Shown: one piece after another, positions 1-64,000 of the stretch
Layout: the number at the start of each line of letters is the position of its first letter
How positions within the stretch are numbered: the stretch's first letter is position 1
Origin: a virus
Taxonomy: Duplodnaviria > Caudoviricetes
Length of the DNA stretch: 64,000 nucleotides
Reading direction: 5' to 3' (one strand)
IMG/VR virus record: IMGVR_UViG_3300020399_000132
Location: 32,001 to 96,000 of that record
Made by a program: the position numbers and the translations under genes
Notes under the pieces: model-generated
The model's database searches: none
Seen by the model: only the letters and a program-made list of their open reading frames with translations
What the model was told of the DNA's origin: nothing

Positions 1-1537
1 GTATTATTCCATGAGAATTAATAATATATGTTTGCAATTTTTTAAAAACTTCAACTAGTGGAACATTGATACATTTGCTTATATAACTTACAACGTCTTT
101 TAGAATAATATGATACCAAAAACATTCTATTATCCAATAAAACATCCAACACTTAATAACATCAGATTCTGACATTGAAGCGGTTTCTACTATTATATCA
201 GCATATTCTAAATGTTCATTTTTATATTTGTCTAAGCTGGTATATATACGCCTCTCGGAAAATTCCTTACTTACAAAATAATTATATGGCATATTTCTAA
301 CTTTGATTTTATATTTTTTTTGATATTCCGGCGCACCAAATTCGGAATTAGGAAGAACCATGGCTGGATATATCATCCCATCAGACGAATCATTTTGTAA
401 AAAATATTCCCAATCAGAAATAAAACTATTATATGTCATTCCCGGTAAAGGAATTATAAGTTCAACTTCAAAAGGCACATCATTTTGCTTTTGATTATCT
501 ACTATTAGATCTAGATCAGCTATGCTTAAATTATCTCGCCTAATATTAGCTAATGTATCATGATCAAAACTTTGTATAGCTACTCTGGGCGATGGTGTTT
601 TATCAAAGGGTAATGCCTCTCTGATTAATTTCTGAATTTCCGCAACTCCATTTTTTTTCGGTGGCGTCTTGGCATACCCTAAGGTTGGAAAAAATTCAGG
701 ATAGCCCTCTTTTTTGTAAACATCAACCAAATGTTGCACGAGTTCAATATCTCTTTTTTTAAATATACCAAAATTTGCATCAGATATCCACATTGCAAAC
801 ATTTTTTTATCCGCAATGTATGTAATTTCATCCTTACACCGATCTATATCAAATATTTTTACTTTTTGATAAGTTAATCCTCCCCAATCACAAAAAGAAC
901 ATCTAAAGGGGCATCCTCTATTAGATTCCCATGTAGCATGGAATTTTACATTGGGATGATCTGTCATTAATTTTTCAAAAAATCCAGTGAGATAAGGACT
1001 TGGTATTACATCAAGATCTTTCATTCTAGGATGGGAAGAAGTTCTCAGAATATCATTAGTATCATTTAATATGATCCCATTTATTTTAGAATAGTCTGGA
1101 ATATCATTAATTCCTTCTAATAAAACATTTTCAAAAATTTCTTCGCCTTCATTTACAACAGCAATATCAATATATGGGTGATCTTTAAACCACTTATCCT
1201 GTTTAATTGGTATATGAGGACCGCCAACAATAATAAGACAATTAGGATATAGTTCTTTAATTTTTTTTGCTATAATACATTGAAAGCTTGTATTCCAAAC
1301 ATAACAGCAAAATGCTACCACATCTGGATGATCTAAGGAATCTAATATATCATTTAAAGGTTCCCTAAACACAATAGTGTCTTTAAGAATATAATTATTT
1401 TTAATCAATTCATTGCGGTAAGCATATTCCCACAATACCCCTGCCGTATAAGGCAAGAAGGCCCACTCACATTCTGACATGCCCCCTATAGTTTCGTCAG
1501 CAGGGGTTATTTGACACATGTATAAATTTTTATTCAT
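1..1537 (-). CDS. B12-binding (cobalamin-dependent) radical SAM protein, partial (3' end runs off the window); not in the ORF track
   Basis: Hand translation from ATG at 1537 (overlaps the upstream TGA as ATGA): MNKNLYMCQITPADETIGGMSECEWAFLPYTAGVLWEYA..., GGPHIP, and the radical SAM motif RGCPFRCSFCDWGG; paralogue of 3754..5952. Confidence 0.85.
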   Translation of the reverse strand, partial: MNKNLYMCQITPADETIGGMSECEWAFLPYTAGVLWEYAYRNELIKNNYILKDTIVFREPLNDILDSLDHPDVVAFCCYVWNTSFQCIIAKKIKELYPNCLIIVGGPHIPIKQDKWFKDHPYIDIAVVNEGEEIFENVLLEGINDIPDYSKINGIILNDTNDILRTSSHPRMKDLDVIPSPYLTGFFEKLMTDHPNVKFHATWESNRGCPFRCSFCDWGGLTYQKVKIFDIDRCKDEITYIADKKMFAMWISDANFGIFKKRDIELVQHLVDVYKKEGYPEFFPTLGYAKTPPKKNGVAEIQKLIREALPFDKTPSPRVAIQSFDHDTLANIRRDNLSIADLDLIVDNQKQNDVPFEVELIIPLPGMTYNSFISDWEYFLQNDSSDGMIYPAMVLPNSEFGAPEYQKKYKIKVRNMPYNYFVSKEFSERRIYTSLDKYKNEHLEYADIIVETASMSESDVIKCWMFYWIIECFWYHIILKDVVSYISKCINVPLVEVFKKLQTYIINSHGII

Positions 1538-2460
1538 TGCAATGTATCATTAAAATCTATTTTTATAGTTGCATGATTATCATGAACGGCGCTGGATAAC
1601 GATTCATCCGGAACAATATTTAAATTATATCTATCCCAATAAAAACATTTTGATTTATCTTTAAAATTTGAATATATATCTTTCCATTCCAAATCTTTAG
1701 AATGTGTATCAAAAAATAAATCAAAAAATCTCTCATCTATGGGTTGGTATCTAACGTCTAAGGTACTCCGAACTTTAGATGATATATTATGATTGTTTCC
1801 ATGTTGAGTGAGGACATTGAACATTAAAAAATCTCCTGTTTGAAAATTATCAGAAACCCATTCTTCAAAGTTAGTTGGATGAAATGCAATCATCTGATTT
1901 TTTTCATGAAAATATCTTTGTTCTGGAGGAATTTCTCCAAGAATATGAGATTGAGAATTTATTTTCATGGTACCAAGCTCTATAGGAACGTCTCCAAAAG
2001 GAACCCATATCGTCCACAAATCATTTGACATTCCAGCATACCAATGATCTTGATGTGGTAATGTTGTCAATCTGGGATTATTAGGAAAAATTGTCCTTTG
2101 AACTAATCTGGGTATAGGTATGCAATCTTTGCCAGTAATTATTTTCATTACATCATAAAACATTTTTTGATGCATATATGAATGTAAATCTTCCAGATAA
2201 TTAATATCAGTAAAATATTCATCCGGCCCCACTCCGCCCGCATAAAACATATCTTGAAAATCTGTATTAAAATCTCCAGTTTCATCAATATAATTATATT
2301 TTAATAAAATTTCGTCTATTTGACGTTTAACATTTAAATTCTCTTCTACATCTAAACATTGTTTGAAAAAAAGATATCCATACTCATCTGCAAAATTTTT
2401 AATTTCTGAAACATTTCCATTTTTCCAATGCTCACTACAATCTATGAATTTTTTTACCAT
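1534..2460 (-). CDS. PhyH-family Fe(II)/2-oxoglutarate dioxygenase
   Basis: HQD motif, TIWVPF, GDFLMFNVLTQHG distal His, RSTLDVRY 2OG-binding Arg. Confidence 0.8.
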   Translation of the reverse strand: MVKKFIDCSEHWKNGNVSEIKNFADEYGYLFFKQCLDVEENLNVKRQIDEILLKYNYIDETGDFNTDFQDMFYAGGVGPDEYFTDINYLEDLHSYMHQKMFYDVMKIITGKDCIPIPRLVQRTIFPNNPRLTTLPHQDHWYAGMSNDLWTIWVPFGDVPIELGTMKINSQSHILGEIPPEQRYFHEKNQMIAFHPTNFEEWVSDNFQTGDFLMFNVLTQHGNNHNISSKVRSTLDVRYQPIDERFFDLFFDTHSKDLEWKDIYSNFKDKSKCFYWDRYNLNIVPDESLSSAVHDNHATIKIDFNDTLQ

Positions 2461-3149
2461 AAAACATCCAGTGCTCGAGGATTCAATGATATAAAAAACT
2501 GATATACATCATCAGCAAAGGCTAGCCCTTCGTGAGGTTTAATGGAATCATGTAAATAAAACCGGCCTTGTTCTATATGCGATTCGCTTACCATTTTACC
2601 ATCTTTTTCATAACGTATAACCATGCCGTCGGGATTAGTAGTGCCCCATAATTTAATCCATTGTGTTGGATGCCATGTATCTATATGTTTTTTAAAATGG
2701 CCCAAATAATCCCATTTGAGTATGCAGCTTCTATACATATAAGGCGATAATTCACTTAATGCAGATAGGCTAGAAATCTTTAATGCATCGGTTGGCACTT
2801 TAAAATGTTTTTCATTCACAATGCTGTCCATATCAATTTCCCGAGAATTCCATTCTTTCCATTTAATTAGATGATCATCTGTCCATTCTTTATATTTAAA
2901 TTGTGGATATTCTAATAAAAAATTCCATCTATCTAATGGATAACACGCAGGGTCATCTTTTTTAAAAATACCATCTTCATTGATTAAAGGAACCGCGGAT
3001 CTTGGAAATTCTAGGTGAACATCTCCCCACGGTAGAAAATTAAATTTGGATATTTCTTTTACAAATATTTCACTATCTATTTTTAACTTTGTGGGAACTA
3101 AATTTTGGGTATGATATGTGTAATATTCTTTTTCCGTTAAGACTTCCAT
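2454..3149 (-). CDS. Putative 2OG-Fe(II) oxygenase-like (double-stranded beta-helix) protein
   Basis: HID...H (KPHEG) metal triad pattern in the C-terminal half; located in the tailoring-enzyme cluster. Confidence 0.45.
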   Translation of the reverse strand: MEVLTEKEYYTYHTQNLVPTKLKIDSEIFVKEISKFNFLPWGDVHLEFPRSAVPLINEDGIFKKDDPACYPLDRWNFLLEYPQFKYKEWTDDHLIKWKEWNSREIDMDSIVNEKHFKVPTDALKISSLSALSELSPYMYRSCILKWDYLGHFKKHIDTWHPTQWIKLWGTTNPDGMVIRYEKDGKMVSESHIEQGRFYLHDSIKPHEGLAFADDVYQFFISLNPRALDVLW

Positions 3150-3757
3150 GTATCATTCTTTATCTGAGTTGATCTAGTCAAAAATTCTCCTGTGTCAAGG
3201 TCAAATGTATCACCTGTATTTACACCATCAACAAATAATGTATCTTCGTGTTCCAAATAATATGGTGATTCTTGAAAATTAAAAATAGAATTATTTGACA
3301 TCATTACGGGCGGAATACATTCTGTTGAGCCATATATGTTCCAAATCTTTTCCGCGCCAGTTGCTTTCATTAATGAAATATCTTCATCGGTAACTGGAGC
3401 AGAGCCTGTAGAAAAATTTTTAACAAATTCAAGATTTGGTTTTCTTCTTTTAACAAGAATCCTCCATGTTCCAACTGCTAATGTAAGAACTGTTGGTTTA
3501 ACTTCTTCTACAACATCCCAGAATTTCAAAGGTTCCATTTTAATATTTACTATTTCACAATGTGTAATTTTTGCAGGTATTATACAAAACGCCCAACTTG
3601 CTATAGTCCATGTCGGAAAGGGATTTAGGATAACATCTCGATTATCTATTCCCCATTTTTCAACTAACCAATTTCCTGCTTTATAAAAATCCCCCATGTG
3701 GTGCGTAACTTTTTTTTGTTTTCCTGTGGAGCCGCTACTATACATAGATATTTTCAT
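3137..3757 (-). CDS. Minimal AMP-binding (adenylate-forming) enzyme
   Basis: SSGSTGKQK P-loop, YGSTE and TGD motifs; only 206 aa. Confidence 0.7.
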   Translation of the reverse strand: MKISMYSSGSTGKQKKVTHHMGDFYKAGNWLVEKWGIDNRDVILNPFPTWTIASWAFCIIPAKITHCEIVNIKMEPLKFWDVVEEVKPTVLTLAVGTWRILVKRRKPNLEFVKNFSTGSAPVTDEDISLMKATGAEKIWNIYGSTECIPPVMMSNNSIFNFQESPYYLEHEDTLFVDGVNTGDTFDLDTGEFLTRSTQIKNDTWKS

Positions 3758-5952
3758 AAATTATATCTCCAAATATTTTGTTTTACGTTATTAAATATTT
3801 TGCATTCTACTAAATCCACAATACCTTTTTGGGATAACTTTTTCATAATGTTTGAAAATTTATAACTCCTGACACCGGTTTTAGAATCTACATTATTTGT
3901 TAAATAATATGGACCGACACCACCAGTAATTTCCTTTTGGATGTTTATATGGCTCCATTGATACGAACTTTGTGTAATATCTCTCGATACTTTTTTTACA
4001 TATCCAGGAAGAGAAGCGCCTCTGAATAATAAGCGGTATCCTTTTAATTCTTCCTCCCATTTAACCCCACTCATAGAAATTAAAGTTGAACCTATAAAAG
4101 TTCCCACCCATTTGGCTTCATTATATTTGATACTTTTTAAACTCACATTATTATTGTATCTTGAATATGAACATTCAACTAAAAATTCCAATATTATCAG
4201 TAAATCATCATCATTTAATAATCTATTCCCACATACCATACTACTTCCAAACCGGTTCGGATGCAGCCGACCATAACCCGCACTTAAATTATATATATGT
4301 TTATTAAAATATATGGATATAAAATTTTCAATGTCCTTTAAAACTAAAATAATATTTTGTCGAAGATACTTGATGGAACGTGTATTATCAACCACATGAT
4401 CATAGTCATCATATGTATTATGAATATTATTTTTTATTTGATTATATAATACGCCTATGGTTGTTGTTTGCATATCTTGAAACTTGGAAGTGATGAATAT
4501 CGGATCACTTTCTAAATAATCTTGAAATTTAACAAAAAAATCTTTTAATGTAACTTCATCTTTTAAATAATCATAATATATGTATTTTAATATTCGTTGT
4601 TCTCCAAACCAAAAATTCATAACAATCCATGCGAACATCCAGCCTTTAACAACATCTTCATAAGACATAGATTTCAAAGAAGTAATTATTTCACATTCTT
4701 CCATGTCGACATTAAAAGGGATAATTTTTGTTTTTATTTTAAAACGTTCCCTATAAGATTTATCATTAAGTTCCGCGTTAGGTAAAATCAAACAAGGATA
4801 TACGTTTATTTTTAATTTTTTAACAGGCATTAACGCGGATAACTCATCAACCCACCCATCATACGTAGTACCTGGTAAGGGGTATATTAATTCAACTTCT
4901 CTCTCTGTAGAATCCATCTTATCTGCATTGACAATGCTCATATTTTTTCTTTTAATATTAGATAAAACTTCTGGATTGGTAGATTGTAAAGCTACTCTAG
5001 GAACAGTATTATTATTCTCAACACCCTCTAATAATCGTTGTTGTATTTGTAATGAAGAATTTTTACTTGGTGGTGTTTTTGCATAACCTGAGTGTGCTAT
5101 TTTTTTGGGATAGCCTGTGGCTTCATGATATCCCACTGCCTTATCTATTATATTATAATCTCTTTCTTTAAATATGCCCAAATTACTATTTGTGAACCAA
5201 AGATAATTTATTTTATTACGACTAACCCATTCGAATTCTTTAAATAATCGCGGCTCATCAAATTTTATCATTTTTTGTGCAGTTAAACTACCCCAATCAC
5301 AAAAAGTACATTTAAATGGACAACCTCTATCCATCTCAACGGTAGCGTGAAAATTAACCGAAGGATTTTTTAATATAATATTATTAAAAAGACCCGACAA
5401 ATATGGACTAGGGATTGTATTAATATCTTTAATTCTGGAAGCCGGCTTCGTTTTAAAAATTTTATTATTTTTTCTAAAAATAAGACCCGGTATCTCAGAA
5501 AAATCTTTTTTATTAAAATATTCTAATAAAATTTGTTCAAAGACTTTTTCTCCTTCTCCCACAACACCAATATCTACATAGTCATGCGAATTATACCATT
5601 TGCTATCATTAGAATTAGGCACATGTGGTCCGCCACAAATAATCAAACAATTAGGATACTTTTTTTTTATTTTTTTTAATATATAAAGGTGCTTATTAGA
5701 ATTCCACATATAATTACTAGTAGCAACTATATCTGGTTGTCCCATATTATCAATATAATAATCTAAATTATCTATATTAAACACTAAATCTTTTAATATA
5801 AAATTATCGGATATTATTTTATTTTGTAAACAATAAGACCAAAGAAGGCCGACGGAATATGGTAAAAATGCCGATTTATTACTTGACATTTCAGTGCCAG
5901 TTGAAGAGTCTATTAAAGGAGCCGTTAATTGTAATAGATATATATTTTTCAT
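3754..5952 (-). CDS. B12-binding radical SAM protein with C-terminal extension
   Basis: N-terminal B12-binding-like region (GGPHVP, GEGE) and RGCPFKCTFCDWG CxxxCxxC motif. Confidence 0.85.
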   Translation of the reverse strand: MKNIYLLQLTAPLIDSSTGTEMSSNKSAFLPYSVGLLWSYCLQNKIISDNFILKDLVFNIDNLDYYIDNMGQPDIVATSNYMWNSNKHLYILKKIKKKYPNCLIICGGPHVPNSNDSKWYNSHDYVDIGVVGEGEKVFEQILLEYFNKKDFSEIPGLIFRKNNKIFKTKPASRIKDINTIPSPYLSGLFNNIILKNPSVNFHATVEMDRGCPFKCTFCDWGSLTAQKMIKFDEPRLFKEFEWVSRNKINYLWFTNSNLGIFKERDYNIIDKAVGYHEATGYPKKIAHSGYAKTPPSKNSSLQIQQRLLEGVENNNTVPRVALQSTNPEVLSNIKRKNMSIVNADKMDSTEREVELIYPLPGTTYDGWVDELSALMPVKKLKINVYPCLILPNAELNDKSYRERFKIKTKIIPFNVDMEECEIITSLKSMSYEDVVKGWMFAWIVMNFWFGEQRILKYIYYDYLKDEVTLKDFFVKFQDYLESDPIFITSKFQDMQTTTIGVLYNQIKNNIHNTYDDYDHVVDNTRSIKYLRQNIILVLKDIENFISIYFNKHIYNLSAGYGRLHPNRFGSSMVCGNRLLNDDDLLIILEFLVECSYSRYNNNVSLKSIKYNEAKWVGTFIGSTLISMSGVKWEEELKGYRLLFRGASLPGYVKKVSRDITQSSYQWSHINIQKEITGGVGPYYLTNNVDSKTGVRSYKFSNIMKKLSQKGIVDLVECKIFNNVKQNIWRYNL

Positions 5953-6962
5953 GCCGCGGCATCATTTAAAAATTTATAAGAATAGTTTTCCCTAAAAAAA
6001 TTAATTTGATATTTGGGTTTATTCAATGTATGATATTTTTTTAAAGATCTCCAATATTCAGTATGATCATTTTTAGAAGAAGTGTAAAACAATTCTAAAA
6101 AATCATATACATGCCGACACAATCTAACATATGAACGATTAAATATTTCCTCTTTATTTTTTTTATATTTTAATTTTTCAATAGTTTCTATCGCCCATGT
6201 TATTAGAAAAAGTCCTGTAGCTTCAAGAGGTTCTGCAAATCCACAACTTAATCCCACAGATACGGTATTCCCCAACCACGGAGTTAAACAATATCTATTA
6301 TTAAAGGGAATGGCGTGAATGTCTTCGGCTTTAACATTACCTACATTTTTATTTTTAAATTCTTCAATGGCATCATTTACACTTATAAAATTATTATTAA
6401 AAACATACCCATTACCACTCCTTGATCTTAAATCTACATTCCACATCCACCCATAATCCATAGCGAAAGTGTTTGTTATAGATTGACAATTAGAATCACC
6501 AGGCGCGAAGAGGGCCATATTATTAGACAGAGTTTTATAAGAACCAAATTGTTTATTTTTAGAAAAATCACTATTGAATCCAGTACAATCTATTACTAGA
6601 TCAGGATTATCCACTTTACATAATCTAGGTCGCGTTATTTCTTCTAGAAGAATAATCATTTTTAACGCATCTAAATGATAAGCATGCATATTATTGGGAA
6701 ACGGGTGTATCCAATCAGTTTTATGCCAACCATGATGTTTAATACCATATTTAATTACGCCGTCACACTTATTAATTACATCATCTTCAGATATTCCACA
6801 ATAATCAAAGAATTTAACTAGTCCAGGTAATGTACTTTCTCCAACACCTATAGGTTTGGAATTTTTAGGAAGTTTTATTTCAACTTTATTAGTTTGGGAT
6901 AAATATGCGGCAGCTAACCAACCGGCGCTTCCACCTCCTAAAATTATTATGTTCATAGACAA
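5949..6962 (-). CDS. Flavin-dependent tryptophan halogenase-like protein (short form)
   Basis: GGGSAGW FAD motif, IGVGEST, KYGIK catalytic-Lys region, GWMWNV, FAEPLEATG. Confidence 0.8.
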   Translation of the reverse strand: MSMNIIILGGGSAGWLAAAYLSQTNKVEIKLPKNSKPIGVGESTLPGLVKFFDYCGISEDDVINKCDGVIKYGIKHHGWHKTDWIHPFPNNMHAYHLDALKMIILLEEITRPRLCKVDNPDLVIDCTGFNSDFSKNKQFGSYKTLSNNMALFAPGDSNCQSITNTFAMDYGWMWNVDLRSRSGNGYVFNNNFISVNDAIEEFKNKNVGNVKAEDIHAIPFNNRYCLTPWLGNTVSVGLSCGFAEPLEATGLFLITWAIETIEKLKYKKNKEEIFNRSYVRLCRHVYDFLELFYTSSKNDHTEYWRSLKKYHTLNKPKYQINFFRENYSYKFLNDAAA

Positions 6963-7594
6963 AGCTTCGTCCTTCTATAAGTTATATCCCATGACTTAAA
7001 TTCTTGCAATGATTCTATCTTATAACCAAAACTATTTAAATATACTTCAATATCTTCTTCACTATGTCCATACTGTTTTAATTGATGAGGATATGCTTGA
7101 TATACTATTGTAGGTAAATATTTTTCAATAGTTCTTTCTAATCCTAACAATGCTTCATATTCCATACCTTTTATATGCATTTGTATAAAAGTAATATTTT
7201 TAAAATCGAAATCATCAATAACTTTTACTATTACTTCTTCGCCTTCTTCTTCATTTAATTGATAACCTCCATAATTACCTTCTTGATCAGGCTTAGCAAA
7301 TTTTTTGCTTTGTTTAGAAGCTGCGGCAAATGGAAATATTTTTACATCGGGTACATTTTGTCTTAAACATTCACAATTACTTTCTATAGGTTCCCAAGCA
7401 TACACTTCATCAAACTTTTTAGTTAATTGCCTACTCCAAATACCAACATGAGCTCCTACATCAATAGCATTACCCTTAGGTACTGATTTAAGTATTTCTC
7501 TATGAATACTACCATCCATAGGAAAACCGCTTGAATGCATATATTCAAAAAATGAATCATCATCTTGTATGTAAAAGTTGCCTATCTTCTTCAT
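6953..7594 (-). CDS. FkbM-family SAM-dependent methyltransferase
   Basis: IDVGAHVGIWS and WEP motifs; ATG at 7594 (MKKIGNF) overlaps the upstream stop and is more likely than the GTG at 7615. Confidence 0.8.
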   Translation of the reverse strand: MKKIGNFYIQDDDSFFEYMHSSGFPMDGSIHREILKSVPKGNAIDVGAHVGIWSRQLTKKFDEVYAWEPIESNCECLRQNVPDVKIFPFAAASKQSKKFAKPDQEGNYGGYQLNEEEGEEVIVKVIDDFDFKNITFIQMHIKGMEYEALLGLERTIEKYLPTIVYQAYPHQLKQYGHSEEDIEVYLNSFGYKIESLQEFKSWDITYRRTKLCL

Positions 7595-7761
7595 TTCCCT
7601 CCGCGCTTCTTCCACTGCTCAGGATACTTTTCTCGTAATATCTCATCTATAGAATCTTCAAATGCTTTGCTGTTTCTGCCTGGTTTATAAGTACAAGGAA
7701 ATTTAAAATCTTTATTCCCAAAGTTTTTTTTCCAAAAGTTAACTATCTTGTTTATTATCAT
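7591..7761 (-). CDS. Small 56-aa basic protein (not in the ORF track)
   Basis: MIINKIVNFWKKNFGNKDFKFPCTYKPGRNSKAFEDSIDEILREKYPEQWKKRGGK; fills the gap exactly with ATGA overlaps at both ends. Confidence 0.65.
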   Translation of the reverse strand: MIINKIVNFWKKNFGNKDFKFPCTYKPGRNSKAFEDSIDEILREKYPEQWKKRGGK

Positions 7762-9182
7762 ACATGTACCATAGTCAAAAAATCATCATGTGTAATATTG
7801 TTTGAATAATCTATATCGTAATCAGGCTCTGTCCAATCTACATATTTCATATTTTTTGTTTTGTTTAAGTACGGTTTTTCGTAACCAATTAACATTGATG
7901 CAAGGTTAAAATGATTAAAAATGGTTTCTCCTTTTTTACAATATCTCTTTTTAGAAAGAAACATATTCAAATAATCATTATATTCTTCAATGTTTTGTTG
8001 ATTATTCCAATATCTCCAAAATTCGGAATCAGTTCTGTCACTCAATGTATAATGATATTTTACAAATTCTTTTGAATGTTTGAGAAATCTTTTAAGATGC
8101 CTAGATAAAACTTTAGATTCTTTTGAAGTCCATTTCTTTTTCTTTTTATATTGGTCTACAAAATTAATTACCGTCACACAGGTTAACATCAATGAAGTCG
8201 CTTCCATAGGTTCTATAAAACTCTGTGCCAGCCCATTTGATATGCAATTATCGACCGCAACAGTTTTCATAGATCCATTTTCATATTTTATGCAATCAAA
8301 TACAAAATCTATTTGGCCATTCCAAGCATCCTTTAAAATTTTTCTTGCCTCATCATCAGTAGTAAAATAATCTGAATAGATAAATCCCCCCGCAGTTCTA
8401 TTACGTGTGTTCACATCCCACAACCATCCATCAGGTTTTGCAGTCAATTCCGTATAAATTTTATGTTGTTTAGGAACACCTCTGACTTTTCCAGCAACAA
8501 ATTTATTACAAATCATGTCATCATAACTTTCATAATCAGACAATTTTGAAATCAAAACTCTATTAAAACCAGAGCAATCAAAAAATACATCACCATATAC
8601 GGTTTGACCATTTTCTAAACGTAAAAATTCTATACCATTTTCATTTATGCAAACATCTTTTACACCACTGGGAATTAATGTGTAATCTTTGAGATGTTTC
8701 TGTAATGTCGCTCCAAATTTATCTGCTAATATTTGATATGCATGTCCTGGTCGATCACTAATTGTTTTTGGATAAGGAGTTAAATTTTTATCAAGCAAAT
8801 ATTGTTGAGGACCGTGAAATAAATTAAAATATTTTGTGGACATATCTAAATTATTAATACAATACTCAACAGAATCTACTTTTGTTTCTGAAAATTCGAA
8901 AGCATCTTCAAATAAATGATACCACACGCTACCTGAATAATTCCAATCATTAAATTTAATTCCATATTTAAATGTAGCATCACTATCTTTTAACCAAACA
9001 TTTTCTGAAATATTTGCATTTTCGGCTATCAAACGCAATGTCGGTGTTACTGTTTCGCCAACACCAATCGGGTTATTTTGCTCTTCATGAATAACTGTCA
9101 ACTCACAATCAATAGAATTTTTTATATAACTAGCAGTTGTCCAACCTGCGGAACCACCACCGACTACTACGATTCTAACCAT
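7758..9182 (-). CDS. Flavin-dependent tryptophan halogenase-like protein
   Basis: GGGSAGW, IGVGET, ATFKYGIKF, FFDCSGF, GWLWDV, FIEPMEATS. Confidence 0.85.
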   Translation of the reverse strand: MVRIVVVGGGSAGWTTASYIKNSIDCELTVIHEEQNNPIGVGETVTPTLRLIAENANISENVWLKDSDATFKYGIKFNDWNYSGSVWYHLFEDAFEFSETKVDSVEYCINNLDMSTKYFNLFHGPQQYLLDKNLTPYPKTISDRPGHAYQILADKFGATLQKHLKDYTLIPSGVKDVCINENGIEFLRLENGQTVYGDVFFDCSGFNRVLISKLSDYESYDDMICNKFVAGKVRGVPKQHKIYTELTAKPDGWLWDVNTRNRTAGGFIYSDYFTTDDEARKILKDAWNGQIDFVFDCIKYENGSMKTVAVDNCISNGLAQSFIEPMEATSLMLTCVTVINFVDQYKKKKKWTSKESKVLSRHLKRFLKHSKEFVKYHYTLSDRTDSEFWRYWNNQQNIEEYNDYLNMFLSKKRYCKKGETIFNHFNLASMLIGYEKPYLNKTKNMKYVDWTEPDYDIDYSNNITHDDFLTMVHV

Positions 9183-10312
9183 TGTGTTAAATATGGATGT
9201 AAATAATTTTGAAATTGTTGATTTCGGGAAAAATCAAATAATGTAATTTCTTTAAGCATTTTCTTTTTATTTTCCACATTTCTTTTAAAATATGAATTGC
9301 GTATTTGATTAAACTTTTTCGAATCTATCCGAGGAACTTTTTCTAACAATTGTCTACTTAGATGAATCGGACTTATACCTCGATTATCTGGATATACTTC
9401 ACAATATGAAACATAAACTTTTTTAGGTAAGGTGCAACACCATTGCCAATGATTAAGTAAATCTAAAATATTTAAAGCAGAAACAACAACTGCAATATTA
9501 ACTCTTCCTAAATTTGTAGAAGTTCTTAAAAATAATCTTATAGATTTATCTAGGTCATCAAATGATTGAGGATATCTTATATATTCGTAACCTTCTTCTA
9601 CCGAATCTATACTTAATTTAGGATGTTGCTTTTTAAATTTATTTAATTTTTCAATTAATTGATCGTTAAATAATGTCCCATTAGTATGATATGCGAGAAT
9701 GGTATTTTTAGCCCAACCTTCACTAATATATTTATCAAGGAGTTTTAAAACTTGTGCATCAAAAAAAGGTTCCCCTCCGCTGAATCTAAGTTCCTTTAAG
9801 GGATTATTTAAAAGCCAATTATATTGTTTTGAATTAGAAGTTTTGGGAATTTCAATTCGCCCTCTAAATTTACCAGATGTAGACTCTTCAACTTCATGAA
9901 GTAAACCTTCTCTGCTAAAGAATTCATAATCTAACATTAATCTATGACTCGTTTGGGGATCACACATTCTACATGCCAGATTGCATTTATTAGAAAAAAT
10001 GAAATCAACTACATCTAATTTTCCTCTAGGAATAGTATCATCATTATGGATTCTGAAAGATTCTATACCTCTTTCTTCCATATCCCAACAAGTTTTACAA
10101 AATGGATGTTTTTTATTATTAGATAAAGCTTCACGTAATTCTTTAAATTGTTTTGAATTAAAAGCTTCTTCGGGGGTAAGATCTGTCTCTTCCCATTCCA
10201 TTGGATCTTCCCAATCAGGGCGCGACATATTACAACAAGGATGAAACCATTTAATTTTGTCTCCATCCCAATCTCTAATTGTAATTTGTTTAAAGGGATA
10301 ACTACATAACAT
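9167..10312 (-). CDS. Radical SAM protein with N-terminal twitch/SPASM-like Cys domain
   Basis: CNLACRMC, FSGGEPF and HTNG motifs; N-terminal C...PCC...CKTC. Confidence 0.85.
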   Translation of the reverse strand: MLCSYPFKQITIRDWDGDKIKWFHPCCNMSRPDWEDPMEWEETDLTPEEAFNSKQFKELREALSNNKKHPFCKTCWDMEERGIESFRIHNDDTIPRGKLDVVDFIFSNKCNLACRMCDPQTSHRLMLDYEFFSREGLLHEVEESTSGKFRGRIEIPKTSNSKQYNWLLNNPLKELRFSGGEPFFDAQVLKLLDKYISEGWAKNTILAYHTNGTLFNDQLIEKLNKFKKQHPKLSIDSVEEGYEYIRYPQSFDDLDKSIRLFLRTSTNLGRVNIAVVVSALNILDLLNHWQWCCTLPKKVYVSYCEVYPDNRGISPIHLSRQLLEKVPRIDSKKFNQIRNSYFKRNVENKKKMLKEITLFDFSRNQQFQNYLHPYLTQWLES

Positions 10313-11106
10313 TATTCTACATTAAAATCATCACTCGCGAAGCCGGCTTCCCAACCAAACTTTTTAATTTCAGTAGGATCAGCACAAGTCTCTTCGCTCT
10401 CGCCAGTTACATTTTTAAAATCAATTGAATCGATATCAAAATCTTTCGGTGAATGTTCTTTAGCAAAATCATAAACAGATTTTGGTGTTCCATATCCAAT
10501 ATCAAAAACCTTAGGAAATTTTTTCCATACAGGAGTTTCAGTCATTAGTAAATATATAGCTTTTACACAATCTTTTACATATAACCAATCTCTCGTATGA
10601 GTTGTTAAATAATTAATATTTCCTTCTTGTAATTGTCTATAAAACATATCAGGTCGCGATTGAGGTCCCCATACTGTGAAGAATCTCATTCCTATAGCAT
10701 TAGTTGGTGCCATTGCTTCACAGGCCCCTTTAGTCATTGCGTAAGGACTTTTCATATCTGAAACAGAAGAACTCGATGCATATAAGATTTTAGAATTTTT
10801 ATAAGTATCAAAAATACGTTTTGTTCCCTTAATATTTACTTCATAATATTCTTTTAAATATTTTGGATCCCAACTATTACGAACACCGGCTCTTGCGGCT
10901 AAATGAACTACAACTTTTGCATCGGTATGGGGTAGGGGGTCTGTAGTGATGTCACAATCAGAGTGAGGAACTTCGCGATCTTCCCAACCTAATCCGGAAC
11001 AATTATCAATACCATAAACATCATGGCCCTCTTCAGATAAAAAATTATATAAATGATGGCCAATAAATCCTTTGACACCTGTTATTAATATTTTCATTAT
11101 AACCAT
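10312..11106 (-). CDS. NAD-dependent nucleotide-sugar epimerase/dehydratase
   Basis: ITGVKGFIG, HLAARAGVR, ASSSSV, YAMTK, RFFTVWGP. Confidence 0.9.
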   Translation of the reverse strand: MVIMKILITGVKGFIGHHLYNFLSEEGHDVYGIDNCSGLGWEDREVPHSDCDITTDPLPHTDAKVVVHLAARAGVRNSWDPKYLKEYYEVNIKGTKRIFDTYKNSKILYASSSSVSDMKSPYAMTKGACEAMAPTNAIGMRFFTVWGPQSRPDMFYRQLQEGNINYLTTHTRDWLYVKDCVKAIYLLMTETPVWKKFPKVFDIGYGTPKSVYDFAKEHSPKDFDIDSIDFKNVTGESEETCADPTEIKKFGWEAGFASDDFNVE

Positions 11107-11741
11107 TCCTTTAATGTTGTTTCAAGTAATCGCCAATATTCAAAAGATTTCTCTTCAAAGATTTGAGGTTCTTCATTCTCAACTGCTATTACTATAACAA
11201 TATTATTTATTGGGATTTTGGTTCTTTCTTCAAACATTATTGAATAAGCAGTCGCCTGAAGAAAATATTCTTCAACCCATTCTCTTTTTTTATATTTTCC
11301 TGAAGTCTTCCAATCTAAAATTGCTTTTTGGCCTTTCCAATCGGCAACGCAATCGCAACGACCAGCAACTCCTAATTGTTTGCTCCATAACGGAATTTCA
11401 ATGCCGGCAATATTAGCAAGATTATTATCTAGGTGGGGTTTGATAGTATTGAACATCTCTTGAACATTTGGTTGAGAATCTTCAAAATAATTTTCTTTAT
11501 TTGAAATATAATTTTCTACAACTTTATGTACTTTTGTTCCACGACGAGTGGCTTGAGTTGTTATTTTGTTGGCTTCTTCTTCACCAATTCTAGCTCTCCA
11601 CTCTTTAAAGAATTGAGCTTTTTTTCTACCTAATACTGTTGTAATGGATGGAAATGATCCGTCGGGGGTTTGATAAACTCTGGATCCGTTTGTGGTGGTT
11701 GCATCTAATTCTTCAAATTCAAGTTCTACATGATCAAACAT
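11097..11741 (-). CDS. PD-(D/E)XK exonuclease (T4-like phage exonuclease)
   Basis: PSITTVL, RGTKVH, AGRCDCV...LDWKTS, YFLQATAY. Confidence 0.85.
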   Translation of the reverse strand: MFDHVELEFEELDATTTNGSRVYQTPDGSFPSITTVLGRKKAQFFKEWRARIGEEEANKITTQATRRGTKVHKVVENYISNKENYFEDSQPNVQEMFNTIKPHLDNNLANIAGIEIPLWSKQLGVAGRCDCVADWKGQKAILDWKTSGKYKKREWVEEYFLQATAYSIMFEERTKIPINNIVIVIAVENEEPQIFEEKSFEYWRLLETTLKEWL

Positions 11742-11997
11742 TCATCTTACTTCCCGGATAATTCCTTTTCATTTGTTTCAGATGATCTGTGAAAGCTTCA
11801 TCGGGTTTTTTTCGATGACCCTTAGCAGTTGTACCTGAAATATTATCATAAACAAACGTCGGGCATGCAACTTTCATTTTTATCTTCCCATTGCATTCAG
11901 GACATTGGCTTTCCAAAGGCTCATTCCTTCTTGCAATAGGAAGAATATCTTCAAATTCAAAATCACATTCCTCACATTCATAATCATATGTTGGCAT
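11734..11997 (-). CDS. FmdB-family zinc-ribbon protein
   Basis: MPTYDYECEEC...CPEC. Confidence 0.85.
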   Translation of the reverse strand: MPTYDYECEECDFEFEDILPIARRNEPLESQCPECNGKIKMKVACPTFVYDNISGTTAKGHRKKPDEAFTDHLKQMKRNYPGSKMNV

Positions 11998-12000
11998 AAT

Positions 12001-12618
12001 CTACCTATAAAATATATGCGTATCTATTTTTACTGTTTTTTTCTTATATTTTGCCCATCTAGGGTCATCGATATAATCAGCGTGATAATATGTTGCTCCA
12101 TCTGTTATATCTCTTAAATCTTCAGCATTTTTATAATAGTAATTTGCTAAATCTTGAACCTTATTCCAAGTTGGTCCTGGATATGGAGAATCATGTCTTC
12201 CGTCACAATACCAACTGAATTGGCATCGATCTCGTTTAGGAAAACCACTTGCGAAGTGTTTTCCTTCATAAACTACTTTGCAATAAGAATTAGGAAAATA
12301 CTTACTACTTACTCTATTATGAGTTACATGGGCAACCGCTAATTTTCCAGCCGTACTTTCTACAGCAGCTTCAAAATATATATTTAAAGCTAGACAAGCT
12401 ATTTCATCTTGTGCTGCAGATATTAGAGTAGACGGATCCATTAGTTGTGGGGCCACGCGCATTAAATTTTTCTTTTCAATAATTTCAGGAAGTATTTGAT
12501 GCTCAAAGCGAGGTATATTTATTTTCGCTGCATTAGCATCTGATTCCTGAATAATTATTTTTACTGGGTAAGTAATTACTACTACTACCGCCATAACAAA
12601 AACTATTAAAAATTTCAT
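12001..12618 (-). CDS. SleB-like cell wall hydrolase (Hydrolase_2) with N-terminal hydrophobic anchor
   Basis: CLALNIYFEA, CQFSWYCDG, GATYYHADY, HIFY. Confidence 0.88.
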   Translation of the reverse strand: MKFLIVFVMAVVVVITYPVKIIIQESDANAAKINIPRFEHQILPEIIEKKNLMRVAPQLMDPSTLISAAQDEIACLALNIYFEAAVESTAGKLAVAHVTHNRVSSKYFPNSYCKVVYEGKHFASGFPKRDRCQFSWYCDGRHDSPYPGPTWNKVQDLANYYYKNAEDLRDITDGATYYHADYIDDPRWAKYKKKTVKIDTHIFYR

Positions 12619-12673
12619 ATAATCCTTGATTAGAAGTTAGTAAATCACACTTCCATAATTATTATAATAAATT

Positions 12674-13138
12674 TTATGTATTGCTGTTGCTGGTTTTTTG
12701 CATAGGTGGTATAAGATGGGGAAAAGTCTCACTTACGAGCTTATAAGTTAAACCACGAATACCGAGATCTTTCTTCTTCATGTTCACAAGATACTCAGCT
12801 TCTCTTGGTGTAATACTCTCTAACATTGATATATACATTGTCTCTCTTCTAGCTGGTTCTATGGTATTTCCTGTGCAAAAAGTTACACCCCCCGGACCTT
12901 CAACAAAATATCTTAATTTGCGAATTTGTCCGTAAAGCAGTGTTGAACCCGGATCTTCTGCACCGGCGTTAAATGGAGGTCTTCCCTCAGGTAACAAAAA
13001 CTTTACATCTGGATGAAATGTATACCACAATAAGTTTTCCAAATGGTCAGTTTGATTTTGTTTGAGTAAGTCTCCTCTTTCTTTTTGACTCTTTGCTTTG
13101 TCAACCAATTCCAATAATTGCATTAATGATAAAGCCAT
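12674..13138 (-). CDS. Conserved T4-like phage hypothetical protein
   Basis: LPEGRPPF...RRETMYISMLE pattern typical of the gene next to rnh in marine T4-like phages. Confidence 0.6.
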   Translation of the reverse strand: MALSLMQLLELVDKAKSQKERGDLLKQNQTDHLENLLWYTFHPDVKFLLPEGRPPFNAGAEDPGSTLLYGQIRKLRYFVEGPGGVTFCTGNTIEPARRETMYISMLESITPREAEYLVNMKKKDLGIRGLTYKLVSETFPHLIPPMQKTSNSNT

Positions 13139-13140
13139 AA

Positions 13141-13998
13141 TTAAAACTCCTGTATCGATTCAGTCATATCTTTAAGTCGATGCTTAATAAAATAATTGAG
13201 CATTCTGTCGCGACCCAAATATTGGTCGCTTTCATACTTTGTTCTTATATTTATAGCGATCTTATCTGGTATACAGCCAAGATCTATTAAAACCTCATTG
13301 CGTTTAAAGTTCCTTAAAATCTCCCCTTCAAATGCCTTTTCCGGTACTATATTTAGCCAATCCATGATCTTCTTCTTCGACATTGGCTTCTGTCTTAATC
13401 CTTCTACCAAACAAGCGTCATTTGAAAGAATGTTAGGTATACCGTCACTTCTGTCTCCTTTTACTATCAAAGCACGCAATTGGCCAGCCGGATCTGGCTC
13501 TTTAATAAATTTTTTAGTTCGGGGCGACCATTGAAAAACATTAGGATATTTTTGCAATTGGATAAAATCTTTATCAGAAGAAACTATCAATATATTATAA
13601 TCTCTATGAGAATATTCTTTACAAATAACTCCGATAATATCATCTGCTTCACATCCTTCCAAAGTAACTACTCTGTAAGGCATATTTTCTGCTATTTCAT
13701 TTCGTATAAGATCCATACTATCAAATAGCACTTGCCAATCTACATTTTGTTTATTTTCTTCTCTTGCTTTCTTTCTATTGGCCTTATAAAAAGGATAAAT
13801 GTCTTTGCGCCAATTTTTTTTATTATCACAACAAAAAACAACTTCTTTTCCATACTTATTGCTAAATTTATTCTTGATCATTTTAATATTATTAAGAACC
13901 ATATGCCTCATCGTGGCATCTTCTTTACCTGGTTCAAATAGTTTACGGAATCCCATAAAATTAGCAATTACCATCTGGTTATAATCAATTAATATCAT
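13141..13998 (-). CDS. rnh: T4-type RNase H (5'-3' exonuclease)
   Basis: ILIDYNQ, WRKDIYPFYKANRK, EADDII, SSDKDFIQL, GDRSDGIPN. Confidence 0.92.
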   Translation of the reverse strand: MILIDYNQMVIANFMGFRKLFEPGKEDATMRHMVLNNIKMIKNKFSNKYGKEVVFCCDNKKNWRKDIYPFYKANRKKAREENKQNVDWQVLFDSMDLIRNEIAENMPYRVVTLEGCEADDIIGVICKEYSHRDYNILIVSSDKDFIQLQKYPNVFQWSPRTKKFIKEPDPAGQLRALIVKGDRSDGIPNILSNDACLVEGLRQKPMSKKKIMDWLNIVPEKAFEGEILRNFKRNEVLIDLGCIPDKIAINIRTKYESDQYLGRDRMLNYFIKHRLKDMTESIQEF

Positions 13999-13999
13999 A

Positions 14000-14770
14000 T
14001 TATTTTTTTCGTTTTTTAATTTTAATTTTCGGCCCCAGTTTTATTTTCTCTTTCTTCTTTTTTGTTGTGATTATTATTTCACATTCTTCTATCATCATAT
14101 CATAAAATTTAATTAATCTATTTTGTTGGTGGCCGCTCATATGGCTATATGCCTCTTTAAAATCTACATCTCCTGCTTTGGCTAATTTTATTTCACTGGC
14201 TAGATCTTCAATATGTGGTTTTAAATGTTTAGCAACCGGTTTTGAAACTTTATTACGTTCTAAAAACTGTTTGAAATTAAATTTCTTTTTAAATTCTTCT
14301 TCAACTTGTTCATCAATAACATCTTCTATATCATATTTTAATTTTTTCGCTGCATCTCGAATTCTTTGCTGAATATCTGGCTTTATTCTTTCCTTTGACT
14401 CTACTATTACTTTACGTTGCTTAGCAATCTCTTCTATCTTTTTTAATTTTTGAATAAAGAGCTCTTCATATTCTTCTGGTAAACTCTTTAATCCTCTTAT
14501 TTTCATTCGAGCAATATAACCAACATGATTTCCAACCTCGATTAAATCGGTAATTTTAAGTTTTCCGGGAGATTTACTTTTTACTTTATTTTTTTTATAA
14601 TATTCTTGAACAAAATTCATACTCTCTTTAAAATCAAAAAATTTATAATACCATCTAAAGGCTCCATGAATTTCAGATTTTAATTCTTCGTCCGGTAAAC
14701 TATCCCAATCAATTGGATCCGGTTCGTCTCCCATATATTTTGCATTAATACTTCTTTTTGAAAAAGCCAT
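14000..14770 (-). CDS. Hypothetical protein
   Basis: 256-aa ORF abutting both neighbours. Confidence 0.6.
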   Translation of the reverse strand: MAFSKRSINAKYMGDEPDPIDWDSLPDEELKSEIHGAFRWYYKFFDFKESMNFVQEYYKKNKVKSKSPGKLKITDLIEVGNHVGYIARMKIRGLKSLPEEYEELFIQKLKKIEEIAKQRKVIVESKERIKPDIQQRIRDAAKKLKYDIEDVIDEQVEEEFKKKFNFKQFLERNKVSKPVAKHLKPHIEDLASEIKLAKAGDVDFKEAYSHMSGHQQNRLIKFYDMMIEECEIIITTKKKKEKIKLGPKIKIKKRKK

Positions 14771-15460
14771 TTAACTACTTTCATACTCTCCGAGTGTTAC
14801 GTTATATAATTCTTTTAGCTCACACATTATATAATGTAATATAACAGACATAATTCCTTCACATTTTTCCATATGATTTAAATTAATATGTATATAATTT
14901 GAGAGTTCATCTTTCAAAATTCCTCCATCATATCCCAAAATGCCGTAAGTTGCTAGCCCGTTTAAATGTGCCCATTCAACGGCCTCTATAAGATTTTTAC
15001 TATTACCACTGCCACTGAGTACTAATAATCCATCACCTTTATTAGCATAAGCTACAAGTTGATGCTTAAATATATTATCGTAAGAATCATCGTTAGATGT
15101 AGCAGTAATGAAACCGATATCGTTACAAAGAGATATAGCTTTGATTCTAGGTCTTGAAATTCCATTTTCAATTGTCCCTTTAGTTAAATCTTGTGCGAAA
15201 TGATTGGAATTACATGCACTTCCTCCATTTCCGCATATAAAAAATTGGTTTTCATTTATATATATGTTCCAAATGCCCTTTAATAGTTCATCAAGTTGAC
15301 TTTCCGAAACTAAATGCAGAGAATTACTTATAGAAGTAACATGTGATCTCCATCCGGATGTATCCTTTAATAATTCTATTTCTGAATTTGCTTTCATTTC
15401 AGGCATACTTTCTGATAAAGTGTTATCTGACCATTTTACTGATATATTTTTATTTTTCAT
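14771..15460 (-). CDS. gmhA: Phosphoheptose isomerase (SIS domain)
   Basis: CGNGGSACNSNHFAQDL, TATSNDDSY, LSGSGNSKN, GYDGG. Confidence 0.85.
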   Translation of the reverse strand: MKNKNISVKWSDNTLSESMPEMKANSEIELLKDTSGWRSHVTSISNSLHLVSESQLDELLKGIWNIYINENQFFICGNGGSACNSNHFAQDLTKGTIENGISRPRIKAISLCNDIGFITATSNDDSYDNIFKHQLVAYANKGDGLLVLSGSGNSKNLIEAVEWAHLNGLATYGILGYDGGILKDELSNYIHINLNHMEKCEGIMSVILHYIMCELKELYNVTLGEYESS

Positions 15461-15543
15461 AGCGCCACACTTTGCATATAACCAGCATAAATCATGATCC
15501 CAATCAGAAAGAGTGTGATAAAAAGGACAATATAATCATTCAT
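15457..15543 (-). CDS. Possible 28-aa single-TM peptide (not in the ORF track)
   Basis: MNDYIVLFITLFLIGIMIYAGYMQSVAL; spans the gap and overlaps both neighbours. Confidence 0.4.
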   Translation of the reverse strand: MNDYIVLFITLFLIGIMIYAGYMQSVAL

Positions 15544-16495
15544 TGTAAAACACTATTCTTGTTCCCTGATTATCAAATCCGACATCAAATGTATCTAAAG
15601 TTCTATTTTTCATATGTATCTCTTTAGCATGATCCGTCATGAAAAGTATATATCCTCCACCGCCAGCTCCACATATTTTACATCCTGTTGCCCAAGAAAT
15701 AGAATTTTGCATAATAGCATTAATTGCATCATTAGTAATTCCTTTAGCAAGAGTATTTTTAATTTGCATGGATTCTGTCATGAGTATACCAAAATCATCG
15801 TACTGTCTATCCTCAAATGCGTCTAAACCCTTAGTACAAAGGTCATATATTTTATTATATTTTTTTAATTTTTTTTCAATAGTATTTTTCTGAGAAGTAA
15901 GAATTGAAGATGATTGTCTATGCTGACCAGTATTAACCAGAACAAACTTTCTTTCAAACTCTGCATCATATTGTAATTCTTCAATTTCTACACTACTATC
16001 TTTAAAAAACCGAAAGTGGTTAAAACCGCCGTAACTAACCGCAAATTGATCTTGTTTGCCAATCGGCTTATCTAAGATTTCAAGCTCAATATGACATGCT
16101 AGATGAGCTATATCGACCTGATTCATTGGCTCTCCGATCCAAGTACTTATAGCATTTATTAATCCAACCAGAATACTTGAAGAGGAAGCTAAGCCAGATC
16201 CCTCAGAAGGGATGTCTGCTAATGTTGTAATTTCGAGTCCGGGACTTACATTAAAATGTCTGAGAACTTCGCGAATATATTCATGCTCGATTTCTTCAAC
16301 ATAACTGACATTTTCTTTTTTAGTATAATTACAAACAAATTGATCTCGATATAATCTATTTAATATAACATAAGTAGATTTATCGATAGCAGCACTTATG
16401 ACTTGACCGCCATTGGGTGATGTAATATAATATTCTGGAATATCGGTTCCGCCCCCGAAAAAACTAATCCGTAGGGGTGTTTGACATACTAACAA
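15536..16495 (-). CDS. hddA: GHMP kinase, D-glycero-D-manno-heptose-7-phosphate kinase-like
   Basis: PLRISFFGGGTD, GSGLASSS, GKQDQ, GAGGGG; adjacent to gmhA. Confidence 0.85.
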   Translation of the reverse strand: MLVCQTPLRISFFGGGTDIPEYYITSPNGGQVISAAIDKSTYVILNRLYRDQFVCNYTKKENVSYVEEIEHEYIREVLRHFNVSPGLEITTLADIPSEGSGLASSSSILVGLINAISTWIGEPMNQVDIAHLACHIELEILDKPIGKQDQFAVSYGGFNHFRFFKDSSVEIEELQYDAEFERKFVLVNTGQHRQSSSILTSQKNTIEKKLKKYNKIYDLCTKGLDAFEDRQYDDFGILMTESMQIKNTLAKGITNDAINAIMQNSISWATGCKICGAGGGGYILFMTDHAKEIHMKNRTLDTFDVGFDNQGTRIVFYNE

Positions 16496-16883
16496 TTCTT
16501 TTCTTCAGTTCGGTAGATGAATAAGGATGAAATCTCTTGCAATAATATAGTTCAATATTTTTTAAGATACATGTATTATAACCTGTTATGAATTTTTTGT
16601 CACGTAAATAATCATCACCTAAAAATCTAATATTAATTTCTATTGTTTTTAATATATTTTTAAGATCTTTTTCTGATTCATAAGGAATAATTTCATCAAC
16701 ATATTTACATCCTTTTAATTGTATGAATCGTTCAAAGACTGACTGTACTAAATCTTTTTTGTGAGCGGGACTAGTGTGAAGACCAACAATTAAATAATCA
16801 CAATTTTTCCTCGCTTCTTCTAACATTACAATATGCCCTGCATGTAATAAATCAAAAGCGGATGCTGCAAATCCTTTTTTCAT
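16464..16883 (-). CDS. Cytidylyltransferase-family nucleotidyltransferase (TagD/HldC-like)
   Basis: FDLLHAGH (HxGH), ERFIQL, SSTELKKRI. Confidence 0.85.
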   Translation of the reverse strand: MKKGFAASAFDLLHAGHIVMLEEARKNCDYLIVGLHTSPAHKKDLVQSVFERFIQLKGCKYVDEIIPYESEKDLKNILKTIEINIRFLGDDYLRDKKFITGYNTCILKNIELYYCKRFHPYSSTELKKRIVSMSNTPTD

Positions 16884-17893
16884 AAGACCGTTGCTATTCT
16901 TTCGGCATCTAATTGTTCTTCGAGTTCATCTTCAATATCCATTAATTCAAACATCTCTATCCATTTAGGAGCTCTATAATCCCAACTATAATATTTGTCC
17001 GCATGTTTTTTAGCTCGATCTATAATATCCTGAGTTTCATCGTTCCAATATGTATCCATTAATTTATCTATTTCATCAGCAAATCTATAACAATGTTCTA
17101 TTTCATCTTTAATATAAGGATACATAAATGCATGATCAGAACAAGTCTCTGGTAACGCTCCTAAACTATTTGTAAGCATTAATGTTCTGGAAGACATTGC
17201 TTCCATAGCAGTTCTACAAGAAGTTTCTTCCCATATACATGGATAAGCCCAAATATGCATATCTTTCCATTCTTCTCTTAAAGGCCTTCCTTTAACAATT
17301 TTATGTAAGGTCATATTAGGATTTTTTTCAATATGATCAAATAATTCTCCGAATGGTTGATCGTTTTCTTTCCACCCATAAATTTGAAAACTTGAATATA
17401 CATGTAAATGCCAATCATCTCTTTCGAGTTCATGTAAGGCATTACATAATACATGTAAACCTCTTTGAGGTGTAGAAGCATAAATTAAATTTATTTTGTC
17501 TTCTCTAGGTTTTTCATAATGTTCAAATGGAAATATTGCTGTTTTTTGAACTTCACAACGATCCATTGGTAAATCATATATTTCTAGAAAAGTATGCATT
17601 TGCCAATAACTCGAAAATATTAATTTCTCAAATTCTTTTGCACCATCTTTATTTTTTAAAAAATCATGACATGGATCTTTTGCTAAATCATGAAACCACC
17701 AAATTCTGGGCAAAATGGTTTGAATATTTTCTGGGTATAATCTCGAAATTATCCATTGATAATCTGTTTTATATTTTTTAGGTAAATGTGACCATAATTC
17801 TAAGGTTGTTAATTCTGTTCCCCCAAAAGAATTCTTGGCTGCATTTTTTTCACCTCTTTGAGGTATTGATTTATCTTTATAAATGTCTTTCAT
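16880..17893 (-). CDS. GT-B (GT4-like) glycosyltransferase
   Basis: GGTE, YASTPQRGL, YPCIWEETSCRTAMEAM, GALPET. Confidence 0.8.
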   Translation of the reverse strand: MKDIYKDKSIPQRGEKNAAKNSFGGTELTTLELWSHLPKKYKTDYQWIISRLYPENIQTILPRIWWFHDLAKDPCHDFLKNKDGAKEFEKLIFSSYWQMHTFLEIYDLPMDRCEVQKTAIFPFEHYEKPREDKINLIYASTPQRGLHVLCNALHELERDDWHLHVYSSFQIYGWKENDQPFGELFDHIEKNPNMTLHKIVKGRPLREEWKDMHIWAYPCIWEETSCRTAMEAMSSRTLMLTNSLGALPETCSDHAFMYPYIKDEIEHCYRFADEIDKLMDTYWNDETQDIIDRAKKHADKYYSWDYRAPKWIEMFELMDIEDELEEQLDAERIATVL

Positions 17894-18753
17894 ACTTCGA
17901 TCTTGAATATCCTAGGGCTATTTAAAATATGTTCTTTTAATTCTTTATGGAAATTTATATTTGCTTCTCTACATTCTCCTAAAGAACTTTTATACTGCCT
18001 TTGTTCTCTATCTTGAATAGTTTTCCACCAATCGGTTGTGGGGCAATATAAAGGTTTATGTTTTAAACCATAAAATTTAGAACACCAAGGAAAAACTACA
18101 ACAACCTTTCCTAAAAGTGTTGCCCAATAAGCACCGTGATAAGAATTTGTAACAACAATATCTCCACTTGCGATAAATTCTATTGTTTCTTCAAAATTGA
18201 TTTCATTGTTCATTTTATGGGGATAATCCCAAGTTTCCGGAGGCATACCATGAATAACATTCATTGGGAGTGAAGCATGAGTAAAAAATACAATATCATA
18301 TTTGACTTCATATTCTTTATCAAAAGCTTCATGCATACAACTCGCGCAGGGAACCCATCTTGCAGCTGGTATTGATTGATATATATGTGGATGATGATCA
18401 CGTAAGCCCAATAAATCAAATGATCTTATATAACCTGGATAAGTTATATTCATTGGTGGAATACATTGTACTTGTTCATCTAAACAAATATACATATGTT
18501 CACCAAGGCCCCATCCATATATTCTATAATTAGTATTTTTTTGATGTCTCAGAACATGAGACATTGGTCTCATTTGGCCTATGAGTCCTCCGCCACCGTA
18601 AATGACATTTTCATGAGGTGGTGTATAATCATGATCTAATTTAAAGATGTCTTTTTGATTTCCAGGTAGATCAAAATATTTTGTAGGAGTACTATATGAA
18701 TCGCCTATGTTAGTTTCATCTGTCCTAAATATATTAGTAAACTGTAATTTCAT
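17890..18753 (-). CDS. Polysaccharide pyruvyl-transferase-like protein
   Basis: NIGD, YGGGGL, WGLG, GLRD, TNSYHGAYWATLLGK. Confidence 0.7.
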   Translation of the reverse strand: MKLQFTNIFRTDETNIGDSYSTPTKYFDLPGNQKDIFKLDHDYTPPHENVIYGGGGLIGQMRPMSHVLRHQKNTNYRIYGWGLGEHMYICLDEQVQCIPPMNITYPGYIRSFDLLGLRDHHPHIYQSIPAARWVPCASCMHEAFDKEYEVKYDIVFFTHASLPMNVIHGMPPETWDYPHKMNNEINFEETIEFIASGDIVVTNSYHGAYWATLLGKVVVVFPWCSKFYGLKHKPLYCPTTDWWKTIQDREQRQYKSSLGECREANINFHKELKEHILNSPRIFKIEV

Positions 18754-18768
18754 AGAAAAGGTATTAAC

Positions 18769-19152
18769 ATGGATTTAAATGATTTTGGTTTTAGCACAGT
18801 CAGTGAACAAGAATTTACTTCGGCTGCAAAAGAACCTGAAGAGAAAGTAGTTACTGCTGCGGTCGAAAAAGCCAAAGCCGGACAAATTAAAGAAGTTGAA
18901 GGAACTGTAAATAAAATTTGGAGTTTGTTGGATTATCATTATGAAGATATTGATAAGCATAAAGAAAAATTAAATAAAGAATATGAACGACAGATGAAAG
19001 AGGTTGAAAATTTAATCGTTCCTTTGTTAAATAATTTGGCAAAATCTTCCACTAATGAATACATATATTGGCCAGGAAGACGAGAGATTCTAGAAACACA
19101 AATTGAGAAAATTACTGCACATACTCGAGACATTAATATATTCACTGAGTAA
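18769..19152 (+). CDS. Conserved T4-like hypothetical protein
   Basis: DFGFS N-terminus and PLLNNL...YIYWPGR C-terminus; AAAGG SD; one of only two convincing plus-strand CDS. Confidence 0.7.
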   Translation: MDLNDFGFSTVSEQEFTSAAKEPEEKVVTAAVEKAKAGQIKEVEGTVNKIWSLLDYHYEDIDKHKEKLNKEYERQMKEVENLIVPLLNNLAKSSTNEYIYWPGRREILETQIEKITAHTRDINIFTE

Positions 19153-19681
19153 CTCCATATTTACAAAGGAAGTAAGAATCAATAATATCGGTTGCAGGGT
19201 TGCCAGTTTCTTGAACTAATTCAAAATTATTCGACTCTGCCTTCCAAGCTTCTAACATAGCTTCTTTATTAGAATTTCCCTTACCTGTTGCGAACTTCTT
19301 AATAACAGTTGGAGGAACTGTTTCATAGCGGAAACCATTCTGTTTTAATTTTAATTTTAAAATACCAACATTTTCCGCGATGTTAAAAACTCTACCAGTA
19401 GACCCATAAGAATAATCTTCTAATATAACTTTCTCAGCTCTACCATTATGCCAGCGTAATGCTTCTATGGTCCAATCTGCTAAAAAGTTATACTTATCTA
19501 TAAATGTTAAATCTTTTGGTAGTTTATAACAATTTACATTTTGAAGGGCGGACCACCGAGGCCTCCACTTATCCAAAGCAAAAAAACTAAAATTACAATC
19601 AATAGGATTAATTGTTCCATCTTTTTTAAATATACAAATACATGGGCTGGTTGTAGAATAATCTATTCCTGCGCAAATCAA
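19142..19681 (-). CDS. RuvC-like Holliday junction resolvase
   Basis: GIDYS, ILEDYSYGS, PPTVIKKFATGKGNSNKE, DIIDSY. Confidence 0.82.
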   Translation of the reverse strand: MICAGIDYSTTSPCICIFKKDGTINPIDCNFSFFALDKWRPRWSALQNVNCYKLPKDLTFIDKYNFLADWTIEALRWHNGRAEKVILEDYSYGSTGRVFNIAENVGILKLKLKQNGFRYETVPPTVIKKFATGKGNSNKEAMLEAWKAESNNFELVQETGNPATDIIDSYFLCKYGVTQ

Positions 19682-20146
19682 TTAAAATCCTAACTGCTGC
19701 AATTCTCTAATACTATCTCTTGCAGATGTATGTAAGATTGCAATGCCGCCTTTTGACTTCCAATCGGCTACGTTTCGTTCAGAATCATCAATTAAAATAT
19801 TCGGAGATAAATTTTCTTCAACGGCATAATATAGTTTTTCTCTCTGAAAAACACAATGAATCCTTACGGGAAATATTTTATAATATTTAAAAATCCATTG
19901 CATTTTTTGCACGCGACATTCAGGAAAACCAGAGTCGTTAGGAATCGCGGTCAAAACATGCCAATCAAATTGTCCGGAAATATGATTTATTAATTCATCC
20001 GCATCGGGCATTTTGGGAAGAGAAAAGAAAAAATCTTCGGGGAGAAGTTCCCATCTGTTTGCCCATTCTTTTTTAGTATTAAATTTGTCAATGATGGGTT
20101 TATCAAAATCTGATAAAACACCATCCATATCAATAAAAACTTTCAT
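19682..20146 (-). CDS. HAD-family 5'(3')-deoxyribonucleotidase
   Basis: FIDMDGVLSDF, LTA, ILIDDSERN. Confidence 0.85.
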   Translation of the reverse strand: MKVFIDMDGVLSDFDKPIIDKFNTKKEWANRWELLPEDFFFSLPKMPDADELINHISGQFDWHVLTAIPNDSGFPECRVQKMQWIFKYYKIFPVRIHCVFQREKLYYAVEENLSPNILIDDSERNVADWKSKGGIAILHTSARDSIRELQQLGF

Positions 20147-20148
20147 AA

Positions 20149-20361
20149 TTAATCGTATATAAAATTCATTTCGCCTTCAAGGCCTACTTTTTCTTTATAT
20201 GCTTTATCAAGAATATCCTCTAACCAAAGTTTACCTGTAAATGCCGGAGCATTTTCAATCTCTTTCCACACTTCTTGAATCGCAGTAACACCTAATGATT
20301 CAGTATGTTTTTCAAGAACCTTAACACACTCATCAACATATTTTTCAAATGTTGTTTTCAT
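20149..20361 (-). CDS. Hypothetical protein
   Basis: 70-aa ORF with GAGGG SD and its own sigma70-type promoter. Confidence 0.6.
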   Translation of the reverse strand: MKTTFEKYVDECVKVLEKHTESLGVTAIQEVWKEIENAPAFTGKLWLEDILDKAYKEKVGLEGEMNFIYD

Positions 20362-20371
20362 AATACCCTCT

Positions 20372-20400
20372 ATTATACATCATTAATAAGAAAATTTCAA
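20372..20400 (-). promoter_or_regulatory. Sigma70-type promoter
   Basis: TTGAAA-17 nt-TATAAT on the minus strand. Confidence 0.6.
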
Positions 20401-20409
20401 CAAAAAAAT

Positions 20410-22374
20410 TTAAATCAAATCTACAACCTCACATCCACCATCACTTCCACAAGCTTGTGTTTGTGCTCCGGCTGTATGATCTTCTTTTTCATAATCACTT
20501 AATTTATCCCAATTTACATTTTTGGGCATTTTTAATAATAATTCTTTATACTGTTCTTCATCACAATCTTGATAAGGAGCTTGTTTATATGTATGTTCAC
20601 TAAATGGTAAAAATGAAATACCGCTAATAGAATCAAAATTTTCCCAAACCCATGAACCCACAACCATCCATTCGTGTTCTTTAACTGATACTGTAATAGA
20701 TGGTTTATGTTCACACCAATGATCTTGATATATTTTCCACAATTCTAATTGATCTATAGCTGTCATATCCGTTCTACATATAGCCCCTTTTGGACTTTTT
20801 TGTGGAAAAGAAAATACTGCAGTATGAGTTGGTTTTGTTATATCTGGTTCATTTGGAAATTTGGCATCTTTCATAAACTTACATAAAGGATCTTTATTAT
20901 CCGCTCTTACTGTGCGGATGTAATAAGGATTATGTCGAGCATGAATACCAGAAGAACTATCAACCAGCTGAGATACCGTTCCAGAAGGTTTGATACAAGT
21001 AATTGCCGCTGATCTTGGGATACCGAGTTTAGTAGACCATTCTTTATTTGTTTCAATAGCGACATTTCGGAGCTCCTCTAAAAGTTTGCCAGTTTTTTCT
21101 TTTCCTTTTTTTCCATTTGTTAATTCGTTATCCATTATTCCGGTAAGAGACACTCCCAAAAGTCGTTCTTCCTCACAATTTCTGGCCCATTCTTTGGTGA
21201 TGTATTTGAAGTTAATGAGCGTTGATTGGAATGTTCCAAGTATGGTAGCATTGCGAACTTTATCTTTGAGAGATTGGCGAGTGTCCCGTCCTCGGACAAC
21301 GACTTCAGATAAGTTGCAAAATTCCCGTGACCGTAAAATGATCTCGCTGCACGGATTTGTACCAAAGTCTTCTCTGGGATCTCGTCTTCGAATAAATCCT
21401 CCATGTTCATCATCTTGTTCCCTTTCATTTAGTTTTTGAACTTGTCGATTAGCTGAATCTCCATTATATATTCCTCGCTCTCCAGATTTTGAATCATAAA
21501 GAGATAACCACTCTCTCATAAAAGTACCAACATCTGGTTTTTCTTTATAATTAACAGAATTATTTGCTAAAGCACGTTGAACATTAAATTTATACCATTC
21601 CCCATGTTTTGCGAATCGCATTTCACGATCATTAAGATCACTAAGGCTGATAAGAGCACTTCTTCGAACACCACCCACAACAACTACTTCTGCTGTCTTA
21701 CAAATAATATCATGACATTCAATTGGTTTAAGTTGTCTTCCCGCGGCAGTTGTAAACATTCCCGTTACAAAATTAAATAAATCTACTAACGGTTCCGGGC
21801 CTGAAGCTCTACCTCCAAATGTTTTTAAAGGCATGCCTGCAGCCCTTACTTTACTCATATCCCATTTAGGAGAAAGTCCTTGATATAATAATGAAACTAA
21901 TTCTTTAAAAGCCTTGCACCAACCCAATTTACTATCTGCAACTACTATGGTAGTATCTGTGGGAAAAAATTCTTCCGCGATAACTGGCATTTGTTTTGTG
22001 TATTCTTCTTCAACAGAAAAACCAACACCTGTTCCGTTCATTAAAACATACATAACTTCATCAAACGTTCTTTGATTATCACATTTTAAATACGAACAAT
22101 TATATCCAGCAACATTTTCTTTTTTGAGAGGTTCACCAGCCGTCATTAGGCACCGCATAGATGGCATAACTTCTAAATTTAAAACTGATTCTTCTAATTC
22201 TTTTCTTTCTTCATCAGAAAAATTATAATCGCATTTCTCTTTTAAATCTTCTTTAAAAAAATCAAAATATCTTCCAATTGTTTCGGACCATTTTTCTCTT
22301 CTCTCTTCATTATACTTCCATCTCGCATATCTTGAAAGATGTATAAATGATTGATATTCTGTGGGCAGGCTCAT
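20410..22374 (-). CDS. nrdJ: Class II adenosylcobalamin-dependent ribonucleotide reductase
   Basis: PSMR, GYNC, GTGVG, VGGVRRSA, TNPCSEI, FCNLSE, IKPSGTVSQL, and C-terminal CGSDGGC redox pair; no nrdB adjacent. Confidence 0.92.
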   Translation of the reverse strand: MSLPTEYQSFIHLSRYARWKYNEERREKWSETIGRYFDFFKEDLKEKCDYNFSDEERKELEESVLNLEVMPSMRCLMTAGEPLKKENVAGYNCSYLKCDNQRTFDEVMYVLMNGTGVGFSVEEEYTKQMPVIAEEFFPTDTTIVVADSKLGWCKAFKELVSLLYQGLSPKWDMSKVRAAGMPLKTFGGRASGPEPLVDLFNFVTGMFTTAAGRQLKPIECHDIICKTAEVVVVGGVRRSALISLSDLNDREMRFAKHGEWYKFNVQRALANNSVNYKEKPDVGTFMREWLSLYDSKSGERGIYNGDSANRQVQKLNEREQDDEHGGFIRRRDPREDFGTNPCSEIILRSREFCNLSEVVVRGRDTRQSLKDKVRNATILGTFQSTLINFKYITKEWARNCEEERLLGVSLTGIMDNELTNGKKGKEKTGKLLEELRNVAIETNKEWSTKLGIPRSAAITCIKPSGTVSQLVDSSSGIHARHNPYYIRTVRADNKDPLCKFMKDAKFPNEPDITKPTHTAVFSFPQKSPKGAICRTDMTAIDQLELWKIYQDHWCEHKPSITVSVKEHEWMVVGSWVWENFDSISGISFLPFSEHTYKQAPYQDCDEEQYKELLLKMPKNVNWDKLSDYEKEDHTAGAQTQACGSDGGCEVVDLI

Positions 22375-22388
22375 TCATTTTCCTTATG

Positions 22389-23186
22389 TTAAATTTTTTC
22401 TAGGAATTCTTTTTGTTCTCGTTTTGATAGCCCTTCAAGGGCAAATGCTTTACTATCTGCTAATTCATACTTTATTACTTCCATTTCCTGTTTAGAAAAT
22501 GTAACGGCATCTTTATCATAATCTTCAAATGCCTCACAGCACAAAGGAAATTCAGGTTTAACTAACTGATACATTGCCGTAGTATAATCTTGAGTTTCTT
22601 TCTGTGTATGATTATCCATTCTTAATTTACAAAAATGGAAAAAATTGTGTAAATCTATTTTCCAAATAACTTCAGTATAATTACCTACTGGCAGCACAGA
22701 TCTAGCTAATTCTCGAGCTAAATCAAGATCTAATAAATTGTGATAGGAGTGAATGGCATTATCATATATGCGATTAAATTCGAATTTAACAAGGCCTTTT
22801 TGCTCAATGTCTTCACCTCTACCCTGATTGTTTTGGGTCGATTGTTTTTGTATATCATCGTCATGAGGAACGTAAAAGTCTTCACTCATCAACGAATATC
22901 GACCTGAATATTCATTTAAATTCGCCGTCCGATGCCGAACTATTTGTCTCATAACAAAGATGGGTAATTTTAAATAGAATTTTACTTCACACATTTCAAA
23001 AGGAGATGTGTGTTTATGTCTCATTAAATATCGAATTAAATTACGCGTCTCACTAACTTTTTTTGTGCCTTTGCCATAACTTATTCGTGCTGCGTCGACT
23101 ACATCGTCATCACTTCCCATAATATCTAATAATCTAACTAGTCCATCTTCATGAACTTTCACCTCTTCATTCATATTCTTTTCCAC
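22389..23186 (-). CDS. thyX: Flavin-dependent thymidylate synthase
   Basis: AARISY, HTSPFE, RHRTANLNEYSGRY, ELARSVLP. Confidence 0.95.
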   Translation of the reverse strand: MEKNMNEEVKVHEDGLVRLLDIMGSDDDVVDAARISYGKGTKKVSETRNLIRYLMRHKHTSPFEMCEVKFYLKLPIFVMRQIVRHRTANLNEYSGRYSLMSEDFYVPHDDDIQKQSTQNNQGRGEDIEQKGLVKFEFNRIYDNAIHSYHNLLDLDLARELARSVLPVGNYTEVIWKIDLHNFFHFCKLRMDNHTQKETQDYTTAMYQLVKPEFPLCCEAFEDYDKDAVTFSKQEMEVIKYELADSKAFALEGLSKREQKEFLEKI

Positions 23187-24169
23187 TGGTTAAATTTTAT
23201 TCTTGCGGGAAGGCCGCGATAAGTATTCATATTTATTATATCAATAATCTCCAAAATTTCTATTTCACCTATGACCATATCATTAATATCTTTAAATTTA
23301 ACTGTGTCCGGCCATATGCAAACCGCGAATCCCTTTTTAATAGATTTTTCAATTTTTAGTACAATTTCAGTATTTCTTGGTTCATTATCATATACAAAAA
23401 CAACGTTCTTAGCATAAAACATACTAACATCATCTAAATCGCTGCCGGCCATGGCAAGAGAATTTGGAAGAAACATGCTATCAAACGGGCCTTCAACAAT
23501 GTATATTAATTCATCTTCTTTTATTTTATCTAATCCGAATATTTTTGTGGCGCTCTTATCTATTTTAATAGTAAAATATCTTAATGTATTATTTTCTAAA
23601 CTTCTACCCTGAGCAGCAATTAGTTTTCGATCTTTACTAAAAAATGGAATAATTATTCTGGGGTCGTTTTCTTTTAATCGTGCGGCTAAATCTACATCAT
23701 ATTTGCTTACCCAACTTTTAAAACAATTCGCAAAGTATAAATCACTATAGCGCTCTTTGGGTAACAGTCTTACATCACAAAATTTTACAGCTGGATGATC
23801 TGGTTCTAAATCAGTTAATCTTGGTGCATCTATTTTTGAAAAAACAGGTTTTCTAAAAATAGGAACTTTTTCTTGTTGTACTGGCTCACCTTTTTCTTCC
23901 TTATAATTTTCAAACGAATATTGTCTTGATAATGTGGGATCTAATTTGTCTAATAAAAATTTTAATGATCCACCAATACCGCAATTATGACATTTAAAAA
24001 TTAAACTATTTTTTTTATTGAAAAGATATCCTCTTGCCTTATATAAATTTTTTTGAGAATCTCCACATATTGGACATCTAAAATTATATAAGTCTCTGGA
24101 TTTCCGGGCAAAACGAGATAGGCGAGAAGAAAGTAAATTCGTGTACTTATGGTCAATATATAGACTCAT
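23171..24169 (-). CDS. gp61: DNA primase (T4 gp61)
   Basis: CPICGDS...CHNC zinc finger, QGRSL, TOPRIM VEGPFDS, DNEPRN, KDINDM. Confidence 0.93.
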   Translation of the reverse strand: MSLYIDHKYTNLLSSRLSRFARKSRDLYNFRCPICGDSQKNLYKARGYLFNKKNSLIFKCHNCGIGGSLKFLLDKLDPTLSRQYSFENYKEEKGEPVQQEKVPIFRKPVFSKIDAPRLTDLEPDHPAVKFCDVRLLPKERYSDLYFANCFKSWVSKYDVDLAARLKENDPRIIIPFFSKDRKLIAAQGRSLENNTLRYFTIKIDKSATKIFGLDKIKEDELIYIVEGPFDSMFLPNSLAMAGSDLDDVSMFYAKNVVFVYDNEPRNTEIVLKIEKSIKKGFAVCIWPDTVKFKDINDMVIGEIEILEIIDIINMNTYRGLPARIKFNQWKRI

Positions 24170-24204
24170 TGTGCTCTATATTTTAGAGTTTAATTTAATA
24201 ATAT

Positions 24205-24233
24205 ATTATAGTATGATTTAAAAGAAATGTCAA
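24205..24233 (-). promoter_or_regulatory. Sigma70-type promoter for the primase/thyX/nrdJ operon
   Basis: Perfect TTGACA-17 nt-TATAAT. Confidence 0.8.
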
Positions 24234-24234
24234 G

Positions 24235-24263
24235 AAAAAAAAAGGGACCAAAAGTCCCTTTTT
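24235..24263 (-). terminator. Intrinsic terminator ending the late-gene block
   Basis: GGGAC-ttttg-GTCCC followed by U9 on the minus strand; A/T tracts on both sides. Confidence 0.8.
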
Positions 24264-24280
24264 ACTTGCCGAGGATTTTA

Positions 24281-24616
24281 TTAAGAATTTTTAAATATTC
24301 TTATAATTTTCATAATTTCTACACCAGCATTAATTGCTTCTTCAACTATTACTTCAAGATCTTCTGTAAGATCTTGTACTCCAAATTCATCTTTAACAAA
24401 TTGAATTAATTCTGCGAATTCGGCATCATCAAAATCTTGTAATTCAACTAAAACATCTTCAACGTGATCTATAGTTGATCCTAACCTTTTCAAAGGATCA
24501 ATAAACTTCTTTGCATCAGACCACCCAATATCACTTGTTTCCATTGCGGTAACAGATACTTCACTTAATGCAAAAACGAAAGCTAAAACATCTTTCGTTT
24601 CTTGTATTCCTGCCAT
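24281..24616 (-). CDS. Hypothetical acidic protein
   Basis: 111-aa ORF with AAAGG SD. Confidence 0.65.
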   Translation of the reverse strand: MAGIQETKDVLAFVFALSEVSVTAMETSDIGWSDAKKFIDPLKRLGSTIDHVEDVLVELQDFDDAEFAELIQFVKDEFGVQDLTEDLEVIVEEAINAGVEIMKIIRIFKNS

Positions 24617-24627
24617 AATATACCTTT

Positions 24628-25320
24628 CTAAATGTTATGATCGGGGTGCGAAGGAAAAATTCTTCTTTGTTCCCCAATTCCCATAGGTTCAAGTCTTTTT
24701 AAAACTTCCCCTTTCTTCTTCTTTTTTCTTACGGGTGGATCATCGCCAGCTTCTGCACTTCCTGCGATTCCACCTGCGGCCATAGACATGGCTGGAGCAT
24801 CTTCTTTAACTTCCTTATGTTTAAGAAAATCTTTAACCATTTGAAGATCCATATCATGTAATTTTTTCCAATTTGGGTCATCAACCCATTTAATACCTAC
24901 TTCACGATCAGCTTCCATATCGCCTTCTGCTAGAAAATCTCCTTCTCCCCACTCATGAAGTATATCTTCATATAAATTTGAAAATTTTTCTTCCAATATT
25001 TTTTCATCTGCTAATATTTTTAGATTTTTTTCTTCGCGAAGGAGTAATAAAGCTGCGGCATAGGTAGCTATTGTTGTTTTTCCAAAAGGTATCTTACCTA
25101 ACAATTTTTTCAAATTGAAGATAAGAGTATCCATCATAGTATAGGCATTTCTTTGTTCTATAGTAGTAAAGTCTCTTTTTTTAATGAGAACTTTACCATT
25201 CTTATCGATAATACCTAACTTATAAGCATCTGTTTTTTCAAATTTGGTAACTAATCGTTTTAGGAAGGAAAATAGAAAATATAATTCTGAACCCTGTATT
25301 AATACATTTTTTAAACCCAT
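24628..25320 (-). CDS. Conserved T4-like hypothetical protein
   Basis: FLKRLVTKFEKTDAYKLGIIDKNG and YAAALLLLRE pattern. Confidence 0.65.
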   Translation of the reverse strand: MGLKNVLIQGSELYFLFSFLKRLVTKFEKTDAYKLGIIDKNGKVLIKKRDFTTIEQRNAYTMMDTLIFNLKKLLGKIPFGKTTIATYAAALLLLREEKNLKILADEKILEEKFSNLYEDILHEWGEGDFLAEGDMEADREVGIKWVDDPNWKKLHDMDLQMVKDFLKHKEVKEDAPAMSMAAGGIAGSAEAGDDPPVRKKKKKGEVLKRLEPMGIGEQRRIFPSHPDHNI

Positions 25321-25327
25321 GAAAATC

Positions 25328-25720
25328 CTATAACCATCTTAATTGCTTTACTACGTGTTGATCTAGTGTTATATCACTTTCTCTGATATTTGCACCTCTT
25401 ATACTGGGGACAACTTTTGGCATTCTTTTTAAATATATTAAAAAAGGTTTTAACACATGCCAACTATTTTCATCAATTTTATAAAATAATATTCGAGTCG
25501 CGGCTTCGTTCTCGAATAAATTATATATCATAATCAAGTGGTTAAGAATTAATCTTTGTTTTAATTCATGAGTTGTTAGATAATGATTTAAAAGCCTTTT
25601 TAAATATTTAAACCTTTTCATATCATCTCTATAATCCTCGGTACCGATACATTGAGGATTATCGTAAAACTTCATGCAATATAATTCTATATTATTCTCA
25701 TTTATATCATTAAAATTCAC
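25328..25720 (-). CDS. Conserved T4-like hypothetical protein
   Basis: YDNPQC...DMKRFKYLKRLL...RLILNHLI pattern. Confidence 0.7.
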   Translation of the reverse strand: MNFNDINENNIELYCMKFYDNPQCIGTEDYRDDMKRFKYLKRLLNHYLTTHELKQRLILNHLIMIYNLFENEAATRILFYKIDENSWHVLKPFLIYLKRMPKVVPSIRGANIRESDITLDQHVVKQLRWL

Positions 25721-25932
25721 TTTTTCACTTTTTTCACTTTATCAGTATCTTTTTCTTTATTTTCAATCATACTTAAATAATGATTCGAAACTTGAATTGC
25801 ACCGTCAAGAGAAGAAAGCGTCCGATCCAATTGTTTAATTTCGTCAGACGCTTGATCTAATCTTGTTTGAACTTGCAATCTATCTTTTTGTAAGAAGTCT
25901 AATTGCTTTTCAATTTCACCTTTATCTATCAT
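25717..25932 (-). CDS. Small coiled-coil protein
   Basis: Heptad pattern ending LDGAIQ; similar architecture to 27614..27856. Confidence 0.6.
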   Translation of the reverse strand: MIDKGEIEKQLDFLQKDRLQVQTRLDQASDEIKQLDRTLSSLDGAIQVSNHYLSMIENKEKDTDKVKKVKK

Positions 25933-25953
25933 AATATAACCATTAATTAAATG

Positions 25954-26673
25954 TTAAGCAACGTCGTCCCAAAGTAAAAGATACTTAGTCAAGCCAGATA
26001 CACATACTTTTATAGCACCATTTGCTGGTCCGGTATTTGTACTAACAGTATTTTCACCGGTAGTTAAAAATGGTCCAACATTAGCACCAGGTGCAGCACT
26101 ATATCCACCTCCTGGAGTTGCATCCCAAGCAAAGGCAACATTTTGTGAAGTGCCTGTTAATGTGCTTGAAACATCAAACTTAATGAATGCGGTAGGACTC
26201 GCGCTAGGCGAAGCATAAGTATTAGCATGAGATAAAATCATGACATATGAATTACCAGAATCGGCACTATCCCACGTATTTAAATCAAGTGTGGCTCTCG
26301 TGGCTGATGTTTCTGCGGTAAAGGCAACATTAGCATCATGTATTAAAACTTTTGCGGAAGAAGCCGTTAAAGTTCCAACATTAGCCTGAGTTGCTCCCGT
26401 GCCCATAGGTGAAACACAGATTTGCGATGTAGTAATATTATCAAAAACATCGGTAGATGAAGGTGAAATATTAGCGGTATGCAAAGTTTTGTGAACTATT
26501 TCTTCAGTAGCCGCTGCTGTACCAGTGACGGTATGAGTAACGTTTGCTAAGAAATCTTTAACTGTGAGTTTCTTGTTCACAGGTGATCCACTTGGATCAT
26601 CTATAATATGAAGTAAATCTTCGGACGCCGCTTCTGACGCGGGCGTTAATGCGGTTATTTTCTTATCAGCCAT
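25954..26673 (-). CDS. Probable virion structural/fibre protein
   Basis: [10 protein letters not shown]-terminus, Ala/Thr/Ser/Gly-rich; late-promoter motif and AAGGAG SD. Confidence 0.65.
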
Positions 26674-26684
26674 TTTTCTCCTTG

Positions 26685-26762
26685 CTGGCTTTTGCAGTGG
26701 GACTCACCACCAGTTAAAATCATGCTGAGAATCGCTCTTGCGAAGGGTCTGTTCTCAGACAT
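26685..26762 (-). promoter_or_regulatory. Structured 5' leader RNA (two hairpins) upstream of the fibre gene
   Basis: ATG(T)CTGAGAA..TCGC-AAGA-GCGA-TTCTCAGCAT hairpin, then CTGGT..GCCAG hairpin ending just before the SD. Confidence 0.5.
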
Positions 26763-26767
26763 CCAAA

Positions 26768-26774
26768 TATTTAT
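26768..26774 (-). promoter_or_regulatory. T4-type late promoter
   Basis: ATAAATA overlapping the upstream stop codon. Confidence 0.5.
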
Positions 26775-27613
26775 GATACCAATCCTAAGCGTTCTAATTC
26801 ATCTATAATGTCCGCGGCAGTTGTTGCGCCGGCGACAAAAGTAGAATTAGCTGCAACAGGAGCTGTACCATAAAATCCAACTATATCGGTCGCGCTTCCT
26901 ATTTGTACGCCACCTCTAAATCTCATTACTGTAGTATTAGCGGAAATATACATATCTTTTTCGACACCATCTTCGAGTGCCATATCAATGCCAGATTCTA
27001 ATTGCATATTTCCGGTTTCAGAAAAGTTACTAGTAAAAGAACCATTATCTGGAACGCTATCTTCTATTAGTAGACTACCTTGAAAATCAATTCTTGATTC
27101 TATTAAACCAACAATTTGCCATCGATCGGTCGCCTTATGGCCGGTAACTGTATCAAATTTAATACTAACGCCATTGGCAAGGGCTTGATTAGTTCCATCA
27201 ATATCAACAGTTGTCGCGCCGGATGAAGTATCTCCATCTCTCCACCATTTAAAAGTGTCATTGGCGGTTATGGAAGTACCATCAATTTCAACATGCCATA
27301 CTGAATTTTCTTCTAAATCAAGGGTTCCTAAAATAACTGTTAAATCATCAACTTCACCTTTTATTATTTCAGGTTGTAAAGCAGTTTTAGAATTTCTTAA
27401 ATTTATGTCTCTGGCAACATTTGTATCAGCGCGGGATTGAATTTTATTAGCAACACTTCTTGTGGTTTTATCCGTAGATAAAGCTGATAATAAATTATCT
27501 AACCTTATCTTTTTATTAACTGGATTACCAATTGGATCATCTACTATGATTAATAAATCTTCGGAGGTAGGCGATTCATGAGTATTCAAAGCTGGTATAG
27601 TTTTGTCTGCCAT
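26771..27613 (-). CDS. Probable virion structural/fibre protein
   Basis: N-terminal ~42 aa paralogous to 25954..26673 (EDLL.I.DDP.G.PVNKK); beta-rich. Confidence 0.65.
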   Translation of the reverse strand: MADKTIPALNTHESPTSEDLLIIVDDPIGNPVNKKIRLDNLLSALSTDKTTRSVANKIQSRADTNVARDINLRNSKTALQPEIIKGEVDDLTVILGTLDLEENSVWHVEIDGTSITANDTFKWWRDGDTSSGATTVDIDGTNQALANGVSIKFDTVTGHKATDRWQIVGLIESRIDFQGSLLIEDSVPDNGSFTSNFSETGNMQLESGIDMALEDGVEKDMYISANTTVMRFRGGVQIGSATDIVGFYGTAPVAANSTFVAGATTAADIIDELERLGLVS

Positions 27614-27856
27614 TTATTTCTTCGATTCTGGTTCAAGTTCTTTCAGTTCGGGTACTTCAACGTCCACAGATTCAGCTGTCGTTAAAATATCATCGCAAGC
27701 ACTAATTGCACCTGCGTAAGCTTGTATATTAGCTTTTGTTTGCTCAACTTCTTGAAGCTGCTGCGAAAGCTGTTTTTCAAACTCGACTTTCGCAGCTACA
27801 TGTTGATTGCGTTTTTCAACAATTGTGCTCACATTTATATTTTCAATATATTCCAT
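27614..27856 (-). CDS. Small coiled-coil protein
   Basis: Heptad pattern ending YAGAIS. Confidence 0.6.
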   Translation of the reverse strand: MEYIENINVSTIVEKRNQHVAAKVEFEKQLSQQLQEVEQTKANIQAYAGAISACDDILTTAESVDVEVPELKELEPESKK

Positions 27857-27870
27857 AATTTAATTAATTA

Positions 27871-28464
27871 TTAAGCAACTGTAATTTGTGAATAACCAAT
27901 TGCTGTTTTAACTGCTGCAGTTAACCTACCTGATGCTAATTCTAGGGCAGTTCCTGATACTGCATCTTTTAGATCTGATCGATTACCCATTGATACATTA
28001 GCCGCAAGATCATAAGTTGTTGCTTGTGAACTTGTTGCGGTAAACCTTAACACGTTTCCTGATACGCCGTCAGCTATTGCTGTTCCAGAAATATGTGTGA
28101 CAGTTGCAGTTACGTTTGAACCAGCTCCTGCTGTGAGTAACAGAGTCGCGGCCGAACCAGCTGTATAAGTTATACGTTCATCATAGGCAATTTCAAATAC
28201 GATATTACCTGCAGAACCGTGTGCTGTAGAAGTCACAATTCTATGATTTGACATTGTTGGATGTTTCAATCCTACGGATGCAGTTGCACCAGCGAGACCG
28301 CCAATTGCAACTAAAATTTCTGGTGCGTCACTTCCCGGAAGTTTAGTTTCCCAACCTCGATTAGTTGCGTAGACCCCAGTTTTGTCATACGTATGACCTG
28401 CCGAATCGGGCAACCATTTAGGTTTATTGGAAGCCGCATCGTGAGTTGTTCCCCATAAAGGCAT
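27871..28464 (-). CDS. Probable virion structural protein
   Basis: MPLWG N-terminus, Ala/Thr/Gly-rich; TATAAATA and AAGGAG upstream. Confidence 0.65.
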   Translation of the reverse strand: MPLWGTTHDAASNKPKWLPDSAGHTYDKTGVYATNRGWETKLPGSDAPEILVAIGGLAGATASVGLKHPTMSNHRIVTSTAHGSAGNIVFEIAYDERITYTAGSAATLLLTAGAGSNVTATVTHISGTAIADGVSGNVLRFTATSSQATTYDLAANVSMGNRSDLKDAVSGTALELASGRLTAAVKTAIGYSQITVA

Positions 28465-28494
28465 CTTGTTCTCCTTAATTTGTTAGTTATTTAA

Positions 28495-28502
28495 TATTTA
28501 TA
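28495..28502 (-). promoter_or_regulatory. T4 late promoter
   Basis: TATAAATA 30 nt upstream of the ATG at 28464. Confidence 0.6.
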
Positions 28503-29241
28503 ATAATTTTTTAAATTCATTTATAGATATTGTATCTATATTAGAAATTTCTTTATTAAAACACCATTCTTCCTGAACATGAATAAAGTCAACTTCAGGA
28601 AAATAATCTGTAAATATTACTTCAAAATTCTGAATCCATCCTTTTGCCTTGACGGGTAAAGCATAACTCGGAGCATAACAATAAGTATCTTTATATATAT
28701 TATTTACTTTTCCATTATTTATGTTAAAATCAAAACCCATTAAATAAACCTTGTCGGGTTTTTCATTCTCACAACATAGCCAAGTCGCAAGAGGTCCTGA
28801 ATCTAACAAAGGTATATGTTTTAAATCATCAACTACATTTATCTTATCTTCTTCCGATATCCATGTGAACCAATAGCATGGTTTTTCTTGTAAATCCATT
28901 GTATGGGTATCATCATGAAAAACTCTACTAATTTCTTGTCCGTAATGCGCGAATTTATAATCTGTTTTTTTATTCTCTATTACTTTTATTCCGGGCTCTA
29001 ACGTTGACCGAAAAACTGGATACATATCTGGATCCAGTAACTGAAAATTTCTAAACCAGCATTGTTGTAACTTAGGATAATCAGAAGTAACAAGTTCATG
29101 TAACATCTTATTATCTATGCATATAAGATTAGTTGGAGTCCAATCTCTATACATCGCATTGCAACCATATGTTATATGATTTAATAATAAATCTAAATTA
29201 AATTCTTTACGACTTTCACCGTTTCCTATCACTACATACAT
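28498..29241 (-). CDS. Hypothetical protein with Maf/sialyltransferase-like Rossmann motifs
   Basis: VIGNGESR, YGCNAMYRD, DSGPLA, YLMGFD. Confidence 0.6.
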   Translation of the reverse strand: MYVVIGNGESRKEFNLDLLLNHITYGCNAMYRDWTPTNLICIDNKMLHELVTSDYPKLQQCWFRNFQLLDPDMYPVFRSTLEPGIKVIENKKTDYKFAHYGQEISRVFHDDTHTMDLQEKPCYWFTWISEEDKINVVDDLKHIPLLDSGPLATWLCCENEKPDKVYLMGFDFNINNGKVNNIYKDTYCYAPSYALPVKAKGWIQNFEVIFTDYFPEVDFIHVQEEWCFNKEISNIDTISINEFKKLL

Positions 29242-29253
29242 TACTATATTTTA

Positions 29254-32200
29254 CTATACAGTTGGATTAATTTCCACTCCATAGCCGGGTTCTGCTACTT
29301 TAGGTGATGCATATGAATAAGCATCTCCAACCCTAGTAATTTGTCCTGCTTGAACCATGTCATCTAAGAGTTTTTGCACTTTTGATGGGCTACATCTTAA
29401 TGTTCTGGCAATAGTTGAGGCAGAAGCGGGTTCATCGGAAACAGCGAATTCAGCGCCAACTGGTTCGCCATCGGTACTAGCAAAAGAACTTCGGAACAAT
29501 TCTAAAATTTGATCCTGTAATGAAGTATCTTCATTTGTTTCAGACATTTTGTTCTTAAATTTTCGAACAAAAGCTAATCCTGTACTTTCTTTCATATTCT
29601 TCTCTTCTGGTTCCATTTTTATTTTATTATTAATTTTACCATTTTCTTTTACTTTGGAATCATTTTCATCATCTTCTTTCTTCATTGCTTTAGAAACTGC
29701 TTTCCTTTTTTTATGTAAAAATTTATCAGAATCATCCGCGTCACCATCATTATCAATATCTTTATCTTTACGATTTTTAAACTTCTTTTGAACAGCATCC
29801 GGTTGAACTGCATCTAATCCTTCGCCATCATCAGCAGTATTATTCTTATTAGTTTCTTTAGTTATTATCGGTTCTACTGGCTGTCTCTTACCTAGAATTT
29901 CTTTGGCTTTTTCGTAAGCTAATTTTTTAATTTTTTCTTTAAAAATTCTACGTCTGGCATCGAGTCTTTCGGGTGTTTGATCTTCAAAGTCTTCAACCAT
30001 TTCTCCGTCTGGATCATAACTTCCACCAATTAAAGCAGAACCAACCGCACCTAATACTTTTCCTCTTGTTGATGTCGCCGCGGCCTTTTTAAGACCAGGA
30101 TCATCTGCTAACTTTGTTTGAGTTAGTTTCTTTCTGGCTCTTTCTTTGGCTTCCGCATCCATTCTTTTCTGTTGTGCTTTGTCTGCATCAGCTCCAACTG
30201 CAGCTCGTCCCTGATCAGCTTTAGTTTGAACTTGTTTTGTTTGTTGAGTTTGGGTTTGCGCCTTTTTCTTTTGATCTTTTACGGCTTTATCTGCGATTTT
30301 ATCTGCATCAGATGTCACAGTCCGAACTCCAGCAGTTTTGACTGCTTGAGAGGGCCCGCTAGCGAGATCCTTTACGCCCCTCTTTACAGCACCTCCAATT
30401 TTTTTCAATAGGCCCGGTTTTTGTTTAGCTTTCAGTGATGCTATTCTTTCTTTCTCTGTCTCAATATTTGCTAAATTATCATGATGTGTCTGCATTGCAT
30501 CGGCTTTACGTGTCAGTTTATCTGATTTGTTTTGAACCCTACCAGTGTGCGTCATGAAGTTCGGTAATTCTGCTAACACTTCCTCATCTTCTAATTGATT
30601 TACAAAAGACGCGAATGAAGTTTGTTCATCTTCATTAAGAGAATTATACATTTCGATGACCTCGTCAACAACTCGTTCGGTTATATCTGAATCATCCGTA
30701 ATCATTTGACCACAAGCTTTTTCTAAATCTTCTAATTCACATTCATCTGCTAATTTTTGAACTTCGGGTGAAGGAGCATCAATTGTTCCCATTTTAGTAG
30801 CATAAGCAAGAGAAACTAATCTGCGCTCTGTATTTTTAATTAACCTCTCACCAATTTCTCCCCATGTTAATTCATGATATTTTTTATACATTCCTTCAAG
30901 AATAAATTTATGAGAAGGTATGAAACATTCATCATATTGCTCTGTTTTCATTTTTTTCATAACCGAATTAGCTACTTTTTGATCGGTCATTAGAACCATC
31001 AAAACACTTTGTCGAGCATCTTCTGACATCTTATCTAGATAAGGTGCTAATTTAGCATAATCTTTTTTAGATACTAGCGAAGCGGCACCTTCGATTGAAA
31101 GTCTATCTTTTCCTCTAACAGCTTTGGCTAATTCTTTAATTTGTTGAGCTATTCCTTTTGATGTGGGAAGTTCTTTTGATTCGGTTTGTGCTCCTTGATC
31201 ACACCACCCACAATGTTCTTCGATATCATGATAATTATTAAATATATTTTTAGCCCATTCCATATTTGTTACTGTATCTTGTTTCTTGGAAAAATCTGGC
31301 TCTTCTATTCCTTTAACCCTCTTCTTCAAATTGTCATCCCTGTAATCTTTTTTATTCAAACTTTTTTTCTGCTTTAATCTTTTTTCATCAACTGGCATCC
31401 AACTTTCTTTTTTGGCGCGAATAGCTTTTTTGTAAGGTGAGTCGTTGACATCAGCTGCCGCTCTGAATTTGCTGGCTTGGTTCGCCCTCTTTAGTGCTTG
31501 CTGTTTGCTGTCCCGCCGTATCCTCTCGTCTCCTCTGTCCGCGGACGTATGACGATCTACTTCGGCTCTTTGTGTTGCGGCGTCATCGTCTGCTTTCTTG
31601 GCTGCGCGCTTTAAAAGTTCAGTTGAGAGTTCATCAACTGGCCTCCAACTTTCTTTTTTAGCGTACCAGTCGTCCTTTCTCCTCTCTTGGTCGCTTTTTG
31701 GAGCCGGCAATGAAACTTTTTTCTTTACAGGTGCTTTTTTGTGCATTTGAGGATTTGCGTCTTTGTGAGCTGCATAAGCATCATCTCCTTTATACCAGGC
31801 AGCCCGGACATCATCTTGATAATCTTCCGATTGTCGCTTTTTCTCTGCTTCTTTTTTCTGAAGGGCCGCGGCGAATTTGTTGCCTTGTTTCTCTCTCTTT
31901 TCGCCTTCTTTCTTTTCTCTTGCCTTTGGTGTGGGATTGAAGTAGCTCTTTTCCGCGTCTCTTGCGTCTGATGCTTTATTATAGGCTGCGTTTCTTGCGC
32001 GTTGTAACAGTTCATTCGAAAGTTCGTTGACATCGTCTTGAGCATCTTCCGATTGTTGCCTTTCCCTTTGGGCTTGGGCCGCGTCGTGTGCTGCAGGATT
32101 GCTAGCAATAGAAACTTTCCTTACTCCGCCTTGCTGAGTTTGAAGATTTTTTTTCTTTGCTGCTTCAGCTGCTTTTGCTCGTGCTATAGCAGGATCTATT

Positions 32201-32484
32201 GCTTCAGCTGCCTCTATATCCTTAGTAATTGCTTTTCTTTTCTTATGTAGGAACTTATCAGAATCGTCAGTGTCACCATCGTTGTCGATATCTTTATCTT
32301 TACGATTACCAAATTTTTTCTTCAGTGCCTTAGGTTGGACTTTATCCATTTCTTCGCCGTCATCTGATATATCATTAGTGTTATCTTCTTCAACTGGAGC
32401 GTCTTTCAGTTCTCTAATCATTCTAACATCTTCGGCGGTTACCGCGCTCCAATTTGCGGGATAATATTTTGACCAGTCCATCAT
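29254..32484 (-). CDS. Large repetitive charged protein, probable internal head polyprotein with a C-terminal winged helix
   Basis: Two KDKDIDNDGD.DDSDKFLHKKRKA repeats, two ELS.ELL.RA repeats, two KKESW.PVDE linkers; C-terminal ASTIARTLRCSPSKVQKLLDDMVQAGQI. Confidence 0.7.
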   Translation of the reverse strand: MMDWSKYYPANWSAVTAEDVRMIRELKDAPVEEDNTNDISDDGEEMDKVQPKALKKKFGNRKDKDIDNDGDTDDSDKFLHKKRKAITKDIEAAEAIDPAIARAKAAEAAKKKNLQTQQGGVRKVSIASNPAAHDAAQAQRERQQSEDAQDDVNELSNELLQRARNAAYNKASDARDAEKSYFNPTPKAREKKEGEKREKQGNKFAAALQKKEAEKKRQSEDYQDDVRAAWYKGDDAYAAHKDANPQMHKKAPVKKKVSLPAPKSDQERRKDDWYAKKESWRPVDELSTELLKRAAKKADDDAATQRAEVDRHTSADRGDERIRRDSKQQALKRANQASKFRAAADVNDSPYKKAIRAKKESWMPVDEKRLKQKKSLNKKDYRDDNLKKRVKGIEEPDFSKKQDTVTNMEWAKNIFNNYHDIEEHCGWCDQGAQTESKELPTSKGIAQQIKELAKAVRGKDRLSIEGAASLVSKKDYAKLAPYLDKMSEDARQSVLMVLMTDQKVANSVMKKMKTEQYDECFIPSHKFILEGMYKKYHELTWGEIGERLIKNTERRLVSLAYATKMGTIDAPSPEVQKLADECELEDLEKACGQMITDDSDITERVVDEVIEMYNSLNEDEQTSFASFVNQLEDEEVLAELPNFMTHTGRVQNKSDKLTRKADAMQTHHDNLANIETEKERIASLKAKQKPGLLKKIGGAVKRGVKDLASGPSQAVKTAGVRTVTSDADKIADKAVKDQKKKAQTQTQQTKQVQTKADQGRAAVGADADKAQQKRMDAEAKERARKKLTQTKLADDPGLKKAAATSTRGKVLGAVGSALIGGSYDPDGEMVEDFEDQTPERLDARRRIFKEKIKKLAYEKAKEILGKRQPVEPIITKETNKNNTADDGEGLDAVQPDAVQKKFKNRKDKDIDNDGDADDSDKFLHKKRKAVSKAMKKEDDENDSKVKENGKINNKIKMEPEEKNMKESTGLAFVRKFKNKMSETNEDTSLQDQILELFRSSFASTDGEPVGAEFAVSDEPASASTIARTLRCSPSKVQKLLDDMVQAGQITRVGDAYSYASPKVAEPGYGVEINPTV
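31384..31662. repeat. ~30-bp direct repeat (31384-31416 and 31630-31662) encoding AKKESW.PVDE
   Basis: ttcatcaactggc(a/c)tccaactttctttttt occurs twice. Confidence 0.8.
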
Positions 32485-33869
32485 TTGCTCCTACTTGCAA
32501 TTATTTTCGAAAGAATTTTATTATGTCTTTCTGTTTGATTTAATCTTTTTTTATCTTGTTCGAGTTTAAACTCCTCTTCTGGAGTCAAATTCACAATATA
32601 TTGTCTATATTTATCTGTTCCTAATTCTAACTGTCTACCTTCGGATGCACGATTCTTATTCCATTCTTTTAAACCGAGAATTTTTTGCAATTTATTACTA
32701 ACAGGGACTTCGAAATCAACTTCATCTACAGAAAGATTATCTACCATTTCATGTAAATATGTGAAATCTGTCTTATTAAAATCAACCATTCCAGACTGTT
32801 CATCTAATATTGTTATATAATCAGTTGTCTTTTTAATAAGTCCTCTTAATTTTGAAAGTTCCCAAAGTTTTACTTTTTCCGTTATTAATTCATAAGTTCC
32901 AAAAAATTCTTGGCATTCTTTTAAACATCCTTTAATATAAGCTATTTCTTGAGTATGATATGGTAAAGTTTTTATATATTCAAATATTTTAGTAGCTCTC
33001 TTATCTACACAAAATATTTCTCCTTCAAATTCAACATTCTCCATCCATAAACTCTCTTTAACATCATCATCATCTCCAGGATACTTCACTGGAAGCGCTT
33101 TTGGCATATGAGTAGAAATAAAACTATCCGCAGCCTTTTTTTGTTGTTTTGGGGTTATCCCCTTAGGCTTCTTCATCACTGCTTTGCTCGGTCGTATTTT
33201 GCTTATATCAAGCACTTCCGTACTGAGTTTTTCTTTTATTTGCTTTTCCATTACACTAAGTTTCATTTGTTTTCTTAATAATTGATATAAGCTTCTTTTG
33301 TCTCTTTCACTTAAAGTGTCGGGTAAACCTGTTTTAAACGCCTCGAAATCGCTGTCTATGGCGAGAGATCTTAACTTAGATGCAGACATACCGGTCGCGT
33401 CATCGGCATCAGGATCTCTTTCTCCCGCGCTTTCTATATCTATTTTTTTAAAATTATAAAACCCATGCGGCTTATCTTTAACGCCATTATATTGAGATAA
33501 GAGTTTTTTAAAATCATTTACCCTATCACTTCCAACAACCATAACAATTTGTTCATATCCATCATCATGTAATAATGAAGCAGTTTTCAGAACATCTTTG
33601 GATTGCTCTTTAGAATATTTGAAAATGTCTTGGCCTCTTACCTTAAACATTTTCTTCATCCATTTGATTTTATCTTTATAGTCCAATGGATTTTTTTTCG
33701 AATCCTGAGAGGAACTTAAAAAAACAAAAGCATCTGCCCGATTGCGAGAGGCCACTGTTACAATTTTATTAACTAAAATTTCATGACCGGTTGTTGGAGG
33801 ATTAAATCGACCAAATGTAAATACAGCAGTTTTTAACGTACCTTCCCGTAATTCGGCAAATGTTGTCAT
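32481..33869 (-). CDS. T4-like cytidyltransferase-family nucleotidyltransferase with C-terminal extension
   Basis: FTFGRFNPPTTGH, KKNPL, VVGSDR, SAGERDPD, MSASKLR. Confidence 0.85.
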   Translation of the reverse strand: MTTFAELREGTLKTAVFTFGRFNPPTTGHEILVNKIVTVASRNRADAFVFLSSSQDSKKNPLDYKDKIKWMKKMFKVRGQDIFKYSKEQSKDVLKTASLLHDDGYEQIVMVVGSDRVNDFKKLLSQYNGVKDKPHGFYNFKKIDIESAGERDPDADDATGMSASKLRSLAIDSDFEAFKTGLPDTLSERDKRSLYQLLRKQMKLSVMEKQIKEKLSTEVLDISKIRPSKAVMKKPKGITPKQQKKAADSFISTHMPKALPVKYPGDDDDVKESLWMENVEFEGEIFCVDKRATKIFEYIKTLPYHTQEIAYIKGCLKECQEFFGTYELITEKVKLWELSKLRGLIKKTTDYITILDEQSGMVDFNKTDFTYLHEMVDNLSVDEVDFEVPVSNKLQKILGLKEWNKNRASEGRQLELGTDKYRQYIVNLTPEEEFKLEQDKKRLNQTERHNKILSKIIASRSK

Positions 33870-34105
33870 TTATCCTCTTCACCGGGTCTTACAATTTTGT
33901 TCGGAGTTTCCTTTTGTACCATTGACACGTAAGCATCTTGAACAGATTTATTCGCAGTTTGTTCTGACATGTCCCGAATTTGTTCTTTAGTATATTTAAA
34001 CCCTTTATGTTTTTTATCTACAATTCTTTTTACAGAATTTGCTAGATCAGTATAATCTTCATTTGAAAAGGGACCATCACCGAAATAATTATGTTTATCT
34101 GCCAT
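33866..34105 (-). CDS. Hypothetical protein
   Basis: 79-aa ORF with AGGAG SD. Confidence 0.6.
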   Translation of the reverse strand: MADKHNYFGDGPFSNEDYTDLANSVKRIVDKKHKGFKYTKEQIRDMSEQTANKSVQDAYVSMVQKETPNKIVRPGEEDK

Positions 34106-34143
34106 TATATTCTCCTATTATTGTAATTGATAATTAAATGTTT

Positions 34144-34416
34144 TCACCAATCTGCTCTGTCTCCGCCACCCTTCCATTCTAATCTTGCATCAGAGGCTTC
34201 TTCGATGGCGTCTAAGAATCCTTGTAACATATATGGTAACTTTTGTGGTCGCCTCATAAACTTATGAGCATAGTCTTCATATATTTGCGCAAGTTTATTC
34301 TTACTTCTTTCAGGAGCATCCTCAATACAGTCCCGTAACGCATTAATCAGTTTATCAGAAGCCTTAGATTCAAATAACGTGGCTTCTTTTGTAAAAATAG
34401 GTCTCATTGGTCCCAC
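34144..34416 (-). CDS. Hypothetical protein
   Basis: 90-aa ORF overlapping the upstream gene end. Confidence 0.55.
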   Translation of the reverse strand: MGPMRPIFTKEATLFESKASDKLINALRDCIEDAPERSKNKLAQIYEDYAHKFMRRPQKLPYMLQGFLDAIEEASDARLEWKGGGDRADW

Positions 34417-35636
34417 TCCTTTTCTGCGGTGAAATTTATTCTACTAAATTCCATCCTGTTAACTAATTTTAAACCTTTTTGATTATCAAAAGTATCTATA
34501 GCAACAAAACCTTCTGGTTTAGTTACTCTATACCCTGAAGGGGTTTTTATAAAAGTATTTGTTATTCCTTTTACTTCTTCTAATTTTTCAACTATAAAAA
34601 GTTTGATATTATTTATTAATGATATTAATCGAAATATGATCTCTATTTGATCCATGGAACCATTTAAAGTTTTCATATATCCATCAACAGTCATTTGTTT
34701 TCTTTGCCTACCTCTTTCAGACTTTAACTTCCCAACTTCGTTCTGCATTTTATTCTCAATCCACTTAACACAATCTTTTGCAGATCTTTTATAGTTATCA
34801 ACAAATTCACCTTCTCTAACTTTTGTGTTCATGAATGTTTTAATGTGCGTTCTGATAATATTATCTTTTGATATATTATCTAAAAATCTTCCATTAACTT
34901 TATTAAAATCTTTTCCTAATTCAGAAAGCATTCCAGTTATTTTAGTGGTATCTGATTGAGTAAATGTCGCTGATCCACTTAAATCGGTAAAATCTGCATT
35001 TACAGCCCAAACATCTCTATGAGAAGACCATAGGTTTATATCTGCTCCAAATTCTGCTTTAAGATTAGTTAAATCCTCAGCGCCGGATGTTTTATATGTT
35101 GTATGAAAAACAATCCCTACTTTAGCAGCAATAATTTTTTTAGCTAATTCAGTATTTAATGGAGCGGCATATGTTATAGTATTAGGTGTAAAAGTAACAT
35201 ACTTTTCTTTATCAATTGTTTTAATTTTTTTATCTTTATTATCTGTCCAAAGAACATCTCCATGGAATATATTTCCTGGTATATTTAATTTGGGCAAATG
35301 TTCTAAAAGAGCAGACATTTTTGGATGTAAAGGCCCGCCACCAAAATGTTCATCTACGTCTGATTGTGTAAAGCAAGGTTTCCTCATTGATTTATAATCA
35401 ACGAAAAATTTTCCATTAGGATGAATTCCTGCTACCGCCGCCGGAGCGCCATCCCATTTAACTGTAACATTAACAGCTTCTTTATTATTACCTGCTAACA
35501 TGTCTCTTAGCGATCTCAGAAAATTAATAGCACCTCTAGTACCATTAACTCCTCCATTCAACACCTCATCTTCGAGATGTTCCATATGAAGATTTTTTCC
35601 TGATGCTTCTATAAGAAATTGTTTGTAAGATTTCAT
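34404..35636 (-). CDS. Conserved T4-like protein (DUF6267-like) with ligase/nucleotidyltransferase motifs and a capsid-targeting N-terminus
   Basis: MKSYKQFLIE; HMEHLED; KWDG, FHGD, EGFVA, KLV. Confidence 0.7.
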   Translation of the reverse strand: MKSYKQFLIEASGKNLHMEHLEDEVLNGGVNGTRGAINFLRSLRDMLAGNNKEAVNVTVKWDGAPAAVAGIHPNGKFFVDYKSMRKPCFTQSDVDEHFGGGPLHPKMSALLEHLPKLNIPGNIFHGDVLWTDNKDKKIKTIDKEKYVTFTPNTITYAAPLNTELAKKIIAAKVGIVFHTTYKTSGAEDLTNLKAEFGADINLWSSHRDVWAVNADFTDLSGSATFTQSDTTKITGMLSELGKDFNKVNGRFLDNISKDNIIRTHIKTFMNTKVREGEFVDNYKRSAKDCVKWIENKMQNEVGKLKSERGRQRKQMTVDGYMKTLNGSMDQIEIIFRLISLINNIKLFIVEKLEEVKGITNTFIKTPSGYRVTKPEGFVAIDTFDNQKGLKLVNRMEFSRINFTAEKEWDQ

Positions 35637-37168
35637 GATAAGTGCTTTTTAATTATATTTGCCAACTCCAGACGATTGCCTACGTTTTTCTTCCCAGATA
35701 TAATATTCATAAAATCACTAAAGGATCTATTATCTCTCGGCGCACGTCCTTTCTTTTTCTCTAAAGGCTCTTTTTCTCTCAAATAGGAATCTATGGTATT
35801 TTTTAAAGTATTATTTTTATCTGTTGCTTTATTATACTTTTTTATTGCTGCTCCCTTTGTCCACTTATCATTCATTAAGGCATTCGCAAATACATCACCT
35901 AGGATATCACCATATCCCGATTCACCTTTAACCAATTTTGCCGGTGTATATGGTTCTACTTTTAATCTTGGTACAAAATTTCCATAACCACCTTGTTTCC
36001 AATCTAAAGCCCAGTCATAATCAATATCAACTTTACCAGCAACACTAAGATAATCTTGACCGGTTTTAAATGCATATGCATTTAAATTCGCTGGATTATA
36101 ATAAAAAATAACATCATGAGATTCTTTCTTTGCATATACGTTCATACCATTTGCAACCCAAATATGCATAAAAGTATTAGGCTCTGTCACACACATTTTT
36201 TTATCTAGGTAAATGGCATCATTAAATTTAATTCCACCATCCATTCCACCTTGACATGCAGTGCATACTTTTTTCCACATATCTGTAATTTGTGTAACAG
36301 AGGCGCCATGTTCGTACAACCTTATTGATGCTTCGTTCATTGCCGCTGAAAATTTTTCTTTCTTTATAACTCCACCTCCGGAAGATTTATCAACAACTCC
36401 TAATCCAACATTTCCAGGAACTTCCGTAGCACCAGTTGTTTTTTTCCAAAAGTCATCAAAAACTTTCTTTCCATCTCTGAATCCATCTTTTTTACCAAAT
36501 GCTGCGCCACTACCCTTTTTCGCTTCTGGGTCGTCCGATTCTAAATCTTTACCACCTTTTTTTAATTCGATAACACCTGGTGTGCCGGCGACTCCACCTT
36601 CAAAATAAACATCACCTTTACCATCTTTACCTTTACGCCCACTAGGATGATTTAAAATTAAAAAAATCTCACCACCACCCATATTTCTTTTATCTATTTG
36701 AGGTTCCCAGGAAACAAACCAATTATAAAATGCTGGATTATTAATTAAAGGATTGGAATCTTTAATATATTTTTTGTTACCAATATTAGTCCCCTCACCT
36801 TTTAGAGCATCAGTTACTATGGCGTCTGCATCAACTAATTTTCCGCCTATTAATTTGTTTATAAAATCTAACTTCTCTTCTACTTTTACATTTATTTTAA
36901 TAATTTTTGACATCAGAGCTTCTTTAGCCACTTCTACTTTACCTGTTGTCATTTTCCTATTATCAAATAATTCACCGATTCTCATTTCCATATTGGGAAC
37001 AAATACTGCTTCGTATGCTCTATCAATAGTCTCCTGAGGAGCTTGCTTTAAAATTCTCAAAAGAGGGGCCAATTCTGGAGCATTAATATTTCTTATATCT
37101 TTTTCCAGAAGAAGCGCTATTATATGTTCGGCAGATTCAGTCATAAAATTTTTATATGTTTTTTTCAT
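35633..37168 (-). CDS. Hypothetical internal head protein with a possible PD-(D/E)XK nuclease core
   Basis: MKKTYKNFMTE N-terminus; GGGEIFL...GDVYF...IELK. Confidence 0.55.
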   Translation of the reverse strand: MKKTYKNFMTESAEHIIALLLEKDIRNINAPELAPLLRILKQAPQETIDRAYEAVFVPNMEMRIGELFDNRKMTTGKVEVAKEALMSKIIKINVKVEEKLDFINKLIGGKLVDADAIVTDALKGEGTNIGNKKYIKDSNPLINNPAFYNWFVSWEPQIDKRNMGGGEIFLILNHPSGRKGKDGKGDVYFEGGVAGTPGVIELKKGGKDLESDDPEAKKGSGAAFGKKDGFRDGKKVFDDFWKKTTGATEVPGNVGLGVVDKSSGGGVIKKEKFSAAMNEASIRLYEHGASVTQITDMWKKVCTACQGGMDGGIKFNDAIYLDKKMCVTEPNTFMHIWVANGMNVYAKKESHDVIFYYNPANLNAYAFKTGQDYLSVAGKVDIDYDWALDWKQGGYGNFVPRLKVEPYTPAKLVKGESGYGDILGDVFANALMNDKWTKGAAIKKYNKATDKNNTLKNTIDSYLREKEPLEKKKGRAPRDNRSFSDFMNIISGKKNVGNRLELANIIKKHLS

Positions 37169-37183
37169 ATGATTGCGTCTGGG

Positions 37184-37912
37184 TTAATTCTTAATATGAA
37201 TAGAATCGGTACCACCAGGTTCGCCATGATTTTTCCATGAACCGCCGGCTTTAGACCATTTCTTACAAACTTTTTCCAAGTCTTTTGAAAATTTTATAAT
37301 ATTTTCTTTAGGAAAAACTGTGCCCTCACCATGGGAATGTTGATATTTGTCATCCGATTCGTCTGCCCAGCCATCAACCCATTGCGCAGTACTTTCAATC
37401 TGCCTCATAATCCATAATGCCGTTTGTAAGCCTTTATCTTTAACTCTATAGCCTTCCAGTACTTGCTCGACTTCTTCCTTTGGATTAAACGTTCGATTGG
37501 AATTACACCACTTTTCGATTTCTTTAGCGGTCTTTTTATCGCTTGAATCAAATTTTCCATATTCCATAAAATCTATCGCGTCATTACCCTGACTTGGACC
37601 TATCTTATCCGTCACAGCTTTTCCTTTACCATCTTCAACATATACGTGAAAGGCAATATTTTCATCTGCACCTGGTGTGGTATCTGATGCGTCATGATAT
37701 TTAACAGGTGTTATTGAAAAATCTCCACATTTTATTGATTTACCTTCGAAGCCGTCAGACTTACCAGCTCTAGCCTTCTTTGAAGATAACTTTTTAAAGC
37801 CGGCTTCAATATCTCTAGCAAGATCTTCTTTTATGCTTATTCTTCCTCCCAGCCGGCCGCTGCTTAATCCATCCGTCAGTCCTTCGAGGGCTAAATCCTT
37901 ATAAGTTTTCAC
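37184..37912 (-). CDS. Hypothetical internal head protein
   Basis: GTG start with AGGAG SD; MKTYKDLALE capsid-targeting-like N-terminus. Confidence 0.6.
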   Translation of the reverse strand: MKTYKDLALEGLTDGLSSGRLGGRISIKEDLARDIEAGFKKLSSKKARAGKSDGFEGKSIKCGDFSITPVKYHDASDTTPGADENIAFHVYVEDGKGKAVTDKIGPSQGNDAIDFMEYGKFDSSDKKTAKEIEKWCNSNRTFNPKEEVEQVLEGYRVKDKGLQTALWIMRQIESTAQWVDGWADESDDKYQHSHGEGTVFPKENIIKFSKDLEKVCKKWSKAGGSWKNHGEPGGTDSIHIKN

Positions 37913-37932
37913 ACTTTCTCCTTCGATTAATT

Positions 37933-37971
37933 TTAGAATTATACTCTATATTAGAATTATACTCTATTTAT
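37933..37971 (-). promoter_or_regulatory. Late promoter overlapping a 17-bp tandem repeat
   Basis: ATAAATA at 37965-37971; ttagaattatactctat at 37933-37949 and 37951-37967. Confidence 0.5.
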
Positions 37972-38581
37972 TGTTTTTAAGATAACTGTATTTCTTTCTT
38001 GCTTGAGATCTCATTTTATTAGCTATCTTATTATCTATTGTAGCATACCTTGCATACGAATCGCAAGTTTTTTCTTCTTTATTATAAAGAAACATATCAA
38101 AGGCGAGTTCAGAACTATACGCATCTATCTCAAATGGGCTTGAAAAATAATCATTATCTTTTTTCTTTTTGCCGTCATCTATTTGTAAAGAATGTGTTAA
38201 TTCATGAATGAAAGTGAGGGTAAGTTGTTGTTTGTAGTTTTCCCAAGCATCTTCCGGAACGGATAGTTGTTGCGTATAAAATTCTGGTGATAAGTTAATT
38301 GTTATTTCTAATTCAGATTCTGAAATATGTTCTTCAGGAACATTAGCGGCTCCATCAAAGGTCATTTCATATAAAGCATGGCTTCTATCTTTTCGTATAT
38401 TAACATAACAAGAAAAATCTAATTCTTCTTCTAATATTTCTTCCATTCTATTGGCGCAGTGATGCCAATGAGAAATAGGTTTCCGGAAACCGAATTCCAA
38501 CGTATTATAAGAACCCTTAAATTCTTTAAAGGCTTCGTTTATACATCCTAATGAATTTTTAACAAAATCTAAATCATTCAT
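37964..38581 (-). CDS. HExxH zinc-metallopeptidase-like hypothetical protein
   Basis: FIHELTH...YFSSPFEIDAY; probable start MNDLDF at 38581, overlapping the gp41 stop. Confidence 0.55.
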   Translation of the reverse strand: MNDLDFVKNSLGCINEAFKEFKGSYNTLEFGFRKPISHWHHCANRMEEILEEELDFSCYVNIRKDRSHALYEMTFDGAANVPEEHISESELEITINLSPEFYTQQLSVPEDAWENYKQQLTLTFIHELTHSLQIDDGKKKKDNDYFSSPFEIDAYSSELAFDMFLYNKEEKTCDSYARYATIDNKIANKMRSQARKKYSYLKNNK

Positions 38582-39983
38582 ATTGAAAATTCCCGAAGTC
38601 AGCCTTATTTCTGTGTCTATTATCAGTAGAGATATCAAACAGCGGTTCATCATCTTGTCCGCTGTCCGATATGTCTACTTGAGCTCTTTGATCGACATCA
38701 TAAAGTCTCATTTTACTTCTATCTACTCCAATAATAAACTTTCTATAAGATGTGGGATCATTATATCTGTTTTTCAATTGTTTTACAAGCATTTGATTTA
38801 ATTCTTCCATTTCTTCAGAAGATATAAGTGCGAACATAAAGTCAGCAGTTGCTGGTAAACCAAAACTCTCAGATGTATCTTCTAAACCAATATCTGTACT
38901 TGTAAACCCCGATCTGGTTGTTTGTGTTGCAGACATAATCGGAACATTATATTCTACAGCTAAGCCTCTTAATTCTTCGGCAATAGATTTAATATATGTG
39001 TATGAATTAACATTGGCTCCTGCCTTTATTCTAGAAGATGTGCAAATGTTTAAATAATCTATGAATATTATATCGGGAACAAAATTACGTTTCAAGCTTA
39101 ATTCACCTAATAAATTTTTAAAATGCATTGCACCGGCAGATGCAGTAGGATATTCTTTAATAATTATTTTACCATTGGTTTTTCCTTTGAGTTTATCTAT
39201 TTTCTTTTTATACATATCTCTAGGAATTTCTTCTAATTGACTCATAGGAATATCTAAAAGATTCGCATCAATTCTTTCAGCGATCCTTTCTTCCGCCATC
39301 TCCATGGTGATGTAAAGAACATTTTTATTAATAGAAAGACAACTAGCGGCTTGATGACACATGAATAAAGATTTACCAACTCCAGTTCCTGCTAAACAAA
39401 TATTTAAGGTCTTCTTAGGTAAACCCCCTTTTGTAATTTTATTAAATAACTCGAGATCAAATTCAAGTTTTTCTTCTACTCTGTGATAAAAATCAAATCT
39501 ATCTTCTGCGTCATCAATAAAATCATGTCCGACATGAGGATCAAAGGAAACGGCTAGAGCATCTGATAAAACAGTGGGAATTGCTCCTTTAGATAAATGA
39601 GTCTTCTCATTACCTTCAAGAATTGCGATAGCATTCACTACAGCATTATATATTGCTTTATCTTGACAAAATGTTTCTGATTGTTCTAAAAGCCATGGTG
39701 TGATGTCTTTAGAATCACTAGGCTTATCTAAAGTATTAATTATTTCATTAGATTTAGAATATTCTGTTTCATGTATACCCTCTAATTGATCTAAATCTAT
39801 TAATAAACTTTGTTTGGTTGGTAAGTCATTATGCTTTAAAATATATTCTTGAATTAATTTAAAAACTATCTTTTCAGATGAATCTTCAAAATATTCAGAT
39901 TTTACGTAAGGAACAACTTTCCTCGTAAAATTTTCATTATGTATTAAATGTGATAGTATCAGGCGTTCTATCCGCGGTGTCAT
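38574..39983 (-). CDS. gp41: Replicative DNA helicase (T4 gp41)
   Basis: LAGTGVGKSLFMC, EMAEERIAERIDANL, IKEYPT, DYLNIC, SESFGLPATAD, QLKNRY. Confidence 0.95.
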   Translation of the reverse strand: MTPRIERLILSHLIHNENFTRKVVPYVKSEYFEDSSEKIVFKLIQEYILKHNDLPTKQSLLIDLDQLEGIHETEYSKSNEIINTLDKPSDSKDITPWLLEQSETFCQDKAIYNAVVNAIAILEGNEKTHLSKGAIPTVLSDALAVSFDPHVGHDFIDDAEDRFDFYHRVEEKLEFDLELFNKITKGGLPKKTLNICLAGTGVGKSLFMCHQAASCLSINKNVLYITMEMAEERIAERIDANLLDIPMSQLEEIPRDMYKKKIDKLKGKTNGKIIIKEYPTASAGAMHFKNLLGELSLKRNFVPDIIFIDYLNICTSSRIKAGANVNSYTYIKSIAEELRGLAVEYNVPIMSATQTTRSGFTSTDIGLEDTSESFGLPATADFMFALISSEEMEELNQMLVKQLKNRYNDPTSYRKFIIGVDRSKMRLYDVDQRAQVDISDSGQDDEPLFDISTDNRHRNKADFGNFQYE

Positions 39984-40344
39984 TAGTTTTTACTCCTTCC
40001 TTTTCACTCTCTTCTTTATATCTGTCCCATAATAATTTAACTAAAATTTCTCCAATCATATATTCAAATTCAACACCTTCTTCATCAGAATGTTCAACAT
40101 CCTGCAATTCTGGCGGAACAAGAACAACATCGTATTCATATTTCGCATTACTTTCTCCTTGTTCGTCCGGAGGTGCAACTTGAAACTTCCCTAATTTTAT
40201 AACAGTTCCTTTAAAAGGGCCCGTATTTAATTCAACACACATTTGAGAAACATCCTCAGGATGTTCCGGATGAGGAACTAAATTATAATAACTATTAATT
40301 CTATCGTAATCTTCTTGTGTTAATTCATTCATTCTTTTTACCAA
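39937..40344 (-). CDS. Hypothetical protein in the T4 gp40 position
   Basis: Between uvsX and gp41; acidic; start may be MNELT at 40332. Confidence 0.5.
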   Translation of the reverse strand: MVKRMNELTQEDYDRINSYYNLVPHPEHPEDVSQMCVELNTGPFKGTVIKLGKFQVAPPDEQGESNAKYEYDVVLVPPELQDVEHSDEEGVEFEYMIGEILVKLLWDRYKEESEKEGVKTNDTADRTPDTITFNT

Positions 40345-40547
40345 CCCGTTATTTCTGTTCGATTATCCTCTAGAGGAATCCATTGCATTGTTTGTTCCTC
40401 TCCTGTCCATCTAGCAGAAACTATTGGATAAGTTCCCCAAGCTCTTTCTACAGCGGCTTCTCCCCCTCGACATATTTTTTTTGTTCCATCTTCAAACGTT
40501 AATTCCACTACTTTAACTTTCTCTATTATCATATTATCAGTCGACAT
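40338..40547 (-). CDS. Hypothetical protein
   Basis: ATG at 40547 with GAGG SD; overlaps both neighbours. Confidence 0.5.
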
Positions 40548-41598
40548 GTTCCTCTTCAAGAGCTGATTCTTCTTCTACTCCCATTTCGCCATATAAAAAT
40601 TCTTTTCCGGCAACTACATCAATCTGATCGAGAATTTCTTTTGTAAAATATTTTGTGGGATTTTTTAAAACTGTTTTTAGAAATACCTTTTCTCCATCAG
40701 GCATTTCTAATCTAGTAGAAACTTTTTTAAAGATTCCGTACTTCTCTGCTAATTCTGCTAATCCATAATATCTATTCAATCCTTCTTTAAATGTAAGAAG
40801 AACATCTACCATTTTATGTTCTTTTGTGAGCCTAGATTTATAAGTTCTACAATGAACTATATTACCAATTACTTCAGTACCATCCTTTTCTTTCTTTTTA
40901 GATAGAAATACGATACTAGATGCGGCATAATGTAAGCCCGTTCCCCCACCCATAATTTTTTGAGGAAATAATGTTCCTATTTGATCGTATGTGTGATTAG
41001 TAACAACAAGAGGTACTTTAGCTTTACCACCTAATAAAGTTAAAACCCTAAATGTGCCTTTAACCATTTGTGCTCTGGTCATATCTCTGGTCTCTTTACC
41101 GTCACTAACATCTTCCATTTCTTTAGTAGTAGAAAGATTACCTAATGAATCTAAACATATCATCATTGGTGGACGAGACTTGATGGGTTCTTCTAAATGT
41201 TTTTCTAGAATTTTAGTTGCTTGTGTTCTGAATTCTTGAACCGTAGCAACAGGTAGGATAATCATTCGTTTAGAATCGATTCCTCTTGATTCTATCATAT
41301 CTTTGGTTATGGCAGATTCACTTTCAAAATATATAACTCCACCAGTAGGATTATCTGCGAGAAATTGTCTGACACAACCTAAAACGAAAAAAGTTTTGCC
41401 TGTTGAACTTTCACCGGCAAATGCTGTAATTTTATTAGATGGTAATCCGCCATAGATGCTACCGGATAATTGAGCATTTAAAATATACGATCCGGTATCA
41501 ATAAAACTTTCTACATCGCCTGCTTCAACACCATCACTTACTACTGCGCCATATTCATTATTAGCTACTTGTAGCATTTCTCCAAAATAATCGCTCAT
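40537..41598 (-). CDS. uvsX: RecA-like recombinase UvsX
   Basis: [45 protein letters not shown]. Confidence 0.95.
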
Positions 41599-41630
41599 AA
41601 AACCTTTTTCAATTAATCATTATATTTTTC

Positions 41631-41663
41631 AAAAAAGGGGGGCAATATTCGGCTCCCCCTTTT
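41631..41663 (-). terminator. Intrinsic terminator
   Basis: GGGGG(A)GC-cgaatatt-GCCCCCC followed by U6 on the minus strand. Confidence 0.8.
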
Positions 41664-41672
41664 GCATGCAAA

Positions 41673-41758
41673 GTGGCGCACACCTAAGCCCAACGCCGAA
41701 GCAGGAACAGCAGGATGGCTAAGCCTCGGGGTTTAACCCAAGTCTGCCGATGCGCCAC
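41673..41758 (-). ncRNA. Unidentified GC-rich structured RNA
   Basis: Closing stem GTGGCGCA/TGCGCCAC, inner CTTGGG/CCCGAG hairpin and a cUUCGg-capped arm; followed by a terminator. Confidence 0.6.
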
Positions 41759-41767
41759 AATTTCTAG

Positions 41768-41989
41768 TTATGACTTGGAATAAATTCCCCAGAGTACCCA
41801 TATCGCAATTAAACCGACAAAACCTTCTTGTCCTAATTGTTTTACAAGTGCTACAACAGAACCCACGATATCAATTCCGATAAACGGTAAAGCTGCACCA
41901 AAAATAATCTGAAGAACTACGCCAAGAGCAATAACTGCTAAACCAAGTTCAGTGATGGAACGAATCCATCCAAGTACTTTATCTACCAT
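41768..41989 (-). CDS. Small hydrophobic membrane protein
   Basis: 73 aa with 2-3 hydrophobic segments; AAGGAG SD; late-promoter motif upstream. Confidence 0.75.
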   Translation of the reverse strand: MVDKVLGWIRSITELGLAVIALGVVLQIIFGAALPFIGIDIVGSVVALVKQLGQEGFVGLIAIWVLWGIYSKS

Positions 41990-42081
41990 ATATTGTTCTC
42001 CTTTTATTTTATATTATTCTCTCACCACGGTTAAACATAATTTCTGGTAACTCAGCTCATTCCGAACTACCTTACTATGCA

Positions 42082-42088
42082 TATTTAT
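42082..42088 (-). promoter_or_regulatory. T4-type late promoter
   Basis: ATAAATA just downstream of the gp43 stop. Confidence 0.5.
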
Positions 42089-42096
42089 CAAATTCT

Positions 42097-44601
42097 CTAT
42101 ACTAAAAACGCTTCTAGAGAACTTGTTTTTTCAGGAGACCATCCAATGACTTTTAATATTTCATTCAAGGGTCCCCTAAAAGACTTTTCAAATTGTTTAT
42201 CATAATCAATATAATCATGAAGCCCGAACTCTTCAGGCAAGCCTTCCATCATGGCTATAACACCATCTCTAATAGGATTAGGCTGTTTCAAATAAACAAA
42301 TTTGATCTTTTCCCCTTCTTGAATAAGAGGATACTTATTTTGCAATTCATTTTGTTTCAAAAAATGATTATACAGGCGTGTTCCTTTTACATGAACAGGT
42401 GTTCCTTTAGCATACAATTTTGTCCCACCATTATATTTTTCAATTCCTTTAACAGATCTAGGAAATGCAATATTTTCAATAGGTTCTTTTTCAAACTGTA
42501 TTCTAAAATCTGCAATGAACTTCTGTATAGCTTCTTCATCGTGATTGATAATAATATCAAAAGATTTTTTTAATTTATCTCTACAAGATGTGGGTGTTGA
42601 TGATTTAACAGATTCAATACCCATAACTTTAATTCGAGGATTTACATATCTAACACCCTCATTATCATGAACATTAAGAATATAATGTTTCTTTCCTGTC
42701 CAAATACCTTTATCAGCAATGCACTCTCTTTTCATAAACATCTTCTGACCATAAGCATTCATATAATTTGCTAGATCTGAATATCCGTTATCGATTACTC
42801 CTTGTAGTTTTTCCTCACATACTTTATCTAAAAAATTTATTACTTTAGTTGTATCCGGCTCTTCAGGAAATACTTTTTTTACTAATCCATCTAAAGTAAT
42901 GTAAAGGGAGTCTGTATCCGATGCAAGAACATAATCAACCTCTTTTGTTTCCATAACTTGATTAAGATAATTATTGACTACAGTTTCTGCCCAGCGAATA
43001 CTCAGTTGTCCTCCTAATGTAATAGCTTCAGATATTCTCAAATCAAAAAATCTAAAATATGGATTTCCAAAAGCTCCGTAAACACTATTAAGCATTAATT
43101 TCATGGCAGTTTGTTTATTGCCAAATGAATCTGCTTCCTTTTTTAATTTTTCTATCTCAACCGGATCCGTTGCTTTTTCTAATTTTTTCTTAGCCGCGAT
43201 TTCCTTCTTTTTAAAGATAACTCTATTATCATACTTCTCCTGCATTAGTCTTGGTAAAAATCCTTGTTCATCCTTTTTGAATCCTTGACCATTAGGAGCA
43301 ATGATAATATCTTTATCATAATATTTGTTTAAATCTACTTGCTTATTTAATAAAGAATCAACTCGACACGGCTCTGTAACACCTGTTAAAATAGTATCAG
43401 GACTAACATTGTATTGCATGATTAAATGAGGATATAGACTATTTAAATCAAAGCTGACAACCCATTTATGCATGCCTGTCTGCACTTCTTTTACATATGC
43501 TCCAACATATGCAGCATTTTTTGTATTATCTTTCTTAGGTGGAACTACTATATTTCTATTCATTAAATCATTCGCAAGAATAACTTCCCACATCATCACC
43601 ATTCCAAATGTGTCCTGATAGTTTACCTTTGCTTCATAAGCCAAAGCAACCACCATTTCTATCAATTTTTTCTTTTCCTCTAATCGTTCTACAAGCTGTG
43701 CATCTTTAATATTATAATCAATAAACAACTGATAATTTTCTTTATATAATGTATAAAGATTTCCATACTCTTCAAATGATAATTTTCTTTCTCCTAATTC
43801 AACAGAAGCAATATAATCTAACCTATAACTTTCCGCAGGAGGAGAATTCCTTCTATAAACATCAATGTAATCAATAACAGCAATACCGATGAGATCATGA
43901 AAGATTGTTTCTCTACCTCTAAAGGTTGTTGATCGCTCATTAACTAATCTCCAAGGAGATAATCTTTTGACAGCTTTATTATCAAATAATCTAGAAATTC
44001 TATTAACCAAATATGGAATATCAAAACCTTGAATATTCCACCCAGTAACAATATCTGGAGCTAACTTTTCCCAAAAAGAAAGAAATTCTTGAACCAAATG
44101 ATTTTCATCAGCACAATGAAAATATTCAACTGCCGGATTAGTATTATTATATTCACCACAACCAAATACGAAATATTTTTCTTTTGCTCCGACAGTGATG
44201 GCTTGAATTTCCTCGGTGGCTGAAATTGGATCTGGAAATCCGTGTTCTGAGGCAACCTCAATATCAATACTTGCGACTATGAGTTGTGAAAAGTCATATT
44301 CAATTCCTTTATCTTTAGGATACTCATCGTAAATAAAATTATATCTCCAAGCAGTCATTCCATAAATTTGAAAATTTTCTACTCCATCATATTTTCGAAT
44401 AAATTCTCTTGTTTCTTTAATTGTACCAGGCTTAATAGGAGATAATGATTTTCCATCAATAGTTGAATATTTTGATTTTTCGTTGGAAGGAATAAAAACT
44501 GTGGGGTGATATTCAATGCGATCATCAAAACGTTGGCCGTTTTCATAACCCCTAACTAAAACATGATCACCGATTTGGTGTACGTTTGTATAAAATTTCA
44601 T
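42097..44601 (-). CDS. gp43: Family B DNA polymerase (T4 gp43)
   Basis: DIEV exonuclease I, GWNIQGFDIPY, SFDLNSLYPH, KLMLNSVYG, SDTDS, KKHY. Confidence 0.97.
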   Translation of the reverse strand: MKFYTNVHQIGDHVLVRGYENGQRFDDRIEYHPTVFIPSNEKSKYSTIDGKSLSPIKPGTIKETREFIRKYDGVENFQIYGMTAWRYNFIYDEYPKDKGIEYDFSQLIVASIDIEVASEHGFPDPISATEEIQAITVGAKEKYFVFGCGEYNNTNPAVEYFHCADENHLVQEFLSFWEKLAPDIVTGWNIQGFDIPYLVNRISRLFDNKAVKRLSPWRLVNERSTTFRGRETIFHDLIGIAVIDYIDVYRRNSPPAESYRLDYIASVELGERKLSFEEYGNLYTLYKENYQLFIDYNIKDAQLVERLEEKKKLIEMVVALAYEAKVNYQDTFGMVMMWEVILANDLMNRNIVVPPKKDNTKNAAYVGAYVKEVQTGMHKWVVSFDLNSLYPHLIMQYNVSPDTILTGVTEPCRVDSLLNKQVDLNKYYDKDIIIAPNGQGFKKDEQGFLPRLMQEKYDNRVIFKKKEIAAKKKLEKATDPVEIEKLKKEADSFGNKQTAMKLMLNSVYGAFGNPYFRFFDLRISEAITLGGQLSIRWAETVVNNYLNQVMETKEVDYVLASDTDSLYITLDGLVKKVFPEEPDTTKVINFLDKVCEEKLQGVIDNGYSDLANYMNAYGQKMFMKRECIADKGIWTGKKHYILNVHDNEGVRYVNPRIKVMGIESVKSSTPTSCRDKLKKSFDIIINHDEEAIQKFIADFRIQFEKEPIENIAFPRSVKGIEKYNGGTKLYAKGTPVHVKGTRLYNHFLKQNELQNKYPLIQEGEKIKFVYLKQPNPIRDGVIAMMEGLPEEFGLHDYIDYDKQFEKSFRGPLNEILKVIGWSPEKTSSLEAFLV

Positions 44602-44762
44602 TTATCAAAATAATTATATTCCACTTTGTGTCCATAAGATTTTAATTTCTTATAACACCATAATATTTGATCATCGACCCAACTTCTTTTAGTCTTGTAT
44701 GCTCCAATTAAATATAGAAATTGGAGATATACCAAAAGAGGAAATATCAATAATCGTTTCAT
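44598..44762 (-). CDS. Small 54-aa protein with N-terminal hydrophobic segment (not in the ORF track)
   Basis: MKRLLIFPLLVYLQFLYLIGAYKTKRSWVDDQILWCYKKLKSYGHKVEYNYFDK; ATGA overlaps with both the endolysin and gp43. Confidence 0.6.
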   Translation of the reverse strand: MKRLLIFPLLVYLQFLYLIGAYKTKRSWVDDQILWCYKKLKSYGHKVEYNYFDK

Positions 44763-45256
44763 TGAATCAGCCCATTTTTATATACTGTTTTCCCTTTTAC
44801 TCTCAGAGCTGTATTAATTTTTCCGCGATTCTGACCATTTGTTTTAAAAGAGCAGTGGACCCATCCGCTACTAGGTTGACCTTGAGTATAAAATTCTAAA
44901 ATTAATTGATCAAAGTCTAAATTTTCTTTAATCCAGCGCGCTAATTTATAATTACCTATTCTGGAACTTTCAAAATCAGCTGCTTCTCCCCAACAATGTT
45001 GACTAGTTTTAGATCCGCCGACTGCCTTATTCAGAGCCAATCCTCTATAACCGCTATTAACTCGAAGTGGTCCAACTTCATCTCTTACCGGTTGTAAAAT
45101 ATGATTTGCAACGTTAGTAAGGTTAACTAAAATTTGTGCGGAATCGGGCATATTGGATATTCCCATTCTTTCTGCGGTTGAACTTTTCACTAGTTCAGGA
45201 AGAGTAAAATTAGGAGCAACCCTAATATCTTCTTCTGTATGTAATAAATCTATCAC
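44759..45256 (-). CDS. Peptidase M15 (Zn D-Ala-D-Ala-type) endolysin
   Basis: NFTLPEL, SGYR, SQHCWGEAAD, DQLILEF, WVHCS. Confidence 0.85.
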   Translation of the reverse strand: MIDLLHTEEDIRVAPNFTLPELVKSSTAERMGISNMPDSAQILVNLTNVANHILQPVRDEVGPLRVNSGYRGLALNKAVGGSKTSQHCWGEAADFESSRIGNYKLARWIKENLDFDQLILEFYTQGQPSSGWVHCSFKTNGQNRGKINTALRVKGKTVYKNGLIQ

Positions 45257-45304
45257 TGTATAATCCTAAAAGAGGGTTTGTTATGACCACATTTCTATAT
45301 AACA

Positions 45305-45312
45305 TATTTATA
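45305..45312 (-). promoter_or_regulatory. T4 late promoter for the endolysin
   Basis: TATAAATA in the hsp20-endolysin intergenic region. Confidence 0.6.
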
Positions 45313-45345
45313 ACGCCCCCTCTTGTATAATTTACGAAAAATAAA

Positions 45346-45789
45346 TTATTTAGTTACAATTGGGATCCGTCTAGATTTCTTATCCTCAGGAACAATTCTT
45401 TCTAAGGTGATAATTAACATTCCGCTGGTCATAACCGCGTCGTTAACTATCATATCATCAGATAAAGTCCAAGATCTTTTAAACGAGCGCTTGGCGATAC
45501 CTTGATGAATATAATCTTCTTCGGTTTTTTCTGTATCACTACTGACAGTTAATACTCTATCCTCAACATGTACCTTAATATCATTTTCGCCGAGTCCTGC
45601 AACTGCTAACTCTATTATATAATGATCTCCATCTTTTTTCAAGTTATAAGGTGGATATCCCTTAGATTGGTTTTGTTGATTACATTCAAAAAGTCTATCA
45701 AACATTGAATCAAACCCAACGGATAATCCTAATGCTTGTTCAAATTGTTTGTGGGTGGGGAATACAGAAAGTGCGTTAGTCGTTAACAT
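45346..45789 (-). CDS. hsp20: Small heat-shock protein (Hsp20/IbpA-like)
   Basis: GFDSMFDRL, YPPYNL, IELAVAG, HQGIAKRSF, GMLII; ATG at 45789 follows GGAGG. Confidence 0.92.
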   Translation of the reverse strand: MLTTNALSVFPTHKQFEQALGLSVGFDSMFDRLFECNQQNQSKGYPPYNLKKDGDHYIIELAVAGLGENDIKVHVEDRVLTVSSDTEKTEEDYIHQGIAKRSFKRSWTLSDDMIVNDAVMTSGMLIITLERIVPEDKKSRRIPIVTK

Positions 45790-45791
45790 AT

Positions 45792-45856
45792 GTCCTCCTT
45801 CTTTAAGCAAAGACGTTTAGTAAAACATTAAGAACCCTTACGCAAGCAATTCCTAA
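45792..45856 (-). promoter_or_regulatory. ROSE-like RNA thermometer in the hsp20 leader
   Basis: GTCTTTGCT-TAAAGA-AGGAGGAC: UUGCU pairs with the SD leaving a bulged G; upstream hairpin CATTAGGAAT...GTTCTTAATG. Confidence 0.6.
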
Positions 45857-45874
45857 TGATATGAAAGGAAAAGA

Positions 45875-46069
45875 TCAATCTCTCCAACCTTCTCCTGCTA
45901 TTAAATGCCCAAATCTGTGTTTGAACACTATCCATATTAAATGTAATATGGAATTGGCACTATACACTCCAACCTCGTCGAATTCAATAGTGCCTTTTTC
46001 GGGATCAGTTAAAACTTCTTCGTATATTTCTAAGTCGTAACTATGCCCGATAACTTTAAATCTGCTCAT
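45875..46069 (-). CDS. Hypothetical protein
   Basis: 64-aa ORF coupled to the dut stop codon. Confidence 0.55.
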   Translation of the reverse strand: MSRFKVIGHSYDLEIYEEVLTDPEKGTIEFDEVGVYSANSILHLIWIVFKHRFGHLIAGEGWRD

Positions 46070-46575
46070 TTACCAGTACTCCCAAAACCACCTGTTCGGC
46101 TGGTTTTTTGTTTAGGAGGTGAGCTGATTTCTTCGATATTATATTGTTGTAATCGCACAAGTTCTCCCTGTGCAATTCTATCATTATTATTTATAACAAT
46201 TGATTGAACGTCTGATAAGTTTATTACGGGAATCATTAACGGTTCGATATAATCGAAATCGATCACTCCTTCACAATTAATAAAACTCAACCCTTGTTTA
46301 ATCGCTGTACCAGATCTCGGATGTATTCTTACTGAAAATCCCGCTGGAATATCTAAAATTATCCCTGTAGGAACTAGTACTCTTTGAAAAGGATGTATTG
46401 TTATATTCTTATCATGTCTTTCAATAAATTTTTTCCTATCTTCATTCCAAAATTTACATCCTATTTCAGGAGTATAATAAGCATGTATATCAAAACATGC
46501 TGAGCCTCGTGTTGAAAATGTTGGAAGGGTTACGTCGGGATATAATTTATGAGCTTTCAGACTTAGTGTCGTCAT
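46066..46575 (-). CDS. dut: Trimeric dUTPase
   Basis: SACFDI, PRSG, GVIDFDY, RIAQ, RTGGFGSTG. Confidence 0.95.
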   Translation of the reverse strand: MTTLSLKAHKLYPDVTLPTFSTRGSACFDIHAYYTPEIGCKFWNEDRKKFIERHDKNITIHPFQRVLVPTGIILDIPAGFSVRIHPRSGTAIKQGLSFINCEGVIDFDYIEPLMIPVINLSDVQSIVINNNDRIAQGELVRLQQYNIEEISSPPKQKTSRTGGFGSTGK

Positions 46576-46975
46576 TTTTTTTATTACCTATATTATATTT
46601 CGCAACTAGTTCCCATTCATCTTTTTTCTTAAAAGATATAATCTTTAATTGATTAATTGGAACTATGTTATCTTCATCGATTTTATCATTATTAACTTTT
46701 TGTACTAGATCCCATTCGGCTAATAAATTTACTATTGTATTTCGTCTCGCTGCATCATTATCCGAAAAATTGGAAGGTTTTCCATCCAACATAAACAATT
46801 CTTTAAAATGTACAATGTAATATCTAGCTTGCTTATGAAGAATATGACAAGATTGATATAAAATCTTATCCTTCTTAGATGCTACACCTATTCTCGTTAA
46901 TGTTTCTTTTACTTTTAAAAAATCGTCGGGCTGCTTTAACTTGATTTCAACGAGAGAATCTATCTCTACGCTCAT
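46547..46975 (-). CDS. regA: Translational repressor RegA
   Basis: DDFLKVKETLTRIGVAS, LYQSCHILHKQ, YYIVHFKELF. Confidence 0.97.
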   Translation of the reverse strand: MSVEIDSLVEIKLKQPDDFLKVKETLTRIGVASKKDKILYQSCHILHKQARYYIVHFKELFMLDGKPSNFSDNDAARRNTIVNLLAEWDLVQKVNNDKIDEDNIVPINQLKIISFKKKDEWELVAKYNIGNKKNDDTKSESS

Positions 46976-47372
46976 TGTTCTCCTTCAAACCACCTGTAAA
47001 TAATTCTTGCCTAAGAGTATTCAGATCTTCATCACTGAAGATATCTACAACCTCTCTTGCTTTTTGAAGGCTGTATCCATAATATTCAACAATTAAATCT
47101 ATGGCTTCATACTTCTCAGCTTTTAACCATCGACCAAATCTATTCTTGGGTCTGATAATATTTAGCAAATAGTGGTATTGAAGTTTATTGTCCAGATGAG
47201 TTCTGGTGTTCATTTCATTGGCTTGAAGGATAGTATCGAAATTAAAACTTAAAGATCGATTAACAAGAAACGCTTTATATTGACCTTCTAATTGATTATC
47301 AAAGTCATTACTTAGTATATCTTTTTTCTTATAATTGATATCATTTACAAAATCAAACGGATTTATTGCCAT
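46947..47372 (-). CDS. gp62: Clamp loader small subunit (T4 gp62)
   Basis: NRSLS...ANEMN, YYGYS.QKA; synteny with gp44 and regA. Confidence 0.9.
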   Translation of the reverse strand: MAINPFDFVNDINYKKKDILSNDFDNQLEGQYKAFLVNRSLSFNFDTILQANEMNTRTHLDNKLQYHYLLNIIRPKNRFGRWLKAEKYEAIDLIVEYYGYSLQKAREVVDIFSDEDLNTLRQELFTGGLKENNERRDRFSR

Positions 47373-48301
47373 TGTCCTTCTATCATAATTTCAATTAAAC
47401 ATGCTGTAAGATTTATATCTTGATCTGCAGCAAATGCGCTCTTATATTGATAATCTGCCAATAAAAGTATTATTGGTGGTAGTCCTGCTGGTGTCAAATG
47501 GTCATGCAAATTATCATATAACTTTCTATATACTGTTCTAGCATCTGTATGACTTGTATCAACAACCCATTTACGAACCTTAGTAAAGTTCTTTTCCTTT
47601 AATGCATTAATAAGAGCGTTAAAATCAGAATCGGAAAGCAAACTGAGGATACCACTATCAATACTTCCGCTGGTGCTATATCGTTGTAATTCATTTAAAG
47701 TTCTTCTAAAATCTGGATAATATTTCATAATAAGTTCAACAACAACTTTCTCGTTAAACTTAATCTTATTTTCATTAAGAATTACTGTAATTCTATCCAA
47801 TAGCTGTTGTGCTATCTTAGGTGATTCTTTTTTATCTACCTTAAATTCAACTACCGAGCATCGAGAATGAATAGGATCGATAATTCTATTAAGATAATTA
47901 CATGTAAAAATAAAGCTGCAATTATCAGCGAATCGCTCAATAAATCCTCTCATTGCTGGTTGCGTAGATTGAGGATTTAAATAATCGGCCTCATCTATAA
48001 TAACAACCTTACGACCACCAATTAATGAAACACTACTACAATAATTTTCTAACTTAACTCTCAATAAATCAATACCAGATTCCTGAGAACCGTTGATGAT
48101 CAAATAGTCTAAACCAATCTCTTTACACATTGCTTTCGCAATTGTGGTTTTACCCATTCCAGGACCACCACATAAAAGAAGATTTGGTATATTACCCGAG
48201 GCCACATAAGATTCGAATGGTTCTTTCAGATGATCTGGTAGAATACATTCTGCTACTGTTTGAGGTCTATAAGCTTCAACCCATAATATATTTTTTGTCA
48301 T
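47363..48301 (-). CDS. gp44: Clamp loader large subunit (T4 gp44)
   Basis: YRPQTVAECILP, GGPGMGKTT, IIDEAD, SRC, YPDFRR. Confidence 0.95.
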   Translation of the reverse strand: MTKNILWVEAYRPQTVAECILPDHLKEPFESYVASGNIPNLLLCGGPGMGKTTIAKAMCKEIGLDYLIINGSQESGIDLLRVKLENYCSSVSLIGGRKVVIIDEADYLNPQSTQPAMRGFIERFADNCSFIFTCNYLNRIIDPIHSRCSVVEFKVDKKESPKIAQQLLDRITVILNENKIKFNEKVVVELIMKYYPDFRRTLNELQRYSTSGSIDSGILSLLSDSDFNALINALKEKNFTKVRKWVVDTSHTDARTVYRKLYDNLHDHLTPAGLPPIILLLADYQYKSAFAADQDINLTACLIEIMIEGQWQ

Positions 48302-48305
48302 AATT

Positions 48306-48992
48306 TCAAGATACCTGTTCGGTTGCTATCCAATATTCAAGATTCCGTTCTGAATTTTTAAAATATCCAAGACCTTTATTTGATATTTTCACATCATAAG
48401 AACCTCTCATGAGTTTAAGATTTTCTATCTTAAAAATCATTTTAAAATTAGAAGTTGAATTCCCTAATTCAACTGCATAACTATCGATAGATGTTTTAGC
48501 ATCAATTGCTTGTATTTTAAGTTTTCCATCATTTGCTACAACTGCAATTTCTGGAAGACTCATTACTGCAGCTGCTCTCATTATAGACATAAAATATTTT
48601 TCTTCTAATTTAAAAACAGCTTCTTCAGATGGTAAATTTATATCCTTTGCTAGGATCTTTCTCTCATTTTCAAATAAACTCATATTTGCAAATTGATATT
48701 CAGCTACGGAATCCCCTGCGACGAAATTATTAGCATCAACACTTGATTGTATTTTTATAGATTTTTCACTGAAATCAAATTGAGGCTCTGCAAATAATGA
48801 AAGAACTCCTAAAAATTTATTCAAATCATATATAGCAAAATCCTGAGGAAAGCTTTGACCAAGCTTAGCCTTTGCTAAAACGTTTGTTTGTTCACTTACT
48901 GTTTTAATTACATCGCCGGCCTCTATAACCAAACTTTGATTAATTTCTGCAAAGTTCTTTAATGTTTCAACAGTCTCATTATTAATTATCAT
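48306..48992 (-). CDS. gp45: Sliding clamp (T4 gp45)
   Basis: LKNFAEINQS, FAIYDLNKFL, YWIATE. Confidence 0.93.
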   Translation of the reverse strand: MIINNETVETLKNFAEINQSLVIEAGDVIKTVSEQTNVLAKAKLGQSFPQDFAIYDLNKFLGVLSLFAEPQFDFSEKSIKIQSSVDANNFVAGDSVAEYQFANMSLFENERKILAKDINLPSEEAVFKLEEKYFMSIMRAAAVMSLPEIAVVANDGKLKIQAIDAKTSIDSYAVELGNSTSNFKMIFKIENLKLMRGSYDVKISNKGLGYFKNSERNLEYWIATEQVS

Positions 48993-49000
48993 TATATTTC

Positions 49001-49999
49001 CTATAGGTGATTAGGGCTCTCAGCATGAGAGGATTTGTCCTTCTTTTTGGTATCCTTCCGCTTTTCCTTAGCAAGAGCTCTTCTGTCTTTTCTACTCATT
49101 CCTTTCGATGCTAACTTCGTTTTTCGATCTTCAAGAAAAGGTCGAGATTCAGTATCATATCCATGGGCCGCGTATTCTAAGGCTCCCATATCAGGAAGAT
49201 TACCATTAAACACATATGTTCCAATATGTTGTAATTTCATCCATGGACATAGAAAAGTTTTAATATCTATCTTCTGACACAGTTGACAAAACATATAATC
49301 TTCAGAAAGATAACGATCAGACCCTTCAGATTTTCCTTTGCCCATCCATTGATCATTGTCAATAATGGTATCAAAAAATGCATGAATATATCTGGAACCA
49401 TCGAAATGGTCTGATCGATTATGATCGGGTTTATATCGAAATTTAGGATAAGCTTTTTCAAACTTTGTGAATACTTCTCTCTGTATCATCATAAACCCTG
49501 TTCCAATTTCTAACGCTTCAACTGGCTCAGATAAAGATATTGTTTGAGTTCCGCCAGTTGGATTGAAAACAAAATCTCCTGTAAACTTCTCAAGAAGCAT
49601 AGGATTATCATCAGCTAAACCTTTATCAACAGCATTACGAACTTTTTCCCAAGCAATACACTTCTTGGGATATATTCCTCCAACAATTGGTTTTGTATCA
49701 TCACATAGAGCAGCTAATGTTAAAACATAATTTGGATCGAAACAAATATCGCTATCAATGAACATGAGATGAGTATAATCTGATCTCAAAAATTCATCAA
49801 CACAATAATTTCGAGCTCTGGTGATTAATGATTCGTTAAAAAGATAAAAGAACTTTAAGTCTATTTGATATTTGGTAGCGGTGGTTGCTAAGTCACAACA
49901 CGCCTTTGTATACATTCCACTACACATGCCCGCATACATTGGAGTTGCAACAAATATTTTTTTCTTTCGTAATTCTGCTATAGGCACTTCAATTTGCAT
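49001..49999 (-). CDS. GT-A fold glycosyltransferase-like protein
   Basis: ATPMYAG, ESLITRARN, FIDSD (DxD), GTGFMMI, LSEDYMFC. Confidence 0.7.
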   Translation of the reverse strand: MQIEVPIAELRKKKIFVATPMYAGMCSGMYTKACCDLATTATKYQIDLKFFYLFNESLITRARNYCVDEFLRSDYTHLMFIDSDICFDPNYVLTLAALCDDTKPIVGGIYPKKCIAWEKVRNAVDKGLADDNPMLLEKFTGDFVFNPTGGTQTISLSEPVEALEIGTGFMMIQREVFTKFEKAYPKFRYKPDHNRSDHFDGSRYIHAFFDTIIDNDQWMGKGKSEGSDRYLSEDYMFCQLCQKIDIKTFLCPWMKLQHIGTYVFNGNLPDMGALEYAAHGYDTESRPFLEDRKTKLASKGMSRKDRRALAKEKRKDTKKKDKSSHAESPNHL

Positions 50000-50053
50000 T
50001 ATTTCCTTTTTTTCATATTAACAAAAAACATACATTATCAACTATTTAATATA

Positions 50054-50082
50054 ATTATAGCTGATAATGTAAATAATGTCAA
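50054..50082 (-). promoter_or_regulatory. Sigma70-type promoter for the GT/gp45-gp44-gp62-regA operon
   Basis: Perfect TTGACA-17 nt-TATAAT. Confidence 0.8.
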
Positions 50083-50098
50083 GGATTAAATTATTTTT

Positions 50099-51283
50099 TT
50101 AATATTTCGCTGATTCTTTTTCCACGTATCCGTCTTGCACGTGCATGCTGTTATCTTCTAATTCTTCAGTTGCATTAGGATCTACTTTAGTCCAGAGATC
50201 CATAAATCCCGTTTTGGTATCTTCATCGAAACGATTGATCGAAAATTCGATCGCCTTTTCTTTATTCTGGAATATCATATAAGAAGTAACAATGTTTATC
50301 AAACGACGAGTGGAAATTATTTCATCGATTCCTCCATCAGCAAAGGTCCGACGGATAACATCTGTCCATTGACAAAGATGATTAACAAAATCTGAATCTT
50401 CAACACCATGATTTTTAAGTATTCTAGAAACGATTTTCTTTTCAATAGAGGTGGGGGGATAATCTTGTTCGAATGTAATTGGAAAACGATCAAGAAAAGC
50501 TTCATTAAGAATGTTGGCTCCTATAAATCGTCCATCATCATTACCTTTACCTTTTGTATTAGCAGTTGCGACAATGTTAAATCCGGCTTCAGGCTTTACA
50601 AGACGATTAATCTTTTTCAAGAAAATGCTTCCACCTTCAAGTACTGGTTGGAGACACATAATTTTATTAGATGCAAGATCAATTTCATCAAGAAGAAGCA
50701 GTGCGCCTCTTTCCATCGCAACGATAACTGGTCCATCTTCCCAAATGGTCTCACCATCTTTTAAAATATAGTGACCAAGAAGATCATCTTCATCTGTTTC
50801 GATTGTAATATTGACACGAATTAATTCGCGTTTTGTACTAGCCGCTGCTTCAAAAACTTCCTTGGTTTTGCCCATTCCGGACAAGCCGGTAATAAAAGAA
50901 GGAACGAACATTCCAGATTTAAATATCTGAACTAGTTCTTTGTAATATCCTGCTTTAATATAATTGGGATCTTTTTCTGGAACGAAAGAGATGCTTTCAT
51001 CTACTTTCTTAATTGTGGTGTCATGTTGAACAACACGGACATCTTTAAGTGCTTTCGGTTTGCGATATTTATCTCCCCATTTAGCTACAGGAGCTGTCAT
51101 ATTCTTTCCATAATTTGCAATTGAAAACTGATTCCGACCTACTCGAATTTTTCCTAAAAAATTCTGATTAGGCTCTGGATTACCGCTTTCATCAGCAACT
51201 TCATTTACCTGTGAACGATCTAAAATCGCTTGCACACCGTGCTTAGTTTTCCAGGTTTCAACTAATTGTTCTTTATTCATCAT
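50099..51283 (-). CDS. cobS: CobS/MoxR-like AAA+ ATPase
   Basis: GLSGMGKT, ETDEDDLLG, LLDEID, ATANTKG, NEAFLDRF, ISTRRL. Confidence 0.85.
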   Translation of the reverse strand: MMNKEQLVETWKTKHGVQAILDRSQVNEVADESGNPEPNQNFLGKIRVGRNQFSIANYGKNMTAPVAKWGDKYRKPKALKDVRVVQHDTTIKKVDESISFVPEKDPNYIKAGYYKELVQIFKSGMFVPSFITGLSGMGKTKEVFEAAASTKRELIRVNITIETDEDDLLGHYILKDGETIWEDGPVIVAMERGALLLLDEIDLASNKIMCLQPVLEGGSIFLKKINRLVKPEAGFNIVATANTKGKGNDDGRFIGANILNEAFLDRFPITFEQDYPPTSIEKKIVSRILKNHGVEDSDFVNHLCQWTDVIRRTFADGGIDEIISTRRLINIVTSYMIFQNKEKAIEFSINRFDEDTKTGFMDLWTKVDPNATEELEDNSMHVQDGYVEKESAKY

Positions 51284-51380
51284 ATATTCTCTCTCATTAT
51301 TGTTTGTGTTTATTTACCGCCATCCCACCCAACTCTTCGCTTCAGCAGTTGTCGCTGGTCTTTCTTTATTCTCTATATAT

Positions 51381-51409
51381 ATTATACACTATTTTTGACA
51401 ACATGTCAA
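51381..51409 (-). promoter_or_regulatory. Strong early sigma70-type promoter
   Basis: TTGACA-17 nt-TATAAT, followed by ATATATAGAGAATAAAGAAAG shared with the 54292-54320 promoter. Confidence 0.85.
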
Positions 51410-51479
51410 CCTTTTTGTTTATCAATGATTACAACAAGTTCCTTATAACCTATTGATTTCATTACAAAACAAACTTGCA

Positions 51480-53984
51480 TTAAGCAACCATTTCCGCAAA
51501 TCTTTGAAGCATTATCCTTTTTTCTAATTTTCCTTTTTGAAATTTTTTGAATGCCTTGGTCAAAGAAGCGGTTGAATTAACTTTATTAGTATCAATATTT
51601 ATTTCATCCTCCATCATAACGGAGGCATATTGTTTGATTACATAAAGTTCATCATATCCACGATTTTCTACAATCATGTAACCGTTTCGATTGTAATCCG
51701 TTTTTACATCTTGCCATTCGCTCCATCCAACCATGCGAGTTGCATCATCAGAGGAAGTTGTAAGAAAAAATCCTAAAACATTTGAACCGGTCTTATATTT
51801 AAAATAATTTATAAAATTTTCTGTTTGGCGAAATCCATGACAGGCGGTCCAATCAAAAACTTTTTTTGTTTCTTTATCAACCAACCTGATGTGAGAATTT
51901 CGAGTATCGATTCGTTCTGGAAAAAGTTCATCTCCGCTGTCTTCTCTTGTCACGAAAGTTTTATGAGATGAATTAGATTCTCCGTCTGTAAGAATAATTG
52001 TGTTAACAATATCAAGATTATTTTCTCTTTGAAATCTTTTAACATTTTCTGAACTTATCATGATTGCATCATTCAAAGGAGTTCCGCAAAGACGATGTAG
52101 CGGAAACTTTATATGTCGACCTATTGAATTCCATTCCCAAGATGATTGACATTTATTTTCATAACCCCAAGTATCATAGATTATAGAAGGGATTGTATCT
52201 TTCGGAAGTTTGGTATTTCGACCAGTCCATGCATTTCTATTTCTTATTTTATCTCTTCTTTCTTCTAACCAATACGCACCAACAAAATCTCTATCGCATC
52301 GAAGTATAGATAAAAGAAGATTTTCACGTTGTGACTTAAATTCCTTACTGGTCATTTTATTAGAAAATATTTCAATTAATTGAGTAGATTTATCTCCCAT
52401 TGCCATATCGCCTAATCGTTCTTTATAAGGAGTCCCAAATTTTTCTTTTTCTTTTCCTTCTTCATCAAAACTATAATCAACAAAAGCATATGCCTCATGA
52501 GCGATGTTACATTTTCGACAAAAATCTATTAATTGAAATAATTGATTCAAAGTTGGAAGCATTTTATCACTCATAGATCCTGACCAATCCATTAAAAAAT
52601 AAAGTCCGTGACTCTTACCTTCAGGAACAATCGTAATTTTCTTAAAAATATTATCACAATATTTGTACTTATGAATGTCTGAAAGAGATATGGTACCTGT
52701 GTTTGCGGTCATCGATCTTTTATATTCAGCTGCTTTCTTTTTCATTTCAAATTCTTTAACAAGATAATTAACAACTGGTTTATTTTCTTTGTCGATATAT
52801 TTCAAATATTCGCGTGCATATCCAAATGCTAATGAATATTCTCTTTCCCACTCACTCTCTCCCTTATTTGCCCCTATCAAATAATCCCTGCGTTCATCTA
52901 TTGCTTCCTGAGTTCTTTTTAAAAGTTCTTTATAATTAATAATTAAATTTTCACTTTTCAAATCAATTGTTGGTGAATTATAATATTGCAAATCTAGCGC
53001 ATCTTCATGAACTAGTTCTTCCTCATGTTCACGAAAATTCTGATCAGTTAAGGATTTCGGTTCTTGTTTCCATCTCCATGGATCATCTTCATACCACTTA
53101 TCATATCCTCCTGTTTTTCCGGAACCCAACTGTCCATCTTCTTCCTCTTTTCCTCCATCTTCTTCAGACGCAGATGATTCTTGATTTCCATCACCTTCTT
53201 CTTCTTGATCTCCATCAGTTCCTTCATTATCGCATTTATCTACCGGCTTATCACAATCATCTTTTTCTGTTTCCTCTGCTGCCGATGATTGTTCTTCTGT
53301 TTCATTAAAATCATAATCATAATCATTTTCCTCATCACTATCTTCATCTTCATCTTCATCTTCTTGATAATATTGATCCATAAAAGAATCATCCTGACAA
53401 GTCTGTTGTTCTTGTTCGTTTTCTTCAGCATAATTCCAAAGTTCCTTAGTCAGTTGTTCAACATCTTCCCAAGTCTCAAGTGCGGCCATCTTATCAACAA
53501 ATGGTTTCTCTGCTTCGGTGAATTGAACATTCTCCAAAGGACCACCTTTAAAATGAATATTGAGTTTATCAATTAGTGAGGCAGAATTGATATCTATATT
53601 ATATTGCTTGAGGCCGAAAAAATCTCTATCATGTACTAAGACTTTATATCCCTTGCTCATCGCTTTTCCAGCACCTGCGAACTTTCTTTTGATTAATTTT
53701 TCGATCCTGGCATCTTCTACAACGTTCAAAAAGCCCTTATAATTCGGTCCTTTTTCTTCAATAACCTTGTGCCAGCCATTAGCTGGAGTATTTAAAGCGT
53801 GTCCGACTTCGTGACAAACAAACAAGTCATAAACCTCACCTTCCATCTCTTTGAGAATCGGTAAAATTAATGTTCTGCCTTTCGGATCGAATCCGGCGGT
53901 TGGAACTTTAGCGTGGCGCACAGTAATATTTTCTGACGCCATGAGTTTTGCTAAAATTCCTTTTTGTTCTATTAATTCAGCCAT
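51480..53984 (-). CDS. CobT-like protein: N-terminal HExxH domain, acidic linker and vWA domain
   Basis: HEVGHAL, NVVEDARIE, poly-Asp/Glu linker, MIDAS DWSGSM, GTPL, LTDGES. Confidence 0.8.
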   Translation of the reverse strand: MAELIEQKGILAKLMASENITVRHAKVPTAGFDPKGRTLILPILKEMEGEVYDLFVCHEVGHALNTPANGWHKVIEEKGPNYKGFLNVVEDARIEKLIKRKFAGAGKAMSKGYKVLVHDRDFFGLKQYNIDINSASLIDKLNIHFKGGPLENVQFTEAEKPFVDKMAALETWEDVEQLTKELWNYAEENEQEQQTCQDDSFMDQYYQEDEDEDEDSDEENDYDYDFNETEEQSSAAEETEKDDCDKPVDKCDNEGTDGDQEEEGDGNQESSASEEDGGKEEEDGQLGSGKTGGYDKWYEDDPWRWKQEPKSLTDQNFREHEEELVHEDALDLQYYNSPTIDLKSENLIINYKELLKRTQEAIDERRDYLIGANKGESEWEREYSLAFGYAREYLKYIDKENKPVVNYLVKEFEMKKKAAEYKRSMTANTGTISLSDIHKYKYCDNIFKKITIVPEGKSHGLYFLMDWSGSMSDKMLPTLNQLFQLIDFCRKCNIAHEAYAFVDYSFDEEGKEKEKFGTPYKERLGDMAMGDKSTQLIEIFSNKMTSKEFKSQRENLLLSILRCDRDFVGAYWLEERRDKIRNRNAWTGRNTKLPKDTIPSIIYDTWGYENKCQSSWEWNSIGRHIKFPLHRLCGTPLNDAIMISSENVKRFQRENNLDIVNTIILTDGESNSSHKTFVTREDSGDELFPERIDTRNSHIRLVDKETKKVFDWTACHGFRQTENFINYFKYKTGSNVLGFFLTTSSDDATRMVGWSEWQDVKTDYNRNGYMIVENRGYDELYVIKQYASVMMEDEINIDTNKVNSTASLTKAFKKFQKGKLEKRIMLQRFAEMVA

Positions 53985-53991
53985 GTTCCTC

Positions 53992-54237
53992 TTATACGAT
54001 GTTAAATCTAGGATCTTCAGTTATATGATCTCCCTCTGCAAGGCATGATTTGACCTGATACTTATCTCTAAAGATTTCCATCTTGTTAAAAGCATCGTCA
54101 AAGCTTTCTGCCGTCAGATATAAAGGTGATACATATTCCAAGGTATCCCAAGTACGCATCCATACCTGATACGTCTGATTTTTAGTCATGTGCCTTCTTC
54201 TTTGGTTGCTTTTATATTTTTGATCGTATATCGCCAT
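53992..54237 (-). CDS. Hypothetical early protein
   Basis: First ORF after the early promoter; GAGAGAG SD-like sequence shared with the cobS leader. Confidence 0.55.
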   Translation of the reverse strand: MAIYDQKYKSNQRRRHMTKNQTYQVWMRTWDTLEYVSPLYLTAESFDDAFNKMEIFRDKYQVKSCLAEGDHITEDPRFNIV

Positions 54238-54291
54238 TATTTCTCTCTCATTTGGTTATGGGATTATTCCCTTTCTTTATTCTCTATATAT

Positions 54292-54320
54292 ATTATACCA
54301 TTTATAGCGCAACATGTCAA
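54292..54320 (-). promoter_or_regulatory. Strong early sigma70-type promoter
   Basis: TTGACATGTTG...-17 nt-TATAATATATATAGAGAATAAAGAAAG. Confidence 0.85.
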
Positions 54321-54445
54321 CATATTTGATTTCTTGTAATATCAAGAGGTTACTAGTACCTTATTGAAATTATTGATAATCTTTTATCATCAATGATTGC
54401 GACCGGTTACCTATATCTCATTAAAATCATTGATAATCTTTTTTG

Positions 54446-54452
54446 ATAAATA
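54446..54452 (+). promoter_or_regulatory. T4-type late promoter for the synthetase-tRNA unit
   Basis: GATAAATA, the same variant as at 42082 (minus strand), about 50 nt before the start. Confidence 0.5.
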
Positions 54453-54500
54453 GAAGAATTGGAGAGAATATTTAATGAATTTTTTTGGAAAGGAACAACC

Positions 54501-55334
54501 TTGACTAGCTTAATTATACCTACAGATTTTGACAATGCCGTTACCAGTCTTCGTAAATTTTTTCATTCCCGTGGTTTCCTAGAAGTACACACCCAAAACA
54601 GATTATCCATATTAGCCGCTTGCGAAGATCCCACAACTGTCGCAACATATAATTATAATGACATCATATGGCCTTTGCCTCAAACAGGTCAAATGTGGTT
54701 AGAATACGAGCTATTAAATAATCCAGATTTAAAAGGAGTATTCTGTGTTTCAACATCTTATAGACAAGAACAGAACCCCGTTGAAGGTAGACATGAAGTT
54801 ATATTTCCCATGTTTGAATTTGAAGCACCTGGCGACTTTCAGGACTTGCTTAATATGGAAAGAGATTTAATTAAGCACTTAGGTTTCATAATTCCTGATA
54901 ACAATTCATTTCCTGAAAAAACCTACGGTATGTGGTGCGAGGATTTTGATTGTGATGAATTAGATCATGACCACGAACAAATGATATCTGATTCCCATCC
55001 ATCCGGAGTTGGATTTATAACTCAATTTCCTTATCATACTTCCCCCTTTTGGAATATGAAAAAAGAAGGTGATCTTGCTAACAAATGCGATGTAATTATG
55101 GGGGGCATGGAAACTATTGGTTCCGCTGAAAGGTCTGCTGATCCGAAAGAGATGGAAGACCAGTTTCATACAATTTCCGATGGAGAATATGCTGAATTAT
55201 TATTTAAATTATTCGGTAAAGAACGAGTAGAAAAAGAATTGAAAGAATTCTTAAGTCATAAATTTTTTCCAAGATATGGTGGTGGAATAGGTCTTACCAG
55301 ACTTATAAGTGCCCTGAAGATTAATAATGCGTGA
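54501..55334 (+). CDS. AsnRS-like class II aminoacyl-tRNA synthetase catalytic core lacking the anticodon-binding domain
   Basis: Motif 1 LRKFFHSRGFLEVHT, LPQTGQ, motif 2 SYRQE...GRH...FPMFEFE, ETIGSAER, motif 3 GGGIGLTRL; TTG start at 54501 after AAGGA (the ORF track extends it to 54459). Confidence 0.85.
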   Translation: MTSLIIPTDFDNAVTSLRKFFHSRGFLEVHTQNRLSILAACEDPTTVATYNYNDIIWPLPQTGQMWLEYELLNNPDLKGVFCVSTSYRQEQNPVEGRHEVIFPMFEFEAPGDFQDLLNMERDLIKHLGFIIPDNNSFPEKTYGMWCEDFDCDELDHDHEQMISDSHPSGVGFITQFPYHTSPFWNMKKEGDLANKCDVIMGGMETIGSAERSADPKEMEDQFHTISDGEYAELLFKLFGKERVEKELKEFLSHKFFPRYGGGIGLTRLISALKINNA

Positions 55335-55337
55335 TAC

Positions 55338-55448
55338 TCTGGGGTGGCGAAATAGGGAAACGCGGCACGTTGTTTGCGTGTTATCTTTGGTTTGATCGAT
55401 ATAATCTAGATCAAAGATGTGTTGGTTCGAGTCCAACCCCCAGAGCCA
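55338..55448 (+). tRNA. Atypical tRNA-Asn(GUU), 111 nt, with a 39-nt variable arm and encoded CCA
   Basis: Acceptor TCTGGGG/CCCCAGA, G73, CCA; D arm GCG/CGC; anticodon arm GCACG-TTGTTTG-CGTGT; T arm GTTGG-TTCGAGT-CCAAC. Confidence 0.85.
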
Positions 55449-55473
55449 TTAGTAAAGATATATTTATATCATT

Positions 55474-55968
55474 TTAAAACTTAGATATAAATTTCGCTAT
55501 GGGTTGAATAAGTGGAAGTAAAGCAACCGCCATTAGTGCATTCACTCCTGTATGAATTATTGCAATCTGTTTAGTTATTCCTGTGGGCATCCCATCAGAA
55601 ACCATTATTCCAGCCAACCAAATAGTTCCAGTAGTTCCTATATTTGCACCAAGTACAGCTGCGATTGCAGATGGTAAAGGTAAGGCGCCAGATGCAACTA
55701 ATCCTATAATTGCGGTAGTAGAAAGTGAACTAGATTGCCAGAGAAGAGTACATCCAATTGCTCCGAAAAACATATAATAGGGATTTCCTAAAAACCATTC
55801 AAGATGTTCTAAATGACTCATTGATTTCATTCCTCCCGAAAACATCTTAAGACCAATGTAAAAAATTACCAAACCTAAAAGGGTCTGAAATACTGGGTTA
55901 TTAAATTCCATAAAATTTCCTTTTTTATATTTCCACGAATCGTAGAGTTTTCTATCTTTCTTTTTCAT
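55474..55968 (-). CDS. Na+/Pi cotransporter-family membrane protein (single repeat)
   Basis: GLKMFSGGM, QSSSLST, GANIGTT, IIHTGVN; alternative start MEFNN at 55911. Confidence 0.8.
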   Translation of the reverse strand: MKKKDRKLYDSWKYKKGNFMEFNNPVFQTLLGLVIFYIGLKMFSGGMKSMSHLEHLEWFLGNPYYMFFGAIGCTLLWQSSSLSTTAIIGLVASGALPLPSAIAAVLGANIGTTGTIWLAGIMVSDGMPTGITKQIAIIHTGVNALMAVALLPLIQPIAKFISKF

Positions 55969-55969
55969 T

Positions 55970-56872
55970 TCATCCTAATGCTTCTTTTAATTCATTATTT
56001 TCTAAAATGTAATTAAATAAAACTTCTCGTTGTGCGTCTTCCCCTAAATGCCCTTTATATTTTTTATACTCATGAAACACTAATCTTCCTGCATCTAAAG
56101 AAGACACATTAAGAGTTGTTGTCCAATGTTTTGCTAACCAATCGTATATTGTTTTAGGCCAGTCAACTTTATCTCTAAGATTTTTTCCTGTTAAAAATTC
56201 AGACATAAAAAGAGGAACTTTATCTTTTATCTCTACTACAGACTGAACACTATTACTAGGCCCATGACTATAAGTAGGAACCCACAACATAGAATAAAAA
56301 TGTTTAAATAATTTTTTATATAATTCATTACAATTATAAAAAGTCTCTGCCATTTCATTAAAATATTCATTATCGATGAATATATCTAATAAGACTTGAG
56401 GTAATTCATATGAATTAAGTTCTATAGGGTAGTGTTTTATATGGTTCCTAGCATCCCAATGTCCGCCTACCATAACGCATTTGCGTTCAACTACATAATT
56501 CTTTATGGAAAGAGATTTTATTTTTTGTTGATGTAAAATAAAATTACCTCTTCGCTGAGTATTGTACCAGGAATCAAGTGTCCCATCAGACTTTTTTGAA
56601 ACTCTATCCACTTGTGTTGGATATAATTGTCGCTGCGTTGTAAATTGGAGAAGCACTACATCAAAGTTTTCAATAAGACAAGTTCTTAAAGCTGACTCCA
56701 TATTATTTTGACCTCCTCCCGGAGAAGCAAATAAATGAACATCATGTTGAGGATAAGCTTTGGCCAATTCTCTCGGCCAACCCTTCCAAGCATTAAATCC
56801 TCCAGACTTCCTTAAAAGTCCACTTTCAGAAACACCAGCACTATGACTACAACCAATTATTCCAATTTTCAT
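55970..56872 (-). CDS. SGNH-like hypothetical protein
   Basis: IIGCSHS, ASPGGG and C-terminal GHL motifs. Confidence 0.5.
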   Translation of the reverse strand: MKIGIIGCSHSAGVSESGLLRKSGGFNAWKGWPRELAKAYPQHDVHLFASPGGGQNNMESALRTCLIENFDVVLLQFTTQRQLYPTQVDRVSKKSDGTLDSWYNTQRRGNFILHQQKIKSLSIKNYVVERKCVMVGGHWDARNHIKHYPIELNSYELPQVLLDIFIDNEYFNEMAETFYNCNELYKKLFKHFYSMLWVPTYSHGPSNSVQSVVEIKDKVPLFMSEFLTGKNLRDKVDWPKTIYDWLAKHWTTTLNVSSLDAGRLVFHEYKKYKGHLGEDAQREVLFNYILENNELKEALG

Positions 56873-57326
56873 AATCTTCTAAATGACAATAACTAAAACT
56901 ATAAAATACTTTTTTATAATGTTCCAAGGTCTTTAAATATTTTTCATATTCTATTTTCCAAAATTGATTATCAATATAAAATTGTAAAAAAGGTGTCCAA
57001 TGACAATTTTTAAAAACAGTTCCTTTTCCATATTTTTTTTTCCTTTTCTCATTAAGATTATCTGTAGAACATGTTGTTTCTGTTTTATATCCTTCTGCTG
57101 AATCATTTGGAAATATTTTTGTTCGATCAAAACCAGCACTCTTTTGATAATCTTCATATATTAAAAAAAGATATATATCGGGCCCCTCTTCATTAAAAAC
57201 TTTTCGGATTAAATGTTCTTGATAATCAAATCCATAACTTTTATCATCAAAGATTTTTAAGTTTTCTATTGAGAGATCAGATAACTTATTCTTCGGTGCT
57301 ATCATTACATGCGGTAAATCAATCAT
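56847..57326 (-). CDS. Hypothetical protein
   Basis: 159-aa ORF tiled within the operon. Confidence 0.55.
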   Translation of the reverse strand: MIDLPHVMIAPKNKLSDLSIENLKIFDDKSYGFDYQEHLIRKVFNEEGPDIYLFLIYEDYQKSAGFDRTKIFPNDSAEGYKTETTCSTDNLNEKRKKKYGKGTVFKNCHWTPFLQFYIDNQFWKIEYEKYLKTLEHYKKVFYSFSYCHLEDYENWNNWL

Positions 57327-57408
57327 ATATAAATGGATCTAAATCTTCTTTTTCTTTAACAAATTTATATTTAATTCTCAAATAGTGTTTAAGAATATAC
57401 GTTGACAC
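57319..57408 (-). CDS. 29-aa peptide ending DPFIYD, next to the carbamoyltransferase (not in the ORF track)
   Basis: GTG start; MSTYILKHYLRIKYKFVKEKEDLDPFIYD; fills the gap. Confidence 0.45.
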   Translation of the reverse strand: MSTYILKHYLRIKYKFVKEKEDLDPFIYD

Positions 57409-58816
57409 CCGTTTTCTTAGTGAAGGCTTTGGCATCTTCTTTAGTGTTGACAATTGGTTCTCCTTTAATATTTAAAGACGTATTTAATAACACTGGACAT
57501 TTTGTAATATCTTTCCAAATTTGTAATAACGTTTTATGAGGTTCATGCTTAACTACTTGTAATCTGGAAGTCCCATCTAAATGAACAACTCCTGGATACT
57601 TAATTTTAAATTCTTCTGTTGCTTGAAGAGCACAACTCATATACGGCGAAAAAAATCCTCCATTAAAATATTTTGAAACATCTTCTTCTAATATCATTGG
57701 TGCAAAAGGTCTAAAAGGTTCTCTACCTTTTATTTCATTAATTTTATCTTTAATTTTAGGATCTCTTGGATCCCCAAATAAAGTTCTATTACCTAAAGCT
57801 CTCGGCCCAAATTCACATCTACCATTAGCAACTCCAACCACTCTTTTAACCATTAATTCATCTATTATTTCTTGGAACGGAAACGGTCCTTGAATATCAT
57901 AACCAAGATAAGGAGAAGGATCAATGTGGTTTCTTGTTCTTGCAAGAATGCATCCCACAGCAGAACCAGAGTCACCTGGATTAGATGGAATATGGATACG
58001 AGAAAAATAATCTGATAAAAATCTATTGGCACTAACATTTAAAGCACATCCTCCCACAAAAACTATATTACCTGTTTCATTTAATTTATGAATACTAACT
58101 CTTTTTATTATGTCTCTAAAAATGTCTTCATATACCGCTTGAGCAGCAGTAGGAACATCTTCGGGATAAACTTCTGGTCTTTTTGTCCATTCTTTTATTT
58201 TAAGTAAACCTTTATGCCAGGACGTTCCATTATTCCAGAGTTCAAATATTCTTTTATAAACTGGTTCATATGGATATGTCTGTCGGGCTGCAGCTCCCAT
58301 CATAATATATTCTTCTTCATTAGGTTTCCATCCAGCATATTGAGTTAATGCTGAATACATTAAACCTAAAGATTTAGGATATTTCCAATTCCATAACTTC
58401 TTTAACTTTTTACCTTTGGCTTTCCATACAGTTAATGTCTCCCACTCTCCAATCGCATCAATAACCAAAACCATAGTATTATCAAAAGGAGAAGTATAAT
58501 ATCCATATGCTGCATGTGATAAATGATGTGAAGTATATTTCAGTTTATGATTATAAGGAAACTCGGGTGGTTTATAAAATGGTTTTTGTCCGGCATACCA
58601 ACGTCGCGACATTTTTACAAATGGATTTTCATAAAAATAAACTTTGGCTGGTTGCCCGTATTCTTCTAAAACATAATTGAAAAGATTTTCAGGGATTGCC
58701 GGATCGTTCTTTTTTCTAGAAAATCTTTCTGCATCGGTTGCAAATAATAGTTCGCTATTTTCAAATACTGCTATAGCGCCATCATGTGAGCCACAAGTTA
58801 ATCCCCAATAGATCAT
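57389..58816 (-). CDS. NodU/CmcH-family carbamoyltransferase
   Basis: SHDGA, ERFSRKKND, HHLSHAA, DAIGE, GGCALN, EFGPRALGNR, RPFAP, LNTSLN. Confidence 0.93.
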   Translation of the reverse strand: MIYWGLTCGSHDGAIAVFENSELLFATDAERFSRKKNDPAIPENLFNYVLEEYGQPAKVYFYENPFVKMSRRWYAGQKPFYKPPEFPYNHKLKYTSHHLSHAAYGYYTSPFDNTMVLVIDAIGEWETLTVWKAKGKKLKKLWNWKYPKSLGLMYSALTQYAGWKPNEEEYIMMGAAARQTYPYEPVYKRIFELWNNGTSWHKGLLKIKEWTKRPEVYPEDVPTAAQAVYEDIFRDIIKRVSIHKLNETGNIVFVGGCALNVSANRFLSDYFSRIHIPSNPGDSGSAVGCILARTRNHIDPSPYLGYDIQGPFPFQEIIDELMVKRVVGVANGRCEFGPRALGNRTLFGDPRDPKIKDKINEIKGREPFRPFAPMILEEDVSKYFNGGFFSPYMSCALQATEEFKIKYPGVVHLDGTSRLQVVKHEPHKTLLQIWKDITKCPVLLNTSLNIKGEPIVNTKEDAKAFTKKTGVNVYS

Positions 58817-59490
58817 ATTAAATTCTTTTCAAAAATTATATCTTCAACACTCTCATTATTAAACTTCCTCTTTATATATATTGATAATATTTCATGATTA
58901 GATTCGCAAAAATGATTTGATCTCTGGTCTCTAAATTCGGGATCATAATCACTATTAATTTCCCCTCTGGAAACATCCATCAATATTATATCGGCTATTT
59001 CGAATTTATCAATTGATTGTATTTCAAGAACATTATAATTATTACGATTACGTGATGTGGAAAAATATAATACTTTTTCATATTGATCAGACAAAGCTTT
59101 CAGAACACATCTTGCTTTTGTTGCCTTATGATAATCTTTATAGTTCTTATGAAAGTGTTTAACAAATTGCTTATGTTTATGAACATATTCCATACCAGGT
59201 TCAGAAAGCCATTTATCATTTTCCCAATCATGTTCCCACATTACAGCAGCATCGTGTCTTGGGGTTTTTAAAAATTCAAAATGAAATCGGCGAGGTATGG
59301 ATTCTATAAAAATTATTTTACCAGATCTTTCCTTATGACCATTAATAAAATTATCTAAAGACCAATCTATACTTGATCCAGCTAATCCGTAAATAAAAGT
59401 TGGTTCTTCGAGATTATTATACCATCTTTTACTTTGCTCTAGGTGACCACTACAAGGATCACAATATGAATCACCGAATACGTATATCAT
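58813..59490 (-). CDS. SGNH-like hypothetical protein
   Basis: VFGDSY, GLAGSS, NHFCESNH. Confidence 0.55.
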   Translation of the reverse strand: MIYVFGDSYCDPCSGHLEQSKRWYNNLEEPTFIYGLAGSSIDWSLDNFINGHKERSGKIIFIESIPRRFHFEFLKTPRHDAAVMWEHDWENDKWLSEPGMEYVHKHKQFVKHFHKNYKDYHKATKARCVLKALSDQYEKVLYFSTSRNRNNYNVLEIQSIDKFEIADIILMDVSRGEINSDYDPEFRDQRSNHFCESNHEILSIYIKRKFNNESVEDIIFEKNLI

Positions 59491-60199
59491 GAACTTTAAA
59501 GTGAGAACTATCTTGTTCGTGGTTTCCGGTATTCATATCATATGATAAATCAATACCTGTAAATAAACTCATACCATCAACAAATGGTTTATTTCTAACA
59601 TGGAGCCTATAAGACCAATCAGTTCTGGTCCATCTATACATATCCCAATCTTCTCTTTGAGATGTATCGAGATTAAAGATCCATTTCTTATCATTAATAT
59701 GTATTATATGTAATCTAAATTTGCGCAACGGTACAGATTTATTATATACCTTATGTTGCCAATTACCTATTTCTGTGGAAACTGCTGAATAGAATAATTC
59801 AGATAGTGGTTTATATATTTTCTCAAATCTTATAGTAGGTATTTCATCTGGATGATATTGGGTTACTACATTATCTTCTTCAACATAAATCGTTGATTTA
59901 TCGTACTCGCAAACATCTATGCACCAACCTTTTCCTTTAAAAGGGTCGCTTCTTATCCATCTTTCTTCATTTCGCCATATTACATCGAAAGGTTTAAAAA
60001 AATATGCTTGGTCGGGTATACCTAGTTTATTTCTAGGTGGATGTTCTTCATCAAAAACATTATCACTTCTAAGGTCGGGTATGTTCCAAGAAAAATCAAA
60101 TAATAATTTTCTGGGTTTATCTTTCCAATAATTATAAGCCGCTTCAGTCAATTCCCAGGTTGATACTGTGCCGCCTGGACCATTAAGAAAAATTTCCAT
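59471..60199 (-). CDS. Hypothetical protein
   Basis: 242-aa ORF tiled within the operon. Confidence 0.55.
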   Translation of the reverse strand: MEIFLNGPGGTVSTWELTEAAYNYWKDKPRKLLFDFSWNIPDLRSDNVFDEEHPPRNKLGIPDQAYFFKPFDVIWRNEERWIRSDPFKGKGWCIDVCEYDKSTIYVEEDNVVTQYHPDEIPTIRFEKIYKPLSELFYSAVSTEIGNWQHKVYNKSVPLRKFRLHIIHINDKKWIFNLDTSQREDWDMYRWTRTDWSYRLHVRNKPFVDGMSLFTGIDLSYDMNTGNHEQDSSHFKVHDIRIR

Positions 60200-60200
60200 A

Positions 60201-60458
60201 TTAATTCAAATAATAACTTTCTACATCGTCGTCATGACATTCGGGAGACAACTCTGCCATTTTTTTAATTATAGCATGAAGACTATCTACATCTTCCTCA
60301 CCTTGTGGATAAAATTGAGATGATTTATATCCATTTTCTTGAAAGTATTGTTTCACTTCGCGAAGCTCATGTAATTCGAACACGGTCCTATCCACACACA
60401 ATTTACCATCTACAATAGAAATAAATGCTTCATCCATATCTAGATCATTCATATACAT
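60201..60458 (-). CDS. Hypothetical acidic protein
   Basis: 85-aa ORF tiled within the operon. Confidence 0.5.
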   Translation of the reverse strand: MYMNDLDMDEAFISIVDGKLCVDRTVFELHELREVKQYFQENGYKSSQFYPQGEEDVDSLHAIIKKMAELSPECHDDDVESYYLN

Positions 60459-61071
60459 ATTTAGATCTTTTATCTTTAATAGATCTGTATCTTTGATATT
60501 CTTTATTTAATATAATTTCATCAACTTTATGTCTGTTTAAACCTATTATATTATTTTTAGAAAATTTTCCCGGATTACCATACCATAATCCACCTGGCAC
60601 GACAGTTTGTTTACTCGTTATAATTGTTCCCATTCCAAACATACAATAAGAACCTATGGTTTGGTATTGATGGATAATAGTTCCGAAACCTAATTGACAT
60701 CCTTTCATTATATAAACATGACCGCCTAACACTACGTTATTGGTCATTATAACATCATCTTCTATAACACAATCATGGGCGATATGAGAAAGAACCATAA
60801 GATAACAATTATTTCCTATAATAGTTTTTTCAGACCATCTAGTAGGTAAATGTATTGTTGCATATTCTCTAATAATATTATTATCACCTATAATAACTTC
60901 GCCAACAGAATCTTCTTTTCGATGCTGTGCATTTGTACCAATACAAACTCCCGGACCTATTACATTACCAGAACCTATAGAAACTTTTTCCCAATTTACT
61001 ACTGCTGATTCATGTATCTTATTTCCCTCTCCATCATCATGCCATTGATGTGCATATCCATTTAAACTCAT
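60445..61071 (-). CDS. LpxA-like left-handed beta-helix acyltransferase
   Basis: Hexapeptide repeats, IREYATIH, SHIAHDC, IHQY, GNP, NIIGLNR. Confidence 0.8.
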   Translation of the reverse strand: MSLNGYAHQWHDDGEGNKIHESAVVNWEKVSIGSGNVIGPGVCIGTNAQHRKEDSVGEVIIGDNNIIREYATIHLPTRWSEKTIIGNNCYLMVLSHIAHDCVIEDDVIMTNNVVLGGHVYIMKGCQLGFGTIIHQYQTIGSYCMFGMGTIITSKQTVVPGGLWYGNPGKFSKNNIIGLNRHKVDEIILNKEYQRYRSIKDKRSKYVYE

Positions 61072-61811
61072 TTCATTCCTTTTACAAATAAAGGTTCATA
61101 AAGATATTTTTGTTCTTTACCTTCTGTTGAATATTGTTCCGGTTCAAGTTCATATATGATACTAGGCGTTTCATTTCCAACTAACCATTTATGTTTTAAA
61201 GGTGACCAACCTTGTCGAAGATGTCTACAAAAAGCATCTCGATGTGTCCATATTTTATATTTCCCATCTCTTTGTATTCTATAAGAAATGTGATGATCTG
61301 AAGCATTTGTATTACTATACGTTTGTAAAGGATACTCTAATAAAATATTTCTCTTAAAACTACTTATACAAAAACATACAACGCTTACTTCAAAATTATT
61401 TGATGTACTTAATACTTCATCTATTGTAAGATATTTGGGATAATCTTCTCTTTCAGGCCAGCGCTCTTGATCGATAGTTGGTAATCTACTTGTAGCCACA
61501 TTAGAGATTGTACTCATCGCCTCACCGTTCATATGCATATTCACCCATGCGGTAAAAATATCACACTTGGAAACATTTTGTAAAACTGTATCAACAGCTC
61601 TCTTATAAAGAATAGCATCATCTGAATTTACCAAATAATGTGAATAATTTGTTTCTCTTACAAACTTATTCATTTGCTCACATACTTGAGGTTCTGTAAA
61701 CGCTCTAAACCATACTTTCGGGATATTTATATTGGCACGATTAGTTTCTATTGGAATAGCCAATTCTCTTGGCTGCATTTGCATTAGAACAGGATTAAAC
61801 GTCATACCCAA
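61068..61811 (-). CDS. Putative GT-A glycosyltransferase
   Basis: VNSDD DxD-like motif, ASDHHIS, late His; glycosyltransferase neighbourhood. Confidence 0.45.
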   Translation of the reverse strand: MGMTFNPVLMQMQPRELAIPIETNRANINIPKVWFRAFTEPQVCEQMNKFVRETNYSHYLVNSDDAILYKRAVDTVLQNVSKCDIFTAWVNMHMNGEAMSTISNVATSRLPTIDQERWPEREDYPKYLTIDEVLSTSNNFEVSVVCFCISSFKRNILLEYPLQTYSNTNASDHHISYRIQRDGKYKIWTHRDAFCRHLRQGWSPLKHKWLVGNETPSIIYELEPEQYSTEGKEQKYLYEPLFVKGMK

Positions 61812-62521
61812 TTTTTTAATAATTCTATATTAAAACTTTTATTATAAAGTTGTTGTATTTTAGGTATACCATGAAAATATACGATACTTGTGGTTTTCAA
61901 AAGTATTGGGGATTTCATTATATGCATTTTATAACTATGAATTCTATTAGGGAATCCAATATCTATTCTGGGGACCTTTCCATCGGCATTATATAACCTT
62001 CTCATCATTGCTAATTCTGATGGTGTATTCCATGGGGGTATAGTACATTCTCTTATAATCCATTCTTTTTGATTTATCCAAATATTCCAAATCTCATTTG
62101 CTGTTTTATCACTAACGATACTAATAGCATTACATACTTCATCTTTCTTTATTATTCCTTCTCCTGCCATTGGATCAGACACAAGTCCAATATCTAAAGA
62201 AAAAGAAAGAATGTCATCTATATTAGAACAAATAATCGTATCCAGACCAATAGTCATTCTACGATTTGTTGTAATATCAGGTCTATAAAGTTCTGCTAGA
62301 AGAGACCAACCAGGAACAGTTGAATCTAAAAAGGGAATTGGTTTAATAGGTTCTTTAAAATTATAATCTTCGTCAACTAAACAAAACAATTCCCAATCAA
62401 TTGTAATGTTCCTCTTTAATCCCCGATATAATTTATCTACCCATTCTGGGGAATAAATGTCTACTGAATGAGGCAAGCCTCTTCCGGTTCCTTTAAAGAG
62501 ACCACATATAATTGAAATCAC
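61802..62521 (-). CDS. Putative GT-A glycosyltransferase
   Basis: YSPEWVDKLYRGLKRN, GLDTII, SYK, IVYFHGIPK. Confidence 0.65.
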   Translation of the reverse strand: MISIICGLFKGTGRGLPHSVDIYSPEWVDKLYRGLKRNITIDWELFCLVDEDYNFKEPIKPIPFLDSTVPGWSLLAELYRPDITTNRRMTIGLDTIICSNIDDILSFSLDIGLVSDPMAGEGIIKKDEVCNAISIVSDKTANEIWNIWINQKEWIIRECTIPPWNTPSELAMMRRLYNADGKVPRIDIGFPNRIHSYKMHIMKSPILLKTTSIVYFHGIPKIQQLYNKSFNIELLKNWV

Positions 62522-62760
62522 GTTCCGTTAAAATGCTCCACTAGATCATTATAATCACCGACATATTCTCCATTTAAAATTATCTGGGGAACTTTTTTAC
62601 TATGAGTGACTTGCATTAAATTCCAGAAAAACTTTTTATCACTATCTATAATTGTATATTTAATACCTTTTTGATCTAATAAATCTTTTGACTTGTCACA
62701 CCAATCACATTCGGGAACTGATTGATGTCTCACTAGAACATTATTTAATTCTATATTCAT
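62518..62760 (-). CDS. Glutaredoxin
   Basis: CDWC, KVPQI, YVGDYNDL. Confidence 0.88.
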   Translation of the reverse strand: MNIELNNVLVRHQSVPECDWCDKSKDLLDQKGIKYTIIDSDKKFFWNLMQVTHSKKVPQIILNGEYVGDYNDLVEHFNGT

Positions 62761-62845
62761 TATTTTATATCTTCTTTTATACTAGTATGATAACCCTCTT
62801 GCAGTATATGCCGTTGCACAGGTTATCATACCAACTCAAATTTAA

Positions 62846-63331
62846 TTACTTCTTCGGAGCTTTGAAGGGCTGCTTCAGCTTTTTTGCTAAATCAGACTTT
62901 TCTGATTTCTTCATAGGGTCCGCAGTACCATGTTGCACACTGTTCTGCCCTTTTCCCTTGTAATCAGGGCCCCAGTTCTTGTGGTCGTCTCGTGCGCTTC
63001 TGCCGTCAGCGGCTATGTCCGAAATTTTCGGTTCCTTATCATAATTTTTTCCGGTTCCTCTGTGCGGATTGTCATGCTCTGGGGGCTTTCTCTTATAACG
63101 TCTCGGATCATTTTCACCCGCGCCGGACTGTCCGGGTTCTGCAGGGTGGCCTTTTGCATTCGCCATGTGGTCTTTATGCTTGTCGCGGTATGGAATTCCA
63201 CCTTGGTGCGGTATATCTTCTCGGTCTCTTTTTGCTTGCTGACCGCGCGTTTTAATGTTCGGCTTTTCGCCACGCGCTTTGATTGCATCAGCGACTCTAT
63301 CTTCATCTAAAAATTCTTTAAAAGACTTCAT
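62846..63331 (-). CDS. Probable internal head protein (disordered, basic)
   Basis: MKSFKEFLDE resembles the T4 capsid-targeting sequence MKTYQEFIAE. Confidence 0.65.
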   Translation of the reverse strand: MKSFKEFLDEDRVADAIKARGEKPNIKTRGQQAKRDREDIPHQGGIPYRDKHKDHMANAKGHPAEPGQSGAGENDPRRYKRKPPEHDNPHRGTGKNYDKEPKISDIAADGRSARDDHKNWGPDYKGKGQNSVQHGTADPMKKSEKSDLAKKLKQPFKAPKK

Positions 63332-63999
63332 ACACGTTTCCCACCTAAATGTGCTGCTACTTGTGCAACGAAAGAATCTTCGGGTATAAGAGCATTTGAA
63401 CTTGCTTCACCTGGATCAAAGGAATTTGATACATAGTAACCCTGATCTTCATCATCTCTTCGCTTCTGACTGTCTTGACCGCGCCAGTCGGTATGTCTCT
63501 GCTGATCGCTTTTCCCTCCGGTCTTCCCTTTTCTCTTCTGCCCCATTTCTCCTGCGGCCTTTGCAGCGGAAGATTTTGTGTCACCTTTTTCGGGGTAGTC
63601 TTTTCTATCAGTATAAGTTTGGAATTTGTCCGTTTGTCTTTTTCGCTTAGCGTCTGATTTTGCAGTTTTAGTTGTTCCTAGATCTGATTTCTGGGAGCTT
63701 GGATTATCGCGGATATCATTATAAGCTTTATCGGCTGCGCGTGATGTCAAATCTGAACTTAATTCATCGACGGGTTCTACTGCTTCAGTTTTTTTTTCGG
63801 GGGGAATACCCTGTCGAACTTGACCATACTTCTTTGCCATTGCTCGGTTTTTGGCTATCGCTTTTTCATTCGCTTCTGGGTCGCCGGTGATCCCTTCTTC
63901 AGTGGGTTCTACTTCTTCCTTTTTTGCAAACTGAGGTGGAACTTTTCCTTTTTTGGATTTGCCATCATCGTCATCATCGTCATCATCTGAATCCGAATC
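63328..63999 (-). CDS. Repetitive internal-protein-like ORF, partial (5' end beyond the window)
   Basis: Frame stays open upstream of 63840 to the window edge (DSDSDDDDDDDDGKSKKGKVPPQFAKKEE...); VDELSSDLTSRAADKAY resembles the repeats in 29254..32484. Confidence 0.65.
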   Translation of the reverse strand, partial: DSDSDDDDDDDDGKSKKGKVPPQFAKKEEVEPTEEGITGDPEANEKAIAKNRAMAKKYGQVRQGIPPEKKTEAVEPVDELSSDLTSRAADKAYNDIRDNPSSQKSDLGTTKTAKSDAKRKRQTDKFQTYTDRKDYPEKGDTKSSAAKAAGEMGQKRKGKTGGKSDQQRHTDWRGQDSQKRRDDEDQGYYVSNSFDPGEASSNALIPEDSFVAQVAAHLGGKRV

Positions 64000-64000
64000 A

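Follow-up and report, generated by a model that had tools for sequence, protein, structure and literature searches.

An AsnRS-derived enzyme and an unusual tRNA(GUU) paired in marine phages: a possible entry into pyrimidine synthesis

Introduction

The 64,000-nucleotide stretch of DNA analyzed here (the window; positions 32,001 to 96,000 of IMG/VR record IMGVR_UViG_3300020399_000132) comes from a marine T4-like phage and carries a gene for a protein resembling the catalytic core of asparaginyl-tRNA synthetase (AsnRS), followed immediately by an abnormal tRNA gene with the anticodon GUU. What does a phage gain from such a cassette? An initial annotation regarded the two genes as a phage-specific synthetase/tRNA pair that charges Asn or Asp independently of the host, and named as an alternative the supply of aminoacyl-tRNA for a non-ribosomal reaction. 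We use FAM as a label for the AsnRS-derived family of the 277-aa window protein and ask what the sequences, gene contexts and relatives of both partners say about their function.

Organization of the cassette

FAM and tRNA(GUU) form a plus-strand island amid minus-strand genes (Table 1). The FAM reading frame is open from 54459 and closes with the TGA at 55332-55334; since the N-terminus M-T-x-L-I-x-P is conserved in relatives, we place the start at TTG 54501, which follows the GAAAGGA Shine-Dalgarno by 5-6 nt. Between the TGA and the tRNA lie exactly 3 nt. The gene strands of the window, the short gap and the 111-nt tRNA with its 39-nt extra arm all agree with the initial annotation, which had additionally noted a late-promoter motif. 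The ATAAATA motif is indeed present, and its TAAATA core is unchanged across 8 aligned relatives. With 20 occurrences against an expectation of 53.6, this 7-mer is depleted in the window; 18 of these occurrences lie on the same strand as the genes. Depletion, strand bias and invariance make a late promoter at the FAM unit plausible.

Table 1. Features of the FAM/tRNA cassette in the window.
Feature	Position	Strand	Remarks
Late-promoter-like T4-type motif ATAAATA	54446..54452	+	~48 nt upstream of start codon; sequence present, promoter function putative
Shine-Dalgarno-like GGAAAGGAA	54487..54495	+	GAAAGGA invariant or nearly so in 8 aligned relatives
FAM gene, 277-aa AsnRS-derived class IIb catalytic core (phrog_29758)	54501..55334	+	TTG start, TGA stop
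Non-canonical tRNA(GUU), 111 nt including encoded CCA	55338..55448	+	U1:A72, G73, 3-bp D stem, 11-nt D loop
Anticodon GTT	55372..55374	+	Loop UUGUUUG; position 37 (55375) is T, not A
Variable region (extra arm), 39 nt	55382..55420	+	Hairpin of ~13-15 bp

The FAM family and its relation to AsnRS

The only Pfam match in the window protein is PF00152, the class II D/K/N core (E = 1.7e-18, residues 27-286 of the 291-aa frame), and class II motifs 1-3 are present. An OB anticodon-binding domain is absent according to both Pfam and the AlphaFold model (pLDDT 88), the protein starting at motif 1. Across the family, nearly all of 267 representative clusters are 260-380 aa long. Foldseek returned the catalytic domains of AsnRS and AspRS as best matches to the model, headed by AsnRS 1x54, and the top match of the family profile was also an AsnRS (2xgt, E = 4.8e-10), with AspRS and LysRS scoring lower. 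In a tree from a quick IQ-TREE search, FAM forms a single clade (SH-aLRT 99) whose sister group is the AsnRS cores (92).

The signature residues of FAM likewise align with AsnRS and not with AspRS or LysRS. FAM shares the AsnRS signature residues ACE; its Q-T-G-Q-M-W-L-E corresponds to Q-S-G-Q-L-Y-x-E in AsnRS, whereas AspRS has Q-S-P-Q-x-Y-K-Q; and its GSAER, of the Asx type, aligns with AsnRS GGSER and stands in place of the LysRS-type E-L-N-D motif. Residues binding ATP and an Asn-type amino acid are retained, and phage and cellular FAM each reach 95% conservation or more at 53 positions, which include the arginines of motifs 2 and 3. The curated cut-offs of related families are missed by FAM, namely those for AsnRS (TIGR00457, 28.2 bits vs. 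342.6; NF003037, 31.9 vs. 414), AS-A (NF005055, 27.4 bits vs. 389; NF005053, 17.8 vs. 322) and EpmA (23.4 and 18 bits vs. 264 and 287). The match of the FAM profile to AS-AR 3p8t (E = 9e-4) covers residues 62-153 only. Taken together, profile, structure, tree and signature residues uphold the annotated AsnRS-like class II core of ~277 aa that lacks an anticodon reader, and strongly indicate that FAM is an undescribed family derived from the AsnRS catalytic core.

Phage FAM proteins are very acidic, with a median pI of 4.76 and a net charge of -19. A search for basic residues specific to the phage clades, as candidates for tRNA binding, found none; clade specificity is confined to positions T2, L4, P7 and N33. 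Our literature search found no paper on the FAM family, the FAM/tRNA cassette or an Asn-based pyrimidine route, and a 2010 cyanophage comparison lists the FAM gene merely as 'tRNA ligase' (T4-GC 194).

Features of the cassette tRNA

The window tRNA was missed by ARAGORN and by a whole-window Rfam scan at gathering thresholds. A local Rfam scan matched it to RF00005 with 41.5 bits (gathering 29; E = 1e-7; 55338-55445) and a 36-nt insertion in the variable region, and a covariance model built in this analysis scored it at 82 bits. The cloverleaf clearly exceeds chance expectation: pairing holds in 98.9% of cells, compensatory (double) changes occur at 18 of the 20 pairs, and none of 500 shuffles did equally well. 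With a score above threshold and a covarying cloverleaf, the element belongs to the tRNA family RF00005. The hairpin of its extra arm folds with -11.4 kcal/mol (z = -3.35 vs. shuffles).

Position counts were taken from 61 distinct cassette tRNAs. Their acceptor end is nearly invariant (U1 in 61/61, A72 in 58/59, G73 in 59/59), as is the anticodon (G34 and U35 in 61/61, U36 in 60/61), the sole exception being GUC (Asp). The cassette tRNA therefore has the GUU, G73 and U1:A72 of a canonical tRNA-Asn, but the window tRNA lacks A37 (the t6A site), the 4-5-nt variable loop and the 4-bp D stem. Across the family, position 37 is U in 49, G in 9 and A in only 3 tRNAs, so that A37 is missing in 95%; position 33 is U in 47, A in 7 and C in 7, i.e., U33, which the window tRNA keeps, is missing in 23%. 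The window phage encodes a second, fully canonical tRNA-Asn with U33, A37, a 4-5-nt variable loop and a 4-bp D stem.

A hairpin arm of at least 10 nt together with a 3-bp D stem, the mark of type II tRNAs, is found in the window tRNA and in 50 of the 61 family members. In 11 of the 61 (18%) the variable region measures merely 5-7 nt, the overall range being 5-39 nt, and close relatives with 82-86% identical proteins have variable regions of 7, 20, 29 or 39 nt. We rejected the long arm as an identity element for FAM, and with it the earlier idea that the enzyme reads this arm instead of the anticodon, because the arm is missing from a sizeable fraction of the tRNAs and changes length among near relatives.

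Pairing of enzyme and tRNA in phages

The tRNA adjoins FAM in 72 of 78 informative IMG/VR loci (92%), and the same pair occurs in the Prochlorococcus phages P-SSM2, P-SSM5 and P-SSM7, which establishes the two as a linked pair, as first suggested. Spacing is often 3-10 nt, with the tRNA sometimes overlapping the stop codon, and the arrangement is found in two deep phage clades; in the tree, the enzymes with a linked tRNA fall into two clades with good support. Among the fetched loci, no tRNA of the cassette type (65 bits or more) turned up apart from FAM, and in P-SSM2 the cassette tRNA is the sole one encoded. Viral FAM genes without the tRNA occur at five loci (L047, L061, L062, L064, L073) and in huge phages. 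The genome position of the cassette differs among P-SSM7, P-SSM2 and the window. Overall, the cassette is represented by more than 597 IMG/VR loci and thousands of metagenomic proteins.

We also searched for a dedicated cassette-type tRNA elsewhere in FAM-positive cellular genomes and huge phages, where the matches turned out to be tRNA-Leu or tRNA-Pro. Two giant-arm tRNA(GUC) genes in Bacteroidota, which also have U1:A72, G73 and U37, were discarded as FAM partners, as 20 of 61 Bacteroidota genomes contain such genes whether or not FAM is present.

FAM in cellular genomes and the pyrimidine pathway

Contrary to the initial annotation, FAM is not phage-specific: homologues with 55-63% identity that lack the tRNA are common in cellular genomes, namely in Patescibacteria, Rickettsiales, Dependentiae and Bacteroidota. 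A strong link between FAM and pyrimidine synthesis, of which the initial annotation makes no mention, emerges from their gene contexts. FAM is fused to PyrD (PyrD+FAM, P0123) and to PyrF (FAM+PyrF, P0145), each fusion lying within a pyr cluster; the latter protein gave no match as a query in IMG/VR. The operon at the Bandiella/Midichloriaceae loci reads FAM-PyrF-PyrE-PyrD-Prs-transketolase, and a Rickettsiaceae locus (L128) reads FAM-PyrD-Prs. In Bacteroidota, a UMP-synthase-like gene, PyrD and FAM are adjacent at two loci (L134, L165), and at a third (L169) the UMP-synthase-like gene is two genes away from FAM. Phage-type loci also contain pyr genes, either PyrD-like (L092, L107), PyrF-like (L016-19, L045) or PyrE-like (L054), and one (L014) contains Prs (PRPP synthetase). 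The genome of the window itself encodes Prs; PyrD and PyrF were not found there.

The presence of FAM coincides with the absence of the first pyrimidine enzymes. PyrB is lacking in 3/3 FAM-positive vs. 6/58 FAM-negative genomes of one Bacteroidota order (Fisher p = 0.0023) and in 4/4 vs. 0/17 genomes of a second order (p = 1.7e-4), aspartate carbamoyltransferase being missing from all 7 carrier genomes across the two sampled orders. The OTCace_N domain is absent from 9 of 10 FAM-positive genomes, and CarB (carbamoyl-phosphate synthetase) from 10 of the 12 tested. None of seven FAM-positive genomes outside Bacteroidota (Rickettsiales-type, L148, Dependentiae, Patescibacteria) has a PyrC-type match; FAM-positive Bacteroidota have PyrC-like genes that score below the curated cut-off. 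The fusions and pyr clusters, and the occurrence of FAM in genomes lacking PyrB and CarB, mark it as a proposed component of the de novo pathway. Two complete Patescibacteria genomes are an exception, in which FAM lies beside Dus and SerRS and PyrD, PyrF and PyrB are absent. The pyrimidine role thus does not cover every FAM member. These data strongly indicate that cellular FAM replaces the first pyrimidine steps, i.e., carbamoyl-phosphate synthetase and aspartate carbamoyltransferase, and in small genomes dihydroorotase too. FAM is unlikely to stand in for dihydroorotase alone, with carbamoyl-aspartate as its substrate, given that most carriers also lack CarB and PyrB.

FAM was also considered as the missing AsnRS of small genomes. 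Five such FAM-positive genomes have GatB and no AsnRS, and FAM-positive Bacteroidota have a normal AsnRS, so this candidate was rejected. Many bacteria make Asn solely by tRNA-dependent synthesis (PMC2330236).

Discussion

The occurrence of bacterial FAM in pyrimidine operons that lack the first enzymes suggests that the phage cassette may be an undescribed nucleotide-making shortcut and not a private translation pair. We tentatively propose an AsnRS-derived enzyme that starts pyrimidine synthesis, accompanied by a non-decoding carrier tRNA for Asn or Asp. FAM would activate asparagine (or aspartate) with ATP and convert it, with no need for carbamoyl phosphate, to dihydroorotate or its immediate precursor; a possible route leads from Asn-AMP and CO2 to an N-carboxyanhydride, whose ring would be closed by the side-chain amide. 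Together with the phage's own PRPP synthetase, FAM could furnish the phage with more pyrimidines for its DNA synthesis at late stages of infection.

The cassette tRNA is probably not an ordinary decoder. It appears to keep the determinants for loading, with G34-U35-U36 and G73 serving AsnRS or non-discriminating AspRS and U1:A72 serving GatCAB, which in bacteria relies on U1-A72 and the D-loop (PMC2811023), and it seems to have lost features for ribosomal decoding, that is A37 and often U33. This combination suggests that the tRNA most likely brings asparaginyl (or aspartyl) groups to the FAM active site, where Asn-tRNA would be chemically equivalent to Asn-AMP; a carrier of this kind would separate Asn flux from translation. 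Of the two functions initially envisaged, the supply of aminoacyl-tRNA for a non-ribosomal reaction thus fits the evidence better than translation. That FAM closes Asn from Asn-tRNA (or Asn-AMP) with CO2 into dihydroorotate, and that the phage tRNA(GUU) only feeds this reaction, is a more specific version that we regard as rather doubtful; if true, one step would stand in for carbamoyl-phosphate synthetase, aspartate carbamoyltransferase and dihydroorotase.

Several observations speak against parts of this proposal. Cellular FAM functions with no tRNA of its own, so such a partner is not required by the enzyme; host class IIb synthetases, or GatCAB with its recognition of the D-loop, could be impeded by the large D-loop and the long arm; and the acidic phage enzymes lack basic residues specific to the tRNA-linked clades. 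The pyrimidine role itself has to contend with a window genome without PyrD and PyrF and with FAM-positive Bacteroidota that possess AsnRS and PyrC-like genes. As the precedent of AS-AR illustrates, an AsnRS-like pocket can equally mean that Asn is made from Asp.

Alternatively, FAM may be a pyrimidine or other metabolic enzyme acting on the free amino acid, and the tRNA may have a separate job, the two co-travelling as a mobile module. The tRNA could then act as a regulator, provide the mRNA with a 3' end processed by RNase P, or serve as a decoy or nuclease-resistant spare against the anticodon nucleases of the host. This would account for cellular and viral FAM without the tRNA, for giant-arm tRNAs in Bacteroidota that are unrelated to FAM, and for the different placement of the cassette among phages. 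We consider it unlikely in view of the tight adjacency in two deep phage clades, of an anticodon that fits the amino-acid family of the enzyme in 60 of 61 tRNAs (with one GUC, Asp) and of the fact that the tRNA is never seen apart from FAM in the fetched loci.

An orthogonal translation pair is still less probable. Here, the anticodon-blind core would charge the tRNA with Asn or Asp via the acceptor end, the arm would repel host synthetases, and the tRNA would decode AAY codons in late phage synthesis independently of host AsnRS, GatCAB and anticodon nucleases. Tight and conserved adjacency with likely co-transcription, the AsnRS-type pocket with intact adenylation residues, the tRNA-Asn identity of the near-invariant GUU with U1:A72 and G73, the two well-supported clades of tRNA-linked enzymes and the lone tRNA of P-SSM2 would all suit such a pair. 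The variable loop lies on the side from which class II synthetases bind tRNA, and the long arm could therefore serve as an anti-determinant; yet it is absent or of unstable length in part of the family. Without a need for decoding or for recognition by an anticodon-reading enzyme, GUU would be expected to drift. Moreover, homologues with the same 53 near-invariant residues are found in pyrimidine operons without such a tRNA. The claim of an independent translation system finally conflicts with the frequent loss of A37 and U33, with the canonical tRNA-Asn of the same phage and with the lack of extra basic surface residues in phage FAM.

An AS-AR/AsnA-type asparagine synthetase (Asp + NH3 + ATP -> Asn), working on free substrate or on tRNA as a GatCAB substitute, with a tRNA that just helps an A+T-rich phage to load or decode more Asn, is very improbable. 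In its favour are the AS-AR architecture of an AsnRS core of ~280-290 aa without anticodon-binding domain, the weak matches to 3p8t and NF005055, a motif 3 (GGGIG-x-TR) that we take to resemble that of AsnA, and carriers among small genomes that lack AsnRS, but FAM falls far below the AS-A cut-off, free Asn is useless for translation in genomes without AsnRS, the cassette tRNA is a poor decoder, and the PyrD/PyrE/PyrF fusions and operons and the anticorrelation with PyrB and CarB are left unexplained.

De novo pyrimidine synthesis is taught as a single, universal six-step pathway. If the proposed pyrimidine role is correct, the replacement of its first three enzymes by one derived from a synthetase would open a new way into nucleotide metabolism and would explain why the pathway looks incomplete in Rickettsiales-type symbionts, candidate-phyla bacteria and some large Bacteroidota. 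Given its abundance in IMG/VR and metagenomes and its presence in cultured Prochlorococcus phages, the cassette would be a widespread auxiliary metabolic module of the ocean. A tRNA selected for loading and not for decoding would be the second natural case of a tRNA reserved for metabolism. Whatever its function, the FAM/tRNA pair is of interest in practice as a potential source of orthogonal tRNA/enzyme parts.

Comparison with known systems

Aminoacyl-tRNA serves as a metabolic substrate in the ND-AspRS + GatCAB route and, as Glu-tRNA, in haem synthesis, and non-proteinogenic tRNA-Gly is kept off the ribosome for cell-wall synthesis in Staphylococcus. We know of no metabolic tRNA that feeds nucleotide synthesis, is phage-borne or is paired with a synthetase paralogue. 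With tRNA-dependent Asn synthesis the cassette tRNA shares the GatCAB determinant U1:A72 (PMC2811023), its own carrier role being putative. The type II tRNAs (Leu, Ser, Tyr, Sec) resemble it in their 3-bp D stem, large D loop and extra hairpin arm, and the cassette covariance model cross-matches tRNA-Leu at 55-68 bits. The cassette tRNA differs from them by the Asn identity of GUU, U1:A72 and G73, by U or G at position 37, and by an arm that is unstable in length and absent in some members.

Like FAM, EpmA (GenX/PoxA) and GluQRS (YadB) are synthetase cores minus the anticodon domain. EpmA moves its activated amino acid to EF-P and GluQRS to queuosine-34 of tRNA-Asp. The FAM pocket is Asn-type and not Lys-type as in EpmA, and GluQRS is a class I enzyme, unlike the class IIb FAM. 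AS-AR (3P8T) and AsnA are, as FAM is, AsnRS/AspRS-derived cores of similar size without anticodon domain. They use ATP-dependent carboxylate activation without tRNA; FAM differs in its gene contexts, with pyrimidine genes and, in phages, a dedicated tRNA. The closest likeness is to the AsnRS catalytic domain itself (Brugia 2XGT, human 8TC8, P. horikoshii 1X54, T. thermophilus 9SH8), whose fold FAM shares with TM ~0.76-0.79 over the query. FAM is set apart from AsnRS by an identity of only ~20% with very long branches, by the lack of the N-terminal OB domain, by an extra helical hairpin before motif 3, and by its place in pyrimidine operons and not in translation contexts.

The cassette and its surroundings

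The window derives from a CheckV-complete, T4-like marine phage genome of 177 kb, and genes typical of cyanomyoviruses (a gp43-type DNA polymerase, a CobS-like ATPase, and a carbamoyltransferase) lie near the cassette, i.e., the gene for the AsnRS-like catalytic core (FAM) and the non-canonical tRNA(GUU) behind it. The cassette is a plus-strand unit with minus-strand genes on both sides. As the initial annotation had described, a class II core, a tRNA(GUU) starting 3 nt past the stop codon, and an ATAAATA motif at 54446 are all present. The open frame of the FAM gene begins at 54459; we placed the start at TTG 54501 according to the N-terminus M-T-x-L-I-x-P conserved in 80 or more relatives, and a GAAAGGA ribosome-binding site precedes this codon.

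ATAAATA occurs far less often in the window than expected (20 copies versus 53.6 ± 7.6). Of these copies, 18 are on the minus strand, which encodes almost all window genes; a genuine promoter word kept out of other places would be expected to show this pattern. Because, in addition, TAAATA and the SD sequence upstream of the FAM gene are invariant in eight relatives, a late promoter at 54446 is plausible. Of the direct repeat ATTGATAATCTTTT, a possible operator or recombination scar, the nearest relative (locus L006) retains both copies and L009 a single one. The motif TATAAATA beyond the tRNA could produce antisense transcripts over the tRNA and enzyme gene, or read-through to the small minus-strand gene at 53992-54237, at which the consensus sigma-70 promoter is also directed. 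A homologue of the 164-aa PF02690 protein lies near the cassette in 17 of 85 viral loci.

Features of the cassette, its surroundings, and related loci (L, fetched loci; G, genomes, with G000 the window's own phage; C, contigs)
Feature	Position	Strand	Remarks
FAM gene	54501-55334	+	TTG start, TGA stop, 277 aa
Cassette tRNA	55338-55448	+	111 nt, anticodon GUU, CCA encoded
Direct repeat ATTGATAATCTTTT	54369-54382 and 54427-54440	+	Just upstream of late-promoter motif
Late-promoter motif TATAAATA, perfect	55461-55468	-	13 nt past tRNA 3' end, directed back into cassette
Sigma-70 promoter	54320-54292	-	12/12 consensus (TTGACA, 17 nt, TG-TATAAT), back to back with cassette
164-aa protein	55474-55968	-	Half a Na+/Pi-cotransporter domain (PF02690), converges on cassette tRNA
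NodU/CmcH-type carbamoyltransferase	57389-58816	-	Three genes from cassette
PRPP synthetase (Prs)	G000:C1:106380-107312	-	Outside window; 83% identical to cassette-adjoining Prs of L014
Canonical tRNA-Asn(GUU)	G000:C1:107775-107849	-	Outside window; just beside PRPP synthetase gene
Mini-ORFs	L011, L016, L023, L025		In enzyme-tRNA gap
Mini-ORFs	L015, L021, L024, L036, L055
tRNA-like gene, Bacteroidota	L186:61-178	+
tRNA-like gene, Bacteroidota	L189	-
tRNA-like gene, Bacteroidota	G127:C259:8760-8877
tRNA-like gene, Bacteroidota	G164:C47:34382-34516

FAM is an AsnRS derivative found in phages and cells

The class II D/K/N core PF00152 is the sole Pfam domain in the window's FAM (E = 1.7e-18), and the NCBIfam models for AsnRS, AspRS, LysRS, AS-A, and EpmA give 12-38 bits, their cut-offs lying at 264-1026. 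The family profile matches AsnRS best (2xgt, E = 4.8e-10) and AspRS second; AS-AR follows at only 9e-4, and LysRS is weaker still. An AlphaFold model (pLDDT 88) gives TM values of 0.74-0.79 to the catalytic domains of AsnRS and AspRS. In a quick maximum-likelihood tree with very long branches, FAM is monophyletic (SH-aLRT 99) and sister to AsnRS cores (92), apart from AspRS/LysRS. The alignment contains the AsnRS-type signatures A-C-E, Q-T-G-Q-M-W-L-E (without the AspRS lysine), and G-S-A-E-R, and the arginines of motifs 2 and 3 are intact. Judged by these comparisons, FAM is derived from AsnRS. PHROGs lists the family (phrog_29758) under "unknown function", and database labels read "tRNA ligase" or "aspartyl/asparaginyl-tRNA synthetase". 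A full-text literature search found no description of FAM; a 2010 cyanophage comparative paper merely lists the gene.

The enzyme had been proposed to be phage-specific, which did not hold: with one genome scanned for each prokaryotic species, 414 homologues came to light that share 55-63% identity with the window's FAM and are distributed over Patescibacteria, Rickettsiales (Bandiella/Midichloriaceae, Rickettsiaceae), Dependentiae, and Bacteroidota. Members in the protein database number in the thousands, and IMG/VR contains more than 597 FAM loci. Phage and cellular FAM share 53 positions that are at least 95% conserved in both and differ consistently at only four, so that they likely share the same chemistry. 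The phage members are highly acidic, and no added basic residues were found in them. Of 80 fetched loci from prokaryotic genomes, the cassette tRNA is present in only five, each a marine MAG contig that looks phage-derived because its enzyme nests inside the tRNA-linked phage clades of the tree. Cellular FAM needs no private tRNA.

FAM is associated with pyrimidine genes

Among 1.84 billion representative proteins, 267 FAM clusters were recovered at E < 1e-30, nearly all of 260-380 aa. Two of these are fusions, PyrD+FAM (P0123) and FAM+PyrF (P0145), which both sit in pyrimidine clusters; the mutual identity of the two pyrimidine clusters is only about 25%. The Bandiella/Midichloriaceae operon reads FAM-PyrF-PyrE-PyrD-PRPP synthetase-transketolase, and a Rickettsiaceae locus (L128) FAM-PyrD-Prs. 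Among the Bacteroidota loci, L134 and L165 have a UMP-synthase-like gene, PyrD, and FAM side by side, and in L169 the UMP-synthase-like gene is two genes away from FAM. PyrD-like, PyrF-like, PyrE-like, or Prs genes adjoin the cassette in phage-type loci too; neither PyrD nor PyrF was found in the genome of the window's phage. In-frame TAG and TGA stops interrupt the enzyme gene of one Bandiella-order genome (G086:C13:19000-19703), suggesting a recent loss.

The distribution of FAM is complementary to that of the early pyrimidine enzymes. The OTCace_N domain is absent from 9 of 10 genomes with FAM, and true CarB is missing from 10 of 12. PyrB is absent from 3/3 genomes with FAM versus 6/58 without it in one Bacteroidota order (Fisher p = 0.0023), and from 4/4 versus 0/17 tested in a second order (p = 1.7e-4). 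No PyrC-type match was obtained in any of the seven FAM-bearing genomes outside Bacteroidota. The simplest reading is that FAM yields dihydroorotate, or a precursor, without carbamoyl phosphate, and for the enzyme alone we consider a pyrimidine role probable. Two complete Patescibacteria genomes have FAM and no pyr genes; there, FAM lies in a SerRS-Dus-FAM-DnaX block. The arrangement, in full SerRS - 275-aa unknown - Dus - FAM - ... - DnaX, is conserved in L094, L099, and 17 other Saccharibacteria/Patescibacteria loci, whose genomes lack PyrB, PyrD, and PyrF.

We also considered FAM as a simple replacement for AsnRS. This was rejected because all three large FAM-bearing Bacteroidota have AsnRS, and the five small FAM-bearing genomes, all without AsnRS, all have GatB.

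The cassette tRNA is conserved in phages but relaxed in its decoding features

The Prochlorococcus phages P-SSM7, P-SSM2, and P-SSM5 encode a 61-62% identical "tRNA ligase" (T4-GC 194), each with an 85-88-nt tRNA-Asn(GUU) that starts within 7-10 nt behind it. Like the window's phage, P-SSM2 and P-SSM7 each have a NodU/CmcH-type carbamoyltransferase. A covariance model built from 32 of the tRNAs detected a cassette tRNA directly downstream of FAM in 72 of the 78 IMG/VR loci with enough downstream sequence, at spacings that fall either between -17 and +15 nt or between 60 and 230 nt. The tRNA is missing behind a few viral FAM genes and behind the huge-phage homologues. Gaps of 110-230 nt contain a mini-ORF, which may be a third cassette component and is either of the type I-P-[IV]-Y-K-N-G-x-G-[IV]-H-E followed by a charged helix, or C2H2 zinc-finger-like (FYxxYGFxSCFEC...H...H).

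ARAGORN and a whole-window Rfam scan did not detect the window's tRNA; it was recovered by a local Rfam scan (41.5 bits), in which its variable region carries a 36-nt insertion. Its anticodon loop is UUGUUUG (U37), and its 39-nt variable region folds as a long hairpin. Across 61 distinct cassette tRNAs, U1 (61/61), A72 (58/59), G73 (59/59), G34 and U35 (61/61 each), and U36 (60/61, the remaining one GUC) are nearly invariant, and positions 37 (U 49, G 9, A 3) and 33 (U 47, A 7, C 7) vary. The GUC (Asp) anticodon belongs to a phage tRNA (L059:3868-3966) with an altered T loop, TCCGAAC. Heavy covariation supports the cloverleaf, with 98.9% of cells paired, double changes in 18 of 20 pairs, and 0 of 500 shuffles equal.

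The long arm had been proposed as the element that the enzyme reads instead of the anticodon. It cannot be a conserved recognition element, since the variable region is only 5-7 nt long in 11 of the 61 tRNAs and since arms of 7, 20, 29, or 39 nt partner proteins 82-86% identical to the window's FAM. Most variable regions (46) measure 13-29 nt, 38-39 nt being confined to the window's small clade, and the long ones are hairpins with mutually unrelated sequence. The phage's other tRNA-Asn is textbook-like (U33, A37, 5-nt variable loop, 4-bp D stem), and the odd cassette tRNA is therefore not needed for decoding. Retained loading determinants and relaxed decoding determinants would fit a tRNA made for loading, not decoding.

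Some Bacteroidota chromosomes carry a tRNA-like gene of 118-162 nt with U1:A72, G73, GUC, U37, and a variable arm of 45-62 nt or longer. It adjoins an Lrp/AsnC-family regulator. Within one order, 20 of 61 genomes have it, without correlation to FAM.

A possible mechanism and its alternatives

The AsnRS-type pocket and intact adenylation residues suggest that FAM would activate Asn, or Asp as in AS-AR. In one chemically economical scheme, Asn would be adenylated to Asn-AMP, which would react with CO2 to an N-carboxyanhydride; attack by the side-chain amide would then close the ring to dihydroorotate. Conceivably, the NodU/CmcH-type carbamoyltransferase aids FAM in ring building. At the FAM active site, Asn-tRNA would be equivalent to Asn-AMP, and the cassette tRNA would be a carrier loaded by host enzymes and staying outside translation. 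This combination of a pyrimidine-making FAM and a host-loaded carrier tRNA is tentative, and we put it at somewhat below even chances.

Alternatives stand because several observations fit it poorly: the pyr-less Patescibacteria, tRNA-free FAM, the acidic phage enzymes, the large D-loop and arm, and the FAM-independent giant-arm tRNA(GUC). That FAM is a metabolic enzyme and the tRNA functionally separate, as the tRNA-free cellular homologues would allow and the linkage in phages disfavors, is unlikely. An orthogonal translation pair, for which that linkage speaks and against which the inconstant arm and the canonical tRNA-Asn weigh, is less likely again. An AS-AR-like asparagine synthetase is improbable.

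As for the putative carrier tRNA, U1-A72 and the D-loop are the elements that GatCAB of bacteria recognizes (PMC2811023), and many bacteria obtain Asn solely by the tRNA route (PMC2330236). Host class IIb enzymes or GatCAB could be obstructed by the large D-loop and arm of the cassette tRNA; its D arm, with a 3-bp stem and an 11-nt loop, resembles that of Leu and Ser tRNAs.

Follow-up and report, generated by a model that had tools for sequence, protein, structure and literature searches.

The DNA analysed here, a 64,000-nt stretch of a virus genome (the window), holds a genuine, structurally constrained tRNA gene that is linked to the gene of a small synthetase-like enzyme, which we call X. 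The tRNA gene is a functional member of a phage-specific family with Asn marks on a class-II-like body. Specific to the window are the longest extra arm in the family and the escape of the gene from the standard finders. We suggest, at a probability of roughly 45%, that this tRNA(GUU) is a non-ribosomal helper, or cofactor, of X, carrying Asx and loaded by the host or by X. The initial annotation of the locus had set three readings side by side, namely a decoder reshaped to evade anticodon nucleases, a decoy for them, and a non-ribosomal aminoacyl carrier. We favor the carrier, whereas no supporting evidence was found for nuclease evasion or a decoy. Our literature searches found no published study of the X-tRNA pair.

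The window, with 32% G+C, comes from a virus record that is complete at 177 kb. Its gene content, including CobS-like and carbamoyltransferase genes, is typical of T4-like marine myoviruses, and psbA was not found in the phage. The features of the locus are collected in Table 1. The Asn-type identity elements (U1:A72, G73 and GUU), the loop UUGUUUG with U37 and G38, the 3-bp D stem and the 39-nt variable region can all be read in the sequence as the initial annotation had claimed. Its extra hairpin of ~13 bp does fold as a long hairpin, but the pairs are interrupted, with 12 bp, a 1-nt bulge and 3 further bp. The minimum free energy (MFE) structure given by RNAfold for the gene is the cloverleaf (-38.3 kcal/mol, z = -3.0; 1 of 200 shuffles is equally good). 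The gene has the GUU, G73 and U1:A72 of a canonical type I tRNA-Asn, with a variable loop of 39 nt where 4-5 nt are usual and U37 at the A37/t6A site. It also has the long variable stem-loop of a class II tRNA, with GUU in place of a Leu, Ser, Tyr or Sec anticodon.

Table 1. Positions in the window of the X-tRNA locus and its parts
Feature	Position	Strand	Details
X gene, AsnRS-like class IIb synthetase catalytic core	54501..55334	+	277 aa; PF00152 67 bits
ATAAATA, T4-type late-promoter-like motif (tentative)	54446..54452	+	upstream of the pair; weak evidence, read from the sequence
tRNA(GUU) gene with encoded CCA	55338..55448	+	111 nt; RF00005 41.5 bits; family model R1 83 bits; cloverleaf MFE
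Acceptor stem, 7 bp	55338-55344 with 55438-55444	+	U1:A72
Discriminator G73; CCA	55445; 55446-55448	+	read in the sequence
D arm	55347-55363	+	3-bp stem plus A13/A22 mismatch; loop of 11 nt
Anticodon arm	55365-55381	+	5-bp stem, 55365-55369 with 55377-55381
Anticodon G34-U35-U36; U37; G38	55372-55374; 55375; 55376	+	loop UUGUUUG (7 nt)
Variable region	55382..55420	+	39 nt: unpaired U, hairpin of 12 + 3 bp, unpaired GU
T arm, standard	55421-55437	+	

The comparison of tRNA finders that the initial annotation had proposed gives a divided result. ARAGORN called no tRNA anywhere in the 64,000-nt window, and a search of the window with Rfam at default filters and gathering thresholds did not detect the tRNA gene. 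With permissive filters, RF00005, whose gathering score is 29 bits, gives an end-to-end match of 41.5 bits (E = 1.3e-7, model positions 1-71), in which the extra arm is placed as a 36-nt insertion. The misses of ARAGORN and of filtered Rfam are detection failures, and the tRNA gene is present. It belongs to the X-linked tRNA(GUU) family, lying on the same strand as X and directly 3' of it, and the family-specific covariance model R1 gives it 83 bits. The highest R1 score for any tRNA of five X-bearing cellular genomes is 61.7 bits.

We delineated this family in a set of 83 loci, made up of the best 80 viral loci, the phages P-SSM2 and P-SSM7, and the window locus, 80 of which are informative downstream of X. 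A family tRNA lies directly behind X in 75 of the 80 informative viral loci (73 parsed copies and 2 cut copies found with the model), and X has no family tRNA in 5. The gap between the stop codon of X and the tRNA is 3 nt in the window; in the family its median is 9 nt and it reaches 226 nt. The linkage holds down to 59% X identity, and the flanking genes differ. In the Prochlorococcus phages P-SSM2 and P-SSM7, a gene named "tRNA ligase" is followed by a tRNA-Asn with U1:A72, G73 and the loop CUGUUUA, labelled in GenBank as tRNA-Asn only.

The stems of the family are under strong constraint. Over 36 diverse members, 99.9% of the stem cells are paired and 18 of the 20 pairs change on both sides; none of 500 shuffles reaches the observed level, and slid controls are 38-52% paired. 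The earlier view that the gene is not decaying is therefore upheld by compensated changes. Uncompensated mutations in homologues had been named as the sign of a pseudogene, and the covariation refutes that reading.

Across 68 unique family sequences, U1, A72, G73, U8, A14, G18-G19, A21, G34 and U35 are invariant, and the full set of tertiary nucleotides, which also includes T54-T55-C56 and A58, shows little or no variation (T55 in 65 of 68). U36 is found in 67 of 68, the single exception being the GUC copy of locus L059. This copy (L059:2898-2993) combines an Asp anticodon and G37 with an otherwise typical U1:A72 and G73 body, and its closest relatives have GUU with U37. Position 37 is U in 57 sequences (84%), G in 9 and A in 2. 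At position 33, 54 sequences have U, 8 have C and 6 have A, making 21% non-U. CCA is encoded in 44 of 59 unique copies. As 84% of unique copies retain U37, we regard it as selected and not as the result of drift. The arm and U37 had been taken as peculiar to this gene, but U37 and the class-II body are the family norm, and only the length of the arm is special.

We see the 39-nt hairpin as the end of the range of an arm that changes readily in evolution, and not as a separate device. Some family members have no extra arm, and in others it reaches up to 39 nt; the variable region is 13-39 nt in most relatives, and the longest arms (38-39 nt) belong to the window and a few closely related loci. 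Every variable region of at least 13 nt folds as a hairpin of 3-15 bp, in nearly all cases laid out as 1 free nt, the hairpin and 2 free nt. The hairpin sequences of different family members are mutually unrelated. Among five distinct long-arm sequences, the basal 7 bp are invariant, and the changes fall at 5'-strand positions 8-10 and in the loop. When X is placed on a maximum-likelihood tree, tRNAs with a short loop and tRNAs with a long arm alternate between closely related X proteins, with about seven switches. Locus L007, inside the strongly supported X clade of the window, has a tRNA whose variable loop is 5 nt long, whose position 37 is G and whose acceptor stem differs. This alternation suggests either that the arm is labile or that whole tRNA cassettes are swapped between phages.

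Other roles for the arm were considered. It is unlikely to be a recognition handle that replaces the missing anticodon domain of X, because it switches among close X relatives. An intron was rejected: there is no bulge-helix-bulge (two 3-nt bulges and a 4-bp helix), the helix is continuous with a single 1-nt bulge, and the lengths grade continuously from 13 to 39 nt in relatives. Excision of the arm in vivo to give a normal tRNA, which the initial annotation had considered, is unlikely for the same reasons. In addition, since the window comes from a T4-like phage, the domain of the host is bacterial, whereas intron-containing pre-tRNAs of this kind are archaeal or eukaryal. A repeated or mobile hairpin was also rejected, as the 39-mer is unique in the 177-kb genome.

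The partner enzyme resembles the catalytic core of asparaginyl-tRNA synthetase (AsnRS). Translation of X probably starts at TTG 54501, which stands behind AAGGA and where homologues begin; the list of open reading frames opens the frame at TTG 54459. Together with the tRNA, X forms a plus-strand island amid minus-strand genes. The top match of an X profile against the PDB is the AsnRS 2XTI (1.5e-11), and Foldseek with an AlphaFold model of X (pLDDT 84) ranks the AsnRS 1X54 first (1.6e-18, TM 0.72). Identity to AsnRS catalytic domains (1X54, 2XTI and 8H53) is about 20%. X proteins (277-291 aa) align to the catalytic domain only, covering approximately residues 139-381 of 2XTI in the displayed alignment, and the N-terminal OB-fold anticodon-binding domain is absent from X in the profile alignment to AsnRS chains. 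The NCBIfam AsnRS models give X 28-32 bits against cut-offs of 343-414, and X falls far under every NCBIfam synthetase cut-off. Class II motifs 1-3 are intact, with R102, E104, R272 and R281 invariant in the family alignment, and phage X retains all the invariant residues of the X family. In the profile alignment, the pocket signature of X, QTGQMWLE plus SAER, resembles QSxQLYLE plus GGSxR of AsnRS, residues that we take to define Asn specificity. We found relatives of X on at least 596 viral stretches.

Some sequence elements lie upstream of the pair. The full TATAAATA motif shows no enrichment in the window. A 14-nt direct repeat, ATTGATAATCTTTT, occurs twice upstream of X (54372-54385 and 54429-54442, plus strand), the second copy abutting the ATAAATA motif. 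The repeat may serve as an operator or stem from duplication of a promoter element.

The X family is tied to pyrimidine genes. In Rickettsiales, X adjoins pyrF, a small phosphoribosyltransferase-like gene, pyrD and prs, and in a Rhodospirillaceae MAG it adjoins pyrF, a small phosphoribosyltransferase-like gene and pyrD. In Aureispira it is 1.4 kb from pyrD, and about a dozen viral loci have similar genes beside X. Natural fusions of dihydroorotate (DHO) dehydrogenase or OMP decarboxylase with X are 43-56% identical to the window X, and several of them are found on giant-virus-like contigs, adjoining a thymidine kinase or OMP-decarboxylase gene. Aspartate carbamoyltransferase scored above the cut-off in none of 12 X-bearing cellular genomes (some of 5.5-7.8 Mb), compared with 14 of 14 controls, while DHO dehydrogenase is present in 9 of the 12. 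Within one bacterial order, pyrB is absent in all 3 X-bearers and present in 53 of 58 non-bearers (Fisher test by hand, about 0.002). The pyrC models gave only sub-threshold matches in the large X-bearing genomes. Because of the fusions, the pyr neighbors and the complementarity to pyrB, X most likely serves in pyrimidine synthesis, as an enzyme of an early route that is so far undescribed. On this comparative evidence, it most likely acts at or before dihydroorotate and not as a housekeeping synthetase.

Cellular X is 55-63% identical to phage X and all motif residues are common to both, so that the two probably share one chemistry. In cells X stands alone as a protein of ~275-295 aa, in Patescibacteria, Rickettsiales, Dependentiae, Aureispira and others, under the source names "amino acid--tRNA ligase-related protein" or "transposase". 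The latter label, carried by the homologues of L110, L117 and L161 (P0145, P0150 and P0146), has no sequence support and looks like a propagated annotation error. The distribution is sporadic, with X in 2 of 151 Patescibacteria and in 3 of 61 genomes of the order holding Aureispira. We rejected the rule that X replaces a missing AsnRS: although 13 X-bearing genomes lack AsnRS, the X-bearing Bacteroidota have it, and X occurs in so few of the Patescibacteria. No family tRNA lies beside X in the X-bearing bacteria or giant-virus-like contigs examined. The contigs of L199-L204, which carry DHO-dehydrogenase+X fusion genes, also encode RING-finger, TBP-like, AAA and thymidine-kinase proteins and resemble giant viruses that infect eukaryotes; no family tRNA is present on them.

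The phage that carries the window has a second tRNA-Asn, of canonical form, at G000:C1:107775-107849, in which position 37 is A and the variable loop is 5 nt long, and AAU codons make up 51 per 1000 of its codons. No pyrD, pyrE or pyrF of its own was found in this genome, which has only a PRPP-synthase-like gene. That gene (G000:C1:106548-107312, minus strand) lies outside the window, ~460 nt from the canonical tRNA-Asn, and shares 36% identity with the prs found behind X in Bandiella.

Other genes around the pair are noted for completeness. Directly downstream of the tRNA, a 164-aa ORF (55474-55968, minus strand) matches only the first ~105 positions of PF02690, the Na+/Pi cotransporter family, and is fragment-sized and membrane-like. 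At 2 kb from the pair lies a NodU/CmcH-type carbamoyltransferase gene (57389-58816, minus strand; PF02543, PF16861 and a weak Sua5/YrdC match). A link of this enzyme to the carbamoyl-dependent pyrimidine step is only a thought, and in P-SSM2 and P-SSM7 the carbamoyltransferase does not neighbor the X-tRNA pair. On the other side, a perfect sigma-70 consensus (54292-54320, minus strand; TTGACA, 17 nt, TATAAT and a TG extension, 12 of 12 matches) resembles an early promoter and faces an 81-aa ORF (53992-54237, minus strand) without a Pfam match. An 834-aa protein (51480-53984, minus strand) with a long acidic low-complexity stretch has no Pfam match either; its gene adjoins that of a CobS-like AAA_5 ATPase (50099-51283, minus strand), and the protein probably represents the CobT-like partner that marine myoviruses often have.

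In the helper reading, we infer who charges the tRNA, with what, and how X uses it. The tRNA(GUU) would carry aspartate or asparagine for X, off the ribosome. The host could load it, by AsnRS or by a non-discriminating AspRS followed by GatCAB, or X itself might charge it, and the aminoacyl end would then be consumed in the active site of X. Since the ribosome would not be the main client, the purine at position 37, U33 and the short variable loop could be relaxed. The anticodon G34-U35-U36 and G73 are determinants for both AsnRS and AspRS. U1-A72 is the bacterial amidotransferase determinant (PMC1635274). Thus the invariant positions are those read by the proteins that handle tRNA-Asn, the ribosome-facing positions are relaxed, and a second, normal tRNA-Asn is present. 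These observations, together with the pyrimidine link of the X family, favor a non-ribosomal carrier. A more specific proposal is a two-part phage module, in which X would make dihydroorotate or a precursor of it from an Asp- or Asn-loaded, ribosome-averse tRNA(GUU), bypassing aspartate carbamoyltransferase. We put this forward tentatively, as a possibility that is rather doubtful in its full form.

Several observations weigh against the carrier. X works without a dedicated tRNA in bacteria, in giant-virus-like contigs and in 5 viral loci, so the tRNA is not intrinsic to the chemistry of X. The phage lacks pyrD, pyrE and pyrF and is rich in AAU codons. In addition, dihydroorotate retains a free alpha-carboxyl, and a tRNA ester is thus no obvious intermediate. 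The 7-nt anticodon loop, invariant GUU, intact T loop and encoded CCA also fit a decoding tRNA.

The main rival to the carrier is a private decoding pair. X would be a minimal, anticodon-blind AsnRS that charges the tRNA through U1:A72 and G73, and the tRNA would read AAU and AAC on the ribosome as the phage's own Asn channel. This would agree with the intact class II motifs, with AsnRS as the nearest relative by sequence and fold, and with the AsnRS-like pocket. The tight gene linkage, the invariant GUU, the CCA encoded in most unique copies and the AAU-rich genome would also suit such a pair. However, fusion and clustering with pyrimidine enzymes and complementarity to pyrB are unexpected for an AsnRS, and cells and giant viruses have X but not the tRNA. 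Furthermore, U37 and a non-U33 are poor for decoding, the phage already carries a normal tRNA-Asn, and the X-bearing Bacteroidota retain a normal AsnRS. We consider the private pair unlikely, though it deserves to be kept in view. A simpler form of decoding is an ordinary codon-usage tRNA-Asn that travels with X, its arm and U37 being tolerated and the host AsnRS charging it for translation. Phage tRNAs commonly match phage codon bias, AAU is frequent in this phage, and the P-SSM2 and P-SSM7 copies bear the plain GenBank label. Such a passenger is hard to reconcile with a linkage to X that persists to 59% X identity while the flanks change, with the selection seen at U37, and with the canonical tRNA-Asn elsewhere in the genome, all of which make it quite improbable.

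Still less credible is a cis-acting or regulatory tRNA-like element of the X transcript, serving as an RNase P/RNase Z 3'-end site, a stabiliser or a sensor of Asn charging. The short distance to the X stop codon (3 nt, with a family median of 9 nt), the common strand and the plus-strand island would suit it, but gaps reach 226 nt, and the tertiary nucleotides, G73 and CCA are conserved beyond the needs of a processing signal. We give the least credence to the nuclease readings, in which the tRNA would be either a decoder altered to evade anticodon nucleases of the host or a decoy for these enzymes. An arms race could account for the changes at positions 33 and 37 and for the fast turnover of the arm. 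It leaves the constant pairing with X unexplained, however; the anticodon G34-U35-U36, which such nucleases usually recognise, does not vary (U36 in 67 of 68), and no consistent neighborhood of defence or anti-defence genes was seen.

If the helper reading is true, a virus would here encode a tRNA that is maintained for a metabolic role instead of decoding, and the short list of tRNA-dependent metabolic pathways would gain one more case. The identity elements for synthetase and amidotransferase would be conserved while ribosome-facing features decay, and the synthetase-derived partner would seem to open an undescribed pyrimidine route. If the private pair is true, it would be a natural orthogonal mini-synthetase/tRNA pair, which would be of interest to genetic-code engineers. 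In either reading, standard finders miss long-arm copies, and phage tRNA censuses therefore undercount. The X-tRNA pair can be tested in culturable systems, with P-SSM2 or P-SSM7 on Prochlorococcus NATL1A or NATL2A.

The window tRNA can be compared with several known systems. With a canonical tRNA-Asn(GUU), such as the second one of this phage, it shares GUU, U1:A72, G73, the 7-nt anticodon loop, a standard T loop and the encoded CCA. It differs in its class-II-like body, its 3-bp D stem, a 39-nt hairpin instead of 5 nt, and U37 instead of A37, and also in that tRNAs of its family are paired with an X gene. The tRNA-Asn of P-SSM2 and P-SSM7 belongs to the same family and has the same place behind the enzyme, the same U1:A72, G73, GUU and U37, and an extra hairpin. 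However, its arm is of 5 bp in a 17-nt variable region and its CCA is unencoded, whereas the window copy has 12 + 3 bp and an encoded CCA. The class II tRNAs (bacterial Leu, Ser, Tyr and Sec) have in common with the window tRNA a long variable stem-loop and a 3-bp D stem. Their variable regions are roughly 10-24 nt. The window tRNA departs from them in the Asn identity of its anticodon and acceptor and in an arm about twice as long.

For the enzyme, the closest comparison is the AsnRS catalytic domain of P. horikoshii (1X54), B. malayi (2XTI) and human (8H53), with which X shares the class IIb fold and motifs. X differs from AsnRS in having no anticodon-binding domain, in its low identity of ~20%, in its fusion or clustering with pyrD and pyrF, and in its complementarity to pyrB. 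The proposed mode of action has its nearest likeness in systems that use tRNAs off the ribosome. For example, Glu-tRNA serves haem synthesis, and cyclodipeptide synthases, which are synthetase-like, use aminoacyl-tRNAs. tRNA-Asn and tRNA-Gln act as cofactors of tRNA-dependent amidation, also off the ribosome (PMC1635274). The mode suggested for X would be alike, an aminoacyl-tRNA supplying a metabolic enzyme, and the window tRNA has the amidotransferase determinant U1-A72. Those systems, however, borrow normal decoding tRNAs, whereas here a dedicated and divergent tRNA gene is attached to the gene of the enzyme.
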